Shown here: positions 1 through 64,000 of the stretch, piece after piece
Position numbering within the stretch: the first letter of the stretch is position 1
How the letters are laid out: each line of letters begins with the position of its first letter
Source of the DNA: a bacterium
GTDB taxonomy: Bacteria; BMS3Abin14
Length of the DNA stretch: 64,000 nucleotides
Reading direction: 5' to 3'
NCBI GenBank assembly: GCA_020350725.1
Contig: CP070719.1
Coordinates: forward strand, 1,418,096-1,482,095
The notes under the pieces: generated by a model
Seen by the model: only the letters and a program-made list of their open reading frames with translations
Databases searched by the model: none
Told to the model about the DNA's origin: nothing
Translations under genes and position numbers: made by a program

Positions 1-1355
1 TTGTCGGCGGCGCTCCTGCCCACCAGGATGACGAAACCCCGTCTCTCATACCGCCGGCCGGGGCCCTTTTCCCGGCCTGCACCCCCGGGAACCCTTGCCC
101 GGGTGGGGGGATCTCTCAGGGACGTGAGGGCCCGTGCGGCCTCCTGGTCACCGGCTTGAAGGGCAGACAAAGCCTCCTCCAGGGACAGGATCGACTCCAG
201 GAGGCTGTCCCGCCTGCCGTTGAGTTCGGTAAGTCCCCTTTTCATCCGCCTGGCTTCATCGAACAGTCTGCGGGCGTTTTCGGGGACGGATACAGATGGA
301 TCGACAGCGATGGCCAGTGTCTCGCCCGGCCGGTGGGGGTGAGGGAGTTCGATCCGCCTGTCACGGCGGCGAATCCGGTTCATGTGGTTCAGGAGGGATT
401 CTGCCCTGAACCGGACTGTCTCGTGGTCCAGGCATCGGGCGATCTCCTGTTCCACGGAGGCAAGCTCCCTCCTGGCCCGCTCCAGCGATCCAAGGACGGA
501 CAGTTCGAGATCATCCCGGGCATCCTCGATTCCAGCGGTTTGCAGGGTGTCCCGCCAGGCGAGGGCGGCGGAGGGGAAATCCGGGTATTCGTCGGCGGTG
601 ACATCCTCCAGTGCGCCCGCGTCGAACGGGACCAGGACCGGCCGGCCGTCGATGTATAGTATGGACCCCCGTGAACCGTCACAGGACCGGAGAACGGAAG
701 CGAGGACCTCGGAGATCGGTGCCCGGTCCCTCTCGGCCATCCGGAGGACGATCCTCGCCGTCATCGGGGACAGTCCTCTCACGGCGTCAAGGAGATTCCT
801 GTCAGGGTGGGGTCCGGGTATATCCTTGAGATCATCGGGCCCGACGGCCTCTATGGGAATGCCCCTCCTCTCGGGAGGGGGTGCCCATTCCTTCCCGGCG
901 ACCAGCGGCCTGACCCGGCTTTTGAAAGTGGGTACCGGCTTCATGGGAGCGATAATGCGGCCGTCACCGTCCGTCAGGACGAGGTTGCTGTGCCGTCCCA
1001 TGACCTCCAGGATCAAGGCGTTTTCAGCCCCCTCCTGCCGGGGCCATCCACCTGAGAAGACCATTCTCAGGACCCGGTCCCCGGGAATGGGAAAGGAGAG
1101 GTCCGTGAGGGTCGTTCCGGAAAGGTGGGTTGTCAGAATGTCCGCAAAAGAGGTGCGCTTTCCCGGGTCCGTTCCATCCCGCCGGGTGAGAAAGACACCC
1201 GGCCGTTCGGGATGGATGGAGAGGATAACGAGGGGTCCGCGCCCGAAGCGAAGAGCGACTTCGCTTCGGGCAAGCAGGCGTGCTTCGGCAAGTCGGGAAC
1301 CCTTTATGATGCTGGCGACGGCGGCTGCGGCCGCTCTCAGGGACAGATAGTCCAT
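1..1355 (-). CDS. rqcH: NFACT family protein (RqcH/FbpA-like ribosome quality-control factor), 3' end outside the window
   Basis: Absent from the ORF track because it runs off the edge. Manual translation from ATG at 1355: MDYLSLRAAAAAVASIIKGSRL...LILEVMGRHSNLVLTD (NFACT-N motif)...ENARRLFDEARRMKRG (coiled coil)...GFVILVGRSAADN (start of NFACT-R). Confidence 0.85.
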   Translation of the reverse strand, partial: MDYLSLRAAAAAVASIIKGSRLAEARLLARSEVALRFGRGPLVILSIHPERPGVFLTRRDGTDPGKRTSFADILTTHLSGTTLTDLSFPIPGDRVLRMVFSGGWPRQEGAENALILEVMGRHSNLVLTDGDGRIIAPMKPVPTFKSRVRPLVAGKEWAPPPERRGIPIEAVGPDDLKDIPGPHPDRNLLDAVRGLSPMTARIVLRMAERDRAPISEVLASVLRSCDGSRGSILYIDGRPVLVPFDAGALEDVTADEYPDFPSAALAWRDTLQTAGIEDARDDLELSVLGSLERARRELASVEQEIARCLDHETVRFRAESLLNHMNRIRRRDRRIELPHPHRPGETLAIAVDPSVSVPENARRLFDEARRMKRGLTELNGRRDSLLESILSLEEALSALQAGDQEAARALTSLRDPPTRARVPGGAGREKGPGRRYERRGFVILVGRSAAD

Positions 1356-1552
1356 TGCCTGAAAATACCATTTCCCGGGGCATTTTTCCCCAGTTTCTCG
1401 TTATCTGTTCCCCGTTCCCGTTAGCCATGGGTCTTTCGAATCATCGACCGGCCCATTTATAATGGTTTGATCCATTCCATTTTTCAAACCGGGCACCAGC
1501 CACGAGGCACCGGTAAAAATGCCGCGATTGAAGGCATTTTTGCCCTCTTCGC

Positions 1553-1580
1553 TTGACAAAAAAACGCCTGAAAGTATAGT
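1553..1580 (+). promoter_or_regulatory. sigma70-type promoter upstream of the multiheme cytochrome gene
   Basis: TTGACA (1553-1558), 16-nt spacer, TATAGT (1575-1580). Confidence 0.6.
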
Positions 1581-1729
1581 TTGACTAGTTTCTCGAAAGG
1601 CCGATCAGCCACCCTGGAGCAGGGGTGAGCCCTGGTGCGTTCCTGGCACAATTGAGGGGGGAAGAGCCGTCACCGGCAGGGATGATCGCGTGAGACGTCA
1701 CAGGAGTATCGAAATCTAGGAGGGAAGAG

Positions 1730-2197
1730 ATGAGAAGAGCCTTTATCCTGTTCACCGCAATGGCGGTCCTCTGCCTGCCCATGGTTGTCACGGCCGCCGG
1801 TCCCCACGACAACAACTGCACGGATTGTCACAGTATTCACGATACCAAAGCGGACCCCGCCTTTGGAGTGGAACCGAACACGTCGGAAAAATACAGGCAT
1901 TCCGGCGCTCCGGCGGTAGGCATCGATTCCCTTTGCCTGGGATGCCACAACGAGGATGAGGGGATCGCGCCGATCCACTTCATGAAGAGCCATCCGGTGG
2001 GATTGAAGCCTGTCAAGGCTACCGTGCCCGCCGAGCTGCTGAACGATCAAGGCCTGCTGAGCTGCGCCAGCTGCCACGACCCCCACCCCTCCAACCCCAA
2101 TGCGAAATATCTGCGGGTCGCCACCGACGGCGGAAGGGCCCTTGGGCGTTTCTGCGCTCTCTGTCACGAGGCAATGGTCGACAAGAGTGAGCTATAG
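1730..2197 (+). CDS. periplasmic tetraheme cytochrome c (cytochrome c3 / doubled-CXXCH family)
   Basis: Signal peptide; four CXXCH motifs (CTDCH, CLGCH, CASCHDPH, CALCH); SHPVG motif; RBS AGGAGGG. Confidence 0.88.
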   Translation: MRRAFILFTAMAVLCLPMVVTAAGPHDNNCTDCHSIHDTKADPAFGVEPNTSEKYRHSGAPAVGIDSLCLGCHNEDEGIAPIHFMKSHPVGLKPVKATVPAELLNDQGLLSCASCHDPHPSNPNAKYLRVATDGGRALGRFCALCHEAMVDKSEL

Positions 2198-2216
2198 CAG
2201 CCCTCCCGGATTTCGA

Positions 2217-2675
2217 GTGGCCCTGGCGGCGGACCATGCCGGATACCCCCTCAAGGAGGCGATCCGGGAGCACCTCCTCAACCGGGGTGTCCGGACGGTT
2301 GACCTGGGGACAAACTCGACGGAGTCCGTGGACTATCCGGACTTTGCCCGGCGGATCGTGGTCGCTGTCCTCGAGGGGGAAGCGGAGCGGGGCATTTTGA
2401 TCTGCGGTACGGGGGTCGGAATGGCCATGGCGGCCAACCGGCAAAGGGGTATCAGGGCTGCCCTGTGCCACGATCATTTCACGGCCTCCGCCGCCCGGCG
2501 CCACAATAACGCCAACGTCCTTGTTCTGGGCGGGAGGATCCTCGGCCGCGACCTGGCCATGGAGATCGTAGATACGTGGCTGGACACCCCATTCGAGGGT
2601 GGGAGGCATGAGAGCCGGCTGGAAAAAATGGACGAATACCAGGTGAGGGTAGAAAGGAGGAAGGGGAAAGGCTGA
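2217..2675 (+). CDS. rpiB: ribose-5-phosphate isomerase B
   Basis: ADHAG, DYPDFA, GILICGTGVGM, HNNANVL and FEGGRH motifs. Start placed at GTG 2217; the track's 2100 start overlaps the cytochrome gene. Confidence 0.92.
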   Translation: MALAADHAGYPLKEAIREHLLNRGVRTVDLGTNSTESVDYPDFARRIVVAVLEGEAERGILICGTGVGMAMAANRQRGIRAALCHDHFTASAARRHNNANVLVLGGRILGRDLAMEIVDTWLDTPFEGGRHESRLEKMDEYQVRVERRKGKG

Positions 2676-2757
2676 ATCACCTATGCCCTTCCCCGGCTTT
2701 CCCTTTTCCCCTCGACATCCCATCTTTAACCTGTTCAAGCCTTAAAGGAGTAACATC

Positions 2758-4005
2758 TTGTCCCTGAAAGAATTCGATCCCGAGATCTATCAGGCCATCC
2801 TCAATGAGACGGCGAGGGAGGAGCATCAGCTCGAGCTCATTGCATCTGAGAACTATGCCAGCGATGCCGTCCTGGAGGCTCAGGGATGCCTGATGACCAA
2901 CAAGTACGCGGAAGGGTATCCCCACAAGCGCTATTACGGCGGATGCGAGTTCGTTGACGTTGCGGAGGATCTGGCCATTGACCGCGCCAAGCAGCTGTTC
3001 GGCGCCGATTACGTCAACGTACAGCCTCACTCGGGGGCCCAGGCCAACATGGCCGTCTATTTCGCCGTCATGGAGCCTGGAGACACGATAATGGGAATGG
3101 ATCTCTCCCACGGAGGTCACCTGACCCACGGCAGTCCGGTCAATTTCTCCGGCTTCCTGTACAAGGTCGTCTCATACGGAGTCCGGGAGGACGACCAGCG
3201 CATCGACTTCGATCAGGTCCGCGAAGTAGCAAAAAAGAACAGGCCCAAAATGGTCATCGCCGGCGCCTCCGCCTACCCGAGAATAATCGATTTCCAGCCC
3301 TTCCGGGAGATATGCGACGAGATCGGGGCCGTTTTCGTGGTGGACATGGCCCACATCGCCGGCCTCGTGGCGGCAGGAGAACATCCCAACCCGGTCCCGT
3401 ATGCCGACATCGTGACCACCACCACGCATAAGACCCTGAGAGGCCCTCGAGGGGGCATGATCCTCTCCACGGAAGCCTTCGCCAAGGTACTCGCCAGCCG
3501 CGTCTTCCCCGGATCTCAGGGCGGGCCCCTCATGCACATTATCGCCGCCAAGGCTGTGGCCTTCAAGGAGGCTTTGGCCCCGGAGTTCGCAGACTATCAG
3601 AGACAGATCGTGGCCAACGCCAAAGCGCTGGCTTCCGAACTCGTTCAGCAGGGATTCAGGCTTGTTTCCGGCGGGACGGACAACCACCTCATGCTTGTGG
3701 ATCTTCGGGAAGAGGATTTCACCGGCAAGGACGCCGAGGAGACGCTCGACCGGGCAGGCATCACAGTCAACAAGAATACAATTCCCTTTGAGACCAGGAG
3801 CCCCTTTATCACAAGCGGTTTTCGCATCGGCACACCCGCGGTGACCACCAGGGGGATGACGGAGCCGGAGATGATCCAGATCGCCCGCTGGATCAGCGAC
3901 AGTCTCCGCAGGAGGGACGACGGGGCTTTTCTGGCTAAGATCAAAGCCCAGGTGAAGGAACTCTGCACGGGCTTCCCTTTCTATGCCTCCAGGCTGAACG
4001 GATAG
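2758..4005 (+). CDS. glyA: serine hydroxymethyltransferase
   Basis: [30 protein letters not shown] and [14 protein letters not shown] motifs. Confidence 0.98.
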
Positions 4006-4013
4006 GGCAGCGG

Positions 4014-4484
4014 GTGGTTGAAAAAGCTCACACGAGGCCCTCGTGGGACGATTACTTCATGCAGATCGTCCAGCTTGTGGCTACACGATCCACCTGCCTG
4101 AGACGGCAGGTGGGGGCCGCTTTTGTAAAAGACAAGAACATTCTGGCAACCGGATACAACGGGGCGCCCTCCGGGATCCCCCACTGTTCGGAGGTGGGGT
4201 GCCTGAGGGAGGACCTGGGCATTCCCTCCGGGGAGAGACACGAGATTTGCAGGGGCCTCCATGCCGAACAGAACGGGATCATCCAGGCGGCAAGGCATGG
4301 AATTAATCTGTCCGGTTCCACCGTTTACACGACGGACAGCCCCTGTATCATCTGCGCCAAGATGCTCATCAACGTAGGCGTGAAGAGGCTGGTGTGCCGC
4401 CAGGGTTATCCTGACCAGCTCTCCGCGGACATGCTGGCCCAGGCCGGGCTCGTGCTGGAATTCCTAGGGGGAGAGAACGAGTGA
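4014..4484 (+). CDS. deoxycytidylate (dCMP) deaminase family protein
   Basis: [32 protein letters not shown] and PCIICAK zinc-deaminase motifs. Confidence 0.92.
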
Positions 4485-4966
4485 AATGTCCCTTCTGCGG
4501 TGATTTCGACAACAAGGTTGTCGATTCCCGCCTGAGCGGCGAAAGCGACGTGATCCGACGGCGGCGGGAATGTCTGGAGTGCGGCAGACGCTTTACCACC
4601 TATGAGAGGGTGGAGGACATCCTCCCCATGGTCATCAAGAAGGACGGCCGAAGGGAGCCCTTCGACAGGAACAAGATCCTGACGGGCATCAAGACCGCCT
4701 GCCAGAAACGACCCGTCAGCGTCGAGGCCCTCGAGGAGATCGTCGACAGCGTGGAGAAAAAAATGCAGGAGGACGGGGAGAAGGAGATCAAGAGCAGCAC
4801 TATCGGTGAGACGGTGATGCAGGAGCTCCACGACCTGGACGAGATCGCCTACGTGCGGTTCGCCTCGGTTTACAGGAGTTTCAAGGATATCAACGAATTC
4901 ATGGACGAGCTCAAGGATCTCCTGAACGGGCAGGAGACACAGATCCTGAAGGGAAAGAAGAAATAG
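4481..4966 (+). CDS. nrdR: transcriptional repressor NrdR
   Basis: CPFC...[17 protein letters not shown] zinc ribbon, ATP cone, AYVRFASVY. Confidence 0.97.
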
Positions 4967-5158
4967 AACGGGGACGGGAGGACATAACGCGGGATCATTG
5001 GCCATTGGATACGGCATCACCGGGCATCGGACAGATGAGAATCGGGTAAACGGCTCCGGATGCGCATCATGAAGCCCTTTTCCCCCTCTCTGATCTCCGA
5101 CGTCCGATCTCTGATGTCTAGACTCTGATCTGTCAAGATACTATTCGGGAGCTGCGTT

Positions 5159-6469
5159 TTGAAAAGAATGTTCAAAGGGGGAGTACACCCCCACGACCAC
5201 AAGGTGACCAGGGAGGCGGCCATTGCCGAGATACCGATGCCGGGCGAGATCCGGCTCAGCCTTTCCCAGCACATCGGTGCCCCTGCCTCCCCCATCGTCG
5301 CCGCCGGGGATCGGGTACTGAAGTACCAGACCGTGGCGGCCATATCCGGTTACGTCAGCGCTCCGATCCATGCACCCACATCCGGCATCGTAAAGGGGAT
5401 CGAGCCGTCCCTCCACCCGACGGGCCGGTTTATCCCGGCGATCATCATCGAGCCCGACGGGGAAGATGAAGCCATGGACACGCTCCCGAACGCCGACCCC
5501 GAGTATGCCCGGGGGGCGGAAACCTGGAAGGAGATGGTCCGTGACGCAGGGATCGTAGGCATGGGAGGGGCCGCCTTTCCCACCCATGTCAAGCTGAATC
5601 CCCCCGAGGACAAGCCCATCGATATGGTCGTCGCCAACGGTGTGGAATGCGAACCCTTCCTCACAGCCGATCACCGGTTGATGCTGGAGGCGCCCGATTC
5701 CATCCTCAGCGGTCTCCGCCTCGCCATGGAGATGGTGGGAGCCAAAAGAGCCGTCGTAGGGATCGAGGCCAACAAGCCGGATGCGGTGGAGAGGATGGTA
5801 AACGCGGATCTCCCTGAAGGGTTCGAGGTGTCCGTCCTGCCTGTCATGTATCCTCAGGGTGCGGAAAAGCAGTTGATATACGCTCTCACCGGCCGCGAGG
5901 TGCCATCGGGGGGGCTGCCCATGGACGTGGGGGTCGTTGTTCAGAACGTCGGCACACTGGCGGCTATTCACGAGGCGGTTACATTCGGCCGTCCGTTCGT
6001 CGAACGGGTCATGACACTGGGTGGAACCCTCCCCAATGGTCCGGGCAACTACCGGGTCCCGGTCGGCACACCCCTTTCCCACATCGTTGAGAGCACGGGG
6101 GGCGTGGCCGGCCCGGCGGCGAGGATCATCAACGGAGGTCCCATGATGGGAACCGCCCTTTCCGGTCTTGAGAGCACCGTGACCAAAGGGACGAGCGGTC
6201 TGCTTCTTTTCGGGCCCGGTGACTTCAGGGAACTGCGACCCAGGGCGTGCGTCAGATGCGGTGCGTGCGTCCGAGGATGCCCGGCCTCCCTCATGCCCCA
6301 CACCCTCGGGAATATGGTGGAATGGGATCTCTTCGACGGCCTGACCGAGTTCAACATCAACGATTGTATTGAGTGCGGCTGCTGCACATACGTCTGCCCC
6401 GCCGACCGGAATCTCGTGCAGTGGATCCGGCAGGGCAAGGCCGAACTGGTTGCAAGGAGCAGGAACTGA
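5159..6469 (+). CDS. rnfC: Rnf/Rsx electron transport complex subunit C
   Basis: FKGGVHP, QHIGAPA, GIVGMGGAAFPTHVK, NGVECEPFLTADHRLM, YPQGAEKQL and two 4Fe-4S clusters (CVRCGACVRGCP, CIECGCCTYVCP). Confidence 0.96.
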   Translation: MKRMFKGGVHPHDHKVTREAAIAEIPMPGEIRLSLSQHIGAPASPIVAAGDRVLKYQTVAAISGYVSAPIHAPTSGIVKGIEPSLHPTGRFIPAIIIEPDGEDEAMDTLPNADPEYARGAETWKEMVRDAGIVGMGGAAFPTHVKLNPPEDKPIDMVVANGVECEPFLTADHRLMLEAPDSILSGLRLAMEMVGAKRAVVGIEANKPDAVERMVNADLPEGFEVSVLPVMYPQGAEKQLIYALTGREVPSGGLPMDVGVVVQNVGTLAAIHEAVTFGRPFVERVMTLGGTLPNGPGNYRVPVGTPLSHIVESTGGVAGPAARIINGGPMMGTALSGLESTVTKGTSGLLLFGPGDFRELRPRACVRCGACVRGCPASLMPHTLGNMVEWDLFDGLTEFNINDCIECGCCTYVCPADRNLVQWIRQGKAELVARSRN

Positions 6470-7467
6470 TGACGACGGTTGTCCTAACACCCTCACCCCA
6501 TCTCAGGTCGCCCCAGACCATCGAGAGGGCCATGTACGCCGTTATCCTGGCGCTCCTGCCGGGTACGGCGGTCGGTGTCTATTACTTCGGCGTCAACGCT
6601 ATCCGGGTTTTCCTTCTGTCGATCGTAGGGTGTCTCGTCCTCGAGGGACTGGCTCTGAAGATCCGTGGGAGAGGTCTCGAGGCGCTGAAGGACGGCAGTG
6701 CCGCCCTCACCGGTCTTCTCCTGGCCATGAACCTGCCATCGTCCACCCCCGGCTGGATGGTCCTCGTTGGGGCGATCGTTGCCGTGCTCCTGGGCAAACA
6801 GGTCTTCGGAGGGCTGGGGTACAATCCCTTCAATCCCGCCCTGGTGGCAAGGGTGTTTCTCCTGATCAGCTTTCCGGTGGCCCTGACGAGCTGGCCTGAA
6901 CCAAGGGCATTTCCCCTCTCGCTGGACACGGTGACCAAGGCCACGCCCCTGGGCGAGATGAAGACCAACCTCCTGATGACCGGAACCATCGGTGACATAG
7001 CCAACTATGGCCTCATGGACCCCCTCCTGGGCAGGATGGGGGGCAGCATAGGAGAGATATCGGCCGCGGCTCTGCTGATCGGAGGGATCTATCTCCTGTG
7101 GAGAGGGATCATTACCTGGCATATCCCGGTCAGCTACCTGGCCACCGTCTTTGCCCTAACGGGCGCCTACTGGGTGTATAATCCGGAGAGGTTCGCCTCA
7201 CCCGTGTTCCATATGGTGACCGGTGGACTCATGCTGGGTGCCTTTTTCATGGCGACCGACTACGTCACCAGTCCGGTCACGGCCAAGGGGATGATCGTCT
7301 TCGGTGTCGGGTGCGGTCTGATCACGGTCTTTATCCGGCTGTTCGGAGGGTACCCCGAAGGGGTGTCCTTCGCCATTCTACTCATGAACGCGGCCACGCC
7401 CATCATCGATCGCTACACCCGGACACGGGTCTTCGGGACCGTGACCGGAAAGGAGGCCAGGACATGA
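6469..7467 (+). CDS. rnfD: Rnf complex subunit D
   Basis: SPHLRS, KQVFGGLGYNPFNPALVAR, D.VTKATPL (FMN-Thr), GEISA and FFMATDYVTSP; ATG overlaps the rnfC stop. Confidence 0.95.
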   Translation: MTTVVLTPSPHLRSPQTIERAMYAVILALLPGTAVGVYYFGVNAIRVFLLSIVGCLVLEGLALKIRGRGLEALKDGSAALTGLLLAMNLPSSTPGWMVLVGAIVAVLLGKQVFGGLGYNPFNPALVARVFLLISFPVALTSWPEPRAFPLSLDTVTKATPLGEMKTNLLMTGTIGDIANYGLMDPLLGRMGGSIGEISAAALLIGGIYLLWRGIITWHIPVSYLATVFALTGAYWVYNPERFASPVFHMVTGGLMLGAFFMATDYVTSPVTAKGMIVFGVGCGLITVFIRLFGGYPEGVSFAILLMNAATPIIDRYTRTRVFGTVTGKEART

Positions 7468-8054
7468 TGAAGGGAATCGGCCGGCTCATCCTGGTTCTGG
7501 CTGTCATCTGCGCGGGAGCGGCATTTGCCCTCTCCCTGGTCTTTGCCGTAACCAAGGAGCCCATCGCCTACCAGAAGAAGCTGGAAGTCATCCGGTCCCT
7601 GCAGGCAGTCCTGCCCGGTTTGGCCATCGACCCGGACAGGGATTTCATTGACGTTCCCAGGGAGGAGGGCGAGGCGCTTCGGATCTTCCGGTCGCCGAGC
7701 GATGACGGTATCGCCGGTGTGGCGTTCGAGGTGATAGCGCCTGACGGATACAGCGGAAATATCTACATCATGATGGGCGTTTTCCCCGACGGGACCCTGG
7801 GCGGAATAGAGATCCTCAGCCACGCCGAGACCCCCGGTCTGGGATCTCTCATCACCGAGGAGGAGTGGAAGTCGATCTTCAAGGGACGGTCTCTTGCAAA
7901 CACGAACTTCAAGGTGAAGAAGGACGGCGGAGACATCGACCAGATCACCGGGGCCACCATATCGCCCCGCGCCATTGCCGGAGCCGTCGAGAAGGGACTG
8001 AGGTGGTTCGAGGCTAACCGGGACACCGTCCTGGCTGCCGGGGAGGGAGCCTGA
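7464..8054 (+). CDS. rnfG: Rnf complex subunit G
   Basis: N-terminal TM anchor, GYSGNI, HAETPGLG and IDQITGATISPRA (FMN-binding Thr). Confidence 0.94.
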   Translation: MMKGIGRLILVLAVICAGAAFALSLVFAVTKEPIAYQKKLEVIRSLQAVLPGLAIDPDRDFIDVPREEGEALRIFRSPSDDGIAGVAFEVIAPDGYSGNIYIMMGVFPDGTLGGIEILSHAETPGLGSLITEEEWKSIFKGRSLANTNFKVKKDGGDIDQITGATISPRAIAGAVEKGLRWFEANRDTVLAAGEGA

Positions 8055-8650
8055 TGAGCGGATACGGACATGAATTCAACAAAGGGATCTGGCTGGAGAA
8101 TCCCGTCTTCAAGATGGCCCTCGGCCTGTGTCCGGCACTGGCCGTTACCAACAGCGTGATCAACGGCGTCGCCATGGGGCTGGCCTCCACCTTCGTGCTC
8201 GTATGTTCCAATACCGTGGTGGCGACCCTGCGGAACGTGATTCCGAGCAAAGTCCGCATCCCGTCCTTTATCATCGTCATCGCCTCCTTTGTCACCATCG
8301 TGGACCTGACGATGAACGCCTATGCCCACCAGATGCACAAGACGCTGGGCCTGTTCATACCCCTTATCGTGGTCAATTGCCTCATCCTGGGACGTTCGGA
8401 GGCCTTCGCTTCACGCCATCCCATTCTCCGGTCCATCGTTGACGGACTCGGGATGGGGGTCGGCTTCACGCTGGCCCTGGCTGTCATCGGGGCCGCCCGC
8501 GAGATACTGGGAAACGGAACCCTTCTCGGCTACCATGTCATGGGCTCGGATTACACCGACATGCTCGTCATGATCCTGCCCCCCGGAGCCTTCCTTGCCA
8601 TGGGTGTTCTGCTCGGTATTTTCAACGCCATCGACCGGGTCCGGTCGTAG
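8054..8650 (+). CDS. rnfE: Rnf complex subunit E
   Basis: ENPVF..LGLCPALAVT, VRIPSFIIVIA, LFIPLIVVNCLILGR and ILPPGAF motifs. Confidence 0.94.
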   Translation: MSGYGHEFNKGIWLENPVFKMALGLCPALAVTNSVINGVAMGLASTFVLVCSNTVVATLRNVIPSKVRIPSFIIVIASFVTIVDLTMNAYAHQMHKTLGLFIPLIVVNCLILGRSEAFASRHPILRSIVDGLGMGVGFTLALAVIGAAREILGNGTLLGYHVMGSDYTDMLVMILPPGAFLAMGVLLGIFNAIDRVRS

Positions 8651-8801
8651 GCCGAGTGTTGCAATTTGGACACAACATGTGGTCATTCCGCCACGGATCT
8701 TGCCCGTTGTACCGGCCGAACTCCGTCACAAGCGTCCTTTATGTCATTGTAAATACCTGTAATATAACGAAAAAAAAGGATTGATCCGGTCTCGTTACCT
8801 C

Positions 8802-8817
8802 TGGCACGCATGTTGCC
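8802..8817 (+). promoter_or_regulatory. putative sigma54 (-24/-12) promoter for lpxC
   Basis: TGGCAC-GCATG-TTGC matches TGGCAC-N5-TTGC (GG-N10-GC); a TGT-N10-ACA element lies at 8657-8672. Confidence 0.45.
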
Positions 8818-8832
8818 AAAGGTAACCTCGGT

Positions 8833-9771
8833 ATGAAGGATCTCGTGGAGCAGAAGACCCTCATGGGGAGCATGGAGTTTGCCGGGACGGCTCTGCACAC
8901 CGGAGCGGATACGTCCGTGCGGGTCATTCCCGGAGCCCCTGATTCAGGGTATCGATTCCGGCGGCTCGACGTGCCCGGGGCCCCCGAGGTCGAGGCCAGC
9001 GTTCACAATATCAGCGATACTCTTCTCGCCACCAGCCTGGGCTTGAACGGAACCTCCGTCAAGACGGTGGAGCATATTCTCTCCGCAATGGCAGGGTCCG
9101 GAGTCGACAACGCCGTCATCGAGGTGGACGGTGACGAGATCCCCATAATGGACGGGAGCGCCGCTCCCTTCGTGCAGGGCATCGAGATCGTAGGCCTCGC
9201 GGGCCAGGGCGTTCCCAAGAGGATGTTACGGATCAAGGAGGAGATCGTCGCCGGCAATGGAGACGCCAGCGCCGCCCTCAGCCCTTCGGACTTCTTCAGG
9301 ATCTCCTTCAGGATCGCATTCGATCACCCTGCAGTGGGCGTTCAGGAGCTTGATTTTCTGTACTCCCCCGAAGCCTACAGGAGGGATATCGCCTTCGCCC
9401 GGACCTTTGGTTTCTATCGGGATGTGGAGAGGCTCCAGGAAAAGGGTCTCGCCCTTGGCGGTTCCTTCGACAATGCTGTCGTTGTGGGGGATGAGGGTGT
9501 GATGAATGAGGGAGGGCTGAGGGCGCCCGACGAGTTCGTCCGGCACAAGATCCTCGACACCATCGGTGACCTCTCCCTTCTGGGAATTCCCATCCTCGGG
9601 CATTACCAGGGACACAAGGCGGGGCACGCGGTAAATCGCCTCCTCATGCAGGAGGTCCTCCAGCACCCCGAACGGTGGGAACTGGTGTGCCTGGAAGAAA
9701 TTGCTCAGGAAAAGGTTGTCCTCCATCCCATTGGGAAGATGGTGGAAATCGGGGTTTCGGCAACCCTCTGA
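8833..9771 (+). CDS. lpxC: UDP-3-O-acyl-N-acetylglucosamine deacetylase
   Basis: QKTL, LHTG, TVEHILSA, EIPIMDGSA, ARTFGF, HKILDTIGDL and KAGH motifs. Alternative start GTG 8845. Confidence 0.96.
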   Translation: MKDLVEQKTLMGSMEFAGTALHTGADTSVRVIPGAPDSGYRFRRLDVPGAPEVEASVHNISDTLLATSLGLNGTSVKTVEHILSAMAGSGVDNAVIEVDGDEIPIMDGSAAPFVQGIEIVGLAGQGVPKRMLRIKEEIVAGNGDASAALSPSDFFRISFRIAFDHPAVGVQELDFLYSPEAYRRDIAFARTFGFYRDVERLQEKGLALGGSFDNAVVVGDEGVMNEGGLRAPDEFVRHKILDTIGDLSLLGIPILGHYQGHKAGHAVNRLLMQEVLQHPERWELVCLEEIAQEKVVLHPIGKMVEIGVSATL

Positions 9772-9798
9772 CAACCGTTCCCGGATATGTTTCAGCAG

Positions 9799-9823
9799 AG
9801 CCGGTTCACTCCGGCTTTTTTTT
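9799..9823 (+). terminator. intrinsic terminator after lpxC
   Basis: AGCCGG-TTCACT-CCGGCT hairpin followed by a T run. Confidence 0.8.
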
Positions 9824-9934
9824 GTCGGGGACATTAACCGGGAGAACGCGACCTGACTCCCGGATACCGCATTCCTGAATCCCTTCTCCCATCTCCACCT
9901 TGATCATCCCCTTCAACTCCGCTTAAATATCCGT

Positions 9935-10504
9935 ATGCGGCACTCCGGAGTGAAGCTCCTCCTCACCGGAAAACCCGGCTGCGGCAAGACCACCCTTATC
10001 AAGAAGATCGTCGGGGCCCTGCCGTCGGCGGCCGTTGGATTCTATACAGAGGAGATCCGCGGTGCGCATGGCCGGCGTAAAGGCTTTTCCCTGCTCACAT
10101 TGGACGGCCGGAGAGGCACGCTGGCCGCTGTCGGCACGGGAGGGCACCACAGGGTAGGGCGATATCGCGTGAACCTGGACTGTGTGGACCGCCTGGCGGT
10201 CGCTTCACTGCACACGGAGGACGAGAACCTGTTGATCGTCATCGACGAAGTCGGCAAAATGGAGTGCCTGTCGGGGGCCTTCTGCAACGCGGTGCGCAGA
10301 GCACTGGATGGTCCGAACCCGGTGCTGGGTACCGTCGCGCTGGGAGGTGCCCCCTTCATCAGGGAGATCCGCGACCGGGACGATATAGAGCTCATCGAGG
10401 TGACGGCGGACAACAGGCAGTCGCTGGCGGGTGAGCTGGTGGAAATCCTTGAAACAAGGACGAATAAATGGGACGAAAATGAGGTTGACATCGAAAAGCC
10501 TTGA
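9935..10504 (+). CDS. THEP1-family nucleoside triphosphatase
   Basis: LLLTGKPGCGKTT (Walker A), GFYTEEIR, RVGRYRV and IVIDEVGKME motifs. Confidence 0.9.
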   Translation: MRHSGVKLLLTGKPGCGKTTLIKKIVGALPSAAVGFYTEEIRGAHGRRKGFSLLTLDGRRGTLAAVGTGGHHRVGRYRVNLDCVDRLAVASLHTEDENLLIVIDEVGKMECLSGAFCNAVRRALDGPNPVLGTVALGGAPFIREIRDRDDIELIEVTADNRQSLAGELVEILETRTNKWDENEVDIEKP

Positions 10505-10664
10505 CGGGGAGGGCCGCGGAGGCGCCGCACGGGGCACTGCCGCCCTTCGACAGGCTCAGAGCCGGCCCGGGACCACGGAGAAAACCTTTTGGATTTTGGT
10601 TATATTCCAGTACGGTGATCCGTAAAATCGTGGAATTTTCAGGAGAGGGAAGCAGGGCGGACGC

Positions 10665-11009
10665 GTGAAGATCGAAAAGTTCAGCTTCGGCATTATCAGG
10701 ATCGACGGGCGTGATTACGGCAGTGACGTCCTTCTCCTTCCTCCGGTGGTCAAAGACACATGGTGGCGGAGGGAGGGGCACACGGTGTTGACCGATGACC
10801 TGGTGGACGTCCTTGTCTACAGGCCCACCGTGCTGGTTGTCGGAAAGGGGGCTTCAGGTCACATGCGGGTGCCGGACAGTACTATCAGGGAGGTCGAGTC
10901 CACAGGCACCCGGGTGGAATCCTATCTCACCGAGGAGGCTTGCCGGCGATTCAACGAGCTTGTGGAGAAAGGGGAAAAGGTCGCGGGGGCCATGCATTTG
11001 ACGTGCTGA
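10665..11009 (+). CDS. Mth938-like domain protein (DUF498/598)
   Basis: FSFG.I.IDG..Y..DV, WWRREGH, LVVGKGASG and C-terminal HLTC. Confidence 0.85.
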   Translation: MKIEKFSFGIIRIDGRDYGSDVLLLPPVVKDTWWRREGHTVLTDDLVDVLVYRPTVLVVGKGASGHMRVPDSTIREVESTGTRVESYLTEEACRRFNELVEKGEKVAGAMHLTC

Positions 11010-11199
11010 AAAGCAGTGCTGGGGACTGAGAGCTGAGCGCAAAGCCGAGGCATAAAATGTAGAGGGGAATCCAGGTCCGGGTCCCAGGTTCCAAGTTCCG
11101 TGTTCCAGGCCCAGGATTCCAGACACTGGAGCCTGGAAACTGCCTTTTCTTTTCCACCTTCCCCTTTTCCCTCTCTTCTTTCCCCTGTAATATTCTTCC

Positions 11200-12828
11200 A
11201 TGGAAAGCGACTGGGGAGAAAAGACAACTATCCGGGCCGGGATCAACGCCATAGCGGGCGAGATGTACGCGACTCTGGCGAGTACCTTTCCCGTCTGCTG
11301 CGCATCCGATGAGTTCACCTTTTTCCCTCAGGCCATCAGGGATGAACCGGACTGGTCGGTGTGGGATGATTTTTCCCCCGACCGGGTCGAAGAGGTCTGC
11401 GCCAGGCTCTCCGGCTGGGAGGCCGGGCTCGAAGACCTGGAGAGGAGGGGAGGGGATCGGGGAGAGGACTTCGACAGCCGGGTCGATGCCCAGGTCCTCT
11501 TTCGCTGCGCCAGAGCGCTGCGCGAGCAGCTCCGGGAGGTAAGGTGGCATGAGAAACAGCCCACCTTTATTCTCACCGTCGTCACGACCGGCATCCTGCA
11601 GGCCATGGAAGCGGGCGGTGAAGCGCTGCGTGAGAGGATCAAAAAGCTGCCGGCCTTCCTGGGCCGGTCAGCCCGAGCGATGGAGAGTGTCCCGGACCTT
11701 TTCGTTCGGATGGGCATCGAGATGGCTGAGGCAACCGGAGAATGGCTTCGGACCCTTGAGGTTGAGGAAGGGATCGAAGCATCCTGTCTGGCCCTGCAGG
11801 AGTTCACCGACCGTCTTGGTGCGGTTTCCACAGTGAGGGATTTCCGACTTGCCCCCGACGTTCTGGACCGTGTCCTTGCCGATCACATGGGAAGCGGCCT
11901 TTCCGCCTCCGACATCCTCGATGAACTCAGCGATGAGAGAGCCTATATGAGATCCATTCTCCAGGAGGAGGCCTTCCGGATCGGTCAGGGGCAATCGTGG
12001 CGGGACGCCTGGGAAAAAATTCCCCTGGAGGAAATACCGGCGGGAGGTAAGCTGGCGCTCCTGGGAAAGGAGATCCAGTCGTTGGAAAAGCACTGCGTGG
12101 AGGCCGGATTCGTCGACGGGGAATCCGTTCGGAGGAGTTCCCTCGAGGTCGCCTCCCTGCCCGAATCCCTCAGTGCGGTGCGTGCTGCCGACTCCTACAA
12201 CGCCCGACCCGGTCATCCCTATCCCGGCGGCACCTTTTACGTCTTCAGCGGCGGCAGCCTGGGTGCCTCATCCCGCCGCGTCCATCCCGTGTACAGGATG
12301 ACCGTAGCCCACGAGGCCTGGCCGGGACACCACATGCTGGATCTCTCCCGCTGGAACCAGGAGAGACCCCTGCGCCGTCCCCTGGAGTACGCTCTGTTCT
12401 ACGAGGGCTGGGCCTGCTTCGCCGAGGAACTGGTAAGGGAGACGGGCTACTTCGATCGCCCGTACGACCGGCTGATCCTCGCCCGGCGGCGCTACCGGCA
12501 TGCCGTCCGGGGGGCGGTGGACATTCTGATGCACATGGGGCGGCTTGATCTCGAGCGGGCCGCCCGGATCCTCTCCGGAGAGGGATTTCCGCCGGAGAGG
12601 GCGCGGATGACGGTGGAAAAATACGCCCTGCGTCCCGGTTATCAGATGTGCTACACTCTGGGGTCGAGAAAATTCCGGCGCCTGTACGATCTGTTCGGAA
12701 AAGAGAATAGGGCCGGTTTCGTCCGGAGGGTGATGGCCTCCGGCGAGATCGGTTTCGATCATCTGGAGGGAATCCTGACGGGACATTCCGGTCCAGCGTC
12801 CAGCGTCCCGGGACCAATGGGAGGATAA
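11200..12828 (+). CDS. DUF885 family protein (HExxPGHH metallopeptidase-like)
   Basis: AHEAWPGHH, FYEGWACFAEEL, RGAVDILMH and PGYQMCYTLG motifs; no signal peptide. Confidence 0.85.
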   Translation: MESDWGEKTTIRAGINAIAGEMYATLASTFPVCCASDEFTFFPQAIRDEPDWSVWDDFSPDRVEEVCARLSGWEAGLEDLERRGGDRGEDFDSRVDAQVLFRCARALREQLREVRWHEKQPTFILTVVTTGILQAMEAGGEALRERIKKLPAFLGRSARAMESVPDLFVRMGIEMAEATGEWLRTLEVEEGIEASCLALQEFTDRLGAVSTVRDFRLAPDVLDRVLADHMGSGLSASDILDELSDERAYMRSILQEEAFRIGQGQSWRDAWEKIPLEEIPAGGKLALLGKEIQSLEKHCVEAGFVDGESVRRSSLEVASLPESLSAVRAADSYNARPGHPYPGGTFYVFSGGSLGASSRRVHPVYRMTVAHEAWPGHHMLDLSRWNQERPLRRPLEYALFYEGWACFAEELVRETGYFDRPYDRLILARRRYRHAVRGAVDILMHMGRLDLERAARILSGEGFPPERARMTVEKYALRPGYQMCYTLGSRKFRRLYDLFGKENRAGFVRRVMASGEIGFDHLEGILTGHSGPASSVPGPMGG

Positions 12829-12927
12829 CGGGAAGCCTCAGATCGATGGGCTCAACCCTCCATTGACGGCTTTACGGTCTTTGATGTGCGACGCGGGACG
12901 CGAGAGGAAATATTGAAGGGGAGATCT

Positions 12928-14319
12928 ATGGAGGACTTTCTCGGATATCACTCGGAATGGAACCTGGGCAGTCCCGGAGGGTGGGACTACCAGCGCGTCA
13001 CCCAGATCATCGGCAAGGCGGTGTGGGAGAGGCTCAACCGGGTCAGGGAAATCGGTGTCGAGCTTGATTTCGACCACCCTCTCCTCTATCCCGTTTACGG
13101 GTTTACGGACATGCTGGTCAAGGCTCACAGGGACCGGGAGGGATCCAATGCCGGTTTTATCGCGGTAGTGGCGGAGGAGGAAACCCTCGAGGACGTCACG
13201 GAGAACGTCAACCTTGCCAACCGCCTGAACGCCATTGACGGCATCAGCAGCGCCCTCATGGCCCCCCACGAGCTTGAGCTCGCCGGCGGAAGGATCTCAT
13301 GGAAAGGGGAGCCCGTGTCCATTATTTTCATGGATTTCAACACGGACGTGCTCCTCTCCCTGCACCGCAGCCGGGGCCTTTCCCCACTCATCCGGGCGGT
13401 GCAGGAGGGCAGGGTGATCAATCCCCGGGGAACGGAACCCATTAACGTCAAGAGCATGTTCGAGGTGATGTCGGGCAGGTTCCGGGATCGCTTCCACCCG
13501 GAGACGGTCAGGAGGACCCCCTGGACCGCTCGTTTCTTCGCCAGGGAGGCCGTGGGACCGGCAGGTGAGGTGATCGGTGATCTGGTTGAGTGGACACGGG
13601 ACAACTGGGAACACCTGGTCCTGAAACCGGAAAGGGGATACTCCGGGATCGGGGTCCGCGTCGGGGGGGTTAACCCGGATCCGGACGATGCCATCGACCT
13701 TGCCCTGAGGAAAGGCGATTACATCGTCCAGGAGAAGATCCCCCTGAACCTTTGGGCCGAGGACAATCCCGCCCTGAACGCTGAGGACGAGAGGATCGAC
13801 CTGGAGAGGTATCAGACCGATTTCAGGTGCCTCATGGGTCCGGAGGGCCTGTTCGGATTTCTGGTCCGATTCGGCGGTGTGCCCACGAACGTGGGAAGCG
13901 GAGGAGGGGTGCAGCCTCTGGCGGTCCTCAGGTCGGACATGACCGTGCGGGAAGCCGTCAGCAGGATGAACGAAAACATCCTGTCCATGGCATACGGCGA
14001 CGTCCGTGAGATAGTGGATCTGCAGGAGGAGTTGGCTCTTGAGCACCGATTCACCTATCTGCTGGGACCCATCAGGATCGCCCTCCGGCCCAGGATTATC
14101 TCTTCGGGGCATCTTGACGCTCTGGAACACTACGGTGCCGCCATGTGGGAGGACTGTCTGACCCTTGAGAGGATGTGGCTGGCGGGACAACTGGACGATT
14201 ACGTCGACATGGAGGAGGAAGAACTGGCTATTTCGAGAAGCCAGCCCTGGCGGGGCGGGGCGGCAGTGTTTGCCTCGGACGGTCTGTTCAGCTTCGGGGC
14301 CCATCCGGAGGGGCCATGA
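12928..14319 (+). CDS. ATP-grasp-like amidoligase of unknown function
   Basis: LVLKPERGYSGIGV, YIVQEKIPL, QTDFRC and TNVGSGGG resemble ATP-grasp nucleotide-binding motifs; RBS GAAGGGG before ATG 12928. Confidence 0.6.
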   Translation: MEDFLGYHSEWNLGSPGGWDYQRVTQIIGKAVWERLNRVREIGVELDFDHPLLYPVYGFTDMLVKAHRDREGSNAGFIAVVAEEETLEDVTENVNLANRLNAIDGISSALMAPHELELAGGRISWKGEPVSIIFMDFNTDVLLSLHRSRGLSPLIRAVQEGRVINPRGTEPINVKSMFEVMSGRFRDRFHPETVRRTPWTARFFAREAVGPAGEVIGDLVEWTRDNWEHLVLKPERGYSGIGVRVGGVNPDPDDAIDLALRKGDYIVQEKIPLNLWAEDNPALNAEDERIDLERYQTDFRCLMGPEGLFGFLVRFGGVPTNVGSGGGVQPLAVLRSDMTVREAVSRMNENILSMAYGDVREIVDLQEELALEHRFTYLLGPIRIALRPRIISSGHLDALEHYGAAMWEDCLTLERMWLAGQLDDYVDMEEEELAISRSQPWRGGAAVFASDGLFSFGAHPEGP

Positions 14320-15104
14320 GAATTCGGGTGAATGAGGATTGGTGGAAGACCCTTTTCGATGAGATCTATCTGCTCACAGATGCCCGGTCGGTCTGCGACG
14401 AAGAACTGTCGAGCAGGGAGGTGGATCTGATCTGCCGGTTGATGGCCCCGGGTAAGGAGGACCGCATCCTGGATATGTGCGGGGGCCAGGGCAGGCACAG
14501 CCTTGAACTGGCGTCGAGGGGCTTTGCCGGCTGCACCGTACTGGATTACTCCCAGTACCTGGTGGACCAGGGGATGAAGACGGCTCGATCGCGAAAGATC
14601 GAGGTGGACTTTATCAGGAGTGACGCCAGAGACACCGGTCTGCCGGGGTCCTCCTTCGACCACGTCATGATCCTGGGGAATTCTCTCGGATATCTCCCCG
14701 AGATCGATGACGACCTGAAGATCCTCAAGGAGGCCTACCGCCTCCTGAAAGCGGGCGGAAACCTGCTTTTAGACGTGGCCGACGGAAAGCTGGTCAAGGA
14801 CAGCATGGCCCCTGTGGCCTGGCACGAGACGGACGGAACGGTGGTTGTCTGTCGGAGAAGGGAGCTGAAGGGCGACAGTGTCAGCGCCAGGGAACTGGTC
14901 CTGTGCAAGGAGAGGGGACTGCTTCGGGATCAGGCCTACAGGGTCCGCCTGTTTGAATCGAACGATCTCAAGGGACTGCTGACCGAGGCCGGGTTTTCAA
15001 CGGTCGATGTCCACAGTGATTTTTCCCCCCACGCCGGTGACGAAGACTACGGCTTCATGGATAAACGCCTGCTGGTCACGGCCGTCAAGGGAGCTTTTGA
15101 TTAA
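14316..15104 (+). CDS. class I SAM-dependent methyltransferase
   Basis: ILDMCGGQGRH (motif I), VLDYS, SDARD, ILGNSLGY; ATGA overlap with the upstream gene. Confidence 0.9.
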   Translation: MRIRVNEDWWKTLFDEIYLLTDARSVCDEELSSREVDLICRLMAPGKEDRILDMCGGQGRHSLELASRGFAGCTVLDYSQYLVDQGMKTARSRKIEVDFIRSDARDTGLPGSSFDHVMILGNSLGYLPEIDDDLKILKEAYRLLKAGGNLLLDVADGKLVKDSMAPVAWHETDGTVVVCRRRELKGDSVSARELVLCKERGLLRDQAYRVRLFESNDLKGLLTEAGFSTVDVHSDFSPHAGDEDYGFMDKRLLVTAVKGAFD

Positions 15105-15235
15105 AACGGCATTTGCTGATATAGAATAGTCCGTACGAGAAGGACCGGGCTACTATATTCACACGGAGGGGGAAGCCGCCGGCACATGGAGCGGTTTCCC
15201 GTTTTTTCAATCCATGTAGAGCCGGAGGTCGATTG

Positions 15236-16222
15236 ATGAAGGGTAACCGGATTATCGGTACGGGAATGGGGCTGCCCTCCCGAGTGGTGACCAACGAGGA
15301 TCTGGCCAAGATCGTGAATACCACCGATGAGTGGATCACTACGAGAACGGGTATCAAGGAGCGGCGCATCGCTGAGGACCACGAGACAACCTCTGATTTC
15401 AGCGCCCTCGCCGCCGAAAATGCCATGGAGATGGCCGGGATCGGCCCGGAGGAGATCGATCTGATCATCGTCGCTACCCTGTCGCCCGACAGACTGCTGC
15501 CCTCGACAGCCTGCCTTGTTCAGGGCAAGATCGGAGCGAAGAACGCCGCCTGTTTCGATCTGGAGGCAGCCTGCTCGGGATTCGTCTACGGTCTGGCTGT
15601 GGCCAACGGCATGATGCCCGACTTGGGGGTCAGGACCGCGCTGGTCATCGGAGCCGAAACGCTCTCCCGGGTTCTCGACTGGACGGACAGGAACACCTGC
15701 GTCCTCTTTGCGGACGGGGGTGGAGCGGCTATCCTCCGCCATGAGGGGAATGTGGACAGGGGGATCCTGTCAACCTACCTGAGGGCAGATGGCTCGGCAC
15801 CTCCGCCGTGGCTGGCCGTCGAACCGGGGGTGGCCGACCTGAACCCGCTGAGTGAATACGGCAGCAGGGATTTTGCCATCCGCATGGAGGGCAGGGAGGT
15901 GTTCAAGTTCGGGGTCCGTGCCCTGCCCGATGCGGTCCACGGAGCCCTGAAACTGACCGATGGCTTGACGATCCAGGATGTGGACTGGATCATTCCCCAT
16001 CAGGCCAACGTGCGCATCATTGAGGCGGCCGCCAAATCGCTCGATATTCCCTACGAGAGATTCGTTGTCAACCTGCAGAAGTACGGGAACACATCAGGCG
16101 GTACCATACCTATAGCCCTTGACGAGGCCAACCGGGACGGCCGGATCAAGGAGGGGGACATCGTCGCCCTGTCCGGTTTCGGAGCCGGTTTGACCTGGGC
16201 GGGTGCGATCATACGATGGTAG
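15236..16222 (+). CDS. fabH: 3-oxoacyl-ACP synthase III
   Basis: WITTRTGIKERR, FDLEAACSGF (catalytic Cys), IPHQANVRI and YGNTSGG motifs. Confidence 0.95.
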   Translation: MKGNRIIGTGMGLPSRVVTNEDLAKIVNTTDEWITTRTGIKERRIAEDHETTSDFSALAAENAMEMAGIGPEEIDLIIVATLSPDRLLPSTACLVQGKIGAKNAACFDLEAACSGFVYGLAVANGMMPDLGVRTALVIGAETLSRVLDWTDRNTCVLFADGGGAAILRHEGNVDRGILSTYLRADGSAPPPWLAVEPGVADLNPLSEYGSRDFAIRMEGREVFKFGVRALPDAVHGALKLTDGLTIQDVDWIIPHQANVRIIEAAAKSLDIPYERFVVNLQKYGNTSGGTIPIALDEANRDGRIKEGDIVALSGFGAGLTWAGAIIRW

Positions 16223-16287
16223 GGAGGGACATCTCCTGAATACCGGGAACAAAGAGCTAAGGACCAAGAGCTGAGAACCGGGAACTG

Positions 16288-16860
16288 CTATACCCCCTTC
16301 ATATCTTGCACCTTTTCCAATATCCGAACATCCTCTGTGTCCCGTTCCCGACCGTACCGGCGAAGGAAGGCGATCATGTCCTCGATGGACAGGACCGGGA
16401 GCACAAGGTCGCCGAAGATGATCTTCCCCCGCCTCCTGAAAACCTCGTCGAAGGGAAGGGGGGGCCTGACAACGAGATCGATCTTCGGGCCGGGGCCCTC
16501 GGGGCCTTGGGGGGAAAGGGTGGCGGTGCTTCTCCCCCGGGCCCGGCTGTCGCGGAGTATCCTTGTCACGCCGCCGCTGGAGCCCTCCGGTCCCCTGGGC
16601 AGGTATCCCAGATCCTCCATGGCCCCCTGAAAGCGGACCAGGTTGCCCTCCCGGAGGTCCACCAGCAGGTCCAGGTCGTCCGTCAACCGTGGTATCCCGT
16701 GAAGGTTCATGGCCGCGCCGCCGGTAATGAGGTAATGGACCTCGCGGGAGGAGAGGGCCGAAAACGCCGGGGTGCAGTCCGCCGGCAGGGAGTGCTCGAG
16801 TAGGGCCTTCCCAGGGCGGGAATCAAGGATGGCGAAGAGCGATGGTGAATGCCAGTCCAT
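16288..16860 (-). CDS. predicted nucleotidyltransferase (minimal NTase-like)
   Basis: YLITGGAAMNLHG.PRLTDDLDLLVD, LIAF..YGRERDTED-like C-terminus (MIAFLRRYGRERDTED); start uncertain. Confidence 0.7.
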   Translation of the reverse strand: MDWHSPSLFAILDSRPGKALLEHSLPADCTPAFSALSSREVHYLITGGAAMNLHGIPRLTDDLDLLVDLREGNLVRFQGAMEDLGYLPRGPEGSSGGVTRILRDSRARGRSTATLSPQGPEGPGPKIDLVVRPPLPFDEVFRRRGKIIFGDLVLPVLSIEDMIAFLRRYGRERDTEDVRILEKVQDMKGV

Positions 16861-17017
16861 AAAAACAGTTCCCAGTTTCCAGCTCCCGGTTCCCGGTTAT
16901 GTGGAAAATCAGAAACTGGAATGGAATACACCGGAGATCAATGACAATTCAACGGCCAGCCTGCGCAGACAGATGCATTCCATCCGCGGTCCCGTCCCCC
17001 GCTTCCAGATGCCTACT

Positions 17018-17140
17018 GTTCCAATCTCCAATGCTCCAGTCTCCAATGCTCCAGTCTCCAATGCTCCAGTCTCTAATGCTCTAATCTCCAATGCTCTAAT
17101 TTCTAATACTCTATTTTCTAATGTTCCAGTTTCTAATCTC
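17018..17140. repeat. 15-bp tandem repeat array (TCTCCAATGCTCCAG, degenerating toward TTCTAATGYTCYAG)
   Basis: Three near-perfect copies at about 17025-17070, followed by progressively degenerate copies. Confidence 0.9.
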
Positions 17141-17169
17141 TGCTGCTCTCCTCGCATACCTTCCGGTCC

Positions 17170-18267
17170 CTACCTCAACAGATGCACATTCCCCAGCCTC
17201 ACCCTTGTCAGACCCTCCTCCAGGGCGGCTCTTCTTATCCCCTTCGCCTCCTCTCTGGTGATGAGGGGCAGATCGTTCATGCGGTAGTGGGGATAGAAGG
17301 CCAGCAGGCTGTAGGGGATGTCAGGGTCCACGGAGGCGATGAGCCCGGCGATGGAACGGACCTCCCTTTCGTCGATGTAACCGGGGACCATGAGGGTGCT
17401 GACCACCACCGGAGGTGGGATGGACCGTCCTCTCGACCGGTGGACTGCCCGCCGGAAGTTCTCCAGAGTGCGGCGGTTGGTAACCCCGGTCAGAGCAAAG
17501 GCCAGGTTCTCGTCGAAAGCCTTGATGTCGAACTTCACGCACCCGCCGGTCACCAGGGACATATCCACCATCTCGTCGAGCAGAGAGGGGTTCGCAGTGC
17601 CGTTGGTCTCCCAGCAGATGCGCAGGATCTTTCCCTTCGCCCTCTCGATGGCCAGGCGGGAGGACCTGAGGGCAAATGGCAGCTGGGGGGACGGGTCACC
17701 GCCGAAGTGACATATGCAGGCCGTGTGTTCGTCCACCGCCTCCGCGAGGTCCTCCGGCGATCTCGTCTCCGGCCGCAGGGTCTGGCCCCTGAAGTGCCAG
17801 TTCTGACAGTAGAGGCACTCCAGCGAGCAGGCGTGAAAGAACACGGCGAGGTTGGCATATCCTGTCTCCGGGCCCTCACGGTGGGCATACTTCGGATAAC
17901 CGGCCCCCGTACCGCCGGGACACACCCAGTCGGCTACGCAGTTGGTGGGAAGGGGGTCGTGATACCAGGACAGCTTGCCTCGAACCGGGGATACCCCGGT
18001 CATCCTTCCGTCGGAATTGCCGCGAAGGCCGCAGTAGCCGAGACCTCCGGCTGGGATCCGACATTCGTTGACACAGACCGTGCAGATGATCCCGTCCGGA
18101 TCGTCCGGGACCCCCTCAGGAAAACCGAAGGCTCTCCGGCTCCTCCGATGGGCCTGATCCGCCACCGAACGGGCTGCCTGCGGATCTTCCCGGATGCACC
18201 GGAGGCAGACTCCCAGATCCACGGAAACGGTCTGAGCTGAGGAACGGCAGAGTTCACATCGGGCCAT
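17170..18267 (-). CDS. radical SAM protein (PflA/AmmeMemoRadiSam-like)
   Basis: CSLECLYCQNW (CxxxCxxC), N-terminal CELC...CLRC and CTVCVNEC....GYCG, FGGDP, ICWETNG, VKFDIKA. Confidence 0.9.
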   Translation of the reverse strand: MARCELCRSSAQTVSVDLGVCLRCIREDPQAARSVADQAHRRSRRAFGFPEGVPDDPDGIICTVCVNECRIPAGGLGYCGLRGNSDGRMTGVSPVRGKLSWYHDPLPTNCVADWVCPGGTGAGYPKYAHREGPETGYANLAVFFHACSLECLYCQNWHFRGQTLRPETRSPEDLAEAVDEHTACICHFGGDPSPQLPFALRSSRLAIERAKGKILRICWETNGTANPSLLDEMVDMSLVTGGCVKFDIKAFDENLAFALTGVTNRRTLENFRRAVHRSRGRSIPPPVVVSTLMVPGYIDEREVRSIAGLIASVDPDIPYSLLAFYPHYRMNDLPLITREEAKGIRRAALEEGLTRVRLGNVHLLR

Positions 18268-18437
18268 GAATATATTCTAACCGAAGGACGGAAAAGATTT
18301 AACCGGGGAGGGAGATGGCCGAGGAAGATTACCCCCCTGTTGGAACCGGCGAAAGCCGGACCTGCTTGCCGATCCACTGTCGGGTTTTCTGATCCCATAT
18401 CAACGGGATCGCTGCTTGCTCCTGACTTCCTGACCCT

Positions 18438-18710
18438 TTACTTCACCGCCGCCTTTATCTCCGGTTGCGCCTGTTCGGTCAGGTCGTCGGTCCCGGGGCC
18501 TTTCATGTCCCGGATCAGGCCGTCGAGAAGATGCTCGGCCACGTTGATGATCTGGTTCTGGGTAAAACCGTTCTGGCGGAGGATCTTGTAAAAGGACCGG
18601 GCCACCAGCCGGGCGGCCCGTTCCTGATCCTGGGCCGAGATCTCCACGATCCGTTCCAGGGTCTCACAGGATCTTTTAAGCGCTGTCCGGTCCTTGATCG
18701 GGCGTTCCAT
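18438..18710 (-). CDS. small hypothetical protein (90 aa, helical)
   Basis: GC3-rich codon usage, RBS-like CAGGA; ARSFYKILRQNGFTQNQIINVAEHLL resembles small conserved myxobacterial/deltaproteobacterial proteins (from memory). Confidence 0.65.
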   Translation of the reverse strand: MERPIKDRTALKRSCETLERIVEISAQDQERAARLVARSFYKILRQNGFTQNQIINVAEHLLDGLIRDMKGPGTDDLTEQAQPEIKAAVK

Positions 18711-19111
18711 GATTGTCCTGAAGCAACAAGTGTGCCGTTACAGGGGTTTGCGTCCACGACGTCTCCGCGGGGTCCGTGACTGCTTGACCAACGATCCTGT
18801 TCAGGGTGGACGTCACCCTCAAGACCTGTTAATTTTTTGCCTTAAAGGGGGCATTCGGATAACTCGATGCCGGGTCCACCTACCCTGTGGTTGTTCATCA
18901 ACGTGGGAAAGAAGGATGGAGAAAGGGGACAGACGGCTGGCCTGCGCAGACCAGAATGTTGCAAGAATGCAACACAGAGGTGAGTCGTGGAGACCACAGC
19001 ATCCAGTTCTGCTCCGGCCGAGGCCGGTCCCTGAAACAAGGTCGTGACCCTGAGTGGCCTGTCGGCTCATTCGGTTGCGTTCGACCGGACTGAGGACAAC
19101 AGGAAATCAGA

Positions 19112-20257
19112 ATGGTTGATTATTGGAAGGACTTCGGACCATTCCACGGCAGAATCTGGCTCGACAGCGCCTCGGAGGGGCCCCTGCCCAGGATCGCGGC
19201 CGAGAGGGCGGCCGAAGCCATCACGTGGAAGGTCTCCCCTCACCTGATGACCGCGGACCTGTTCGGCCGGATTCCCCGCCGCCTGCGTCATGTCCTGGGG
19301 CGACTCATCGGCGCACCGGAGGAACAGGTCATCCTCGGAAACAGCGCCACCTTCGGCATCCACCTCCTGGCCAACGGCCTTCCCCTTAGGCCCGGAGACG
19401 AGATCCTGCTCGTCAGGGGTGATTTTCCCAGCGACATCTTACCCTGGCTCGCCCTCGAGAAAACAGGGGTCAAGATCCGCTTCCTGGAGGCAAAGGGGAC
19501 CCTGCCGGATGGAGACGATCTGAAGGAGAACCTCACCCCTTCGACCAGGCTCTTCTGCACGAGCTGGGTGCACTCCTTCTCGGGAACGGCCGCCGACCCC
19601 CTTTCCCTGGGGAAGATCTGCGCTTCGCACAGGGTTTTGTTCGTCCTCAATGCCTCCCACGCCCTGGGAACCCGGCCATTGGATGTCACCGAAGCCGGCG
19701 TGGACGCTCTGACCTGTGTGGGGTATAAATGGTTGTGCGGCCCATATGGGACAGGTTTCTGCTGGATCCGCCCCGAGGTCCTCGACACCCTTCAGTACAA
19801 TCACGCCTACTGGCAGGCGTTGCTCCCCAGGGACTACCTGCTGAAGGAGGACGAGGACCTCACTCCGCGGGGGGACGTCGGCGCCCGCATGTACGACGTC
19901 TTCGGCACCGCCAACTTCCTCAACTTCCACCCGTGGACGGCTTCGCTGGAGTACCTCCTGGGAATCGGGATCGACAGGATCGAGGAACACGATCAACACC
20001 TGGTGGACAGGCTGCTTGCCGGCCTGAACAGGAGCCTCTACGAACCGCTGAGCCCCGAGGCCGGTCGGGGCCGGTCCGCCCTGGTGGTCATCTCCCACCG
20101 GGATCCGAAACGAAATGAGGAGATCCACCGCATCCTGCAGAGGGAGGGCATCGACATCGCTTTTCGGAGAGGGAGACTCCGGATCTCCCCCCACCTGCAC
20201 AACTCGGAGAGCGATATCGATCGCCTCCTTGAGGTCATGAACGCCCTGCATTTCTGA
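19112..20257 (+). CDS. class V PLP-dependent aminotransferase-like enzyme (C-S lyase-like)
   Basis: WLDSASEGP, GDFPS, YKWLCGPYGTGF (PLP Lys) and LRISPHLHN; no desulfurase catalytic Cys loop. Confidence 0.88.
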   Translation: MVDYWKDFGPFHGRIWLDSASEGPLPRIAAERAAEAITWKVSPHLMTADLFGRIPRRLRHVLGRLIGAPEEQVILGNSATFGIHLLANGLPLRPGDEILLVRGDFPSDILPWLALEKTGVKIRFLEAKGTLPDGDDLKENLTPSTRLFCTSWVHSFSGTAADPLSLGKICASHRVLFVLNASHALGTRPLDVTEAGVDALTCVGYKWLCGPYGTGFCWIRPEVLDTLQYNHAYWQALLPRDYLLKEDEDLTPRGDVGARMYDVFGTANFLNFHPWTASLEYLLGIGIDRIEEHDQHLVDRLLAGLNRSLYEPLSPEAGRGRSALVVISHRDPKRNEEIHRILQREGIDIAFRRGRLRISPHLHNSESDIDRLLEVMNALHF

Positions 20258-20301
20258 TACACGGGCCATGGAGGAGGGGCCTCCGGCGGCACGACAGGAC
20301 G

Positions 20302-21135
20302 ATGGACATTCGAAAGAGCCTTATTCGGAAGATCGAGGAATGCGCGGACCTTCATCCCGGCAACCGCAGCGAGGGGGGAGGCCGCTACTTCGACAGGCCC
20401 CTCATTGGATTCGCCTCGGGTGCCGACCCCCTGTTCCGGGAGTACAAGCGCATAATAGGCCCGTTCCACTGGACCCCCTCCGAGATCATGGAGAGAGCCG
20501 GTGCACCGAGCGGGGGGACGGGATCAACCGTCGTCTGCTGGATCCTCCCCATTGTCGATTCGACCCGGATGAGCAACCGGATACAGACCAGATATCCCTC
20601 GAGGGCGTGGGGGCACACCAGGGGTTTCGGGGAGAGATTCAACGACGAACTCCGCAGAGTGGTGGCGGAGTGGCTCGTCTCCCGCGGCGGGCGGGCCGTC
20701 GCTCCCATGTTGATGGAGGGGTGGTCCCGCCTGGATGATCCCCGAACCGGCCTTGCTTCCACGTGGTCGGAAAGACATGCGGCGTACGCGGCCGGTCTCG
20801 GGACCTTCAGCCTCAACGGCGGCCTGATCACTCCCCGGGGCATCGCCCACCGGTGCGGGAGCGTCGTTACGGACATCCTGATGGAACCCACTCGACGGCC
20901 CTACAGTGATTACCGGGAGAACTGCCTGACGTGCAGGGGCGGGGATTGCGGTGTCTGCATCACGCGGTGTCCCGCCGGCGTCATCTCCGAGGAGGGGCAT
21001 GACAAGGATCGATGCCGGCGGTACACCTACGGACCGCCATTCCAGGCCCTCAGGGAGGAATTCGGGGTCCCTGAGGTGGGATGCGGCCTGTGTCAGACGG
21101 GTGTGCCCTGCGAGAGCACTATCCCGGAGGGGTGA
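20302..21135 (+). CDS. QueG-like (epoxyqueuosine reductase family) Fe-S protein
   Basis: PLIGFASGADPLF, WSERHAAYAAGLGTFSLN, RCGSVVTD, CGVCITRCPAG and CGLCQTGVPCE. Confidence 0.8.
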   Translation: MDIRKSLIRKIEECADLHPGNRSEGGGRYFDRPLIGFASGADPLFREYKRIIGPFHWTPSEIMERAGAPSGGTGSTVVCWILPIVDSTRMSNRIQTRYPSRAWGHTRGFGERFNDELRRVVAEWLVSRGGRAVAPMLMEGWSRLDDPRTGLASTWSERHAAYAAGLGTFSLNGGLITPRGIAHRCGSVVTDILMEPTRRPYSDYRENCLTCRGGDCGVCITRCPAGVISEEGHDKDRCRRYTYGPPFQALREEFGVPEVGCGLCQTGVPCESTIPEG

Positions 21136-21715
21136 GGGAACCGGAGCGGCCTGTACCGTCGGGAGCCGACCGGGGAACGAACACCAGGGCGGCGGAATTG
21201 ATGCAGTACCGGAGACCGGTGGGAGGGGGTCCGTCCTCGAATACATGGCCCAGGTGGCCGCCGCAGCGAGAGCACAGGACCTCCACCCTCCGGATACCGA
21301 ACAGGCTGTAGTCGTCTTCAGTGGCCACGTTCTGCGCCGCCACGGGCTCCCAGAAGCTGGGCCAGCCGGTCTTTGAGTCGAACTTGGCGGCGGACGAGAA
21401 CAGATCGTTACCGCAACCGGCGCACCGATAGGTGCCTTTGCCGTAATGGTTCCAGTAGCGGCCGGTGTATGCCCTTTCCGTACCCTTTTCCCGGAGGACC
21501 CGGTGCTGCTCTGCGGTCAGGGTCCTCTGCCATTCGGTGTCAGACCTGATCACCCTGTCGACCGTAACGTATTCCCCCCCGGCCACCGAAAACACCCGGA
21601 TCTTTTCGGGTCCCGTCATTGTCCGGCGGGTCAGCCCTGCGGCGAACGCTCTCTGCATTAATGGCAACAGGCCGAGCAGGACCCCCCCCATGATCAGAAA
21701 CGACCTCCTCGTCAC
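21119..21715 (-). CDS. msrB: Tat-exported peptide-methionine (R)-S-oxide reductase
   Basis: TRRSFL twin-arginine motif; LTAEQH.VLREKGTERAY, CAGCG...FDSKTGWPSF, CSRCGGHLGHVF and RYCINS. GTG 21715 has RBS AGAGGTG. Confidence 0.93.
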   Translation of the reverse strand: MTRRSFLIMGGVLLGLLPLMQRAFAAGLTRRTMTGPEKIRVFSVAGGEYVTVDRVIRSDTEWQRTLTAEQHRVLREKGTERAYTGRYWNHYGKGTYRCAGCGNDLFSSAAKFDSKTGWPSFWEPVAAQNVATEDDYSLFGIRRVEVLCSRCGGHLGHVFEDGPPPTGLRYCINSAALVFVPRSAPDGTGRSGSLTPPG

Positions 21716-21801
21716 CTCGATCTCACCTCTGTCGCCGGCCCGGGAAGGGGCGTGCCCTTGCACGTTCTCGCCCTTCCCAGAGGCCTTTACGGATCTCCTC
21801 T

Positions 21802-22257
21802 TCATCGTCGGGGCAGCAGCGGGCACTCGAAGTAGAAATCGGCCGGGAAAGTCTCGAGGTGGCCCAGGGTCTCGTGCAGAACCACCTCGTCGGCGCTGGT
21901 GAGTTCAAGATCCACAGTGCCGTCCCCGTTCTCATCGTGGACCTCAACGCCGGCTGCAGTGAATACCGCCAGGTACACGTTCCACCGCCCGCCGTTGTAT
22001 TCGGGGTCGCCGGGAGCAGCCTCGGCCACAGAGCGCTGGCCCTGGAGACCGCTCATCATGAAGCTGTAGATGATGTCCGAGGAATGTCCGGGTGGGGAGA
22101 TGAATGTGGTCGGGGTGATCACGGTGTCGTAGACTTGCCCATGGGCCCAGACGGCCTCGGCAACGCGGGTCGCCCCGCCTGCCATCGCCAGGGTGGCCGC
22201 TCCGGACACTGCGAAGACGAGCATGACCGCAAGCCCGATCCTCCGTTTTTTCCTCAT
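21802..22257 (-). CDS. secreted protein of unknown function
   Basis: Signal peptide (MRKKRRIGLAV...ATLAMA), strong RBS (GGAGGAAAGGAGG), QRSVAEAAPGDPEYNGGRW and C-terminal YFECPLLP. Confidence 0.8.
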   Translation of the reverse strand: MRKKRRIGLAVMLVFAVSGAATLAMAGGATRVAEAVWAHGQVYDTVITPTTFISPPGHSSDIIYSFMMSGLQGQRSVAEAAPGDPEYNGGRWNVYLAVFTAAGVEVHDENGDGTVDLELTSADEVVLHETLGHLETFPADFYFECPLLPRR

Positions 22258-22331
22258 GATATCCTCCTTTCCTCCTCCGCCGGTGGGGCGGTGAACCGTC
22301 GGGCCCTCCATCGGACCTCTTCCTGCCCGCA

Positions 22332-22388
22332 AGATTAGCCCTGAAAATGGTGAGAAGGATAATCGGAAGGTAAAGAATGTATAAAATC
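22332..22388 (-). promoter_or_regulatory. putative OmpR-family box plus -10 element for the secreted protein-msrB operon
   Basis: Minus strand GATTTTATACATTCTTTACC, then 31 nt, then TAATCT; same architecture as 24803-24859. Confidence 0.55.
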
Positions 22389-22473
22389 GTGGAGAATCCC
22401 GCCGGCGACCCGTTGATGGACGGACAGAGAAGGGAATGGGGACCGTTTTCGAGGCCGTCCGGATTCCCGGGGA

Positions 22474-23958
22474 TCAACCGCGGCCGGCCGCCTCCGGAAT
22501 CTGGAAGGCAAACGTTGTCCCCCTGCCCGGCTCGCTGGCCACATCGATGGTGCCGCCGTGAAGTTGCACGATCCGCTGTGCGATGGCCAGGCCCAGGCCG
22601 GAGCCACCAGCCACCTGCCCCTCCGCCCGGCGGATCCTGTAGAAACGTTCGAAGATGTGGGGCAGGTCGTCGGCGGATATGCCGGGCCCCGTGTCCGAGA
22701 TCCGCACGGAGACCGACGACCCCTCCCGGGCCAGGGAAACAGACACCTCTCCGCCCCCCCGTGTGTAGCGGACGGCGTTTTCCACAAGATTGTGGAGGAC
22801 CCGGTCCATGAGCTTCAGATCGGCCCGGACGTCGGGGAGGTCTTCCGGCAGTTCTGCCGCCAGCCGAATGCCCTTTTCCCTTGCCGGGAGAGAGAGATCC
22901 TGGATCACATCCTGGACCAGTTCTCCCAGGGGAAAGGCCACGGGGTCGATCCGGACGTCGGGAGAGTCCAGTTTGGCCAGCTCGAACAGGTCGTCGATGA
23001 GTTTCCCCAGGCGCCGGGCGTGCCGGATGGCGCTGGCCACATAAGCCCCGCGTTCTTCCGGGGAGAGCCGATCGTCCTTGAGCTGAACCGATTCAAGATA
23101 TCCCTGGATCGCCGCCAGAGGCATCCGCAGATCGTGGGATATGTTGCTCACCAGCTCCCTGCGGAGGCCGTCCACCCTGCGGATACCGGCGATCTGTTCG
23201 TTGATCCGTTCGGACATCTGGGAAAAAACGGAACCCAGCCGGTCGATCTCGTCGCCGGGAGGGTCACGGAACCCTTCCGGCAGGGGGACCGGGTGCCCGA
23301 AATCCCCTTCCCGGAACGCCTCCATGGCCCGGGCCAGACTCCGATGTCTCCGGGTGAGCTTGGCGAAAAGGAAAAGGCCGGCCGCCAAAAAGAACAGAAG
23401 TCCGGACAGGGTGACCCAGAGGCTGAGACGGAGGATGTAGCTTCCGCGGAGGAGCTCTGAAACCGAATCGTATTCCTCGCCGCCCAGGATGACGTACAGG
23501 TAACCCTCCGGCTCCCCCTCCCCGGGAACCGGCGCTGCCGAGAAGGCCTTCCTGCGGCGGATTCCCCTCGGATCCTCGCCCAGGATCGGCGTTTTGCCAT
23601 CGCCCCGGATGAAGGACAGGACGGGGTCGAGGGAGATCCTGTCCTTCCTGATCCTCCCGGGCGGGGCCGAATAGGTGAGGATCATCCCTTCCGTGTCCAG
23701 AAGGTAAAGCTCGATACCCGGGTTGATCCCCATGAGGGTCTCAAAACTCTCCTCCAGGGCCTCGCGGTTGACCCTCCCGTCCTGCAGGAAGAAATTCTTC
23801 CCCACCAGGTAGCCGGCGAGATGGCGGTTGAGATTCTGACTTGCCTCCTGGATGTACATCCGGGTGGTCAGGAGGGTCCAGAGGATGTTGAGCAATCCCA
23901 GGACAAGGAAGAGGAAGAAGAGGACGGCCGCCATCTTGCCATACAGAGTCCTAACCAC
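22474..23958 (-). CDS. HAMP-domain sensor histidine kinase
   Basis: Two TM segments, HAMP (DEIDRLG), H-box ISHDLRMPL, NLVENA, ISDTGPGI, FERFYR and GSGLGLAI. Confidence 0.95.
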   Translation of the reverse strand: MVRTLYGKMAAVLFFLFLVLGLLNILWTLLTTRMYIQEASQNLNRHLAGYLVGKNFFLQDGRVNREALEESFETLMGINPGIELYLLDTEGMILTYSAPPGRIRKDRISLDPVLSFIRGDGKTPILGEDPRGIRRRKAFSAAPVPGEGEPEGYLYVILGGEEYDSVSELLRGSYILRLSLWVTLSGLLFFLAAGLFLFAKLTRRHRSLARAMEAFREGDFGHPVPLPEGFRDPPGDEIDRLGSVFSQMSERINEQIAGIRRVDGLRRELVSNISHDLRMPLAAIQGYLESVQLKDDRLSPEERGAYVASAIRHARRLGKLIDDLFELAKLDSPDVRIDPVAFPLGELVQDVIQDLSLPAREKGIRLAAELPEDLPDVRADLKLMDRVLHNLVENAVRYTRGGGEVSVSLAREGSSVSVRISDTGPGISADDLPHIFERFYRIRRAEGQVAGGSGLGLAIAQRIVQLHGGTIDVASEPGRGTTFAFQIPEAAGRG

Positions 23959-23962
23959 CGGA

Positions 23963-24670
23963 TTATTCCCCTTTCTCCTCTGCGAATCGATAGCCGACCC
24001 CCCAGACCGTCTCGATATACCGTGGGTGGCTCCTGTCCTCCTCCAGTTTGGCCCTCAGCTGGTTGATGTGGGAGTTTACCGTGTAGGAATAACCGGTGAA
24101 CGAGTAACCCCAGACGCGGTCCAGGAGCTGTTGACGTGTGAAAACCCGGCCGGGGTTGCTGGCGAAAAACCAGAGCAGATCGAACTCCTTGGCCGTCAGC
24201 CTGACCTCCTTTCCGCCCAGTACGACTTTGCGTCGATCGGCGTCGATGGAGAGTCCGCCGATCCGGATGACGGAATCCGAAGGGGCTTGCACGCTCCGCT
24301 CAATGGAGTCGACCCGGCGGAGGATGGCCTTGACCCTTGCGACCAGTTCCCTGATGCTGAAGGGCTTGGTCATGTAGTCATCAGCCCCCATCTCCAGTCC
24401 GAGCACACGGTCGAGCTCGGTCGACAGGCTGGTGAGCATGAGGACCGGCGTATAGGGGGGATCCGCCCTGAGGGCCCGGCAGATCTCCAGTCCGTCCCCG
24501 CCGGGCAGCATGAGGTCGAGGATAATGAGCTGGTAGTCGCCCGCGATCCCCTCCCTGAGACCCGTCTCTCCGTCGTGGACCACCGTCACCAGATAGCCGG
24601 CGTCCTTCAGGTGATCCTCGAGAAGTTTGGCCAATTCCCGCTCGTCCTCGACGACGAGTATTTTCTTCAT
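23963..24670 (-). CDS. OmpR/PhoB-family response regulator
   Basis: KILVVEDE, IILDLMLPGGDG, ADDYMTKPF, LTAKEFDLL and IETVWGVGYRF; start at ATG 24670 (or 24682). Confidence 0.95.
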   Translation of the reverse strand: MKKILVVEDERELAKLLEDHLKDAGYLVTVVHDGETGLREGIAGDYQLIILDLMLPGGDGLEICRALRADPPYTPVLMLTSLSTELDRVLGLEMGADDYMTKPFSIRELVARVKAILRRVDSIERSVQAPSDSVIRIGGLSIDADRRKVVLGGKEVRLTAKEFDLLWFFASNPGRVFTRQQLLDRVWGYSFTGYSYTVNSHINQLRAKLEEDRSHPRYIETVWGVGYRFAEEKGE

Positions 24671-24802
24671 CGCATCGATCATTGTCCGAGCCTGCCTTCT
24701 CCGGGGAGAGGTCAACACCGTGACGGACCGGTCGAGTCCGTGCTGCGGATGGCTTTCCCATTCATTACCCGATAGATCGCTCCCATTCAAAGCTTTTCCG
24801 AT

Positions 24803-24859
24803 GATTTTATAGAAATTTTATCAGCCGCTGAGACTCCTCCATCCTTTACAGGTTAAAGT
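24803..24859 (+). promoter_or_regulatory. putative OmpR-family box plus -10 element for msrA
   Basis: GATTTTATAGAAATTTTATC (ATTTTAT direct repeat, 11-bp period), then 31 nt, then TAAAGT. Confidence 0.55.
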
Positions 24860-24932
24860 GACACCTGTAGCGGTGAAGAACGGCTCCCACCGAACCGGTA
24901 GCATTTCCGGAAAGAGAGGTTATATTGTTGCC

Positions 24933-25772
24933 ATGGGTGCATTAGTCAAATTATTGGTCGCAGTCCACCTTCTGGGCTGGGTTCTGGCAGGTGGGTCAGA
25001 GAAGCCGTTATACGGGAGTGCCGGTCTGGCGCCCTCGGGCGCGGCCTGCGCTCTGCCCGGGTCGGTGGACGAAAAAGCGGAGGAACCGATGAAAACCGAG
25101 ATCACAGGGAACGTCTCGCCCGTTCCGTTTCCCATCGACGTGAGGGTGCCGAAGGAAATCCGGACGGCCACATTTGCCCTGGGGTGATTCTGGGGGCCGG
25201 ACTCCCGGTTCGGGAGTATGAGAGGAGTCGTCCGGACCCGGGTGGGCTACGCCGGAGGGCGTTCGGCCGATCCCACCTATCACAACCTGGGCGACCATGC
25301 GGAGACCGTCCAGATAGAATACGACCCGAGCATCCTCACCTACGATGACCTGCTGAGCGTGTTCTTCTCCTCCCACCGCCCGACGGTCCCCTCCTACTCG
25401 CCGCAGTACCGGTCGGTCATCTTCTACCATGACGAGGAACAGAGGAGGCTGGCCCAGGATGCCAAGGAGAGGCTGGAAAGGAAGGCGAAGGGCCAGATCT
25501 ACACCGACATCGAAGCCTTCACGGGTTTCACGCTGGCCGAGGATTACCATCAGAAGTATGGCCTGCGGCACAACGCCGCCGTGATGCGGGAATTCGAGGC
25601 CGCATACCCCGATCCCATGGATTTCATCAACTCCACCGCCGCTGCCCGGGTCAACGGGTACCTGTACGGCAACGGGAGCCTGTTGCAGCTGAAGGAGGAA
25701 TTGCCCGAGCTGGGTCTCTCCGAATCCTCCGCCAGGGTGCTGGAGTCTTTCGTGGGAAAGTACAGCCGGTAG
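24933..25772 (+). CDS. msrA: selenocysteine-containing peptide-methionine (S)-S-oxide reductase with N-terminal signal-like sequence; in-frame UGA at 25185-25187
   Basis: Track ORFs 24858..25187 and 25218..25772 are in the same frame. The junction reads ATFALG-UGA-FWGPDS, the GCFW catalytic motif; TRVGYAGG, HAETVQIEYDP, QYRSVIF and AEDYHQKY follow; a hairpin lies just downstream. Confidence 0.9.
25201..25217 (+). promoter_or_regulatory. candidate bacterial SECIS element for the msrA UGA
   Basis: ACTCCCG-GTT-CGGGAGT 7-bp stem; the loop G is 21 nt after the UGA. Confidence 0.65.
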
Positions 25773-25857
25773 CGAACGAAACCCCTACCGTAGTCTGGTA
25801 TAATAATTTTAGAACGGCGATCATCACCTGTCGCCGACCGACGCCAGGTACGATGTT

Positions 25858-26976
25858 ATGGGGGGTAACGGAAACAGACGTCGTGTCCAGGAAATCCTCG
25901 CCCTCGCAGACATCCGCATCAACGGTGACCGGCCCTGGGATCTGCACGTCCACAACAGCGATTTCTTCAGGCGTGTTCTGACCCAGGGCGCTCTGGGACT
26001 GGGTGAGTCCTACATGGAGGGTTGGTGGGACTGCGACTCCCTGGACGAATTCTTCGTTCGGGCCCTGAGGGCCGGTCTGGAGAACAAAGTACCCAGGAGC
26101 GCGTCGGTGGTGGCCTCTCTGAAGGCCAGGGTTTTCAATCCTCAGAGCCGCAGGCGGTCTTTCAGGGTAGGAGAGCATCACTACGACATCGGCAACGATC
26201 TCTTCCGGTACATGCTCGACGACCTGATGATCTACAGCTGCGGGTACTGGAAGGAAGCGGCCAGCCTGGAGGATGCTCAGGTAGAAAAACTGGATCTGAT
26301 CTGCAGGAAGCTTCGCCTCGAGCCCGGCATGCGCATCCTGGACGTCGGCTGCGGATGGGGGGGCACGGCGAAATTCGCGGCAGAGCGCTACCAGGTTGAG
26401 GTCGTGGGAGTGTCCGTATCCCTCGAGCAGGTCCGCACGGCTCGGGAGGCCTGCCGGGGCCTTCCCGTCTCGATACACCTTCAGGATTACCGGAGTGTGA
26501 GGGGCAGTTTCGACCGGATCCTCTCGGTGGGAATGTTCGAGCACGTGGGGAGCAAGAACCACCGGACCTACATGAGGAAGATGGCCGAACTCCTCAGGGA
26601 ACAGGGGCTCTTCCTGTTGCAGACCATTGGAAGCAACAGGACGGTGGCCTCGATCAATACCTGGATCGATCGTTACATCTTTCCCAACGGCGCCATTCCC
26701 TCAGCCAGGCAGATCACATCGGCCATCGAGGGGCTTTTTGTCCTGGAGGATTGGCACAGCTTCGGATCTGACTATGACAGGACACTGATGTGCTGGTACC
26801 ATAATTTCAACGAATCCTGGCACCTTCTCCGGGACAGGTACGGGGACAGTTTCTACAGGATGTGGAAGTATTTCCTCCTCAGTTCGGCCGCCGGCTTCCG
26901 GGCAAGAAGGGATCAGCTCTGGCAGATCGTTCTGTCCCGGAAGGGGATCCCGGGCGGATACCCGGTCCTGAGGTGA
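25858..26976 (+). CDS. cfa: cyclopropane-fatty-acyl-phospholipid synthase
   Basis: LGLGESYMEGWWDC, HYDIGNDLF, YSCGYW, LDVGCGWGG, SVGMFEHVG, WIDRYIFPNG and DYDRTLMCW. Confidence 0.95.
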   Translation: MGGNGNRRRVQEILALADIRINGDRPWDLHVHNSDFFRRVLTQGALGLGESYMEGWWDCDSLDEFFVRALRAGLENKVPRSASVVASLKARVFNPQSRRRSFRVGEHHYDIGNDLFRYMLDDLMIYSCGYWKEAASLEDAQVEKLDLICRKLRLEPGMRILDVGCGWGGTAKFAAERYQVEVVGVSVSLEQVRTAREACRGLPVSIHLQDYRSVRGSFDRILSVGMFEHVGSKNHRTYMRKMAELLREQGLFLLQTIGSNRTVASINTWIDRYIFPNGAIPSARQITSAIEGLFVLEDWHSFGSDYDRTLMCWYHNFNESWHLLRDRYGDSFYRMWKYFLLSSAAGFRARRDQLWQIVLSRKGIPGGYPVLR

Positions 26977-27151
26977 GCTGGGCCCGCATTCCGCGCCTGC
27001 TGCATGAATCGGCAGGGGTCTTCCCACCGGCCGACCGCAATCTTTTTCCCTCTTTTCTGCCGAATTCAGCTATAAACTCTATCCTAACCCCCTTGATCGA
27101 TCGCGCCCCGGCGGCATGGGGCAGGGGGAAAACGAACGAGAGAGGTGAGAG

Positions 27152-28189
27152 ATGCGCTTGGAGACAGATCTGAAGCTCGGGTTCAAGGAAGTGATGATCA
27201 GGCCCAAGAGGTCGACCCTCAAGACTCGCGCCCAGGTTGCCCTGGACAGGACCTTTACTTTCCTGCACAGCGGCCGGGAGTGGTCCGGTGTTCCGGTGAT
27301 TGCCTCCAATATGGACACCGTCGGCACCTTCGATGTGGCGGACGTGCTGGCCCGTTTCGACATGATGACCGCCATCCACAAACACTACGGCGAAGAGGAT
27401 TGGACACGGTTTCTCGCCGGCAGGGGTGAAGGGATCTACCAGAGAATAATGGTCAGCACAGGGATCGCCGAGCAGGACCTTGTCAGGCTGAACAGGATCC
27501 TTTCCGCCCATCCCGACCTGCAGTTCATCTGCCTGGACGTCGCCAACGGATACGTCGAGGTCTTCGTGGACTGTCTGCGCAGGGTCCGTGAGTCTTACCC
27601 CGAAAAGACCATCGTGGCGGGCAACGTCGTCACCGGAGAGATGGTGGAGGAACTGCTCCTGTCCGGCGCCGATATCGTTAAAGTCGGCATCGGCTCCGGT
27701 TCGGTCTGTATAACCCGCGTGAAAGCGGGCGTGGGTTATCCCCAACTCTCGGCGGTCATCGAGTGCGCCGACGCCGCCCACGGTCTCGGCGGCCGCATCA
27801 TCTCAGACGGCGGCTGCGTCTCCGCCGGCGACGTGGCCAAGGCTTTTGGCGGCGGCGCCGATTTTGTCATGCTGGGAGGTATGTTCGCGGGCCACGACGA
27901 GAGCGGAGGCGAACTCCTGGAGCGTGAGGGCCAGCACTATAAACTTTTCTACGGCATGAGCTCCTCCACCGCCATGGAGATGCACTCCGGTGGAGTGGCC
28001 GATTACAGGGCTTCGGAAGGCAAGACCGTTGAAGTACCCTACCGAGGACCCATCGCCGAAACGGTCAAGGACATCCTCGGCGGAGTGCGCTCAGCCTGTA
28101 CCTACGTAGGCGCTTCGGCCCTGAGGGAGCTGACGAAGAGAACGACCTTCATCCGGGTTCTCGAGCAGAACAATCCCGTCTTCGCGTGA
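27152..28189 (+). CDS. guaC: GMP reductase
   Basis: [59 protein letters not shown] and GGVRSACTY; no CBS domains. Confidence 0.95.
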
Positions 28190-28312
28190 GAGAGGTGCCC
28201 CAGGACCGGTGCAGGATCCGGTGACGAGGATGTGGTTCCCATCCGGTCCCGGGAGCGCGATGTCCACCCTGTCCCCGGACACCCCGGATGGTCTCGCGCG
28301 TCCCGCCGGCGT

Positions 28313-28783
28313 TCACACATGTCTTCCGAATTCCGCCACCTTCGGCCGGACGAGCCTCTCGTAGTCCCTGTAGGAGATCTTCGCCGCCTCGTAATGCGTG
28401 CAGGCATTGAACACGATGCTGTCCTGCTCCGCCAGGTGCTCCTCGACGAGGACGGGAATGCCGTAGAGGTTGCCGAAAGGAGGCATGGCCCCCAGGTCGC
28501 AGTCGGGAAAGAGGTCCGCGAAGTCCTCCTCCTTGGCGAGGACGACCTCCTTCCTGCCCACCGCTGTCCCGAGCTTTCCAAAGTCGATGTTGTACTCGGC
28601 AGACAGGACCAGCATCACCAGCTCTCCGTCCACCTTAGCCATAACAACCTTCGCCAGCTGGGCTCCGGGGACATGCATGCTCGCCGCCTTTTCCTGGGCT
28701 GTGTAGGACTCGGTGTGGACCATGATCTCGTAGGGTACCCTTTCATCCTCGAAAATCCTCCTGAGCCGTTCGCTTACAGCCAT
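28313..28783 (-). CDS. YbaK/EbsC family aminoacyl-tRNA deacylase
   Basis: YTAQEKA, LAKVVM, CDLGAMPPFGNLYG and FNACTH motifs. Confidence 0.9.
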   Translation of the reverse strand: MAVSERLRRIFEDERVPYEIMVHTESYTAQEKAASMHVPGAQLAKVVMAKVDGELVMLVLSAEYNIDFGKLGTAVGRKEVVLAKEEDFADLFPDCDLGAMPPFGNLYGIPVLVEEHLAEQDSIVFNACTHYEAAKISYRDYERLVRPKVAEFGRHV

Positions 28784-29061
28784 AGGTAATCACCCCCATT
28801 CCCTCGCGAACAGTTACAGAACAAGTATAGCAGGTGGGCTGCAGGGGAGGGGGAGGGGAAAGGAGTGCCAAGTGCTTACGGAATGACTTTCCCTGACTCC
28901 ATTCTCCAATCTCCCGTTTCCTGTCTCCAATCGCTAACGTTCAAACCGGGTCTTTCCCAGGCGATATCCGAGTTCTCCGTGGGGGGCCTTTATGCTAAAC
29001 TTTCCCCAACACTCAGAGTGCCTGAATGCTTTAAATGCCGGTGTTCGATAATTCAGGGAGA

Positions 29062-30006
29062 ATGATCATGGGCAAGATGAAAGCGGTGCGCATTCACTCC
29101 TATGGCGGACATGAGGTCCTCGTCCTGGAGGAGGCCCCCATACCGGATATTGCCGATGACGAGGTTCTCATCCGGGTCCGGGCGGCTGCTGTTAACCCCG
29201 TGGACTGGAAAGTCAGAGCCGGCTTCCTCCAGGAGATGCTTTCCTACAGATTTCCCCTCATCCTCGGGTGGGATGTCTCGGGGACGGTGGCGAAAGCGGG
29301 TTCGGGGGCAAGCGGACTCAGGGAGGGTGACGATGTCTACGCCCTTCCCGATATTTCGCGGGACGGATCCTACGCGGAGTACGTCGCGGTCAAGGCGGCG
29401 ACAGTGGCCCCCAAACCCCGATCCATCGATCACGTGCAGGCCGCATCCGTCCCCCTGGCGGGTTTGACGGCCTGGCAGTCCCTCTTCGATGCCGCCGATC
29501 TCCAGGGTGGGCAATCGGTCCTTATCCAGGCTGCCGCCGGCGGCGTGGGGAGTTTCGCGGTCCAGTTCGCCAGGTGGAGGGGAGCGCGGGTCCTGGGGAC
29601 CGCTTCGGCACGAAACAGGGATTTTCTCATCGATCTCGGAGCTGATGAGGTTATCGATTACACCCGGACCCCCTTCGAGGAGGTGACCGGCGACCTCGAT
29701 GTGGTTCTCGATGCCATGGGCGGCAGGATCCAGGAGCGTTCATGGCAGGTCCTGAAGAAAGGCGGTGTGCTCGTCTCCATCGTCGGGCCGCCCGACCGTG
29801 AAAAAGCAGCCGAATACGGTGTCAGGGGCGAGGGGGTATTCGTCCAGCCCAGCGCCGCCCAACTGACAAGCATTGCCGAACTCATCGATGGGGGGCAGAT
29901 CAGGACAAACGTCACAGAGGTCCTCACGCTGGCTGAGGCGGCAAGAGCCCATGAGTTGAGCGAGACCGAGCACGTCAGGGGGAAGATCGTTCTGAAGGTT
30001 GATTGA
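29062..30006 (+). CDS. NADP-dependent oxidoreductase (MDR/quinone oxidoreductase-like)
   Basis: MKAVRIHSYGG, AAAVNPVDWK, LGWDVSGTV, LAGLTAWQ, AAAGGVGSFAVQ and HVRGKIVL. Confidence 0.92.
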   Translation: MIMGKMKAVRIHSYGGHEVLVLEEAPIPDIADDEVLIRVRAAAVNPVDWKVRAGFLQEMLSYRFPLILGWDVSGTVAKAGSGASGLREGDDVYALPDISRDGSYAEYVAVKAATVAPKPRSIDHVQAASVPLAGLTAWQSLFDAADLQGGQSVLIQAAAGGVGSFAVQFARWRGARVLGTASARNRDFLIDLGADEVIDYTRTPFEEVTGDLDVVLDAMGGRIQERSWQVLKKGGVLVSIVGPPDREKAAEYGVRGEGVFVQPSAAQLTSIAELIDGGQIRTNVTEVLTLAEAARAHELSETEHVRGKIVLKVD

Positions 30007-30054
30007 CCACAGGCCGGAAATGCCGAGAGGTGAGGGATCGGGGAATAGACATCA

Positions 30055-30103
30055 GGGATTGGACATTAGACATTAGAGATTGGAGATTGGAGATTAGAGA
30101 TTA
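30055..30103. repeat. 7-bp tandem repeat (GAGATTR/GACATTA x7)
   Basis: GGGATTG GACATTA GACATTA GAGATTG GAGATTG GAGATTA GAGATTA. Confidence 0.9.
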
Positions 30104-30267
30104 AGGGAGGGTGTCGGAGACGGCAGATCACGCCCGATCACCCGCAGCGGGCGGGTTCCGTCCTCAACCGGATCCCGTAGACCTAACCCGGCATCTCTCT
30201 TTGACCACTCTGTGTTGATGGTTTGATTCTGGATATCGGCTTTCGGACTCTGCATTCGACGGGAAAA

Positions 30268-30699
30268 TCAGTCCTGTTCCCCCAATCCTCCCGGGAACCG
30301 CTCCTCATAGATCTTTCGGATTTTCTCGGGCCAGAGCGACTGGATATAGCGGATCACGGACCAGATCTGTTCATCGGTGAGCTGGTCGCCGAAAGACGGC
30401 ATGGGCGACGTGGTATCGATCGACCCATCCTTGACGTAGCTGTAGAGGAGCTGAGGCTCGTGATGCCATGCGTGGGCCGTCCCGTTGAGAGCAGGGGCGA
30501 TCCGCGTCCCGTCCTCGCGCCACCCTCCGTTCAGCCATTGGGGGTCCTCTCCTGTTCCCTCCTGACCGTGACACACGGAACAATGGGTGTGGAAGAGCGT
30601 TTTCCCGTCCGGCGCGCTGTCGGCCAACAGCGCGGCAGATGGAAAAATCGTCACCCCAAAGGCAAATACCATGAGAGTTAGCGAATGTCTCAGGTTCAT
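30268..30699 (-). CDS. periplasmic monoheme cytochrome c
   Basis: Signal peptide, CSVCHG, APALNGTAHAWHH and MPSF (axial Met). Confidence 0.9.
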   Translation of the reverse strand: MNLRHSLTLMVFAFGVTIFPSAALLADSAPDGKTLFHTHCSVCHGQEGTGEDPQWLNGGWREDGTRIAPALNGTAHAWHHEPQLLYSYVKDGSIDTTSPMPSFGDQLTDEQIWSVIRYIQSLWPEKIRKIYEERFPGGLGEQD

Positions 30700-30788
30700 G
30701 GTGTCTTCCTCATGCAGTACGCCGACCCTACGTCCCCGGTATCCCGAGCTCATTGGCGGCATGCTTGTCCCGCCACGAGGGCCGGAAT

Positions 30789-31529
30789 TCAGGCCTGAGC
30801 GATATCCTGGCGAACCAGAAGGCCCAGACCGGTATCGACAATGACGGCAAAGAGTCCCACCAGAATCGCGCCCTCAAGGATGAACGCCGGGTTCTCTCCG
30901 ATAAGCCCGGCGATGATGGGCTTGCCCAGCCCGCCGGCTCCAATGGTGGCGCCGAGGGTCGCTGTGCCGATGTTGATGACCGTTGAGATCCTGACGCCCG
31001 CCATGATGACCGGCCCGGCAAGGGGCAACTCGACTTTCGCCAGTACCTGCCCCGGTGTCATTCCCATTCCCCGGGCTGCCTCCAGTACCGCCCCGTCCAG
31101 CGACTCGATCCCCGCGATGGTGTTGCGGACGATGGGCAGGAGACCGTAGATAAGCAGGGCTATGATGGTCGGCCTGTAGCCGAAACCGACCGCGGGAACC
31201 GCGAGGGCCAGAACGGCCACCGGAGGGAAGGTCTGCCCCATGGAGGCAAGAGCGTTGACCGCCGGGAGAAAATCCCGTCCCCATGACCTGGTGACAAAGA
31301 TTCCGGTGGCCAGTCCCAGGACGGCGGCCAGTCCGCTGGAGATTCCCACCAGGAAGACGTGTTCCAGAACCAGTTGACCGAGGGGAGCCATGGAGTAGAT
31401 AACCCGCTCCAGGCCGGGAAAGAGAGACCTCATGACCCCTGTCCAGACGGCGGGGGAGAAGACCAGCAGGAGGAACAGGCCCGTCAGGATCGCGAGGATC
31501 ATAATCTGTCGCCGTCTACGGTGAGCCAT
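30789..31529 (-). CDS. osmoprotectant (glycine betaine/choline) ABC transporter permease
   Basis: QTFPPVAVLAL, LPIVRNT, EAARGMGMT and ELPLA motifs (YehW/OsmW-like). Confidence 0.9.
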   Translation of the reverse strand: MAHRRRRQIMILAILTGLFLLLVFSPAVWTGVMRSLFPGLERVIYSMAPLGQLVLEHVFLVGISSGLAAVLGLATGIFVTRSWGRDFLPAVNALASMGQTFPPVAVLALAVPAVGFGYRPTIIALLIYGLLPIVRNTIAGIESLDGAVLEAARGMGMTPGQVLAKVELPLAGPVIMAGVRISTVINIGTATLGATIGAGGLGKPIIAGLIGENPAFILEGAILVGLFAVIVDTGLGLLVRQDIAQA

Positions 31530-31649
31530 GCAGCAATAAGGAACCAGAAGCCGGGAACCGGAGAAGACACCGATTGTCGTCCTTATGCCGATTGTTTACC
31601 GACACCAGGTCTCAGCTCCTGTACCTTTCACCTCCTCATTATCACGGTC

Positions 31650-32732
31650 TCAGGCATCGAGGATGTCCGAGAGCCGGATCTCCCCCAGCAGCTCCCCCCC
31701 CTCATCCACAACCGGCGCTCCCCGGATGCCTCCCTGGATCATTCGGGAAAGAGCCTCCCGCAGGGTGGCGTCCGCGGCTATGCCCTCTGTGCGATAGTCC
31801 ATCCTGGTCATGGCCTCGGCGGCCGTTGCCGCCTCGGAGCCCAGATCGTCCCCGTCGAGCCAGCCAACCGGCCGGCGAAGGCCGTCAACCACCCAGAGAT
31901 ATCGATGATCCGCAAGGGCCGATCCAGCCTCCGACAGACTCATTTCCTGGCCGATTGAAGGTGCATCCACCATAAAATCGGCAGCCGACAGGCGCGACAG
32001 ACGTTTCAGGGCCCGGTCCGTACCTATGAACTCCATGACAAAGCGATCGACCGGCGCGGTGAGGATAGCCTCCGGTGTGCCGGCCTGAACCAGCCGGCCT
32101 TCCTTGAGGATCACGATGCGATTCGCCAGGCGGATGGCCTCGTCGATGTCGTGGGTGACGAACACGATGGTCTTCTTGAGTTCTCTCTGGATCCTGGCGA
32201 ATTCGATCTGCAGCGATTCACGGGTGATGGGATCCAGAGCGCCGAAGGGCTCATCCATGAGGAGGATGGCCGGGTCTGCGGCCAGAGCCCTCGCAACACC
32301 CACTCTCTGGGCCTCTCCTCCGGACAGCTGATGGGGGTATTTGGTGCGGTACTCTGCCGGATCGAGGGAGAAGAGGTCCAACAGCTCATCGGTCCGGCGG
32401 TCCCTCCGGCTTTCATCCCACCTGAGGAGCTTCGGAACCACGGCAATATTCTGGGCCACGGTCATGTGGGGGAAAAGGCCGACGTTCTGAATGGCGTACC
32501 CGATGCGGCGTCGGAGTTCCTCCGGCCGGTAATGTTCAACATTCGTCCCGTCGATGGCAATGGTCCCGCGGGTCACCTCAATGAGCCGGTTGATCATGCG
32601 CAACGTGGTGGATTTCCCGCATCCCGAGGGCCCGATGAGGATGGCGAACTCCCCTTCGGCCACGGTCAGGGTGAGGTCGGCCACGGCGGCTTTGCCGAAA
32701 TACTCCTTGGTTACTCGATCCAGCCTGATCAT
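31650..32732 (-). CDS. osmoprotectant ABC transporter ATP-binding protein with CBS domains
   Basis: GPSGCGKST, LSGGEAQR, LLMDEPF, FVTHD and C-terminal CBS pair. True start MIRLDRV at 32732; the track's extension to 33728 is spurious. Confidence 0.93.
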   Translation of the reverse strand: MIRLDRVTKEYFGKAAVADLTLTVAEGEFAILIGPSGCGKSTTLRMINRLIEVTRGTIAIDGTNVEHYRPEELRRRIGYAIQNVGLFPHMTVAQNIAVVPKLLRWDESRRDRRTDELLDLFSLDPAEYRTKYPHQLSGGEAQRVGVARALAADPAILLMDEPFGALDPITRESLQIEFARIQRELKKTIVFVTHDIDEAIRLANRIVILKEGRLVQAGTPEAILTAPVDRFVMEFIGTDRALKRLSRLSAADFMVDAPSIGQEMSLSEAGSALADHRYLWVVDGLRRPVGWLDGDDLGSEAATAAEAMTRMDYRTEGIAADATLREALSRMIQGGIRGAPVVDEGGELLGEIRLSDILDA

Positions 32733-33898
32733 CTCAGTCCCCTCGGCCGGATCACTCCTGTGACCGCGTTCATCAGCGTGTCGGCGATCACGGCGATGAC
32801 GATGGTTGGAACGGCGCCCAGGAGGATCAGGTCCGAGGCTGCCTGGCCCAACCCCTGAAAGATGAAAACGCCGAAGCCGCCGGCCCCGATGAGGGCTGCC
32901 ACTGCCGTTAAGCCCACGGTCTGGACCAGGGCCACCCGGATGCCGTTGAGGATCACGGGGCAGGCTATGGGCAGCTCTATCCGGATCAGCAGCTGCCCCC
33001 GGGTCATCCCCATACCCAGGCCTGCCTCGACAACCGCGGGATCCACGGTACTGAAGCCGGTGTAGGTGTTGCGGACCACGGGCAGAAGAGAGTAGGCGAT
33101 CAGGGCGATGAGAGCCGGCGCCGTGCCAATACCCTGGACACCCACTTCCGAGAGGAAGGGGAACCTGGCCGTCAGGGCGGCCAGAACAGGGATGAGGATC
33201 CCGAAGAGGGCCAGGCTCGGTATCGTCTGGAGGGTGTTGAGGGTGAAGAATGTCGGAGCCCGCGTGGCCGCTTTCCGGTGGGTCAGAAGGCCGAGGGGCA
33301 GTCCGATCGCCGTAGCGGTCACCACAGATGTGATCGCGAGGACAAGGTGGCTTCTGAGTTCCAGGAAAAAGCGGGATCGCCTCTGCGCGAACTCCCGCAT
33401 CAGTGACAGGGCATCCAACCGGCCCGACAGAAGCAGATAGAGGACCGTGCCGGCGGAAAGGACCGCCACCGCAACGAGAATCGACCTGGTCTGCCCCCTG
33501 CCGGAAAGGGAATTGACCAGGATAACCGTCAGGGCGAACAGGGAGAACCAGAACCCGGGGCCCAGGGAAACCCGGGCGATGGTGCCCTGAGAGGCGGCCA
33601 CCATGGCGGCCTGCCGGCCCGCTGCGAGGAGGAGCAGAGGGATCAGGGTACCGGCCGTGATCCCGATGATGCTGTAACGCACCCGGCCGGGGACCGCGCT
33701 CACGGCCAGGACGATCAGAAGCAGCCACAGAACAGCGATGACAACGGCGAGGCTGCCGGCCGCCTCCCGGAGGGACACGGCGACACCCTCGGCCAATCGA
33801 TTGGGCCTTACTATCACGAACCCGAGACCGAAAAGAGGCACCGCGCCCGTGACCGCTGCGGCAAGGTCCACCTTCTCGATGGCAAACAGAGACCGCAC
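32729..33898 (-). CDS. osmoprotectant ABC transporter permease (long, YehY-like)
   Basis: Multiple TM segments, LQTIPSLALFG, SLLPVVRNT and EAGLGMGMT. Confidence 0.9.
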   Translation of the reverse strand: MRSLFAIEKVDLAAAVTGAVPLFGLGFVIVRPNRLAEGVAVSLREAAGSLAVVIAVLWLLLIVLAVSAVPGRVRYSIIGITAGTLIPLLLLAAGRQAAMVAASQGTIARVSLGPGFWFSLFALTVILVNSLSGRGQTRSILVAVAVLSAGTVLYLLLSGRLDALSLMREFAQRRSRFFLELRSHLVLAITSVVTATAIGLPLGLLTHRKAATRAPTFFTLNTLQTIPSLALFGILIPVLAALTARFPFLSEVGVQGIGTAPALIALIAYSLLPVVRNTYTGFSTVDPAVVEAGLGMGMTRGQLLIRIELPIACPVILNGIRVALVQTVGLTAVAALIGAGGFGVFIFQGLGQAASDLILLGAVPTIVIAVIADTLMNAVTGVIRPRGLR

Positions 33899-34009
33899 GC
33901 TCTCTCCATTCCCAATTCAGGATTTCCTATCCCAAAGAGTTTTTTCAGGGACCGGGGTTCTGACATCCCGTGTTCTGGAATTTGGAACCTGAAATTCGGA
34001 TTTCAGTCC

Positions 34010-34927
34010 CTATTTCAAGAAACCTTTGTTCTTGAGATAGCCCATGGCCACGTCCTTCGCGTTCAGTCCCTCCACCGCGATCTTCGCGTTGAGGGATTGC
34101 AGCGTCGTCAGGTCCAGGGACTCGAACACGGGCTTGAGAACCGTATCGATTTCCGGGTACCTCTCGAGAATCTCCCGGCGGACGATGGGGGCAGGTTCGT
34201 AGACCGGCTGGACTCCCAGGGTGTCCTCCAGGACCAGCAGACCCAGGGCGGCCAACTGACCGTCCGTCCCGTAGGCCATGGCGAAGTTCACACCGTTGAC
34301 GCCGGTGGCCGCCGCCTTCTCCGTCTGGGCGGTGTTGCCCCCGGAGAGGGTCAGAAGCTGATCCTTTCTCAGTGTGAAGCCGTAGGCGCCCTGAAACGCG
34401 GGCAGCGCCGCGGCGCTGTTGACGAACTCCTCGGATCCGGCCAGCTTGACCTTCCCTCCGTCGTTGACGAAACGGGCGAAGTCCTCCAGGGTGCTGATCC
34501 CGTTGGCGTCGGTGACGTCCTTTCGCCCCGCTATGGCCCAGGTGTTGTTGGCCGGCGCCGGCGTCAGCCAGACGACGTTGTTCTCCCTGAGATCCAGCTC
34601 CTTGACTTTCTCATACCCCTTTTCAGCGTCTTTCCAGAGAGGCGAGTCAGCCATGGAGAAGAAGAAAGCCCCGTTGCCGGTGTACTCCGGGTAGATATCG
34701 ATCTGACCGGAGGAGATGGCCTTGCGCACCATGGGTGTGGGGCCGAATTCGGTCTTGTCCTCGGTAGGTATGCCTTTCGCCTCCAGCATGAGGATGATCA
34801 TGTTGCCCAGCAGAGCTCCTTCGGTATCGATCTTGGAGGCTACCACCACCCTGTCCGCGGCGAGGACCGGAGCCACCGACCCCATGATCAGAGCAGCAAC
34901 GGATATGAGTACCAGAATTCTCTTCAT
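34010..34927 (-). CDS. osmoprotectant ABC transporter substrate-binding protein (OsmF/YehZ-like)
   Basis: Signal peptide, VVVASKIDTEG, IDIYPEYTGNG, PANNTWAI and QPVYEPAP. Confidence 0.92.
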   Translation of the reverse strand: MKRILVLISVAALIMGSVAPVLAADRVVVASKIDTEGALLGNMIILMLEAKGIPTEDKTEFGPTPMVRKAISSGQIDIYPEYTGNGAFFFSMADSPLWKDAEKGYEKVKELDLRENNVVWLTPAPANNTWAIAGRKDVTDANGISTLEDFARFVNDGGKVKLAGSEEFVNSAAALPAFQGAYGFTLRKDQLLTLSGGNTAQTEKAAATGVNGVNFAMAYGTDGQLAALGLLVLEDTLGVQPVYEPAPIVRREILERYPEIDTVLKPVFESLDLTTLQSLNAKIAVEGLNAKDVAMGYLKNKGFLK

Positions 34928-35058
34928 TGTTACCCCCTCGAAAAAGTGATCTGTCCCGATCTTGAAAAGGATATGACTCTGTGACAGTCACGATGCGTCG
35001 GATTTAAGGAGAACGGGATTACTCCGTTAACCCCCCGGACCGATACATCCATACTCTA

Positions 35059-35664
35059 TCACATTCCCTCCAGGATCGATTTTTTCAGGGCCTTCAGACC
35101 GCTGTCGCCCAGCCTGTCCCCGAACCAGACGGCCATCAGTGCACTGGCGAAATCACCGCCGGGGATGGTCGCCTTGACATCGCCCCTCAGCATCACAGTC
35201 GTTCCCTTGCCTGGTTCGTAGGAAAAGACGTACTCATCACCCTTCACCGCCGGGCCGGAGAACAGCGATACGAACTGATCCATTCGCTTTTTCAGGTCAG
35301 CTGAAGCTGTCGGTGTGTTGCTGTCAAAACCCTCCCTCCAGGAATCCTGAAGCTTCTTGCCTTCCACTTCCTTGTAGACAAACTTCATCACCATGGCCTT
35401 GGCCTGATCGGAGCCGATGATCTGGGCGGGATCAGTTGAGGGCGCAACCATGTAGAGACCGGCGACATAGACTTTCACCTTGAGAAAAGTCTTGGTCCTC
35501 ACCCCCATCCCCACCAGGGGAGCCTCCTGACCATCGATCAGCATGGTACCCTCAAGCGTCACTCCGGCCATTTCAGCAGCGAGAGCACCCGGCCCCGGCA
35601 TCGGCGACAGCTGGATCGCCAGAAATAGGATCGCGAAGATGATAAAGGATGTGCGGATTTTCAT
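35059..35664 (-). CDS. secreted chalcone-isomerase-like protein
   Basis: Signal peptide, GMGVRTK.F.KVKVYVAGLY, SWREGF and FASALMAVWFG. Confidence 0.85.
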   Translation of the reverse strand: MKIRTSFIIFAILFLAIQLSPMPGPGALAAEMAGVTLEGTMLIDGQEAPLVGMGVRTKTFLKVKVYVAGLYMVAPSTDPAQIIGSDQAKAMVMKFVYKEVEGKKLQDSWREGFDSNTPTASADLKKRMDQFVSLFSGPAVKGDEYVFSYEPGKGTTVMLRGDVKATIPGGDFASALMAVWFGDRLGDSGLKALKKSILEGM

Positions 35665-35759
35665 GTTACCCCTCCCTAAAAAGTGAAGAGTTTCTGGTTC
35701 CCGGGGACTGGTCCAAAATTCAAAGTCCAACAGTAAAAGTCCCGCCCTTCGTCTCCGTC

Positions 35760-36548
35760 TCACTCCTTCGTCCGGTCTTTTCTCCTTTCCCCCTCCTTCG
35801 CCTGCTGCCAGAGCTCCTCCATCTCGTCGATGTCCATCTCGCCGAGGGAACGGTTCAGCTGATGGGCCCGCTCCTCCATTGCCCGGAACCGCTTTCGGAA
35901 CTTGCCGATGGACAATTCCAGCGCCTCCTCGGGATGGATCTCGAGGAAACGGGCCAGATTGACCGCCATGAAGAGCAGGTCCCCGATCTCCTCGGCGACG
36001 GCTTCCCTGTCCTCCGCCTCCAGGGCGGCCCGGATCTCGCCCATCTCCTCCTCGAGTTTGTCGAGCAGTTGGCCGGACTCCTCCCAGTCGAAGCCGAAGC
36101 CCACGGCTTTCTCCTGAAGCCTCAGGGCGCGGTGCAGGATGGGAGTTCCACTGTGGCGCTTCGATCTCCTTTTGCCTTCCTTCTCAGCCTTGATCCTCTC
36201 CCAGTTCTGGAGGGCGTCCTCCTCGTCGGCAGCGGGTTTCCCGCCGAAGACGTGAGGGTGGCGCCTGAGGAGTTTCTCGGAAATGGCCTGGACCACCCCG
36301 TCGAAGTCGAAACGCTCCTCCTCCCGGGCGATCTGACAGTGAAAGACGATCTGGAGAAGGAGATCCCCCAGCTCCTCCTTCACCTCCCCGGCGTCCTCTC
36401 CGTCTATGGCGTCCACCAGCTCAAAGGCCTCCTCGATGACATAGGGCTTCAGGGATCCATGGGTCTGTTTCCTGTCCCAGGGGCATCCAGCGGGACCTCT
36501 GAGCTGAGCCATGAGGTCAATAAGGCGATCGATGGGTTTTTCGGCCAT
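35760..36548 (-). CDS. mazG: nucleoside triphosphate pyrophosphohydrolase MazG
   Basis: LRGPAGCPWDRKQT, EEAFEL, EELGDLLLQ, RRHPHVF, GFDW and EEIGDLLF; start at ATG 36548. Confidence 0.95.
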   Translation of the reverse strand: MAEKPIDRLIDLMAQLRGPAGCPWDRKQTHGSLKPYVIEEAFELVDAIDGEDAGEVKEELGDLLLQIVFHCQIAREEERFDFDGVVQAISEKLLRRHPHVFGGKPAADEEDALQNWERIKAEKEGKRRSKRHSGTPILHRALRLQEKAVGFGFDWEESGQLLDKLEEEMGEIRAALEAEDREAVAEEIGDLLFMAVNLARFLEIHPEEALELSIGKFRKRFRAMEERAHQLNRSLGEMDIDEMEELWQQAKEGERRKDRTKE

Positions 36549-36769
36549 AATATTCGGGTAGCCTTCTGTCCGGATCGGGTGCACAGGCATCCAGGACAAA
36601 AACAGTATGCCAATGACGAGGATGGAAAACAACAGGCGATATCCCCGTCCTTTCTCCATCTTGGATTTAAGCAATAGGCGATGATATAATTCACTCGAGG
36701 AACGAGTCGATAACAAAGACCCGGGATTTGCATGAATTTCCGGCAAGTCTTCACAAAAGGGGGTAAATC

Positions 36770-37969
36770 ATGAGATCGAGACATCTCAGTTTCCTTGTCC
36801 TTTTCTGCTGCGCGGTCCTCCTGTCCTCTCCGCTGCCGGCAGCTGCTGAAAAGGTGGATTTCCAACCGGTTCGGACTCCTTCTATGGGGCCGGAAAACGC
36901 CAAGGTCACGGTGTACGAGATCGCGGACTTCATGTGACCATTCTGCAAGGAGGTCGGTCCGGCCTTCAAAAGGCTCAAGGAAGAGTACAGTGACAGGGTC
37001 AGGTTCGTCTATGTGCCCTACATGAGACAGTATTCGGGTTATTCGCGTGACACGGCTCTGGCATCCTATGCCGCCTGGGATCAGGGCAAATTCTGGGAGA
37101 TGCACGACCTCCTCTATGAGAACGCCCCTGACCTCGAAAGGGAGGTGCTGGACAGCCTGGCCTTGAAGCTGGGGCTGGACATGGACAGATTCCGGAAAGC
37201 CATGGACGAGAAGGCCCATCTCGACGAACTCCAGGGCAATCTGGACAGGGTCCACGAGCTGGACATCTGGAGCACCCCGACGGTGATCATCAACGGGGTC
37301 ATGATCAAGGGTGTTCAGCCCTACGAGCGCTACAGGGAACTCATCGAGGAAGCCCTGGCCTCCTCGAGCAGATCGGGGCCCCTCCACCGGATACAGGATG
37401 CAGCCCTGAGGATCCTGAGCCCTGCCGAGGTTTTCGCCGAAACGGGCGAATTCGGCCGCGGCCGGGTGCCGCTTTGGGTGCAGGCTCCCCGGCTGAAACC
37501 GGTCAACGATCTCAAGGTGGGCGATGCCGCTCCCGACTTCACCCTGCCGAATGCTCAGGGGGGTGAGATCACACTGAGCGCATTCAAGGGGAGCAAGAAT
37601 GTCCTCATCTCCTTCCTGCCGGCGGCCTTCACTCCTACCTGAAGCGGTCAGCTTTCCGCTTACGAGGAGCTCAAACCTCGTTTCGCGGAACTGAACACTC
37701 AGGTTCTGAGTGTGCTGGAAGACAACCTCCCGACGCTGCAGGCCTGGAGCCAGGGGTTGAACGCCTCCTTTCCCATCCTGAGTGATTTCTGGCCCCACGG
37801 TGAGGTCGCACTGCTCTACGATGTCCTCCGGTCCGAAGGGATCGCCGAGAGGGCCCTCTTCATCGTGGACAAGGAGGGGGTCATCCGCTTCATAGACATA
37901 CACGACATCAACGAGGACCCGGGCATGAACGCCATTCTCAAAACCCTGGAGGAGATCGAGGGAAAGTGA
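36770..37969 (+). CDS. exported DsbA-like/AhpE-like peroxiredoxin fusion with two in-frame UGA (Sec) codons at 36935-36937 and 37640-37642
   Basis: One frame from ATG 36770 (RBS AAGGGGG) to TGA 37969: signal peptide, GPENAKVTVYEIADFM-U-PFC, GKFWEMHD, STPTVIING, then KVGDAAPDFTL...FLPAAFTPT-U-SGQL, SDFWPHGEVA, ERALFIVDKEG. Both UGAs sit at catalytic Cys positions. Confidence 0.88.
36951..36965 (+). promoter_or_regulatory. candidate SECIS element for the first UGA of the fusion
   Basis: AGGTCG-GTC-CGGCCT stem with one G-U pair; the loop G is 20 nt after the UGA, like the msrA hairpin. Confidence 0.55.
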
Positions 37970-38005
37970 GGGTCTCAGCTCGAGACCCGGTTACGTAAGC
38001 CGTCG

Positions 38006-38044
38006 ACGGCCCACCGGTTCCGGGGGAAAGGTGGGCCGTTTGTG
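38006..38044 (+). terminator. probable terminator hairpin after the DsbA-Prx fusion
   Basis: 10-bp perfect stem ACGGCCCACC/GGTGGGCCGT followed by a short T tract; a second hairpin GGGTCTC/GAGACCC lies at 37970-37988. Confidence 0.5.
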
Positions 38045-38179
38045 CGGCGATCGCAGGTAGGACGGTACTTGAAAGCACTATGTTGATTCTGGTATATTCA
38101 GGATGTTTCCCCGGGTAGCCCAACGTCCTACTGTGCTTGTACCTATCGGAGGGGAAGAGGACTCCTAGGAGGAGAGAGT

Positions 38180-38629
38180 TTGACAGGAGAGAACGACAGG
38201 GAAAAGGGCTTCAAGGTCGAGGACAGGAGGACCTCCCGGACGGCTGAGGAGAAGAAAGAACCTGCCGGGATCGGGGAGGAGGGTGCCCCGGACGGTGGAG
38301 AAACGGTCGACAGGGCGGAGGCCGATCCGTCGGGAAAGGAAGAATCAAAAGCCCATACCGCACCGACAGAGGGTATGCCGCCCATAGATTTTTCCACCTT
38401 TGTCTTCTCCCTCTTTCACTCGGCCTTGATCCAGCTCGGGGCGATGGAAGATCCGGCGAGCGGCGGTGAGGCGAAAAACCTCGATGCTGCCAAGCAGACC
38501 ATCGACATCCTCAATGTCATTCAGGAGAAAACGGAGGGAAACCTGACGGACGAAGAGCAAAAATTCCTGGAGAGTGCTACCGCCGAACTGAAGTGGAAAT
38601 TCCTGAATGCAGTCAAGGAAAAAGGGTAA
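38180..38629 (+). CDS. DUF1844 domain protein
   Basis: GFKVEDRR, PPIDFSTFVFSL, ALIQLG, AKQTIDIL, EKTEGNLT; strong RBS; sigma70-like TTGAAA-N18-TATATT at 38069-38098. Confidence 0.85.
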   Translation: MTGENDREKGFKVEDRRTSRTAEEKKEPAGIGEEGAPDGGETVDRAEADPSGKEESKAHTAPTEGMPPIDFSTFVFSLFHSALIQLGAMEDPASGGEAKNLDAAKQTIDILNVIQEKTEGNLTDEEQKFLESATAELKWKFLNAVKEKG

Positions 38630-40601
38630 GACGCCCGTTTTGAGATCGGTCACAATCTACCTGGGCCTCTCTCTCCTTCTCGTCACTTCTCTGTGCCATC
38701 CTCTGTGGGCGCTCGAGGTAAGCGAACTTACAGTGGATTTTCCTCTGGCCGACGTTTTCAGCATCCAGCAAGATACCCTGGGAGATTCCGGTGGAGAGGG
38801 TCAACAGCCGGGCCTCTCAGCTTCCTGGAAGGCGGCATGGGAAGATGACTGGTTCGCCTATCGTCAGAGGGTCGTCAGGGGAGATCTGGCCGGTGCCAAA
38901 AAGAGCCTCGATCGAATCAACCAATACCGCCTGACGAACGGGATCCCCAATCTCTATCTCCCTGCTGCCGCCCTCCTGATGGAGGCATCGGTTGCAAGGG
39001 AACAGTCGCGCTACAAGGACGCTCTGGACATCATCGATGCGGCCGAGGAACTGGCTCCGGATGATCCGGCTCCCCACTTCCTTCGTGCCAGAACAAGATG
39101 GAGCCAGAATCAGCTGCGGGCTCTCGGTTCCCTGGACGCCTTCTTTCAGGGCTGTATCGCCTTTGCAAAAGATTTCCGGTCCATCTTCCCGTGGTCCCTG
39201 GGATTGGCCCTCTGGATCTTCTTCGGCACCCTGGCGGCTTCGGTGATCACCATCCTCCTGGTTGCCGTGCAGGTCTACCCCAGGCTCTGCCACGACCTGT
39301 CCCACTTCATCAAGCTTCCCAACTGGGCGTGGAATCTGGTCATGGCCGCGGCTCTGGGTATCCTCCTGATAGTCGGCATGCCCTTCATGGTCTGGATCAT
39401 CCTCATCGCCCTTGTCATGGCGATGCACCTCAATTCCAGAGAGAGGGTTCTGATCGCCCTTGCGGTATTTCTGATGATCTGCCTTCCTCTCATCATGCAG
39501 GTCCTGACCATCAGCGACGGCTTCTATTCAGGCAATACCGGCCTGACCCTCTTTTCAGCGGAGAGAGGAGGTGAGGGGGCTCGGGTCCTCGATGAGCTCC
39601 ACAGTCTGAGGGTGAGGGATCAGAGCGATCCCAGGGTCCTTTCGACCTTCGCGCTCGTCCTCAAGAGAAGCGGAAGAACGAGGGAAGCCGAGTCACTTCT
39701 GCGGGAGGCGATGGAGATCTCCCCCGAATCCCCCCGGATAATCAACAACCTCGCCAATATCCTGTTTGCCACCGGGAGGGTGGAACAGGCCATCGATCAC
39801 TTCAGACGGGCCCTGAGATACAGCGATGATCCCATAATCCATTACAATCTCAGTCAGGCCCTGAGGGAGAATCTTCAACTGGAGGAGGGGGAGAGGGAAT
39901 TCCTCATCGCCCAGGAAAAGGTCCCCGACCTCACCGGTTCTCTCGCCTCCGAACGGGCAGAGGGTGGCAGGAGGATCACGGTCGATCTTTTCGGGTCCCT
40001 CACCGAGTACCTGTCGAGCGGCCTCAGGATAGACGAGGCCGGAAAAGCGTGGCGTGAGAACCTCTGGGACGGAATTGTTCCCAAAGTGCCCTACCGGTTC
40101 GGATGGCTGATCTTTCCCGTATCCTCACTCCTTCTCGTCGCCGTCTGGCCGATGGGAGACAAGATCTCCACCGCCGAACGCTGTCGCCAGTGCAACAGGC
40201 TCCATTGCAGCAAGTGCAGCGAGGCGAGCCAGGAGGTTCTCTGTGCCCAGTGCAGGCATATCTTCCATATCAGGACCGGGATCGACCCCACCAGCCGGGT
40301 CAAGAAGATGATGCATATCATGCGCTTCAAGAAACGGCGGGCACTGCTGACGCGCCTGGCCACCCTCATGCTGCCGGGAACCGGCCACGTGCTGCTCAAC
40401 TCCGGCTGGCGGTCGCTGATTATGATCGCCCTTACCATGTTCTTCTGGGCCAAGTGGGTGCTCTGGCATGGACTGCTGAGAAACACGACCATGCTCGAGA
40501 TCCAGGCCGGATCCGGGGCCAAGATCTGGTTCTTCGTCCTCTTTGGCGCATATTACCTTTTCGTTCTCCGCAGCGTGGGGAAAAGACTGGAGGAGGTCTA
40601 G
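38607..40601 (+). CDS. multi-pass membrane protein with tetratricopeptide repeats and a Cys-rich zinc-finger-like motif
   Basis: N-terminal TPRs, TM block, second TPR set (INNLANILFATG..EQAIDHFRRAL), CRQCNRLHCSKC...LCAQC. Start may be TTG 38640. Confidence 0.8.
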   Translation: MQSRKKGKTPVLRSVTIYLGLSLLLVTSLCHPLWALEVSELTVDFPLADVFSIQQDTLGDSGGEGQQPGLSASWKAAWEDDWFAYRQRVVRGDLAGAKKSLDRINQYRLTNGIPNLYLPAAALLMEASVAREQSRYKDALDIIDAAEELAPDDPAPHFLRARTRWSQNQLRALGSLDAFFQGCIAFAKDFRSIFPWSLGLALWIFFGTLAASVITILLVAVQVYPRLCHDLSHFIKLPNWAWNLVMAAALGILLIVGMPFMVWIILIALVMAMHLNSRERVLIALAVFLMICLPLIMQVLTISDGFYSGNTGLTLFSAERGGEGARVLDELHSLRVRDQSDPRVLSTFALVLKRSGRTREAESLLREAMEISPESPRIINNLANILFATGRVEQAIDHFRRALRYSDDPIIHYNLSQALRENLQLEEGEREFLIAQEKVPDLTGSLASERAEGGRRITVDLFGSLTEYLSSGLRIDEAGKAWRENLWDGIVPKVPYRFGWLIFPVSSLLLVAVWPMGDKISTAERCRQCNRLHCSKCSEASQEVLCAQCRHIFHIRTGIDPTSRVKKMMHIMRFKKRRALLTRLATLMLPGTGHVLLNSGWRSLIMIALTMFFWAKWVLWHGLLRNTTMLEIQAGSGAKIWFFVLFGAYYLFVLRSVGKRLEEV

Positions 40602-40603
40602 AG

Positions 40604-41815
40604 GTGGCCCTGAAAGGAACCCTCAAGGATTTCGGTCTTTCGGATATCTTCCAGCTGATCGCGCACCAGGGGAAGACCGGTGTCCTCCATCTGGAGGACA
40701 AGGGCAAACTGGTGTCCGTTACCTTCGAGGGTGGTAAGGTCGTCTACGCTGAATCGGGCTCCGCGAAGACGCTGGAAAAGGAACTGCTCGGGGACATCCT
40801 GGTAAAATCGGGCCTGATGAGCAAAATGGAACTCGAGGAGACCCTGGAAGAGCAGAAGCGCACCATGAAGAAGCTCGGGGTCATTATCCAGGAGAAGAAC
40901 TATCTCACCCCGGATACCTTCAGAACGGTTCTGGAGTTCCAGGTGCGTGAGACACTGTTCAAGATCTTTCAGTGGACCAGCGGCAGTTATCGTTTCGAGG
41001 CGGGAAGGGTGTCCTACGACAAGCAGTTCGTCAGGCCCCTGTCCGCGGAGTACGTTCTCATGGAAGCGGCCAGGATCATCGATGAATGGCCGGGAGTCAG
41101 GATCAAGATCCCCTCCGTGGAGATGGTATTCGCTCGCGTTCCGGATGCCAACGATAAGATCCTGAGGAGGTCTCAGCTTGCCGAGGCCGGAGATGAGATC
41201 GATGACAAGCTGGATTTTCTGGGAGGCGGTGAGGGCGCCAAACCCAAATCCTACGACGGCGACAAGACCATTCTCACTCCTAGCCAGGAGCGGATCTACG
41301 ATCTGCTGGATGGGCACCTGACCGTCAAAGACCTGGCCTACCGTTCCCTGCTGGGGGATTTTGAGACCGCCAAGACCCTCGTGGACCTGCTCGGCTTCGG
41401 GCTGATCAAGCCGGTAAAGGTTCCCGCCTCCCTGCCGAAAGCAGTGGAAAAGGCAAGGGAACCTCTGCGAAGCAGGCGTCTCATGGCGGTTGCCGGAGGG
41501 GCGCTTGTGGTGGTGGCCGTCCTTATGGCGGGTTTTTATGCCTTCAGCCTCTACGGAACCCGCTTTCTCGTCCTGCCGCAGATGACCTCGGAAAAGGCCC
41601 TCAAGGTGAAACAATCCGTGGCCCAGGTCCAGAAAAAAAGGCTGGCGCTGGCTATTGAGATCTTCCGGCTCGAGCGGGGCGCCTATCCGGCGGCCGTCGA
41701 GGACCTGGTCCTGAATGAATATGTGCTGCCATCGGACATCACCTATCCCTTTTCCTCGCCCTACCGGATCGAGAGGACGCAGAAGGGACCGGTTCTGGTC
41801 AACCCTGAGGAATGA
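40604..41815 (+). CDS. DUF4388 (PatA_N) domain membrane protein
   Basis: ALKGTLKDFGLSDIFQLI...KTGVL, LGDILV, FQWTSGSYRF, ARIIDEW; C-terminal TM; GTG 40604 with RBS. Confidence 0.85.
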   Translation: MALKGTLKDFGLSDIFQLIAHQGKTGVLHLEDKGKLVSVTFEGGKVVYAESGSAKTLEKELLGDILVKSGLMSKMELEETLEEQKRTMKKLGVIIQEKNYLTPDTFRTVLEFQVRETLFKIFQWTSGSYRFEAGRVSYDKQFVRPLSAEYVLMEAARIIDEWPGVRIKIPSVEMVFARVPDANDKILRRSQLAEAGDEIDDKLDFLGGGEGAKPKSYDGDKTILTPSQERIYDLLDGHLTVKDLAYRSLLGDFETAKTLVDLLGFGLIKPVKVPASLPKAVEKAREPLRSRRLMAVAGGALVVVAVLMAGFYAFSLYGTRFLVLPQMTSEKALKVKQSVAQVQKKRLALAIEIFRLERGAYPAAVEDLVLNEYVLPSDITYPFSSPYRIERTQKGPVLVNPEE

Positions 41816-41994
41816 GGCGTGACAGGATTCTATGATAGACCTCCCGCCGGGCCCGGGGACACAAGCCTGTATCCGTCGTTGACACAGCGTCTGCGGTATG
41901 ATTTCAATCCACTGTGGTGGACCGGAGGGGTGCTGTGATCCCACGTTTTGAAGTTGTCGCCGTTGCGGTGACAGTTGGGGGTTATTGTTAGAAC

Positions 41995-42939
41995 ATGAAA
42001 AAAGCCATGAGAATCGAAAACGAGCACCAGGCCAGGATGCTGTCCGGGGAGATGGACCGCAACCTCAAGACCATCGAAAAAATCACGGGGGTCAGGATCG
42101 GTATAAGGGGTGAGAACATCTTTCTTGACGGCCCGGGGGAGCAGGTGGACAGCGTGGGGAAAGTGATCGCCGATATTCTCGACAACGCCGCTGAGGGGAT
42201 TCCCCTGTCCGCCGCTGAAATAGAAAATCTCTTCCGCCAGATGGCTAACGGCAGACAGGTGACGGTTTCGGATCTGCTTACCAACGCGGTCATTATATCG
42301 CCCAGGAAGTCCATCGTTCCAAAGAGCCGAAATCAAAAGACATACCTTGAACGGATCGGCCAGGACGATATCGTCTTCGGAATCGGGCCGGCCGGCACGG
42401 GGAAAACCTACCTTGCCATGGCCGCCGCTGTGCGCTCCCTTGTGCACAAAGAGGTCGCGCGGATCATCCTGGCCAGGCCCGCTGTCGAGGCGGGAGAGAA
42501 GCTGGGTTTTCTTCCCGGGGACCTCTACGAAAAGGTCAACCCCTACCTGAGACCCCTCTATGATGCCATGTTCGAGATGCTCAGCTCGGAAAAGGCCCTC
42601 AAGCTCATTGAGAGGGGGGTTATCGAGATCGCGCCCCTGGCCTTCATGAGGGGCAGGACGCTCAACGACTCCTTCGTCATTCTCGATGAGGCCCAGAACA
42701 CCACGGCCGAACAGATGAAGATGTTCCTCACCCGGCTCGGATTCGATTCCAAGGCGGTGATAACAGGTGATATCACCCAGATCGACCTCCCGGAAAAAAT
42801 ACCTTCCGGGCTCGTCCAGGTGATGGATATTCTCAGCGGCATCGACGGGATCAGCTTCGTTCATTTCGATGAGGGCGATGTGGTGCGTCACCCATTGGTC
42901 CAGAAGATCATCAGGGCATACGAGAAGAGGGGGATCTGA
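41995..42939 (+). CDS. phoH: PhoH family ATPase
   Basis: FGIGPAGTGKTYLA, RPAVEAGEKLGFLPGD, LRPLYDA, APLAFMRGRTL, LDEAQN and GDITQIDL. Confidence 0.95.
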   Translation: MKKAMRIENEHQARMLSGEMDRNLKTIEKITGVRIGIRGENIFLDGPGEQVDSVGKVIADILDNAAEGIPLSAAEIENLFRQMANGRQVTVSDLLTNAVIISPRKSIVPKSRNQKTYLERIGQDDIVFGIGPAGTGKTYLAMAAAVRSLVHKEVARIILARPAVEAGEKLGFLPGDLYEKVNPYLRPLYDAMFEMLSSEKALKLIERGVIEIAPLAFMRGRTLNDSFVILDEAQNTTAEQMKMFLTRLGFDSKAVITGDITQIDLPEKIPSGLVQVMDILSGIDGISFVHFDEGDVVRHPLVQKIIRAYEKRGI

Positions 42940-42946
42940 ATTGTTG

Positions 42947-45445
42947 ATGGTAAGTTCCCCGAAACAGACATCGAAGGACGAAAAGGGCAAAGCCCCCCGG
43001 TCCGGAGCGAGGTTTTTCAGGCGCCTGATAGCCTGGGACGGTGAGACCCAACGGTCGGTCCTCTTCTGGATTACCGTCGTCATCATCACCTACTTCCTCG
43101 TTCCCCCGAGCCAGGTCCACGATGTGGATTTCACGCCCGGCGATATCGCGAAGCGGGACATCAAAGCCTCCCGGTCGATCCTGGTCGAGGATAAGGATTC
43201 CACACAGGCCCGCAGGTTGGAAGCCGAGGCGTCGGTCCTGTCGGTGTTTGTTTTCGACCGGAAACAGATGGCCAACAGGCTCCAGGATGTTCGATCCTTT
43301 TTCGCCTCCATGAGGGAACTGCTCGGAAGGCTCGAGATGGAGGAAAACGAGCTGCGTGAGCGGTGGAAAGCCGCCAATAGGACCGAGAGGCTGCAGATCG
43401 ACGAGGAGATCATACTCTTCTGGGAGCAGGCCAGAGAGGCCAAGCTCGAACCGATGCGGAAGTTTATCGATGACATGGCCCTCGAGATCACCACTGAACA
43501 GATGCAGCCGCTGCTGGAGGACGGTTTCAGCGAGAGGTCCGAGGGCGTTCTGGCTGAGTCCCTCCTGACCCTTTCGGGCATGGGCATCATCTCCGACAGG
43601 GAACTCCTCCTGAGGGAGCGGGGCAAGGGTGTGACGGTCAGGTACCTGGATGCAGTCCAGGAGGAGATCGTTCTTGAGGATTTCGCCAGTATCCTGACCC
43701 TGAAGGCCGCACGATCGCAGGTGAAAAAGAGCATTTCCACCGTCGGGTGGACCCGTTCCGAACTCCCTCTCAGGCGCCTTCTGGAATCTCTCGCCCAGGA
43801 TCTGGTCCGTCCCAATTTCAACTTCGATCCTTCCGAATCGCAGGAACGCAAAGAGAAGGCCGTCGAAGACACAAAGCCCGTCTATTATCAGGTCAAGCGG
43901 GGGGAGATCATCGTCAGAGCGGGAGATCCGCTTACCGGGGAGCAGATCCTCAAGATCGCCGCCCTCTACGAGTCCGTGCCGTCCGAGGGAAGAATGACCC
44001 TCATAATGGGCCTCTTTATTCTCACGGCTCTCATTCTCTTCGCTTTCTACAGGATACTCGCATCGATACAGCCAGACCTTCCCGCCGATACCATGAGACT
44101 GGTCATGCTGGCGGTGATCATCGTCGGTCACATCGGTATCATCAAGCTCACCACGTTCCTGTTCCAGTCCTTATCGGTCACCTATTCCGACATAAAGCTG
44201 TCGGCCCTCAGCCTTGCCGCCCCATATGCGGCGGGGGCTATGGTCACGTCGATCCTGTTTCCCGTAAATGTCGGTCTCGTGGTTGCTTCCCTGTCATCCA
44301 TGTTCGCCGCCATACTCAATGAATGGAGCCTGATGATCTTCATTTTCGCCCTGGTCGGAAGTATTACAGCCGCTTTCAGCGCGACACACTGCGTTCAGAG
44401 GTCTTCCGTCATCAGGGCGGGGCTGGTCGTCGGTGGAGTCAATATGGGCGTGGCGCTCATCCTGGCCCTGAGAGATGGCGATCTCCTCTCTTCCGGAAGC
44501 ATCACCCAGATGGTGCTCGCCCTGGGAAGCGGCGTGGGAGTCTCGCTCCTCGCCTCCCTCGTCGTGCCCATCATGGAGTCGGGTTTTGGCGTGGCCTCGG
44601 ACATGAAACTCATGGAACTGGCCAACCTGAACCAGCCGATCCTCAAGGAGATGATCCTCAGGGCCCCGGGGAGCTATCACCACAGTGTGCTCGTCGGTTC
44701 GCTGGCCGAAGCAGCCGCCGAAGAGATCGGAGCCAACCCTCTCCTGGCCAGGGTCGCCTCGTCATACCACGACATCGGAAAGATCAACAAACCGGAATAT
44801 TTCATCGAGAACCAGGAGACCAAGAACAACAGGCATGAGAAACTGTCTCCGAGCATGAGTGCCCTGATCCTCGCGTCTCACGTCAAGGACGGTGTCGAGA
44901 TCGCAAAGGAGAAGAGGCTTCCGAAGCGGATACTCGATATCATCCGGCAGCATCACGGGACGCGCCTCATAACCTTCTTCTACAGCAAGGCAAAGGAGAA
45001 GGAAGATCCATCCGTGCAGACCGTAGATGAAAAGGATTTCCGCTATCTCGGACCCAAACCCCAGAGTCGGGAGGCTGCGTTGATCATGCTCGCCGATGCG
45101 GTGGAAGCTGCGTCGAAGGTCCTGGACGATCCCACGCCGGCGCGGATACGGGGCCTGGTCCAGAAGATCATCAACGATATTTTCGTCGACGGCCAGCTGG
45201 ATGAATCGAACCTGACGCTCAGGGATCTGCACCAGATCGCCAAGAGTTTCACGCGCACGATCACCGGCATCCTCCACCATAGAATCGATTATCCCGATAC
45301 AACAGCCGCGGTCGATGAGAAGAGGGAAAGGAAAAGGAAGAAGTTGAATGGTGCTGATACAGATAAGGGACAACAGGGTGAAACCCCGCCTGAAAAGGCT
45401 GGAGGCCCTGGCGTCAAGAATATTAGGAGACTTGGGCAAAGCTGA
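42947..45445 (+). CDS. 7TM-HD family phosphohydrolase (PgpH-like)
   Basis: Large extracytoplasmic domain, TM block, APGSYHHS, YHDIGK, YFIENQ, QHHGT, YLGPKPQSRE and LADAVEAA. Confidence 0.92.
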   Translation: MVSSPKQTSKDEKGKAPRSGARFFRRLIAWDGETQRSVLFWITVVIITYFLVPPSQVHDVDFTPGDIAKRDIKASRSILVEDKDSTQARRLEAEASVLSVFVFDRKQMANRLQDVRSFFASMRELLGRLEMEENELRERWKAANRTERLQIDEEIILFWEQAREAKLEPMRKFIDDMALEITTEQMQPLLEDGFSERSEGVLAESLLTLSGMGIISDRELLLRERGKGVTVRYLDAVQEEIVLEDFASILTLKAARSQVKKSISTVGWTRSELPLRRLLESLAQDLVRPNFNFDPSESQERKEKAVEDTKPVYYQVKRGEIIVRAGDPLTGEQILKIAALYESVPSEGRMTLIMGLFILTALILFAFYRILASIQPDLPADTMRLVMLAVIIVGHIGIIKLTTFLFQSLSVTYSDIKLSALSLAAPYAAGAMVTSILFPVNVGLVVASLSSMFAAILNEWSLMIFIFALVGSITAAFSATHCVQRSSVIRAGLVVGGVNMGVALILALRDGDLLSSGSITQMVLALGSGVGVSLLASLVVPIMESGFGVASDMKLMELANLNQPILKEMILRAPGSYHHSVLVGSLAEAAAEEIGANPLLARVASSYHDIGKINKPEYFIENQETKNNRHEKLSPSMSALILASHVKDGVEIAKEKRLPKRILDIIRQHHGTRLITFFYSKAKEKEDPSVQTVDEKDFRYLGPKPQSREAALIMLADAVEAASKVLDDPTPARIRGLVQKIINDIFVDGQLDESNLTLRDLHQIAKSFTRTITGILHHRIDYPDTTAAVDEKRERKRKKLNGADTDKGQQGETPPEKAGGPGVKNIRRLGQS

Positions 45446-45785
45446 TAAGGAGCTGAGCGTCCTCATCACCGATGACGAGGAGATGAGGACGCTGAACAAG
45501 CGCTTCAGGGGAATCGACCGCACCACGGATGTTCTTTCCTTCGCCCAGGAGTCCGGCGCGGCTGAACCCGCTGCGGGCGACAGTTCCCTGCTGGGGGATG
45601 TGATCATCTCAATGGACAGGGCAGAGGCCCAGGCCAGGGAGTACGGCGTAAGCGTCGACGAGGAACTGGGCAGACTTCTTGTCCATGGTGTCCTCCATCT
45701 GGTGGGATACGATCACGAGGCCGGTGACGAGGAAGCCTCCAGGATGAGGGATATCGAGGAAAAATACTCCACCGGCGGGCGATAA
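45348..45785 (+). CDS. ybeY: rRNA maturation endoribonuclease YbeY
   Basis: LNKRFRG.DRTTDVLSF, LGDVIIS and HGVLHLVGYDH (HxxxHxxGxxH). Confidence 0.94.
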   Translation: MVLIQIRDNRVKPRLKRLEALASRILGDLGKADKELSVLITDDEEMRTLNKRFRGIDRTTDVLSFAQESGAAEPAAGDSSLLGDVIISMDRAEAQAREYGVSVDEELGRLLVHGVLHLVGYDHEAGDEEASRMRDIEEKYSTGGR

Positions 45786-45826
45786 CCCCAACCGGCAGCA
45801 GATTTCGTGGGGAAGATGACAGAGCC

Positions 45827-46651
45827 ATGGTGAGGCGAATAATTCCCGGATTGAGAGCCTTCGTGAGAAAGATCTTGCGCCGGCACGTCACCGAGGAGGA
45901 GATCCAGACCCTCATCGACGAAGGAGAGCAGGAAGGGGTGATCAACCGGGACGAGCACGCCATGATCGACGCCGTCCTCGACCTCGATGATACGCGTGTT
46001 CGGGAGATCCAGGTGCCGCGGACGGAGATGGTGACCCTGGAGAAGAATGCAGCCCTCGAGGAGGTCCTTGATACCATTATCAGAGAGGGCCACAGCAGGA
46101 TTCCAGTGTACGATGGCGATGTCGACAATATCATCGGCATCCTCTACGCCAAGGACCTTCTGAAATCCTGGGGGAGGGCGCCCGGGGAGGTGGACCTTGT
46201 GGGGATGCTCCGCGGAGCCTACTTTATCCCCGAGAGCAAATCGGTAAGTGACCTTCTCAAAGAGTTCAAGACGAGACGCGTCCACATGGCGGTTGCCGTC
46301 GATGAGTACGGGGGGACCTCGGGCCTGGTGACCATAGAGGATATCCTTGAGGAGATCGTGGGTGATATTCAGGACGAATACGACGTGAAAGAGGAGGTCG
46401 CCTTTGTCCAGGTCGACGAGGGTGAATTCCTCTTTGACGCCCGGTCCCATGTGGAAGACCTTGAGGGGCAGTTCGGGATAACCCTCGATAGGGGCGAATA
46501 CGACACCATCGGGGGATTCGTCAGCAACCGTCTCGGTCACGTTCCCAGGAAGGGCGAGCAGTGCCGGTTCGACTCCCTTCTCTTCACCGTCGAGGAGGCC
46601 GACGCCAGGAAAGTTTCCAGGATCCGGGTGAAACGGGTCGAGGATACCTAG
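45827..46651 (+). CDS. CorC/HlyC family CBS-domain transporter-associated protein
   Basis: VREIQVPR, GHSRIPVY, VHMAVAVDEYGG, TIEDILEEIVGDIQDE and C-terminal CorC domain. Confidence 0.92.
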   Translation: MVRRIIPGLRAFVRKILRRHVTEEEIQTLIDEGEQEGVINRDEHAMIDAVLDLDDTRVREIQVPRTEMVTLEKNAALEEVLDTIIREGHSRIPVYDGDVDNIIGILYAKDLLKSWGRAPGEVDLVGMLRGAYFIPESKSVSDLLKEFKTRRVHMAVAVDEYGGTSGLVTIEDILEEIVGDIQDEYDVKEEVAFVQVDEGEFLFDARSHVEDLEGQFGITLDRGEYDTIGGFVSNRLGHVPRKGEQCRFDSLLFTVEEADARKVSRIRVKRVEDT

Positions 46652-46688
46652 GCGAGGAGAGCAGGCAGTCGGCAGCCGGTATCCGGGA

Positions 46689-48326
46689 ATGAGCCTCCGC
46701 TGGAAACCGGAAGCCGGAACCTGTAAAATCCCCGCCATGACCGCCCGAGCTAAGCACCCGAGACCGGCCGAACCGATCATCCGGGCTCTGCTATCATCCT
46801 TTCTCCTCATCTGTTCCTTTCCCGGTCCGGATGCCGGATGGTTGTCAGCTGTCGCCCTCGTTCCTCTCCTGACCATCGTGGTTCGGGTGGGAAAGGGCAG
46901 AGCCTTTCTGCTGGGATGGCTCTGCGGAACGGTCTGGTTCGCCGTCTCCCTCAATTGGCTCACCCAGACCATCAGGCTCTACGGCGGACTGCCTCTCGTC
47001 GCCAGCGGTCTTCTCATCCTCCTTCTGGGCTGCGTCCTTGGCCTTTATATCGGTATCTTTGCCCTTACGGTGCGGTGCATATCCGATTGGCCGGGAGCAT
47101 GGTGGTTTCTGGTCATCCCTCCCGCCTGGGTCCTTATTGAATATGCCCGTTCCTGGATTCCCGCACCCTTCCCCTGGCTGCTTCTGGGCACGGTATTCTG
47201 GAAATATCCCGCTGTTTCCGGTTTCTACGGCCTCTTCGGGGTCTACGGGCTTTCCTTCATCCTGGTCCTGGTCAACGCTCTGGTGTGGAGGACCCTTGAG
47301 GACCGCAGACGTCCCGGCGGGGGCAGGCTGGCAGCGGTGCGACTCGTAGCCTTTATGGTCCCTGTCCTCCTGATGTATCTGGCACTGTCCGTCCAAGGCG
47401 CAACGGATGAAGAGGCCTCCATCAGGATCGGTATCGTCCAGGGAAACTATGACCAGGGCCTGAAATGGAGCGAATCGCTGAAGGAGGAGATCGTCAGGAC
47501 CTACGTCGGTCTTTCCGACCAGGCGGCCGCCGCGGGGGCATCCCTGATCCTCTGGCCGGAGACCTCGGTGACTTCCTATTTTCAATCCGACACCCAGCTC
47601 TCCGGACAATTGAGGGCGTTCTCCCGGCAGAGGGACGTTCATCTCGTCTTCGGCAGTCCCGCTTTCCAGTGGCGCGAGGGTCGCCATGTCCTCTACAACA
47701 GAGCCTATCACCTCGCTCCCGATGGCGGCGTCAGGAGCTACGACAAGATCAGGCTGGTTCCCTTTGGAGAGTACGTCCCCTTCCGTCCACTGTTGTCCTT
47801 CGCTGCCCGCCTGGTCCCGGGCGAGGGGCAGTTCGTGCCCGGCAAACCGACGGACCCTTTCCCACTTTCCGTACCGGCCGGACCTCTCATCTGCTACGAG
47901 GCCTCCATGCCCGACCTGAGCAGGGATCAGGTCAGAAGGGGAGCCAGGATCCTGCTGAATTTGACCAACGATGCCTGGTTCGGCACCTCGTGGGGACCCT
48001 ATCAGCACCTGGCAATGGCCGCCGTAAGGGCGGCGGAACTCCGAACGCCTCTCCTAAGGGCGGCCAATACGGGGATCTCCGCGGTAATCGATGACAGGGG
48101 AAGGATCGTCAAGAGGCTGGGGCTTCTCGAACGGGGCGTTATCGTCGCGGATGTGACACCCGGTTCAGGCGGCACCATGTACAGCAGGTGGGGGGATTGG
48201 ATTGTCTATCTGTCCATCCTTATGATAATATTTATAGGTTTAGGAAAGATAAGGAAAATTTACCCGATAAATCAGGGAGGTAAAGGCCATGATCCGTCTG
48301 GAAGATTTCAGGCAGACCGTCGATGA
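46689..48326 (+). CDS. lnt: apolipoprotein N-acyltransferase
   Basis: TM N-terminus, PFPWLLLG, VQGN, WPET, YDK.RLVPFGEYVP, ICYE, TNDAWFG and RAANTGISA. Start may be 46737. Confidence 0.95.
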   Translation: MSLRWKPEAGTCKIPAMTARAKHPRPAEPIIRALLSSFLLICSFPGPDAGWLSAVALVPLLTIVVRVGKGRAFLLGWLCGTVWFAVSLNWLTQTIRLYGGLPLVASGLLILLLGCVLGLYIGIFALTVRCISDWPGAWWFLVIPPAWVLIEYARSWIPAPFPWLLLGTVFWKYPAVSGFYGLFGVYGLSFILVLVNALVWRTLEDRRRPGGGRLAAVRLVAFMVPVLLMYLALSVQGATDEEASIRIGIVQGNYDQGLKWSESLKEEIVRTYVGLSDQAAAAGASLILWPETSVTSYFQSDTQLSGQLRAFSRQRDVHLVFGSPAFQWREGRHVLYNRAYHLAPDGGVRSYDKIRLVPFGEYVPFRPLLSFAARLVPGEGQFVPGKPTDPFPLSVPAGPLICYEASMPDLSRDQVRRGARILLNLTNDAWFGTSWGPYQHLAMAAVRAAELRTPLLRAANTGISAVIDDRGRIVKRLGLLERGVIVADVTPGSGGTMYSRWGDWIVYLSILMIIFIGLGKIRKIYPINQGGKGHDPSGRFQADRR

Positions 48327-49399
48327 AGCTGCAGAGAAACTGGAAGCCCTTGGGAGGCATCTTTGACCTCGCCAGCGATACCGCCCGCCTGAAAGAACTC
48401 GAAGAGGCCACCGCTCATCCAGATTTCTGGAAGAACCAGGCCCAGGCCCAGACCAAAACCCGCGAGATCAGCCGGATCAAGAGGTCGATCGAGAGGTATC
48501 GGCGAGTGTCCAAAATAGTCAGTGATCTTCAGGCTGCCTCCGAACTGATCGCCGAAGGCGATGCGGAAGGTGAGGCCCTGATGGCAGAGTCGATCCCCGA
48601 CCTCCATGCGGTGGACAGGGAGCTGTCCGAATGGGAGCTTGAGACCATTCTCGGTGATCAGGCGGATATCAGGAACGCCATTGTCACCATCAATCCCGGC
48701 GCCGGAGGAGTCGAATCCCAGGATTGGGCACAGATCCTTCTTCGCATGTATCTCCGGTGGGCCGAGAGGAGGGGATACTACACGGAGATGCTTGACCAGC
48801 AGCTGGCGGAGGAAGCCGGCATCAAGAGCGCCACTTTCGCGGTGGAGGGCGAGTACGCGTATGGGAATTTGAAATCCGAAAGCGGTGTTCACCGCCTGGT
48901 TCGTATCTCCCCCTATGATGCCAGCAGGAGACGGCATACGTCCTTCGCCTCCGTCTTCGCGTTTCCCGAGGTTGAAGATGACGTCGAGGCCGAGATCGAG
49001 GAAAAGGATCTGCGGATCGACACCTTTCGTTCCAGCGGGGCGGGTGGACAGCACGTCAACGTGACCGATTCCGCGGTGAGGATCACGCACCTCCCGTCGG
49101 GCATCGTCGTCACCTGCCAGAACGAGAGATCCCAGCACAAGAACAGGGCCACCGCCATGCGCATTCTCAGGGCAAAGCTCTATGAGCTGGAGAAAAGAAA
49201 GAAAGAGGAGGAGATGGCCAAACTCCAGGGTGAGAAGAAGGAGATTGCCTGGGGCAGCCAGATCCGCAGCTACGTGCTGCATCCCTATCGGATGGTGAAG
49301 GACCACAGGACCGGCCTGGAAACGGGGAACACCGATGCCGTTCTCGATGGCGACCTCGATGATTTTATCTATGCCTATCTGATGGGAAAGGCTGAGTAG
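48289..49399 (+). CDS. prfB: peptide chain release factor 2, programmed +1 frameshift (join 48289..48363, 48365..49399)
   Basis: MIRLEDF...LGRHL, then CTT TGA C; the +1 frame continues DLASD...; SPY/SPF-type motif (RISPYD), GAGGQHVN and WGSQIRSY. Confidence 0.95.
48352..48367 (+). promoter_or_regulatory. prfB frameshift cassette
   Basis: GGGAGG-CAT-CTTTGAC: internal SD 3 nt upstream of the CUU-UGA-C slippery site. Confidence 0.93.
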
Positions 49400-49637
49400 G
49401 ACCGGCAGTCAGGTGTGTCCGAATCCGGTTCCAGTGGACTGTCCTGGAGAAAGACGTCCTTCAGAAGGCTCAAACGGGGCGGAGCCTCCCGGAGGAGCGG
49501 ACCGTTTCTCGGTGTTTTTTGGCCGTCGATGACGCCCCTTTGCGTCCCGGCCCCTCAGGTGAGTCACTGCGCCGGTGGCCATACCGGTGGGACGAACCCG
49601 CGGGAGCCGACACGTCCTCACCCGAAGGAAGAAGAGA

Positions 49638-50753
49638 TTGGCAAAGGATTGGGATGATAAGCCCTTTATGCAAAGGGCCCTGAGACTGGCTGCCAAGGGG
49701 AGGGGGACCACCCACCCGAATCCAATGGTGGGAGCGGTCCTCGTCAAGGACGGCCGGGTTATCGGTGAGGGCTGGCACAGGGAGCCCGGAGCACCCCACG
49801 CCGAGATCCACGCCATCCGGAACGCTTCGACCAGTACCGTCGGCGCCTGTCTCTACGTCAATCTCGAACCCTGCAGCCATCAGGGGAGAACGCCCCCATG
49901 CACAGAGGCTATCATCAGGGCCGGAGTGGAGAGGGTTGTGGCGTCCTGCCGGGATCCCAACCCGTCAGTGGATGGAAGGGGTTTTCAGGCCCTCCGGGAC
50001 GCCGGCATATCGGTATCCGTCGGATTGGGCGAGGACAGGGCGCGTGAGCTGAACCGGGCTTTCCTTCACTATGCTCTGAAAGGAACACCTTATGTGGTCC
50101 TGAAACTGGCCTCTACGATCGACGGCCGGATCGCGACCTCTTCGGGGCAATCCCGATGGATCACCGGAGCCCCGGCGAGGAAGGCGGCCCATCGCCTCCG
50201 GGCTGATGCGGACGGGGTGCTTGTCGGGGCCGGCACAGTTGCCGCCGACGATCCGAGCCTCACCGTCCGGCACCTTCCGGCCAGGGTACAGCCGAGGAGG
50301 ATCGTTCTGGACAAGGATCTCCGGACGGCCATAGGGGCCCGCCTGGTGGAGCAGGCTGAGGACGGAAGGACCCTGTTCGTGATCGGACCGGGTGTCGATA
50401 GAAGCCGCCTGATGCCGTTCGAGGCGAAGGGCGTGAAATTCCTCAGACTGCCGGCGGGAGCCGGTGGATTTGTCTGGGGGGACTTGGCAAAAGCGCTGGC
50501 GGACGAGGGCATGATCCACCTGCTGGTGGAGGGTGGGGGGCAGACAGCGGCGTTCTTTGTCAGGTCTGGAGCGGTCTCGAGGGTTGAGCTGTTTCTTGCC
50601 TCCCGGTTTATCGGAGAGGAGGGAATCGCCGCCGTCGGAGCCCTCGGCGTTGAGGAACTCTCCAGGGCGCCGGAACTGAGGTTCGTGAGAACAAGGCGGA
50701 TAGGCGATGATATCCGTTTGACGGCGGATGTGCTCCCGGAAACCGTGAGGTGA
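49638..50753 (+). CDS. ribD: riboflavin biosynthesis deaminase/reductase
   Basis: PNPMVGAV, PHAE, LEPCSH.GRTPPC, KLASTIDG and VEGGG; TTG start 49638. Confidence 0.96.
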   Translation: MAKDWDDKPFMQRALRLAAKGRGTTHPNPMVGAVLVKDGRVIGEGWHREPGAPHAEIHAIRNASTSTVGACLYVNLEPCSHQGRTPPCTEAIIRAGVERVVASCRDPNPSVDGRGFQALRDAGISVSVGLGEDRARELNRAFLHYALKGTPYVVLKLASTIDGRIATSSGQSRWITGAPARKAAHRLRADADGVLVGAGTVAADDPSLTVRHLPARVQPRRIVLDKDLRTAIGARLVEQAEDGRTLFVIGPGVDRSRLMPFEAKGVKFLRLPAGAGGFVWGDLAKALADEGMIHLLVEGGGQTAAFFVRSGAVSRVELFLASRFIGEEGIAAVGALGVEELSRAPELRFVRTRRIGDDIRLTADVLPETVR

Positions 50754-50759
50754 ATGGAC

Positions 50760-51416
50760 ATGTTCACAGGCATTATCGAGGAAGTAGGCGAGATCGGCAG
50801 GATCCAGAGACAACCGGGAGGTGCGGCGATGGACGTTCGCTGCCGTCTCGTTCTCGAGGAAGGCCGGCCGGGGGACAGCATAGCCGTGAACGGGGTTTGC
50901 CTCACGGTCGAGGAGATCAAGGACGGATGGTTCTCCTGCACAGTGTCTGAGGAGAGCCTGGAACGGACGACGCTGCGGAATGCCGCAGTCGGAGATCCGG
51001 TCAATCTGGAGAGGGCCCTCGCCCTCGGAGGGAGGGTCGGCGGTCATCTCGTATCGGGCCACGTGGAGAGAACAGGGACCATCAAGTCCCTTGTCCGCGC
51101 CGGCAGATCCTGGACCCTCGTCGTGTCTTTTCCGGACGATTTCCAACCGTTTGTGATCGAAAAGGGCTCGGTGGCGGTCGACGGTGTCAGCCTGACGATC
51201 GCCGGTCTTCAGAGAGATCGGTTTGAGGTGTCACTTATTCCGGAAACCTTTGAAAAAACAACGTTTGCATTGAAAAGGTCTGGTGACTCTGTTAACTTGG
51301 AACCCGACCTGATCCTGAAATATGTGAGATCCGCGGTAGCCTCGTTTCTTGGGGTAAAGAGCGATTCCGGGCTCACACTGGAGAAACTTCTCCGTTCGGG
51401 ATTTATCGCGGATTAG
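50760..51416 (+). CDS. ribE: riboflavin synthase alpha chain
   Basis: [32 protein letters not shown] and [12 protein letters not shown]. Confidence 0.96.
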
Positions 51417-51421
51417 GGAGG

Positions 51422-52642
51422 ATGAACATGCCCATTTCCACCGTTGATGAGGCCCTCGAGGATATCAAAGCGGGCCGTATGATCATCCTGGTCGACGACG
51501 AGGATCGGGAGAACGAGGGAGATTTCATGGTGGCCGCCGAGAAGGTGACCCCCGAGATAATAAACTTTATGGCCCTCCACGGGCGGGGCCTTATCTGCCT
51601 CACCCTGACGGAGAGTAAGTGCGAAGAACTCAACCTCCCCCAGATGGTCCAGGATAATACAGCCAAATACGGTACGGCCTTTACGGTATCAATCGAGGCA
51701 CGCAAGGGGGTCACCACGGGGATCTCCGCTGCCGACAGGGCCCGCACGGTCCTCACGGCCATCGATGACGACTGCTCTCCGGACGATCTCGCCAGGCCTG
51801 GGCATATCTTCCCCATCATGTCACGTAAGGGTGGTGTGCTCGTCAGGGCCGGCCAGACGGAAGGCTCGGTGGACCTCGCACGTTTGGCCGGCCTGAATCC
51901 CTCAGGTGTGATCTGCGAGATCATGAACGAGGACGGCACCATGGCCCGCCTTCCCGAGCTCAGGGTCGTGGCCAGGCGATTCGGCCTGAAGATCGTCACC
52001 ATTGAGGATCTGGTCAAATACCGTATGAGACACGAGCGCCTCGTAAGCCGGGCAGCCGTTACCAAGCTGCCCACCCGGTTCGGAGACTTCACCGCATTCG
52101 CCTACAGAAACAATCTCGACCGCCAGGAGCATGTGGCTCTGGTCGCGGGGGTCGTGCAAGGAGAGGAGCCGACACTCGTCAGGGTCCATTCCGAATGTCT
52201 TACGGGAGATGTTTTTCACTCCCTGCGATGCGATTGCGGTGAACAGATGGAGAACGCCCTCCGCATGATCCATGATGCCGGAACGGGTGTATTCCTCTAC
52301 ATGAGTCAGGAGGGAAGGGGTATCGGTCTGGCAAACAAGCTCCGCGCCTATCAGATCCAGGATGAGGGGAAGGATACCGTGGAGGCTAATCTCGAGCTCG
52401 GATTCGCGCCCGATCTCAGGGATTACGGAATAGGGGCCCAGATCCTGGTGGATCTCGGCGTCAGGCGGATCAGGCTGTTGACCAATAACCCGAAGAAGAT
52501 CGTGGGCCTGGAAGGTTACGGTCTCCAGGTCGTCGAGCGGGTTCCCATGGAGATCACCGCCCGGGAGGAAAATCTCAATTACCTGAAGACCAAGAGAGAC
52601 AAGCTGGGACACCTTCTGGGTAAGATCAAGGAAACCGTCTGA
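51422..52642 (+). CDS. ribBA: bifunctional DHBP synthase / GTP cyclohydrolase II
   Basis: [41 protein letters not shown] and QEGRGIGL. Confidence 0.97.
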
Positions 52643-52655
52643 GAGGAGAGAATCG

Positions 52656-53126
52656 ATGGCTGGATATAAAACCGTGGAGGGGAAACTCGATGCCTCCGGC
52701 CTGAAGATCGCTATCATTGCATCCCGCTTCAACGATTTCATCACCGATAGACTGATCGACGGTGCCGTGGATTGCCTCGTCAGGCATGGGGCCGGCGAGG
52801 ACCTTGTCAGTGTCATCCGGGTGCCAGGCTCCTTCGAGCTTCCCCTGGCGGCCCGAAGAGTATCGGAGAGCAAGTCCTTCGATGCCGTCATCTGTCTTGG
52901 TGCCCTTATCCGGGGGCAGACTCCCCACTTCGACTTCATCGCCGCAGAGGTGACCAAGGGCATCTCTCAGGTATCTCTTGAGACCGGAGTCCCCATAGCC
53001 TTCGGGGTCATCACAGCTGACAGTCTCGAACAGGCCGTGGACAGGGCAGGGGCCAAAGCGGGCAACAAGGGCTTCGAGGCGGCTGCCAGTGCCATCGAGA
53101 TGGTCAACCTGCTGAAGGAAATCTGA
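52656..53126 (+). CDS. ribH: 6,7-dimethyl-8-ribityllumazine synthase
   Basis: [23 protein letters not shown] and AGAKAGNKG. Confidence 0.97.
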
Positions 53127-53134
53127 TCCCACGG

Positions 53135-53551
53135 ATGGGTGCCCGCCGCAGAGCCAGGGAAGCCGCTCTCCAGACCCTCTACCGCCTGGACATCAATCCG
53201 TGTGATCCGCAGGTTGCCCTCGACGAACTCGAGGGCGGCCGTGAGCGTCATGAATCGCAGGCGGAATTTGCCCGGGATCTCGTCATGGGTGCGTTCGAGA
53301 GGATGGAGGAGATCGACGGGCACATCCGCGAGGCCGCGTTGAAGTGGAACATATCCCGCATGGCGGTTGTCGACCGCAATGTCCTCAGGCTGGCCACCTA
53401 TGAGATGTTGGCTTACCCCGAGACACCCGCCAGAGTCATCATCAACGAGGCCATAGAGATGGCCAAGGGATTCGGTGGCGAGGAATCCGGGACCTTCGTC
53501 AACGGTGTCCTCGACAGGATCAGACACAACCTGAAGAGGAAGGCCGAATGA
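53135..53551 (+). CDS. nusB: transcription antitermination factor NusB
   Basis: RRRAREAALQ, VDRNVLR, NEAIE and FVNGVLD. Confidence 0.95.
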   Translation: MGARRRAREAALQTLYRLDINPCDPQVALDELEGGRERHESQAEFARDLVMGAFERMEEIDGHIREAALKWNISRMAVVDRNVLRLATYEMLAYPETPARVIINEAIEMAKGFGGEESGTFVNGVLDRIRHNLKRKAE

Positions 53552-54078
53552 AAATGCTGCTGCGGGGAGGAAGTCCTCTCAAATACCGAGGGGATGTCCT
53601 GGTTGTCGGCCATCATTCAGACCACAGGCCCCTCAGGGGTACGGTAGGGCAGCTCGATTGGTTCTTCAACTCCTCCCTGAGCCAGCTGTGGAAGCGGAAG
53701 GGGGATCTGCTCGCTTTCGGGCAGGTCACCCTCCTGTCGACCCAGGAAAAGATGCCCTTCTCCTCCCTGATGGTCGTTGGCATCGGAAAGGAAAGGGATC
53801 TGTCCGCAGACACCAGGAAGGAGGCATACAGGATCGCGCTCGATGCGGTTGAGAGAATTGAGGCGGTGTCATGCGCCATGGAAGGCATACCGATCCTGGG
53901 ACGTTGGGATATGGGAGTGATAGAGGATCTGTCCAGGGTCCTCGGCGAGATAACCGGCTCGGAGGTTGCCCAGGTGGACCTGTACCTTTCCTCTTCGGAG
54001 CTCCTGGCCTCCGCCAGAGAGGTATTCCCGGCTTCCGGAGAACGGATCCCCTCCCGGGCGACACCTTCGAGGAAATAA
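53548..54078 (+). CDS. stand-alone peptidase M17 N-terminal (macro-like) domain protein
   Basis: RPLRG..G.LDW, G...LL, L.VVG.G pattern of the M17 N-domain; no catalytic domain. Confidence 0.65.
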   Translation: MKMLLRGGSPLKYRGDVLVVGHHSDHRPLRGTVGQLDWFFNSSLSQLWKRKGDLLAFGQVTLLSTQEKMPFSSLMVVGIGKERDLSADTRKEAYRIALDAVERIEAVSCAMEGIPILGRWDMGVIEDLSRVLGEITGSEVAQVDLYLSSSELLASAREVFPASGERIPSRATPSRK

Positions 54079-54081
54079 CCA

Positions 54082-54810
54082 TTGCGCATCGGTATCCTCT
54101 CCGATATTCACTCCAACCTCGAGGCCCTCGAGGCCGTTGATGAGGCCCTCAGCAGCGCTTCCGTGGACACCATCTATTTTGCCGGAGATGTGGTGGGATA
54201 CGGACCGGATCCGAATCCCTGTACCCAATGGGTCCGGGACAGGGCGGAAATTGCGGTGGCGGGGAATCATGACTTCGCGGCCATAGGGATGATGGACCCG
54301 GAGACTTTCAACAGCAATGCCAGGGAGGCGATTATCTGGAACTCCGAACGACTCGAGGACTGGGCGGGGGATTACCTCAAGGAGCTTCCGATGGTGGTTA
54401 CCAGGGATGAAGTGACCATTGTCCACGCCAGTCCCAGAGCACCGGAGCTCTGGGAGTACATCTTCACTCTATGGGACGCGGAAGTGAACTTCTCCCACTT
54501 CCTCACGGAATTCTGTTTCGTCGGGCACTCCCATCAACCCGTCATGGTGGGTATGGATCCGGAGGGCGTTGTCACGGTGATCCCGGGAGAATCTCTGAAG
54601 GCGGAAGAGGGACACCGGTATCTCATCAACGTGGGAAGCGTGGGACAGCCGAGGGACGGAAACCCCGATGCCTGTTGCGGGATACTCGACACGAGCACGT
54701 TCGAATTCACGCTGGTCCGGATTCCCTATGATGTGAGAAAAACGCAGAGGAAGATGGTCAAAGAAGGACTGCCCCTGGCACTCGTGGACAGGCTGTCGGA
54801 GGGAAGGTGA
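54082..54810 (+). CDS. calcineurin-like metallophosphoesterase
   Basis: SDIHSN, GDVVGYG, GNHD, HASP, VGHSH and NVGSVGQPRD. Confidence 0.92.
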   Translation: MRIGILSDIHSNLEALEAVDEALSSASVDTIYFAGDVVGYGPDPNPCTQWVRDRAEIAVAGNHDFAAIGMMDPETFNSNAREAIIWNSERLEDWAGDYLKELPMVVTRDEVTIVHASPRAPELWEYIFTLWDAEVNFSHFLTEFCFVGHSHQPVMVGMDPEGVVTVIPGESLKAEEGHRYLINVGSVGQPRDGNPDACCGILDTSTFEFTLVRIPYDVRKTQRKMVKEGLPLALVDRLSEGR

Positions 54811-54866
54811 GCGAAAAACGGATGGGGCCGAACCGGGATGCCGCACTCTCCGGAATGGAACCGACC

Positions 54867-56612
54867 ATGAGCCTGGTGGGAAAGCTGGAGGACCTCAGCC
54901 TCGGCGAGATCCTCCAGATCGTGAGCCTCAGCAGGCGGTCGGGACTCCTGAGGCTGGAGGGTCCCAAGGGCGAGGCGACGGTCTATATCAGAGGCGGTAT
55001 GGTCATCCACGCCGGACGTTCTGACGAGAAAGAGGGTATCCTCAGTCTCCTGGTGCAGGACAGCCTGGTCGACCTTTCCCGTATCGAGGAGTTGAAGCCG
55101 CGCTTCGAGGCCTGTGAAGATCAAGGGGACCTTCTCCGGTTGATCCACACCGATCTGGATATCTCCCCGGAAGCATTGCAGAATACACTCAGGAAGAGGA
55201 TCGAGGATCTCGTCTATTCCCTCTTCCTCTGGGAGGAGGGGACCTTCAGTTTCCAGCTGGTCGATAAGGAGGAGGATGTTCCTTTCCTCGGCCGCATGCG
55301 TCCTTTCTTTCTCCAGGACGGCATCAACGCCCAGTTCCTCGTCATGGAAGGTGCCCGCCTAAAGGATGAGTTGAGGAGAGATGCTGCCGGAACGCCATCG
55401 GCAACAGCTGGTTCCCTGGAAATGCCGGATCAGGATTCCGTTTGGAGTGACACTCCACCTCCGGAGGAGGATTACACTCCCATCGGGGACATGGGTGCTC
55501 GGGCTGCAGGGATCCTGGAGATGCCGGATAAGATCCCCGAGCTCCCTGGAAAAGTCGCAGAAGCCCTCATCCTGGTCACAGATGATGAACCACTGAGTTC
55601 CCGTATCAGGGAGGCCCTTCGAGCAGAGGGCGTGAAGGTGTTCGTCTTCGGGGACGCGGCATCGGCGCTGACCAAGATGCAGGATCTCAGATCCCATAGG
55701 ATATTTCCCGCCGTGGCGTTCGACCTGCACGCCCGGGGTATAACCGACGGCGCCGCCCCGGGGGGGCTGGACGTTCTCATCAGCCAGTGGGACCTTGGTT
55801 TCCGTCTCCCTTCGGTCCTCTTCACCTCCGGAGACATCCCCGGTGAATTGGCGGACAAGTTGGGACCCATTGCCGGAATCGAGCTCGTTGTCGAACGCCC
55901 GGAGGACCTTCCGGACAGATTGGCAGCGCTGACCCTCGCCTATATGACAAAGGGGCCGGAACAGGCCGAAAGGGAGGGCGAGTACTACGATATCCAACAG
56001 GAACTCTCGGAGGATCTGGAGGGGCTGGATCTTCCCTTCGCCTTCCTGGGTGGGCAGGAAGAACACCCGCAGCAGCCTCAGGCGCAGGATCCCCTCATGG
56101 CCAGGCTGGGTTCCTATGTCTCGGAGTTGAATCGGCAGGACATAAGGGGGGAGATCACCCTTCTCGCCCTGCGGTTCGCGTCGGAATTCGCCTCGCGGGC
56201 AATACTTTTCCTGGTTAGAAAAGACGATATCAAGGGGCTGGGTCAGTTCGGAGTGGACCTCGGCGAGGATCGGGACGCCGACTCGACCATCCGCGCCCTC
56301 GAGATCCCCATCGCGGAAGGGTCCATTTTTACCAGAGTTGTCGATTCCCAGCAGAGCTACCGGGGGGCACCCCAGGGCAGTGAGACGGAGGGCAGGCTCT
56401 TCAGGGCTCTGGGTGGAGAGCCAAAAAATATCTATATCGGCCCGGTGGTCAGCATGGGGAAGGTGGTGGTCATACTTTACGGGGATGATTTCCCGGAGGG
56501 TCAGGGACTTCATCCGACCCATTCCCTGGATATATTCCTCAGCCATGCCGGGTTGGCCCTCGACAGGGCTTTCCTTGAGATGAAGCTCAGTTCCGGTGAC
56601 GGGGAAACCTGA
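54867..56612 (+). CDS. DUF4388 domain signalling protein with receiver-like and GAF-like domains
   Basis: MSLVGKLEDLSLGEILQIV..SRRSG, LFLWEEGTFSF, LVMEGARLKDE; central ILVTDDE; C-terminal RAILF...LYGD. Confidence 0.75.
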   Translation: MSLVGKLEDLSLGEILQIVSLSRRSGLLRLEGPKGEATVYIRGGMVIHAGRSDEKEGILSLLVQDSLVDLSRIEELKPRFEACEDQGDLLRLIHTDLDISPEALQNTLRKRIEDLVYSLFLWEEGTFSFQLVDKEEDVPFLGRMRPFFLQDGINAQFLVMEGARLKDELRRDAAGTPSATAGSLEMPDQDSVWSDTPPPEEDYTPIGDMGARAAGILEMPDKIPELPGKVAEALILVTDDEPLSSRIREALRAEGVKVFVFGDAASALTKMQDLRSHRIFPAVAFDLHARGITDGAAPGGLDVLISQWDLGFRLPSVLFTSGDIPGELADKLGPIAGIELVVERPEDLPDRLAALTLAYMTKGPEQAEREGEYYDIQQELSEDLEGLDLPFAFLGGQEEHPQQPQAQDPLMARLGSYVSELNRQDIRGEITLLALRFASEFASRAILFLVRKDDIKGLGQFGVDLGEDRDADSTIRALEIPIAEGSIFTRVVDSQQSYRGAPQGSETEGRLFRALGGEPKNIYIGPVVSMGKVVVILYGDDFPEGQGLHPTHSLDIFLSHAGLALDRAFLEMKLSSGDGET

Positions 56613-56642
56613 AACAGGAACGGTTGACAGAGGAGTGATCTC

Positions 56643-57011
56643 ATGGCCAAGAGAATTTTGGTAGTTGAAGATTCTCCCATCACAAGATCCCTCATTATCT
56701 CATCGCTGGAGGACCTGGGCGATTTTACGGCGGTCGAGGCCTCCAATGGATTTCAGGCCCTCAGGAAACTTCCGGAATACCTGCCCGACCTTGTGATCAC
56801 AGACATCAACATGCCCGACATCAACGGTCTGGAAGTGGTTCGTTTTGTCAAGGAGAACGAAAATTTCAAACATATTCCCGTTATCATCGTGACAACGGAG
56901 GGCCGCGATGTGGATCGGGAAAGGGGGCTGAAACTCGGTGCGGACCGCTACCTGATCAAACCCTTTGATCCGGAGGACCTCCAGCGCCACGTGAGAGACC
57001 TGCTTGGATGA
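56643..57011 (+). CDS. cheY: single-domain response regulator (CheY-like)
   Basis: ILVVEDS, LVITDINMPDING, IIVTTE and YLIKPF. Confidence 0.88.
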   Translation: MAKRILVVEDSPITRSLIISSLEDLGDFTAVEASNGFQALRKLPEYLPDLVITDINMPDINGLEVVRFVKENENFKHIPVIIVTTEGRDVDRERGLKLGADRYLIKPFDPEDLQRHVRDLLG

Positions 57012-57293
57012 GTCCGAGACTGGAAGATCGAGATCCGGCATCGGGAGTCGGACAGGACAAAGGGAAGCGGCGCAACCAAAGGAGTGCGGGGAAGAGGGTA
57101 AGTAAGTCGATTGCACGGTCTCTGATTGCGGGAGATCAAAATGAAAGGTTGAATCTCCTGGGCGCCCCTCAGTGAAGAGGTCCTGCCGAGGTCGTCCCCG
57201 CGTGCTCTGCGTCGGGCGTTTCTTTTTATTTTGGATTTGGCACGTGGGACTTTTTACTTGAAACCCGGGACCCCTATTTAGAGGATCACTGAT

Positions 57294-59333
57294 TTGGACC
57301 AGTCTCTTTCGGATTTTGTCTCAGAAGCGGAAGACATCCTGGACAGCCTCGAGGATTCCATCAGTCAGCTGATGGATATCTCCACGGATGACCACAGGAA
57401 ACCGGACATCATCAACGCCATCTTTCGAAGTGCTCATTCACTGAAAGGTCTGTCGGGGATGCTCAACCTCGATAACCTCAGCGACCTTTCCCACCACGTG
57501 GAGAGCCTCCTGGACTCGGTGCGCCTGAACAAGATCGCTCTCGACGACGATATCGTTGACCTGCTCTCCTACGGCGTTCAGTTGATCAACAGGATGGTCC
57601 ATGCCGTCGCGGAAGGTGCGGGAGACAGTTCCGTCAGTGTGGATGAATTCCTCCGTGAACTGGAGAAGTTGGGGAGCGAGGAGGTTTCAGGGAGTGCGCC
57701 CGATCTCTCGGAATTCGTCGACGTGCCGGAGGGGCTCACGGAGGTCCTGTCGGAGTACGAGGAGCACAGGTTCCGGGACAACATCGAGAGGGAAGTCCCG
57801 CTCTATCGGGTGATCTGCCACCTCCCGTTTGATACTTTCGATGTCCGGTTGAGAGATCTGAGCGAGGGGATAAGAGAGGTCGGCGAGCTTTTGACTACTC
57901 TGCCCCAGACGGACGGCGTCGCTGAGGGAACCATAGGGTTCCAGCTTTATTTCACTGCGCGCGAGGACGGGGAAAGGTTGAGGGATCGCCTGCAGTCCGA
58001 CGGTGTGTCCCTTGAACAGGTGCTCTACAGGCAGCGGCGCCCTCAGACCATGGCAGACAGCTTCGCTCTGGAAGCGTCGGAAGGACCGGAGGGGGAAAGG
58101 GGCTACTTCGAGGATGAGATCAAGGGCGTCAGCAATACGGTAAGGGTGGACATCGCCAAACTCGACAACCTGATGAACCTCGTCGGGGAGCTGGTCATCC
58201 TCAGGTCGAATTTCACAAGTATTGCAGGCCGGCTGCGGGAAATCCTCTTCGATGTCGGTAGCGACAGCCTCCTCGAGCTCGAGAAGACGAGTGTCCAGAT
58301 GGAGAAAATGCTCATCGACCTTCGGGACGGCGTCATGGACATCCGGATGGTGCCCATGGGCCAGCTCTTCAGCAGGCTGCAGAGAGTGTCGAAAAAGATC
58401 GCACGTGAGCTGAACAAGAAGGTCAATTTCGAGTTTTCCGGAGGTGACACCGAACTTGACAAGATGATCATGGAGGAGATGGTATCACCCCTCCTGCACA
58501 TGGTGAGAAATTCCATCGATCACGGTATCGAGAACTCGGAGGAACGGAAGGCAAAGGGAAAGCGGGAGACGGGGATGGTAAGGCTGTCCGCCTACCAGCA
58601 GGGCAACCATGTCGTCCTGGAGGTAGAGGACGACGGGGCCGGCATCGATCTGGAAGGGGTCAGGAGGTCGGCCATCCGAAGAGGTGTGCTCAGGGAGGGT
58701 GAGGAACTCAGCGAAGAGGATATTCTCTCGCTGCTCTTCAAACCGGGTTTCTCCACCAAAGAGACCGTGACCGGGATCTCCGGACGGGGGGTTGGGATGG
58801 ATGTCGTCCGAAAGGAGATCGAGAACATCGGGGGCGCCGTGGAAGTCCACTCGGTGAAGGACCGTGGAACAAGGGTCACCCTGACTCTGCCGATCACTCT
58901 GGCGATCCTTCAGGCTCTGCTCGTCCGAACCGGCAGCAGGGTGTTCGCCATTCCGATGGGATCGATCCTGGAGACCATCCAGCTGGAATCGGGCGACATC
59001 AGGACGATGCAGGGTATCGAGGTGGTGAATCTGAGAGACAGGACCCTGCCCCTGCTCCGCCTCGAGAACATCTTCGAGCTGCCCCGAGCTGATGACGGCA
59101 ACGAGACCTATGCCGTCATCATCGGCATGGGAAACAGGATCATGGGGCTGGTGGCGCAGGAGCTCCTCGGCAAGCAGGATATCGTCATCAAGCCTCTTGG
59201 AGAAGCCTTCGCCAAATCCGTGGGACTGGCAGGAGCCGCCGAACTCGGCGACCAGTCGACGGTTCTGGTCCTGGATGTGGCCGGCCTCATGTTGGAAGCG
59301 ATCAGGCTCGGGGGCCTGGGCAAGAGAGTTTGA
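57294..59333 (+). CDS. cheA: chemotaxis histidine kinase CheA
   Basis: Hpt IFRSAHSLKG, VRVDIAKLD.LMNLVGEL, HMVRNSIDHG, DDGAGID, GFST...SGRGVGMDVV and C-terminal CheW domain. Confidence 0.96.
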   Translation: MDQSLSDFVSEAEDILDSLEDSISQLMDISTDDHRKPDIINAIFRSAHSLKGLSGMLNLDNLSDLSHHVESLLDSVRLNKIALDDDIVDLLSYGVQLINRMVHAVAEGAGDSSVSVDEFLRELEKLGSEEVSGSAPDLSEFVDVPEGLTEVLSEYEEHRFRDNIEREVPLYRVICHLPFDTFDVRLRDLSEGIREVGELLTTLPQTDGVAEGTIGFQLYFTAREDGERLRDRLQSDGVSLEQVLYRQRRPQTMADSFALEASEGPEGERGYFEDEIKGVSNTVRVDIAKLDNLMNLVGELVILRSNFTSIAGRLREILFDVGSDSLLELEKTSVQMEKMLIDLRDGVMDIRMVPMGQLFSRLQRVSKKIARELNKKVNFEFSGGDTELDKMIMEEMVSPLLHMVRNSIDHGIENSEERKAKGKRETGMVRLSAYQQGNHVVLEVEDDGAGIDLEGVRRSAIRRGVLREGEELSEEDILSLLFKPGFSTKETVTGISGRGVGMDVVRKEIENIGGAVEVHSVKDRGTRVTLTLPITLAILQALLVRTGSRVFAIPMGSILETIQLESGDIRTMQGIEVVNLRDRTLPLLRLENIFELPRADDGNETYAVIIGMGNRIMGLVAQELLGKQDIVIKPLGEAFAKSVGLAGAAELGDQSTVLVLDVAGLMLEAIRLGGLGKRV

Positions 59334-60151
59334 GCATGTATGAGGACCTGTACGGTCTCAGGAAAAAACCATTCAGCAAGACGCCCAACCCAGCCGTCTT
59401 CTACAGGAGCTCCATCCATGAAGAAGCATTGGCCAGACTCCAGTTCGGGGCTGAGGAAAGAGAACTGACCCTGCTGACCGGAGAGATCGGTACAGGAAAG
59501 ACCCTTCTGAGCAGAGCCCTGATAGACACCCTGGGCGAGAAGTTCCGGCCTCTTCTCCTGATCAATCCCAGATTGACACCCAATCAGTTTCTCAGGACCC
59601 TCGCCCTCCGGATGGGAATCGAACATCCCGCCTACCACCGGACCGATCTGCTCGAACAGGTCAACGAAGCTCTTTACGGTGCATACGAGGAGGATGTCTG
59701 CCCTGTCGTCATCATCGATGAGGCTCAGCTCATTCCCTCCAGGGCGACCTTTGAGGAGATCCGCCTCCTGACGAATTTTCAGCTGGACGATCTCAATCTT
59801 GTGACGTTGATCCTCATCGGTCAGCCGGAACTGCGAAGCCGGCTGAAGCATCAATCCTATCAGGCGGTCCGGCAGAGGATAGGCCTTCAATACCACCTGG
59901 GCCCCATGGGACGAGAGGACACCGGCAACTACCTGTCTTTCCGCCTGGAGGATGCGGGAGGGGATCCCGAACTGTTTTCGGAAGATGCCGTCGACATCGT
60001 CTACCGATACTCTGGAGGCCTTCCCAGGATGATCAACAACATCTGCGCCAACGCTCTCCTGTTGGCCTTCTCGAGGGAGTCTGACCGGATAGGTCCCGAT
60101 ATCATCCTCGATGTTGTTGAGGACATGGGCCTGGAGCCCGCTGGAGGGTAG
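59330..60151 (+). CDS. ExeA/MshM-like AAA ATPase (stand-alone)
   Basis: Y...YGL..KPFSKTP, GEIGTGKT, IIDEAQ, LIGQPEL, QRI and SGGLPRMINNIC. Confidence 0.9.
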   Translation: MSMYEDLYGLRKKPFSKTPNPAVFYRSSIHEEALARLQFGAEERELTLLTGEIGTGKTLLSRALIDTLGEKFRPLLLINPRLTPNQFLRTLALRMGIEHPAYHRTDLLEQVNEALYGAYEEDVCPVVIIDEAQLIPSRATFEEIRLLTNFQLDDLNLVTLILIGQPELRSRLKHQSYQAVRQRIGLQYHLGPMGREDTGNYLSFRLEDAGGDPELFSEDAVDIVYRYSGGLPRMINNICANALLLAFSRESDRIGPDIILDVVEDMGLEPAGG

Positions 60152-60321
60152 AACGAATGTGGGTTTTTGGGGGATAAGGGAGCAGAGGGGGAAGGGAACG
60201 GAGAAGGGTGGCCCGACGTCCGTCTCCGAGCTTTGGCGAGGCAAATAAAGACGAAGGCAAAAATACTCAGTCATGGAGTGCTGAATTCTTGAACCGAATT
60301 TCGCCGGATTATTGAGAGGGT

Positions 60322-61146
60322 ATGAAAATGGATCTTGTCGAAATCAGGAAAAAGGCCAAAAAAGAACGGGGAGGAAAAAAGGCGGAAAAGGCCAAAACCG
60401 GCGCCAGGGCCAAGCCGAAAGCCAAACGAAAGGAAAAGCGGCCCGATGGGGAAGTAAGAGGAATGGACGATACCCGGAAAACGGAGCCCATCGAGGAGGT
60501 TAAGCCGCCCGCCGATGTCGTTTCACCGGGTCAGGACCCCGAACCCCCTCCCTCGCCGGTGGTCAAGGGAAAACCCGACAGGATCCACCAGGATGAGCTC
60601 GCCAGCCTGAAGGACGTGCTGAGAAGCCAGCATGCCGATGAAAGGGAAGAGGAAGATGAGGAGCATATCCAGATCCTGACCTTCATGCTCGCTGGGGAGG
60701 AATACGGTCTAAACATCATGGAAATCAAGGAGATCGTCAGGCCAAAGGAGCCCACTGAAGTCCCGAGAACGCCGGATTTCGTCCTTGGAATCATCTCGCT
60801 CCGGGGTATGATAATCCCCATATACGATGTCAGGGCAAGGCTGGGCCTCAAAGGGGGCGAACAGGATCAGCGTAGTCGTGTCATCGTCGTGAAGCATAGA
60901 GAGCATTTTTACGGACTTCTCGTGGATTCCGTCGTCCAGGTAATGGACATACCCCTGGGAAAGATCGAGCCACCGCCGGAGATAGTCAGTGGCGTAGAAG
61001 GGGAGTTCCTGAGGGGGATCGGCAAGATCGACGACCGCCTGATCATCCTTCTGAACCTCTCCAGGATCCTCTCCGTGGAGGACGTTGTCCCTCCAGTGGA
61101 AAGGGATGCCCTCGTCTCTTCAACGGAGCCCGCAGGTGATGAATGA
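60322..61146 (+). CDS. cheW: CheW adaptor with a long Lys-rich N-terminal extension
   Basis: TFMLAGEEYG..I, EVPRTP..VLGIISLRG, GLLVDSV and FLRGIGK. Confidence 0.92.
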   Translation: MKMDLVEIRKKAKKERGGKKAEKAKTGARAKPKAKRKEKRPDGEVRGMDDTRKTEPIEEVKPPADVVSPGQDPEPPPSPVVKGKPDRIHQDELASLKDVLRSQHADEREEEDEEHIQILTFMLAGEEYGLNIMEIKEIVRPKEPTEVPRTPDFVLGIISLRGMIIPIYDVRARLGLKGGEQDQRSRVIVVKHREHFYGLLVDSVVQVMDIPLGKIEPPPEIVSGVEGEFLRGIGKIDDRLIILLNLSRILSVEDVVPPVERDALVSSTEPAGDE

Positions 61147-62074
61147 CAGTAGACGGAATTTTCCGGGAGGAAACAGCGACGACAGCCGCAACCTCGCCCA
61201 ATGCCCCTCATGCGGAAAATACTACAGGATCCACCCGGAAAAACTTCCCAAAGGGGTTCGATCGTTCAACTGCCGCAGCTGCGGCTCCCTGATCCCGATC
61301 GCAATATCCCGTGAGCATCCGAGATCGGACGATATGATCCCGGTGGTCCTGGTGGCTGTCCCTGAAGAGGACCTGGCCGAACTCGTGGTCCGGATACTGG
61401 CGCGTAACGGATTCAGAGGGGTCGTCGCCTCAACGGGCAGGGATGCTGTCAGAATCCTTACTGAGGACCCCCCGGATGCGGCTTTGATCAACGTCGTGCT
61501 GCCGGATATCCTCGGATACGAGATCATCGACAGGGTCCCCGGCGGACCTGCGGAGAGGACATTCCCCATCGTCCTCCTGTCATCCGTTCACCACGGAACC
61601 CGATACAAAAGGGCTCCGACCTCCTATTACGGGGCGGATGACTACATCGAAAGGCATCACCTGCCCGACCTTCTTGTCCCGAAAATAAAGAGGCTCCTGG
61701 ATGACGGGCCGCGGGATGGCCCCCTCAAGGCCGGTCCGGAGGTAACGGCTGCTCAGTCCGACGATGATGTGGATGATCGGAGGAAGATCGAAGAGATCCA
61801 CCTGGAGGGCGGGGACAGGTCGGGCGATCCGGGTGTTGAGGAACTGAGAAGAATGTGCCGCATCATCGCAGGGGACATCGCTCTCTACAACGAAGAGATC
61901 ATCAGGGATTCGGCTTCAGCTCAACTCCTGGACAGTCTGTCCAGCGATCTCGACGAGGGTGTTCGGCTTCTCAGGGACAGGTATCCGGATTTCAACGGAG
62001 ATCACTCCCTTTTCCTGAAGGAGGAGATGGCCCGCATCCTCAATTCCCGCCGGTCACCGGGAAAGGCCGGATGA
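61139..62074 (+). CDS. zinc-ribbon plus atypical receiver domain protein
   Basis: CPSCG..YRI...CRSCG (MJ0042-type zinc ribbon), receiver fold with N at the phospho-Asp position, C-terminal RIIAGDIALYN helix. Confidence 0.8.
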   Translation: MNDSRRNFPGGNSDDSRNLAQCPSCGKYYRIHPEKLPKGVRSFNCRSCGSLIPIAISREHPRSDDMIPVVLVAVPEEDLAELVVRILARNGFRGVVASTGRDAVRILTEDPPDAALINVVLPDILGYEIIDRVPGGPAERTFPIVLLSSVHHGTRYKRAPTSYYGADDYIERHHLPDLLVPKIKRLLDDGPRDGPLKAGPEVTAAQSDDDVDDRRKIEEIHLEGGDRSGDPGVEELRRMCRIIAGDIALYNEEIIRDSASAQLLDSLSSDLDEGVRLLRDRYPDFNGDHSLFLKEEMARILNSRRSPGKAG

Positions 62075-64000
62075 GGGTGACATTCATGGACTCCGAGGCA
62101 AAGCGGGCCCTGATAACAAGGCTCGGTTCACGGGACGAGGAGCTGCGTCGGCAGGCGATGGCCTCCCTGAAGGGGGTTGTCACGGAGGACGACCTGACGT
62201 GGCTCGTGGGGCCACTGTCGGACGAGAGTTGGCGGGTCCGGAAGGAGGCCATTGAAGCCCTGGCACAGCTCGATCCCGCTGCCGAACTGGTCAACAGGCT
62301 GATACCTCTCATGGATCCCCGGCAGGAGTTAACCCTGCGGAACTCCATTGTCGAGGTCATCGAGAGGATGGGTCGCGGTGCCGCGGTCCACGTGGCTGAG
62401 AACCTGCACATCGAACAGGTCGACACCCGGAAGTTCCTTGTCGACATCCTCGGCAGTCTGGCGGATCCTGGAGTCATCCCCCAACTTATTCCCCTCCTCC
62501 GCGATCCGGAGGACAATATACGCGCGGCGGCAGCCGAAAGCCTGGCGCGCATAGGGGATCCGGCAAGCACGGGGGCCCTCATCGAAGTTCTCGAGGAAGC
62601 TGACGGATGGGTGGCCTTCAGCGTCCTCAGTGCCCTTGCCCGGATCGGGAACTCTGAGGCTCTACCCGTCTTTTTCCGCTACATCGATGACAGGATCCTT
62701 GCCAATCCAGCCATCGAGGGCATCGGCAACAAGGGAGACGTCGAGGACGGCATCCGTCTGATGGGCATGCAGTCAGTACTGTCGCGCGGGGCCGCTAAAT
62801 TAGCGTTCGTTGCCGCAGGCATGATCTACAGGAGAGCACTCGAGAGGGGCCAAGAAAACCTCGACCGTCTGCGGGAGACCGTGGCCAATGCCGCGGATGA
62901 GACGATCGTCGCGTTCCTCACAGAACAACTCTCAGTCAGCGAGGAACACCCCGACAGGAGGAATTACCTCGCCATTTTGAGTCTCATCGGCGGCGATAAG
63001 GCGTTGCAATCCATTCTCTCCCTCATCGATGACGACGGCCTGGAATGGGATGTCAACATGGCTCTGCTGGCTATAGGCAGAAGGGATCGCACGGCGGTCA
63101 CATCCCTGATGAACAGCCACGACGAGTTAGTCCGTCGCAAGGCCGTCCAGGTCGTCGGTCAGTTGGGTGAGCCCGACCTGCTTGAACACGTATACCCCAT
63201 GCTGAAGGATGAGAGCGGGCACGTCCGCAGGGATGCCGCCAGAGCTGTCGCTTCCCTGGGGGACTCAAGGTCCTTCGGGCCCCTCATCGAACTCATCTCC
63301 GATGAGTATCGCGACGTCGCCGAATCCGCCGCCGAATCCCTGGCCCATTTGGGACAGATGGACCCCGGTGGCCTCTCGGAGAGGATCCGTGCCCTGTTGA
63401 GCGGTTCGAGCGTGCGGACCAGGGCTCTTCTCCTCAGGGTCATGAGCGAGGTCGATGCCGAGGGAAATCTCCCGTTCTTTCTCTCGGCTCTGCACGACGT
63501 TGAGCCCGAGATCCGGGCGGCGGCTCTGAACAGCATCAAACGGACAGGAGATGAAGAAGTGGTCACTTCCATCATTAACTCTCTGGCTGACGAGAGTCCC
63601 GAGGTCCGGGTGGAGGCCGCAATGGCCCTGGAAGACCTGCAGCCCCAGGGTGCCGTCGAACCGCTGAAGGCAGCTCTCTTCGACCAGGACCTCCTGGTCA
63701 GGACGGTCGCCATTTCCGCCCTGGCAGCGCAGCCCGGGATGGAGGCGAAGGATCTGGCCCAACTCCTCTCGGACGAGGACCTCATGATCAGAACCTTCGT
63801 TATCGAGGCTCTCGGCAGAAGAGGCGCCAGGGGTTTTCAGGACGCCGTCGAACTCATGGAGGACGCTTTCAGGGAGGAATCGGTGGAGATGAAGCGGAGT
63901 ATCTGCAGGGCCATGGCACAGATACCCGGTGATCGGAGCTTCCAACTCCTCCTCGATGCTCTCCGGGACGCCGATGCAAGCGTTCGAGCTTTCGCTGTGC
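62071..64000 (+). CDS. HEAT/PBS-lyase repeat protein, 3' end outside the window
   Basis: Absent from the track because it runs off the edge. Open frame from ATG 62071/62086 with repeated L.D....VR..AA.ALG-type units (e.g. LRDPEDNIRAAAAESLARIG). Confidence 0.88.
   Translation, partial: MRVTFMDSEAKRALITRLGSRDEELRRQAMASLKGVVTEDDLTWLVGPLSDESWRVRKEAIEALAQLDPAAELVNRLIPLMDPRQELTLRNSIVEVIERMGRGAAVHVAENLHIEQVDTRKFLVDILGSLADPGVIPQLIPLLRDPEDNIRAAAAESLARIGDPASTGALIEVLEEADGWVAFSVLSALARIGNSEALPVFFRYIDDRILANPAIEGIGNKGDVEDGIRLMGMQSVLSRGAAKLAFVAAGMIYRRALERGQENLDRLRETVANAADETIVAFLTEQLSVSEEHPDRRNYLAILSLIGGDKALQSILSLIDDDGLEWDVNMALLAIGRRDRTAVTSLMNSHDELVRRKAVQVVGQLGEPDLLEHVYPMLKDESGHVRRDAARAVASLGDSRSFGPLIELISDEYRDVAESAAESLAHLGQMDPGGLSERIRALLSGSSVRTRALLLRVMSEVDAEGNLPFFLSALHDVEPEIRAAALNSIKRTGDEEVVTSIINSLADESPEVRVEAAMALEDLQPQGAVEPLKAALFDQDLLVRTVAISALAAQPGMEAKDLAQLLSDEDLMIRTFVIEALGRRGARGFQDAVELMEDAFREESVEMKRSICRAMAQIPGDRSFQLLLDALRDADASVRAFAV

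Follow-up and report, generated by a model that had tools for sequence, protein, structure and literature searches.

The window (the whole 64,000-nucleotide stretch of DNA analysed here) carries at positions 24933-25772 of its forward strand what is, judged from sequence, a single intact selenoprotein gene encoding a predicted methionine-S-sulfoxide reductase A (MsrA) of the Clostridium oremlandii (CoMsrA) type. This enzyme family is already known; the layout of the gene is undescribed. In the reading that we prefer, to which we give a probability of roughly 70%, msrA would yield a selenocysteine (Sec) enzyme in two forms: a long form exported by means of an N-terminal leader, in which Cys39 of the linker would resolve the catalytic Sec85, and a short form started internally that would stay in the cytoplasm.

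One selenoprotein gene of the CoMsrA type

Translated with table 11, the msrA frame falls into two ORFs (24858..25187 and 25218..25772). With TGA read as U, these join in frame through UGA 25185 as G-U-F-W, as the preliminary description had stated, and 24933..25772 (+) encodes 279 aa followed by a TAG stop, with a lone U at residue 85 (codon 25185-25187; context ..RTATFALG-U-FWGPDSRFGS..). The assignment draws on this translation, Pfam, a PDB match and Foldseek. The catalytic motif G-[C/U]-F-W-G is present as ALG-U-FWG within a PMSR catalytic domain that covers residues 78-214 (25164..25574, +; Pfam PF01625, E 1e-41), TIGR00401 scores 125 bits against a cut-off of 108, and residues 75-267 match PDB 4U66/4LWJ with E 2e-55 and ~44% identity. 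The AlphaFold2 model (pLDDT 88.6) superposes in Foldseek on 4LWJ with a TM of 0.90 over 205 residues. Alignment to 4U66/4LWJ and this superposition also place a C-terminal helical domain of the CoMsrA type, essential in CoMsrA, at 25575..25769 (+); Pfam PF20939 ("Selenoprotein MsrA helical domain") was not reported for the window MsrA at E <= 0.01 and matches relatives such as P0004.

CoMsrA itself, from Clostridium (Alkaliphilus) oremlandii OhILAs, is represented by the structures 4LWJ, 4LWK-M and 4U66 (PMC4479559, PMC4333827). Like the window MsrA, it carries Sec in G-U-F-W-G and consists of a PMSR domain and a C-terminal helical domain that are both Cys-free (1-Cys type); unlike it, CoMsrA is a leaderless, cytoplasmic protein of 209 aa with no Cys at all. 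Enzymes of the CoMsrA type reduce Met-S-sulfoxide and are regenerated by glutaredoxin rather than thioredoxin. The window MsrA has 74 additional residues upstream of the aligned region, which hold the signal peptide, the Cys39 linker and the internal Shine-Dalgarno (SD)-ATG, and its gene lies within a regulated envelope Msr island. Residues 53-279 contain no Cys and the full-length protein contains one, Cys39 (codon 25047-25049). The earlier statements that the catalytic domain is free of Cys and that Clostridium offers a precedent for a Sec-MsrA lacking a resolving Cys are both correct, CoMsrA being a 1-Cys selenoprotein (PMC4479559).

Decoding of UGA 25185 as selenocysteine

The UGA assigned to Sec85 (25185..25187, +) is followed by a hairpin (25200..25218, +) with the core ACUCCCG-GUU-CGGGAGU at 25201-25217, whose lower stem begins 12 nt and whose G-first triloop lies 20 nt 3' of the UGA. 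The catalytic UGA is common to 10 relatives of the window's family, and a scan of 185,579 species genomes showed it again in 72 of the best 80 loci. By folding energy alone, the local RNA did not stand out (MFE -33.4 kcal/mol, z = 0.0 against shuffles); since such an energy test is uninformative in GC-rich coding sequence, it was replaced by an analysis of synonymous sites. The Gly codon at +9, within the hairpin, is GGG in 76/82 Sec-msrA genes, against 20/81 at the free Gly codon +3 (Fisher p = 3e-20), while the hairpin's Ser codons are TCC at +6 (57/57) and AGY at +10 (63/63). The loop is GUU in 76 of the 82 genes, and 58/82 Sec genes, versus 1/8 Cys genes, can form 6 or more of the inner 7 pairs. 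This constraint at synonymous sites in 82 Sec-msrA genes identifies the hairpin, which the preliminary description had placed at the same 25201-25217, as a real SECIS element.

The Sec machinery on which that description depended was found in the genome: tRNA-Sec (74 bits; anticodon tca, aragorn), selA, selB and selD, all four above curated cut-offs, and selD itself has an in-frame UGA. The comparative evidence thus shows that UGA 25185 is decoded as the catalytic selenocysteine, and the SECIS at 25200-25218 would recruit SelB and tRNA-Sec to it. Reading UGA 25185 as a true stop, with a broken gene or two separate peptides as the result, agrees with the split frame of the table 11 translation but is hardly credible when 82 genes keep the UGA together with the hairpin and the frame beyond it and the genome holds complete Sec machinery.

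The leader of the long form

Translation from ATG 24933 gives the leader sequence MGALVKLLVAVHLLGWVLAGG, of which residues 1-20 (24933..24992, +; MGALVK / LLVAVHLLGWVL / A-G) form a putative signal peptide with cleavage predicted after VLA20. AlphaFold2 predicts a helix at residues 2-18, and the leaders of orthologues point the same way: a hydrophobic leader is present in 10/10 of them, preceded by a strong SD in six (AGGAGG-type, 6 nt 5' of the leader start, in L020, L021, L023, L024 and L026; GGGAGG before the TTG start of L022), and in most of them the n-region is positively charged and the h-region is followed by A-x-A-type sites. Beyond the orthologues, a leader occurs in 70/82 Sec-msrA genes, many with clear lipoboxes and four with RRxF[LVIM] Tat motifs, and the frame stays open for at least 50 codons upstream of Sec in 84/91 genes, encoding hydrophobic leaders, lipoboxes or Tat motifs.

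Some features of the window leader count against this assignment. Its n-region has a single Lys and its h-region contains a His, which speaks against export, and the SD of ATG 24933 (-6.5 kcal/mol, 13 nt away) is weaker than the internal SD described below, which speaks against translation of the leader. At the three codon positions, the leader has a GC of 0.71/0.52/0.65; its GC3 of 0.65 is below the 0.85 of the gene, a difference that is not decisive in 52 codons rich in Gly/Ala/Leu. Two further upstream starts, GTG 24858 and GTG 24873, were set aside (SD energies -3.2 and -1.6); if the -10-like hexamer at 24854..24859 is in use, GTG 24858 falls outside the mRNA.

Because of the orthologue leaders, the lipoboxes and Tat motifs in other phyla, and an island that combines a Tat-MsrB with a shared promoter box, we judge the leader to be of export type; it is very likely that it is translated and exports MsrA. 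Comparative evidence and gene context hence support the export-like hydrophobic leader first noted from ATG 24933. The precursor translated from this ATG would have 279 aa, of which residues 1-20 would serve as a Sec-pathway signal peptide, and the long form, once exported to the cell envelope, would repair oxidised methionines together with the Tat-exported MsrB.

A different topology, in which the leader is an uncleaved membrane anchor and the catalytic domain lies on the cytoplasmic face (N-out, C-in), would suit some orthologues whose hydrophobic segment has no positive charge ahead of it (MNMETFH.., MNIETFQ.., MILNT..) and K/R behind it. The positive n-regions and A-x-A-type sites of most orthologues, the lipoboxes and Tat motifs of relatives, which make sense for export only, and the presence of a Tat-MsrB in the island render it highly improbable.

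A conserved cysteine in the linker

Cys39 (TGC, 25047..25049, +), in the context GAAC-ALPG, belongs to the long form only. Its motif is xAC[A/D]LP; the Cys is conserved in 9/11 orthologues (those of G003 and G041 lack a linker Cys), and Cys39 and the Leu two residues after it are the only linker columns conserved in at least 8 of the 11, which makes Cys39 a candidate resolving Cys. A similar Cys is found at -41 to -46 from Sec in Nitrospirota and Dehalococcoidia genes and, where both occur, the linker Cys stands 9-15 residues upstream of the internal Met. AlphaFold2 gives no ordered structure for the linker with Cys39 (pLDDT < 50 at residues 24-40) and no docking into the active site, so that the model neither supports nor refutes a role of this Cys. 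A tail Cys is absent from all ~15 genes with a linker Cys, a pattern that comprises only ~4 independent lineages and is not significant.

Cys39 was also considered as the Cys of a lipoprotein lipobox, and this was rejected. The window sequence nearly fits the PROSITE pattern; in orthologues, position -4 is D/E and the spacer is long and hydrophilic. Cys39 lies 18 residues past the h-region, and no lipobox [LVI][ASTVI][GAS]C directly follows the latter. In addition, L067 and L113 possess a true lipobox plus a distinct linker Cys.

The conservation makes a role of Cys39 as resolving Cys for Sec85 in the exported form plausible, the balance leaning somewhat against it. Cys39 would attack the selenenic acid on Sec85 to give a selenenylsulfide, which would then be reduced by some envelope thiol protein. 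In mammalian Sec-MsrB1, Cys4 in the flexible N-terminus is needed for the selenenylsulfide and for recycling by Trx (PMC1278935). The proposed role is alike in that a Cys of a flexible N-terminal segment traps the selenenic acid as a selenenylsulfide; MsrB1 differs in being a eukaryotic member of the MsrB family, and the role of Cys39 is proposed from conservation. The earlier statement that the enzyme has no resolving Cys thus stands for the catalytic and helical domains and not for the exported precursor.

A conserved internal SD-ATG, a probable second start

An internal SD, GGAGGA (25079-25084), lies 4 nt upstream of ATG 25089 (Met53, 32 codons before Sec; SD and ATG together 25079..25091, +), with a duplex energy of -9.5 kcal/mol versus -6.5 for ATG 24933. 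Among the 70 leader-bearing Sec-msrA genes, an ATG occupies codon -33 from Sec in 28 and a codon from -31 to -34 in 44. Of the linker ATGs, 53% have a strong SD in front of them, against 8.2% of other linker codons (Fisher p = 2e-24), and GGAGG is found 5-9 nt upstream of the ATG across phyla whose linkers are otherwise unalignable. The residues that precede the internal Met vary while GGAGG is constant, so that the constraint appears to act at the RNA level, and leaderless members begin at the same position. Across the family, strong SDs are commoner at internal than at upstream starts (40/52 vs 26/70). msrA hence has a second in-frame start codon with its own ribosome-binding site that is conserved among relatives. 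No leaderless Msr gene was found in this genome.

Since the internal SD-ATG is conserved and coincides with the start of leaderless members, a cytoplasmic short form of 227 aa from ATG 25089 is probably made as well. This form, initiated from GGAGGA and ATG 25089 and devoid of the leader, would remain in the cytoplasm; being Cys-free, it would work like CoMsrA and be reduced directly by a glutaredoxin-type reductant. The export signal and the conserved second start together suggest that one gene probably supplies MsrA both outside and inside the cytoplasm. The preliminary description had treated a start at 25089 as an argument against export; the data indicate both starts, the SD-ATG at -31 to -34 occurring in genes that bear leaders (the 44 of 70 above).

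It could also be that only the exported form is made and that the GGAGGA-ATG at 25089 does not initiate, being left over from a leaderless ancestor or acting as an SD-like pause site that slows ribosomes while the protein is targeted to the membrane or ahead of the UGA. The internal SD-ATG is absent from 6/10 orthologues (L020-L025, L037), which keep the leader; it is hence dispensable and perhaps a relic. The unrelated leader types of the family (SPase I, lipobox, Tat) suggest repeated recent N-terminal extension of a leaderless gene. The fixed position of the ATG (-33 in 28/70), with GGAGG 5-9 nt upstream under constraint at the RNA level, argues for use of the start, an ATG is superfluous for a pause site, and no other gene of this genome would supply MsrA to the cytoplasm. 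We thus consider production of the exported form alone unlikely.

The opposite view, that only the cytoplasmic form is made from ATG 25089, as in CoMsrA, and that the upstream hydrophobic stretch is an untranslated 5' leader, would account for the stronger and better spaced SD of ATG 25089, for the atypical GC3 of the leader and for the preference of strong SDs for internal starts in the family. It is very unlikely, given the at least 50 open codons 5' of Sec in 84/91 genes that encode leaders, lipoboxes or Tat motifs, the orthologues that lack the internal Met and must start before the leader, where AGGAGG is indeed found, the conservation of Cys39 upstream of Met53, and the Tat export of the neighbouring MsrB.

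Production of both forms would add msrA to the bacterial N-terminal proteoform pairs that arise from alternative in-frame starts, such as SseL and CheA (review PMC13515050). The likeness lies in two in-frame starts with a targeting sequence on the long form only (PMC13515050); in msrA, the short form would additionally lose an isoform-specific Cys. No dual-start example of an Msr or a selenoprotein was found in the searchable literature.

An envelope Msr island with a shared promoter box

msrA and a gene for a Tat-exported MsrB flank a two-component system. Divergent from msrA lies the gene for an OmpR/PhoB-type response regulator (23963..24682, -; start ATG 24682 picked by SD, -8.0), for which no specific NCBIfam equivalog was matched, followed by that for a sensor histidine kinase (22474..23958, -) with two TM segments, a periplasmic loop of ~145 aa and HAMP-HisKA-HATPase domain matches. 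The gene at 21802..22257 (-) encodes a secreted 151-aa protein with a signal peptide and, by family comparison, a single invariant Cys in the C-terminal motif YFECPLLPR. The MsrB (21119..21826, -) has a twin-arginine signal (TRRSFLIMGG...AFA-AG) and an uncertain start at GTG 21826 or ATG 21805. The secreted protein was rejected as a universal Msr partner: it belongs to a conserved family with the invariant C-terminal Cys, but is not beside msr in a Nitrospirae contig.

Upstream of msrA, the box ATTTTATAGAAATTTTAT (24804..24821, +) is a direct repeat with an 11-bp period and a putative site of the adjacent OmpR-type regulator. A -10-like hexamer, TAAAGT (24854..24859, +), is read in the sequence 32 nt after the box; a consensus promoter scan upstream of msrA made no call, this hexamer included. 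Pattern search located a second copy of the box (ATTTTATACATTCTTTAC; 22370..22387, -) upstream of the secreted-protein/msrB operon. The pattern ATTTTAT-N6-TTTAY has only 3 sites in the 2.78-Mb genome, all upstream of msr genes (the msrA box, 22387(-) and C1:2284244(-)), and the box-to-TANNNT spacing of the other two resembles that at msrA. All four Msr genes of the genome carry export signals, and the promoter boxes cover three of them (not MsrB2). An internal SD-ATG is also seen in MsrB2 and in several CFWC-type MsrAs of the family.

Similar repeats precede Sec-msrA in G003, G008 and G014, as well as the msrB of G003. The msrB promoter of G003 has the same sequence type as the 22370..22387 box, followed by the same CTAATCT, and this genome has the same island, with Tat-MsrB, histidine kinase and response regulator on one strand and Sec-MsrA then a signal-peptide MsrA on the other. 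The OmpR-type regulator encoded beside msrA probably binds this box. msrA and the Tat-msrB share the rare box and flank this two-component system, whose kinase has a periplasmic sensor loop. In E. coli, the OmpR-type HprSR (YedVW) system likewise lies beside, and regulates, the envelope methionine-sulfoxide repair genes msrPQ. MsrPQ is a molybdoenzyme with a haem membrane partner and not a thiol/selenol Msr.

Exported MsrA/MsrB chemistry likewise serves the repair of envelope proteins in Neisseria (PilB/MsrAB with DsbD), Streptococcus pneumoniae (MsrAB2 with Etrx1/2 and CcdA) and Haemophilus influenzae (periplasmic MsrAB) (PMC6210582, PMC3914529, PMC9404787). These systems consist of Cys enzymes, usually MsrA-MsrB fusions with or beside a Trx-fold reductant, and obtain electrons via DsbD/CcdA. 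The system in the window differs from them by Sec in MsrA, by separate msrA and msrB genes whose products would use the Sec pathway and Tat export respectively, by the lack of a fused or adjacent Trx and by the lack of DsbD/CcdA.

The envelope reductant

MsrA has the PMSR domain only, with no Trx fold fused to it, and none is encoded by the neighbouring genes. DsbD/CcdA (PF02683, PF13386) gave no match in the complete genome, whereas control genomes do match, and neither DsbB nor VKOR was found. Lacking a DsbD/CcdA conduit, the envelope thiol Msr would be without a known electron supply.

The preliminary description had named as candidate partner the UxxC DsbA domain of an exported fusion (36770..37969, +) that joins a DsbA-like part (M-U-PFC) to a peroxiredoxin (TPT-U) and contains two Sec. 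As dedicated reductant of the envelope Sec-MsrA, this domain would make for a tandem use of Sec like that of Sec-Grx and Sec-MsrA in C. oremlandii. In its favour, MsrA and the fusion each have an export signal, neither DsbB nor VKOR is there to keep a DsbA oxidised, and CoMsrA is reduced by a Sec-glutaredoxin, as cited in PMC4479559. The fusion is present in 9/9 Sec-MsrA genomes of family f1 and also in 3/7 genomes without Sec-MsrA, for which our own arithmetic gives a one-sided Fisher p of ~0.02, uncorrected for phylogeny or incomplete genomes; G041 has Sec-MsrA and lacks the fusion. The two genes are never adjacent: 11 kb with unrelated genes separate them here, and the distance is 146 kb in G004 and 1.4 Mb in G010. 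A search of 61 genomes turned up the fusion in f1 only, while exported Sec-MsrA occurs in many phyla; the DsbA domain is already joined to its likely own client, the peroxiredoxin, and the msr promoter box is missing at the fusion. A dedicated partnership of the DsbA(UxxC) domain with MsrA is thus weakly supported and, in our judgement, improbable.

In its most extended version, our preferred reading would have one gene serve two compartments with two chemistries, the exported form trapping Sec85 via Cys39 and the cytoplasmic form being Cys-free; cytoplasmic Msr repair would proceed wholly via internal starts, and recycling in the envelope would run without DsbD/CcdA, DsbB or VKOR. As a complete scheme, we regard this as speculative and rather doubtful.

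Distribution and significance

The Sec-MsrA genes among the best 80 loci of the scan (72/80) span Chloroflexota, Nitrospirota, Desulfobacterota-type bacteria, Planctomycetota, Spirochaetes and Bacillota; in all, exported Sec-MsrA is carried by roughly 600 genomes. Entries in protein databases are C-terminal fragments of 176-184 aa and "GWFWG" forms, which indicates that gene callers split the gene or read the UGA as Trp and that exported Sec-MsrA genes are systematically mis-annotated. This mis-annotated exported Sec-MsrA is the majority form among the best 80 loci of the scan. The searchable selenoprotein literature, which treats Sec-MsrA as a cytoplasmic clostridial enzyme, contains no mention of its export.

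If our reading is true, these bacteria would hold an envelope selenoenzyme for protein repair in anaerobes, with a dedicated two-component system, which would widen the range of envelope Msr systems. Dual localisation from a single bacterial gene could be tested on the conserved internal start, and Cys39 would serve as a test case for a resolving Cys confined to one isoform. With neither DsbD/CcdA nor DsbB or VKOR in the genome, its four exported Msr enzymes and several exported Sec-thiol oxidoreductases raise the question of reducing power in the envelope and, if the reading is true, cytoplasmic repair of methionine sulfoxide in this organism would hang entirely on internal starts.

Selenocysteine decoding and the enzyme family

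Translation of positions 24933-25772 (+) with TGA read as Sec gives a 279-amino-acid protein whose single U, residue 85, lies in the context IRTATFALG-U-FWGPDSRFGS; table 11 breaks the frame into two ORFs (24858..25187 and 25218..25772). The preliminary description had joined these ORFs in frame through the UGA and had reported a hairpin, a Cys-free catalytic domain and a hydrophobic leader from ATG 24933. All the elements that it described are present: the hairpin (ACUCCCG-GUU-CGGGAGU) is located at 25201-25217 (+), its lower stem beginning 12 nt past the UGA, and residues 53-279 contain no Cys. The PMSR domain (PF01625) covers residues 78-214 (Pfam, E 1e-41). The closest solved structures are those of the Clostridium oremlandii selenoprotein MsrA (CoMsrA; 4U66 and 4LWJ, E 2e-55), with query residues 75-267 pairing with chain residues 6-198. 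An AlphaFold2 model obtained from a 78-sequence alignment (pLDDT 88.6) superimposes on 4LWJ with a TM of 0.90 over 205 residues, including the C-terminal helical domain common to the model and CoMsrA and missing from other MsrA structures; the Pfam model PF20939 ('Selenoprotein MsrA helical domain') matches relatives. The window MsrA belongs to the known CoMsrA-type selenoprotein family. CoMsrA (209 aa) contains no Cys, confirming the Clostridium precedent previously put forward for a Sec-MsrA without resolving Cys; its activity is 20 times that of its own Cys mutant, and it is reduced by glutaredoxin, not by thioredoxin (PMC4479559). The NCBIfam model NF041383 ('VPGUxxT family thioredoxin-like (seleno)protein, type 2') also matches the MsrA domain weakly (E 2e-8, far under cut-off), which suggests that this model includes an MsrA-like region.

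An absence of Sec machinery, considered in the preliminary description, does not apply to the host, whose genome is one 2.78-Mb contig (C1, 59.8% GC). The machinery is complete: a tRNA-Sec at C1:2104494-2104591 (74 bits; anticodon tca by aragorn), selB (367 bits) adjoining selA (600 bits), and selD at C1:1315718-1316350 (+), which has an in-frame TGA and whose predicted product is a Sec-containing selenophosphate synthetase. Nine relatives in or just outside f1, the family of the host and its close relatives, carry an orthologue whose only in-frame TGA is at the identical site, and the metagenomic contig L037 likewise has a single one at the catalytic site. When one genome per species was scanned, the catalytic codon was TGA in 72/80 best loci.

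The local RNA fold energy around the hairpin is unexceptional (z = 0.0). Synonymous sites were analyzed in 82 Sec genes (80 distinct sequences). At the free codons Gly +3 and Pro +4, the four synonymous codons are in even use, while Ser +6 is TCC in 57/57 genes, Arg +7 is CGG in 51/54, Ser +10 is AGY in 63/63, and Gly +9 is GGG in 76/82 versus 20/81 at Gly +3 (Fisher p = 3e-20). A GUU loop is found in 76/82 genes, and in Ala/Gln variants (GCC...CAG, GGGCAG) both stem sides are altered together. Of the inner 7 pairs, 6 or more form in 58/82 Sec genes versus 1/8 Cys-form relatives encoding the same peptide, and the synonymous constraint is absent from these eight relatives. Judged by this comparative signal, which is decisive, the hairpin is the SECIS of msrA.

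Some members of the gene family depart from the usual gene structure. Two from Anaerolineae MAGs (L068, L082) are MsrB-MsrA fusions carrying either a signal peptide or a lipobox; their MsrA part retains the catalytic UGA and the SECIS. The Sec-msrA orthologue L026 (G006:C241) has a C-terminal third matching in two frames, a seeming frameshift that would mean a pseudogene unless the assembly is in error. In the orthologues L020 (G008:C30) and L018 (G003:C90), a short in-frame extension follows the TGA stop (RAGPCPSLSP.. and RKG-TGA-TGKAL, respectively), perhaps a tail made by read-through or perhaps a relic; in L020 it includes a CP motif similar to the one at the tail Cys of relatives.

Probable export of the long form

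CoMsrA starts 5 residues ahead of the aligned region, whereas the window gene from ATG 24933 has 74 more residues upstream. The AlphaFold2 model places residues 2-18 in a helix and residues 24-60 in disorder; the n-region has a single Lys. A hydrophobic N-terminal segment of 13-22 residues is found in all 10 orthologues, mostly followed by an A-x-A-type site (AMA/G, ATA/L, ASA/V, THS/L; VLA/G in the window). The SD of ATG 24933 is 13 nt away (-6.5 kcal/mol), a long spacing shared by the closest orthologue, L037; an AGGAGG-type SD lies 6 nt ahead of the pre-leader start in five orthologues (L020, L021, L023, L024, L026), and GGGAGG precedes a TTG start in L022. L020-L024 have no internal Met able to start a leaderless protein. 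In the wider family, 70/82 Sec genes have a leader, many being unambiguous lipoproteins (LAILAGC/Q, LFLVLGC/Q, SLLVGC/N) and four carrying twin-arginine motifs (SRRNFLKG, SRRSFMRE, KRRAFVRG, NRRVLVKG). Because of these orthologue leaders and pre-leader SDs, the lipobox and Tat motifs of the family and the gene context described below, the leader is very probably translated and acts as an export signal (about 85%), the long form being exported.

An exported and apparently co-regulated Msr set

An OmpR-type response regulator (RR) and a histidine kinase (HK) with two TM segments and a periplasmic loop are encoded divergently from msrA. Beyond them lie the genes for a secreted 151-aa protein (21802-22257, -) and an MsrB (21119-21826, -) whose N-terminus, TRRSFLIMGG..AFA/AG, is a Tat signal. 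The island is repeated in G003, a relative of a different genus, with Tat-MsrB, HK and RR on one strand and, on the other, Sec-MsrA and, after it, another MsrA, of the GCFWC type and bearing a signal peptide. All four host Msr genes have export signals: hydrophobic leaders in the two MsrAs (the second at C1:2283150-2284220, -) and twin-arginine motifs in the MsrB of the island and in MsrB2 (C1:2194162-2194702, -). No leaderless Msr gene was found in the complete host genome.

The 2.78 Mb of the host contain just three copies of an AT-rich direct repeat, ATTTTAT-N6-TTTAY: ahead of msrA (24804-24821, +), of the secreted-protein/msrB operon (22370-22387, -) and of the second MsrA gene (C1:2284227-2284244, -), each copy preceding an msr gene and being followed, ~32 nt downstream, by a TANNNT hexamer. 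Similar repeats precede Sec-msrA in three relatives (G003, G008, G014) and msrB in G003. The three repeats look like a small Msr regulon, putatively under the adjacent two-component system.

The family of the secreted 151-aa protein is well conserved (55-65% identity) and has no Pfam model; it shows a conserved FMMSGLxGQRSV and an invariant single Cys in a C-terminal YFECPLLPR, whose CPLLP is similar to the motif around the tail Cys in many MsrA relatives. A member in a Nitrospirae contig does not adjoin msr.

A candidate internal start

Translation from ATG 25089, which would give a cytoplasmic protein, had been considered an argument against export. This ATG does have a strong SD conserved in the family, although the export leader is supported as well. 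GGAGGA lies 4 nt upstream (-9.5 kcal/mol), a stronger SD than that of ATG 24933. Among 70 leader-bearing Sec-msrA genes, 28 have an in-frame ATG at codon -33 from Sec and 44 at codons -31 to -34 (-32 in the window gene). Taking the 5th percentile of control positions (<= -7.4 kcal/mol) as the threshold, a strong SD precedes 53% of linker ATGs versus 8.2% of other linker codons (Fisher p = 2e-24). Ahead of the Met, the encoded residues vary (GGGKN, KEDTT, EEGTD, QEVA, AEEP) while GGAGG is kept, and therefore the constraint acts on RNA. Five leaderless loci (L102, L106, L108, L120, L125) begin at the position of the conserved ATG. Other Msr genes also have an internal SD-ATG: in MsrB2 a GGGAGG-ATG (-11.6 kcal/mol) lies just ahead of the catalytic domain, and in several of the family's GCFWC-type MsrAs an SD-ATG lies 15 codons ahead of the catalytic Cys. 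The internal GGAGGA-ATG could instead be a relic or a pause site, in line with the loss of the internal ATG in 6/10 orthologues (given as L020-L025, L037). Judged from the conserved SD-ATG, we favour a functional internal start, with some reserve. Read most simply, msrA would give rise to a long form that is exported and, nested within it, a short form of 227 aa that stays in the cytoplasm and corresponds to CoMsrA; the lack of a leaderless Msr and the internal SD-ATGs of MsrB2 and of the GCFWC-type MsrAs are consistent with this.

A linker cysteine confined to the long form

The preliminary description saw no resolving Cys, which holds for residues 53-279; however, the sole Cys of the full-length protein, Cys39 (TGC, 25047-25049, +), is a conserved linker residue and a candidate for this role. 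Across 11 N-termini, the ~60 residues from the hydrophobic segment to P-x-x-D are unalignable save one Cys with a Leu two residues on, present in 9/11 (AACALPG, VSCELPG, SACDLLP, TSCSLPP, VACALPP, ASCPVPA, AACDLPP, AACALPF, STACDLAP). We rejected a lipobox, given the D/E at -4 and the distance of the motif from the h-region; in L067 and L113 a true lipobox and a separate linker Cys coexist. A Cys in a similar motif is found at -41 to -46 from Sec in Nitrospirota (L058 SSDSCPLPG, L100 ESASCPSPA) and Dehalococcoidia (L067, L073, L087, L113). About 20 other Sec genes instead have, in a similar motif, a C-terminal tail Cys at +196 to +206 (GCPL, SCPLP, ICPLP, ACPVR), and G041, a relative without linker Cys, has a tail Cys as well (PPIMCK); none of the sampled Sec genes has both. 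The internal Met invariably follows the linker Cys by 9-15 residues, which would leave this Cys in the exported form alone. In mammalian selenoprotein MsrB1, a flexible N-terminal Cys4 turns the selenenic acid into a thioredoxin-reducible selenenylsulfide, and without Cys4 DTT is the sole working reductant (PMC1278935). From its conservation, one may tentatively propose that Cys39 serves the exported form as resolving Cys; it is not docked in the AlphaFold2 model.

The envelope reductant

The window also encodes, at 36770-37969 (+), a fusion of DsbA-like (FM-U-PFC) and peroxiredoxin (TPT-U) domains with two Sec codons and a signal peptide, which gene callers cut into fragments. In 11 relatives of the family the fusion and its two TGAs are conserved; the G008 copy, cut off at a contig end, has a single TGA. 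The DsbA domain had been proposed as a candidate partner of the exported Sec-MsrA, and co-occurrence agrees in part: among 16 f1 genomes the fusion is present in 9/9 with Sec-MsrA, but also in 3/7 without it (four of these seven being just 71-78% complete), and G041 has Sec-MsrA and no fusion. Moreover, the two genes are never neighbours, the msr promoter box was not found at the fusion gene, and the fusion is confined to f1 among 61 genomes searched whereas exported Sec-MsrA occurs in many phyla. With nothing specific in its favour, this partnership is improbable.

The complete host genome has no match for DsbD_TM/CcdA (PF02683), DsbD_2 (PF13386), DsbB (PF02600) or VKOR (PF07884), all of which match in control genomes. 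Despite this, it encodes several exported Sec-containing DsbA-like and peroxiredoxin proteins, among them those at C1:969059-969559 and C1:2610064-2610420, each with one in-frame TGA. No canonical electron conduit for the four exported Msr enzymes was found among these four families.

By analogy, the window MsrA would work in the manner of the thiol Msr systems that Neisseria, Streptococcus and Haemophilus export; unlike these, it has no Trx-fold partner and its genome no DsbD/CcdA. Full-text literature searches turned up no account of a Sec-MsrA that is exported or periplasmic, nor of a bacterial Msr with two starts, and a 2026 review gives MsrA merely as a GUFWG/H selenoprotein. While the enzyme family is already known, what would be distinctive here is the absence of a canonical envelope redox conduit together with an isoform-specific Cys and a regulated, all-exported Msr set.

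Follow-up and report, generated by a model that had tools for sequence, protein, structure and literature searches.

Closest described systems

Peroxiredoxins (Prx) joined to a thiol-disulfide recycling domain of their own are exemplified by the Prx-glutaredoxin hybrids, which are cytoplasmic, glutathione-linked and Cys-based and carry the glutaredoxin domain C-terminally. The gene described here (positions 36,770 to 37,969 of the analyzed window, a stretch of 64,000 nucleotides on contig CP070719.1) had been likened to these hybrids in the original prediction. It resembles them in joining a Prx to its own recycling domain, but the latter is DsbA-like, Sec-based and N-terminal, and the protein is predicted to be exported. 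AhpE, a cytoplasmic enzyme, is recycled by mycoredoxin-1/mycothiol. Together with the Sec-Prx family (TxxU; Table 1 of PMC13188914), AhpE (PDB 1xvw, 1xxu, 4x0x, 5id2) represents the closest known relative of the Prx domain of the fusion. The PxxxTxxU/C site, a conserved Arg, the lack of a resolving Cys and the fold (TM-score ~0.7–0.77 on the target) are shared with AhpE, whereas the Prx of the fusion differs from both AhpE and Sec-Prx in its predicted export, its attachment to a presumed recycling domain and the presence of a second Sec codon on the same mRNA.

The DsbA-like domain compares with the known DsbA-like form 1 (UxxC, PF01323) and DsbG-like (NF041057) selenoproteins as well as with Bacillus subtilis BdbD (3eu3) and ScsC (6nen, 4gxz). 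Features shared with these relatives are a thioredoxin fold with helical insertion, exported in the relatives and predicted to be so in the fusion, an N-terminal Sec in UxxC and a Thr-cisPro loop; unlike the DsbA-like and DsbG-like selenoproteins, the fusion has a C-terminal Prx domain and is not a member of the NF041057 equivalog.

An envelope peroxide pathway leading from ScsB via TlpA to PprX was demonstrated in Caulobacter (PMC3322552). It provides a precedent for an exported Prx whose recycling depends on a CxxC protein of the thioredoxin fold that is likewise exported, a pairing that appears as adjacent genes in 57/69 stand-alone homologues of the present Prx domain. The fusion differs in being one polypeptide, in having Sec as both nucleophiles and in its DsbA-like rather than TlpA-like partner domain. 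Moreover, PprX is of the peroxiredoxin-Q type (PMC3322552) as opposed to the AhpE-like Prx of the fusion, and no ScsB, DsbD or CcdA was found in the source assembly.

Fused bacterial double or triple selenoproteins known so far include arsenite methyltransferase/AhpD, HUGP/GUXX-star and the rhodanese/DsbD-like TsoB (Table 1 of PMC13188914), all sharing with the present gene at least two Sec codons per bacterial ORF and, hence, more than one in-ORF SECIS. Multi-Sec proteins are uncommon in bacteria, since every UGA needs its own SECIS within the coding sequence. The combination of DsbA-like UxxC and Prx TxxU is absent from the 119 families/subfamilies of the 2026 prokaryotic selenoprotein inventory (PMC13188914), NCBIfam holds no model for the fusion, and no description of a double-Sec DsbA-Prx fusion was found. 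Each of the two domain types is already known as a selenoprotein.

Reading frame and selenocysteine codons

36757..36763, + strand: Shine-Dalgarno-like AAGGGGG, spaced 6 nt from the ATG (seen by inspection of the sequence)
36770..37969, + strand: full CDS of 399 codons, two of them Sec codons, followed by a TGA stop (layout identical in 11 full-length orthologues)
36935..36937, + strand: UGA 1 (Sec56), TGA in 11/11 family orthologues and in L039 and L041
37640..37642, + strand: UGA 2 (Sec291), TGA in 12/12 family copies and in L039, L041 and L122
38008..38044, + strand: terminator-like hairpin GGCCCACC...GGTGGGCC followed by GTTTGTG (read from the sequence)

Translation of the frame from 36770 to 37969 meets only two internal stops, both TGA (codons 56 and 291), ahead of the terminal TGA at 37967–37969, confirming the earlier observation of a single two-TGA frame. 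Full-length orthologues were retrieved from eight genera of the same family (11 sequences, 59–74 % identity), and each of them has two in-frame TGAs, no more and no fewer, at identical positions of the alignment; what had been noted as three ORF fragments is one gene. A twelfth family copy, cut off by the end of its contig, enters the counts for UGA 2 but not the full-length set. The gene is likely to be monocistronic. The promoter and terminator scan revealed nothing useful for it, the hairpin at 38008..38044 being missed by the consensus scan because of its weak T-run.

Fragmentation by standard annotation, as had been anticipated, is evident from public gene calls: database entries include "middle fragments" of ~210–225 aa ending with ...AAFTPV, and one call translates both TGAs as W. 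Such calls would agree with a locus that encodes no selenoprotein at all, be it a decaying pseudogene, the result of assembly errors, three small genes or a case of variant code with UGA read as Trp or Gly. This reading is scarcely conceivable in view of the following observations. Both TGAs persist across more than a dozen independent assemblies whose proteins are 59–74 % identical, and with at least 14 such assemblies an assembly error is very unlikely. Purifying selection acts on both sides of each UGA, in line with the original prediction, the median dN/dS being 0.16 before and 0.12 after U56, and 0.16 before and 0.09 after U291, i.e., about 0.1 downstream of each TGA. Furthermore, the fusion gene itself ends with TGA as its real stop, at a position where the stop codon varies among orthologues (TGA, TAG or TAA).

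Homologues have Cys at both sites, as had been proposed, and never Trp or Gly. Site 56 is Cys in six relatives (L122, P0089, P0086, P0098, P0243 and L040), and site 291 is Cys in 77/77 stand-alone exported Prx homologues and in the distant Cys/Cys fusions (P0086, P0098, P0243 and L040). L122 represents a syntenic Cys/Sec orthologue, with CPFC at site 1 and U at site 2. An exhaustive representative search was dominated by proteins with 3–6 tandem DsbA-like domains; the fusion architecture occurred in about four clusters (P0098, P0243, P0089, P0175) among the best 150 matches.

The Sec machinery is complete in the genome: tRNA-Sec with anticodon TCA, selA, selB and selD are all present, selD itself being UGA-containing. 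Pseudogene, assembly error and variant genetic code were rejected on the combined grounds of TGA conservation, dN/dS, Cys homologues, TGA as real stop and Sec machinery. Judged by these sequence comparisons, 36770–37969 is a real selenoprotein gene.

Predicted SECIS hairpins

36949..36967, + strand: SECIS 1, 8-bp stem GGAGGUCG/CGGCCUUC with GUC loop, beginning 11 nt after UGA 1
37654..37690, + strand: SECIS 2, two-tier hairpin UUCCGC..ACGAGG[AGCUCAAA]CCUCGU...GCGGAA, beginning 11 nt after UGA 2

No Rfam match at gathering thresholds was obtained in the window, and the hairpins were therefore assessed by comparative folding. A conserved hairpin with compensatory changes is located 11–15 nt downstream of each TGA. 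The SECIS 1 apex reads GGUCC, formed by the G-C closing pair around the GUC loop, and 97.7 % of the stem cells are paired across 11 sequences. Its two compensatory positions both arise via amino-acid changes (VGPT to VSLT and to AGPA); some amino-acid choices in the fusion are evidently dictated by RNA pairing.

For SECIS 2 (folding energy −21.8 kcal/mol, z = −2.97), a hairpin is predicted at the corresponding location in 12/12 orthologues. RNAalifold yielded only a poor consensus for the region after UGA 2, since the register of the upper stem differs between genera and the lower stem of genus g4 is shifted by 2 nt. Covariation was subsequently scored on a hand-defined lower stem, for which the observed score was reached by 0/500 shuffles.

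Relatives with a Cys codon at the site have lost the hairpin: neither L122, the orthologue with Cys at site 1, nor the Cys/Cys fusion L040 has SECIS 1. The SECIS-like element that had been expected after each UGA is conserved or covarying in orthologues and absent at Cys sites, with two unrelated hairpins kept in one ORF across the whole family. SelB, tRNA-Sec and these two separate in-ORF hairpins would carry translation through both UGAs.

Predicted signal peptide and DsbA-like domain

36770..36847, + strand: putative Sec-type signal peptide, residues 1–26, predicted cleavage after AAA (n-h-c layout read from the sequences)
36875..37348, + strand: DsbA-like (Thioredoxin_4/DSBA) domain, residues 36–193, with U56-P-F-C59 and cis-Pro loop T169-P170 (Pfam)

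Inspected by eye, the N-terminus follows the n-h-c scheme of Sec-type signal peptides, being composed of MRSRH, LSFLVLFCCAVLLS and SPLPAAA, with E following the predicted cleavage site. The n- and h-regions and an A-x-A cleavage site are likewise visible in all full-length orthologues, and a lipobox Cys is absent from most of them. The product would be an exported protein of ~41 kDa after removal of the signal peptide.

Residues 36–193 match the Pfam models Thioredoxin_4/DSBA above cut-offs (E 7e-23 and 6e-15). UGA 1 is embedded in ADFM-U-PFC, and the cis-Pro loop reads WSTPT with T169, P170 and T171 invariant in the 13-sequence alignment; codon 56 accordingly occupies the CxxC position of a DsbA-like thioredoxin fold, as originally assigned. 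Fold search identified BdbD and ScsC as closest solved structures (TM-scores ~0.8), and the AF2 model (pLDDT ~85–95 over most of this domain) places the helices of the helical insertion at residues 90–163. With 79.8 bits, the score against NF041057 (Rcas_1661 family thioredoxin-like (seleno)lipoprotein) is below the curated cut-off of 190.

Peroxiredoxin domain and stand-alone relatives

37505..37954, + strand: AhpE-like one-"Cys" Prx domain, residues 246–395 (Pfam, AhpE alignment and fold search)

Pfam assigns residues 250–389 to AhpC-TSA/Redoxin (E 6e-35). UGA 2 is found in the context LPAAFTPT-U-SGQ, corresponding to PxxxTxxU. In the alignment with Mycobacterium tuberculosis AhpE (E 1e-28), U291 is paired with the Cys in FTGIC, the peroxidatic Cys45, and R361 with the conserved Arg. 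No variation is seen at P284, T288, U291 or R361 among 13 sequences. The placement of codon 291 at the peroxidatic position of an AhpE-like Prx is thus upheld, and so is the claimed lack of any other Cys in this domain: none, and hence no resolving Cys, is present in 12/12 family orthologues. The mature protein contains U56, C59 and U291 as its only Cys/Sec residues. The score against the Sec peroxiredoxin equivalog NF040737 (PrxU) amounts to 50.2 bits and is below the curated cut-off of 270.

In the 57/69 stand-alone cases mentioned above, the gene immediately upstream encodes an exported CP[YHF]C Redoxin/TlpA-like protein, and some of these pairs reside in clusters together with a Fur-family regulator and rubrerythrin. 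A DsbA-like gene was searched for beside the stand-alone peroxiredoxins and none was found, the conserved neighbour being TlpA/Redoxin-like.

Interdomain linker and probable origin of the fusion

37364..37504, + strand: variable interdomain linker, residues 199–245 (dN/dS 0.36; AF2 pLDDT <50)

The linker evolves rapidly (median dN/dS 0.36), and an amphipathic stretch therein is followed by an invariant P218-x-x-(A/V)-x-A223. In the alignment with stand-alone exported peroxiredoxins, it falls on their signal peptide and A-x-A site, and it is probably the relic signal peptide of a formerly separate Prx. The fusion probably originated by joining of an exported thioredoxin-fold gene to an adjacent gene for an exported one-Cys Prx. 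The Cys/Cys, Cys/Sec and Sec/Sec forms could be arranged as steps towards a Sec-to-Sec relay, although the series may also run in the opposite direction.

The same alignment and the invariance of P218 and A223 within an otherwise fast-evolving segment would also suit a polyprotein that is cut after export at P-x-x-A-x-A to release separate DsbA-like and Prx selenoproteins in a 1:1 ratio. We regard such processing as very improbable. The stretch preceding the motif (HRIQDAALRILS) is short, amphipathic and charged and therefore no membrane-spanning h-region, the distant Cys/Cys fusions possess a Pro/Lys-rich linker devoid of the P-x-x-A-x-A motif, and an internal segment behind an already translocated domain would have the wrong topology for signal peptidase I.

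Proposed peroxidase relay

The most plausible reading, which we consider likely, is that of an exported two-Sec DsbA-Prx protein, produced from a single gene of fusion origin by SelB/SECIS-dependent readthrough and functioning as a Sec-to-Sec peroxidase relay. The selenolate of Sec291 would reduce H2O2 or an organic hydroperoxide and thereby be converted to the selenenic acid, which would be attacked by Sec56 of the fused domain (of the same or the partner chain) under formation of a Se-Se bond. Resolution by Cys59 would free Sec291 and yield an internal Sec56-Cys59 selenenylsulfide, and an external thiol donor would finally take over the oxidizing equivalents of the oxidized UxxC.

That the DsbA-like domain recycles the one-Sec Prx we infer from the sole redox residues of the protein, the pairing with upstream genes and the analogy to Caulobacter. 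The exported CPxC thioredoxin-fold gene upstream of 57/69 stand-alone Prx genes supports the relay by an argument of the Rosetta-stone type. Since these unfused partners are TlpA/Redoxin-like and not DsbA-like, the neighbourhood supports the logic of the relay rather than homology of the partner. The AF2 model, built on an alignment of 13 sequences, provides no reliable arrangement of the domains relative to each other (overall pLDDT 72.8, linker <50).

Of the originally proposed self-contained Sec-to-Sec relay, recycling of the Prx by the DsbA-like domain is retained as an inferred step backed by gene pairing, but "self-contained" is an overstatement, because the oxidized UxxC needs an external reductant and the usual membrane partners were not found in the assembly. 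DsbD/CcdA (PF02683, PF13386), DsbB, VKOR and ScsB were not detected in the gapped assembly of the source genome, the scaffold of which has 113 gaps, each of 100 N; among the family genomes, only 5/16 yielded a CcdA-like gene. Also dsrA was not found in the source genome, so that the cell's own dissimilatory sulfite reduction is not an obvious source of sulfide for reducing the fusion.

With none of DsbB, VKOR, DsbD and CcdA detected, the DsbA-like domain would be devoid of its usual oxidant or reductant, and unchanged chemistry could serve another purpose: the Prx domain would oxidize the DsbA-like domain, making the protein a peroxide-fuelled thiol oxidase that forms disulfides in envelope proteins in place of DsbB/VKOR, and not a scavenging peroxidase. 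In eukaryotes, PRDX4 or GPx7/8 oxidize PDI in the endoplasmic reticulum in an analogous manner. The presence of the oxidase BdbD among the closest solved relatives agrees with this possibility, as does the fused one-Cys Prx, which would supply UxxC with exactly one oxidizing equivalent pair per peroxide. However, the residue preceding the cis-Pro is Thr, which is typical of the reductase/isomerase-type DsbC, DsbG and ScsC, whereas DsbA has Val. In addition, the stand-alone Prx genes beside TlpA-like partners, some accompanied by the Fur-family regulator and rubrerythrin, point to peroxide defence, and the scaffold in which no Dsb membrane partners were detected contains gaps. Thiol oxidase function is on balance unlikely.

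One may further speculate, at similarly low probability, that the fusion constitutes a free-standing envelope thiol-redox module needing neither DsbB/VKOR nor DsbD/CcdA, by which disulfides are introduced into exported proteins or small thiols oxidized. Peroxide would oxidize Sec291, and the Se-Se relay would move the oxidizing equivalents to the Sec56-Cys59 pair. If true, peroxide detoxification would be coupled to bacterial oxidative protein folding, similar to PRDX4-PDI in the endoplasmic reticulum, and selenium at both relay positions would speed the two exchange steps.

For the preferred peroxidase relay, the fusion offers a natural compact system for asking whether a second selenol resolves a selenenic acid, and it may illustrate how peroxide is dealt with in an anaerobe-type envelope when the classical Dsb membrane partners are missing. 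In annotation pipelines, the gene currently appears either in pieces or under the name "thioredoxin domain-containing protein", which a family model of its own would correct in at least about 15 genomes. Elsewhere in the source genome, a separate DsbA-like paralogue with a single Sec is encoded.

Reading frame and domain architecture

Translation of the gene for the predicted exported DsbA-like/peroxiredoxin fusion yields a single frame of 399 codons (window 36770–37969, + strand), in which TGA codons 56 and 291 are the only internal stops:

36935–36937, + strand: internal stop 1, TGA, codon 56
37640–37642, + strand: internal stop 2, TGA, codon 291
37967–37969, + strand: terminal stop, TGA
residues 36–193, + strand: Thioredoxin_4/DSBA domain (Pfam, E 7e-23 and 6e-15)
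residues 250–389, + strand: AhpC-TSA/Redoxin domain (Pfam, E 6e-35)

With TGA read as selenocysteine (Sec), the protein starts with a signal-peptide-like segment (MRSRH-LSFLVLFCCAVLLS-SPLPAAA|E), beyond which U56, C59 and U291 are the only Cys or Sec residues. TGA 1 occupies the first position of U-P-F-C and TGA 2 the last position of P-A-A-F-T-P-T-U (PxxxTxxC peroxidatic motif); in M. tuberculosis AhpE (E 1e-28), the residue aligned to U291 is the Cys of FTGIC, the peroxidatic Cys45. Frame, TGAs, motif contexts and domain matches agree in all details with the sequence observations of the original prediction.

By sequence as well as by fold, the C-terminal domain is nearest to M. tuberculosis AhpE, likewise a one-Cys peroxiredoxin, and the N-terminal domain to B. 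subtilis BdbD and ScsC-type periplasmic proteins. Fold and sequence searches of solved structures retrieved no chain spanning both domains, and the fusion scores far below the cut-offs of the selenoprotein equivalogs NF041057 (79.8 bits, cut-off 190) and PrxU (50 bits, cut-off 270).

The linker (residues 199–245) is fast-evolving and disordered in the model. It contains, after an amphipathic stretch, an invariant P-x-x-(A/V)-x-A (window 37421–37438, residues 218–223), and aligns to the signal peptide of stand-alone exported peroxiredoxins, including its A-x-A site. On the simplest reading of this alignment, the linker is probably a relic signal peptide from the fusion of two neighbouring exported genes. 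Cleavage of the fusion protein at the conserved motif is unlikely, considering the weak h-region and the unfavourable topology.

Selenocysteine machinery and conservation of the TGA codons

The assembly holding the window (G000) encodes the Sec machinery, i.e., tRNA-Sec (74 bits; anticodon TCA, ARAGORN), adjoining selA (600 bits) and selB (367 bits), as well as selD, which has an in-frame TGA of its own (C1:1315748) and also is a selenoprotein gene. The orthologue search, which took in 60 related genomes, retrieved full-length fusions from 11 genomes in eight genera of the same family (59–74 % identity), each (11/11) with exactly two in-frame TGAs; a twelfth copy ends at a contig end and retains the second TGA. 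The TGAs share columns in all aligned sequences (ADFM-U-PFCKE and AAFTP[TV]-U-[ST]GQ), and the genuine stop varies by genome (TGA, TAG or TAA). Two further copies with Sec at both sites are present in the MAG records "Proteobacteria bacterium SZUA-204" and "bacterium PFL40". This conservation across family orthologues and further MAG copies rules out assembly error as the source of the TGAs.

Median dN/dS (Nei-Gojobori) over all sequence pairs, by segment
before U56: 0.16
U56 to residue 195: 0.12
linker: 0.36
peroxiredoxin domain before U291: 0.16
after U291: 0.09

The low values throughout indicate that all segments, including those downstream of both TGAs, are under purifying selection as protein, as expected from the prediction.

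Homologues with Cys aligned to the UGAs were found for both sites. Two database entries, P0023 and P0089, have an N-terminal signal peptide and C-P-F-C and end at ...AAFTPV. The DNA of P0023 (locus L122) runs on in frame past a TGA to ...TLEEIEGK and has the same neighbourhood as the window locus (MazG/fusion/DUF1844); L122 is therefore a syntenic orthologue with Cys at site 1 and Sec at site 2. More distant full-length fusions (proteins P0086, P0098 and P0243, and locus L040 of a Candidatus Sumerlaeota MAG) have Cys at both sites. Among stand-alone peroxiredoxin-domain homologues (47–56 % identity), mostly from records named Desulfobacterota, Syntrophales or Thermodesulfovibrionia, the U291 column is Cys in 77 of 77. 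Public gene calls include "middle fragments" of ~210–225 aa ending at ...LPAAFTPV and one 399-aa call with W at both TGA sites, as is to be expected where a selenoprotein has been overlooked.

SECIS hairpins

The candidate hairpin after codon 56 (SECIS 1) has an 8-bp stem (GGAGGUCG/CGGCCUUC) starting 11 nt past the UGA and a GUC loop; with the closing pair opened, the apex reads GGUCC, similar to the GGUC at the apex of the E. coli fdhF hairpin. Over 11 sequences, 97.7 % of cells are paired, falling to 25–62 % when the partner column is slid as a control. Compensatory double changes at two stem positions alter the protein (V-G-P-T to V-S-L-T in one genus and to A-G-P-A in another), i.e., RNA pairing is kept at the protein's expense.

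The hairpin after codon 291 (SECIS 2) is two-tiered in the gene's own sequence (UUCCGC..ACGAGG[loop]CCUCGU...GCGGAA; -21.8 kcal/mol, z = -2.97) and predicted 12–15 nt past the UGA in 12/12 orthologues, with uneven significance against shuffles (z -0.5 to -5.0). Its lower stem covaries (C-G, G-C and A-U at one position), and 0 of 500 shuffles match the observed covariation or pairing. RNAalifold failed at this site because the upper-stem register differs among genera and the lower stem is displaced by 2 nt in genus g4 of the family.

As negative controls, L122 (Cys at site 1) lacks SECIS 1 and retains SECIS 2, and L040 (Cys at both sites) shows weak folds at either site (-4.2 and -4.8 kcal/mol). 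Stems at similar distance from the UGA also occur at the other UGA sites in G000 (selD, DsbA-like paralogue, second Sec-peroxiredoxin). Conserved TGAs, purifying selection, Cys homologues, hairpins and Sec machinery bear out the claimed double-selenocysteine gene, and the fusion gene is almost certainly a selenoprotein gene.

Further selenoproteins of the genome are:

window 24933–25772, + strand: MsrA, G-U-F-W-G, U85, TGA at 25185; second selenoprotein in the window
G000:C1:969059–969559 (outside the window): single-Sec DsbA-like paralogue, SDYQ-U-PYC
G000:C1:2610064–2610417 (outside the window): second Sec-peroxiredoxin, INTPA-U-KST

The DsbA-like paralogue (TGA kept in several relatives) and the second Sec-peroxiredoxin share 30 % and 34 % identity, respectively, with the corresponding fusion domains. 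The N-terminus of MsrA is hydrophobic and export-like; if exported, this Sec protein would need an envelope reductant, as would the fusion.

Proposed catalytic cycle and electron donor

The fusion polypeptide has a predicted export signal and, as redox-active residues, solely the one Cys and two Sec; judged from its sequence, its one-Cys-type peroxiredoxin is unable to recycle itself. In the proposed cycle, peroxide would oxidize Sec291 to Sec291-SeOH, which would be attacked by Sec56; Cys59 would resolve the adduct to a Sec56-Cys59 selenenylsulfide, to be reduced by an external donor. Such an intramolecular Sec-to-Sec relay is plausible, indirectly supported and somewhat more probable than not.

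Independent support for this cycle comes from the stand-alone peroxiredoxin loci: 57 of the 69 with sufficient upstream sequence have a same-strand gene directly upstream, encoding an exported protein of ~190 aa that carries a single CP[YHF]C motif (EIFSMYCPYCQKEAP) and is AhpC-TSA/Redoxin by Pfam, i.e., TlpA-like. Some of these pairs are located behind a Fur-family regulator and rubrerythrin. Recycling of an exported peroxiredoxin by an exported thioredoxin-like protein was demonstrated for the Caulobacter ScsB-TlpA-PprX pathway (PMC3322552). Thus, the fusion hard-wires a pairing encoded in relatives by two adjacent genes, the partner being TlpA-like in unfused relatives, whereas it is DsbA-like in the fusion. 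At three loci (L072, L073 and L077), two exported peroxiredoxin paralogues flank the TlpA-like gene; L072 has a third peroxiredoxin-like match, in which the catalytic column is occupied by a stop.

DsbD/CcdA (PF02683, PF13386), DsbB (PF02600), VKOR (PF07884) and dsrA were not detected in the gapped scaffold of G000, and tblastn with the relatives' CcdA-like proteins gave no match in G000, although the gene next to theirs is represented in G000 by an orthologue with 76 % identity. A CcdA-like gene was found in only 5 of 16 family genomes, unrelated to presence of the fusion. These absences are provisional, since the assembly, nominally "one-contig", is scaffolded across 113 gaps of exactly 100 N each. 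If the lack of Dsb partners is real, the fusion may alternatively represent a peroxide-driven thiol oxidase instead of a scavenger. CcmE and CcmF are encoded in G000 (C1:744248–746198) without a ccdA; in G001, a genome of the same genus, a CcdA-like gene directly precedes the CcmF orthologue (locus L121).

Novelty and distribution

Of the 119 families and subfamilies of prokaryotic selenoproteins inventoried in a review of May 2026, which include Prx (TxxU), DsbA-like form 1 (UxxC), DsbG-like and several two-/three-Sec fusions, none is a DsbA/peroxiredoxin double selenoprotein (PMC13188914). Neither the GOS survey of selenoprotein fusions (PMC2398784) nor full-text literature searches yielded one. 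What is new is the way in which two known selenoprotein families are combined, in domain architecture and in Sec pattern. With clustering at 50 %, the fusion architecture is seen in only about four clusters among the best 150 of 1.84 billion representatives. The best database matches to the DsbA-like domain (P0003–P0265) are proteins of 550–1200 aa with 3–6 tandem DsbA-like domains, some named Myxococcota, Bradymonas or Pendulispora; this tandem architecture is unrelated to the fusion.

The fusion is missing from genus g5 of the family, in which one genome retains a 64-residue remnant (locus L031, G011:C27:55071–55262) with 75 % identity to the fusion C-terminus and an internal TAA, suggesting secondary loss.
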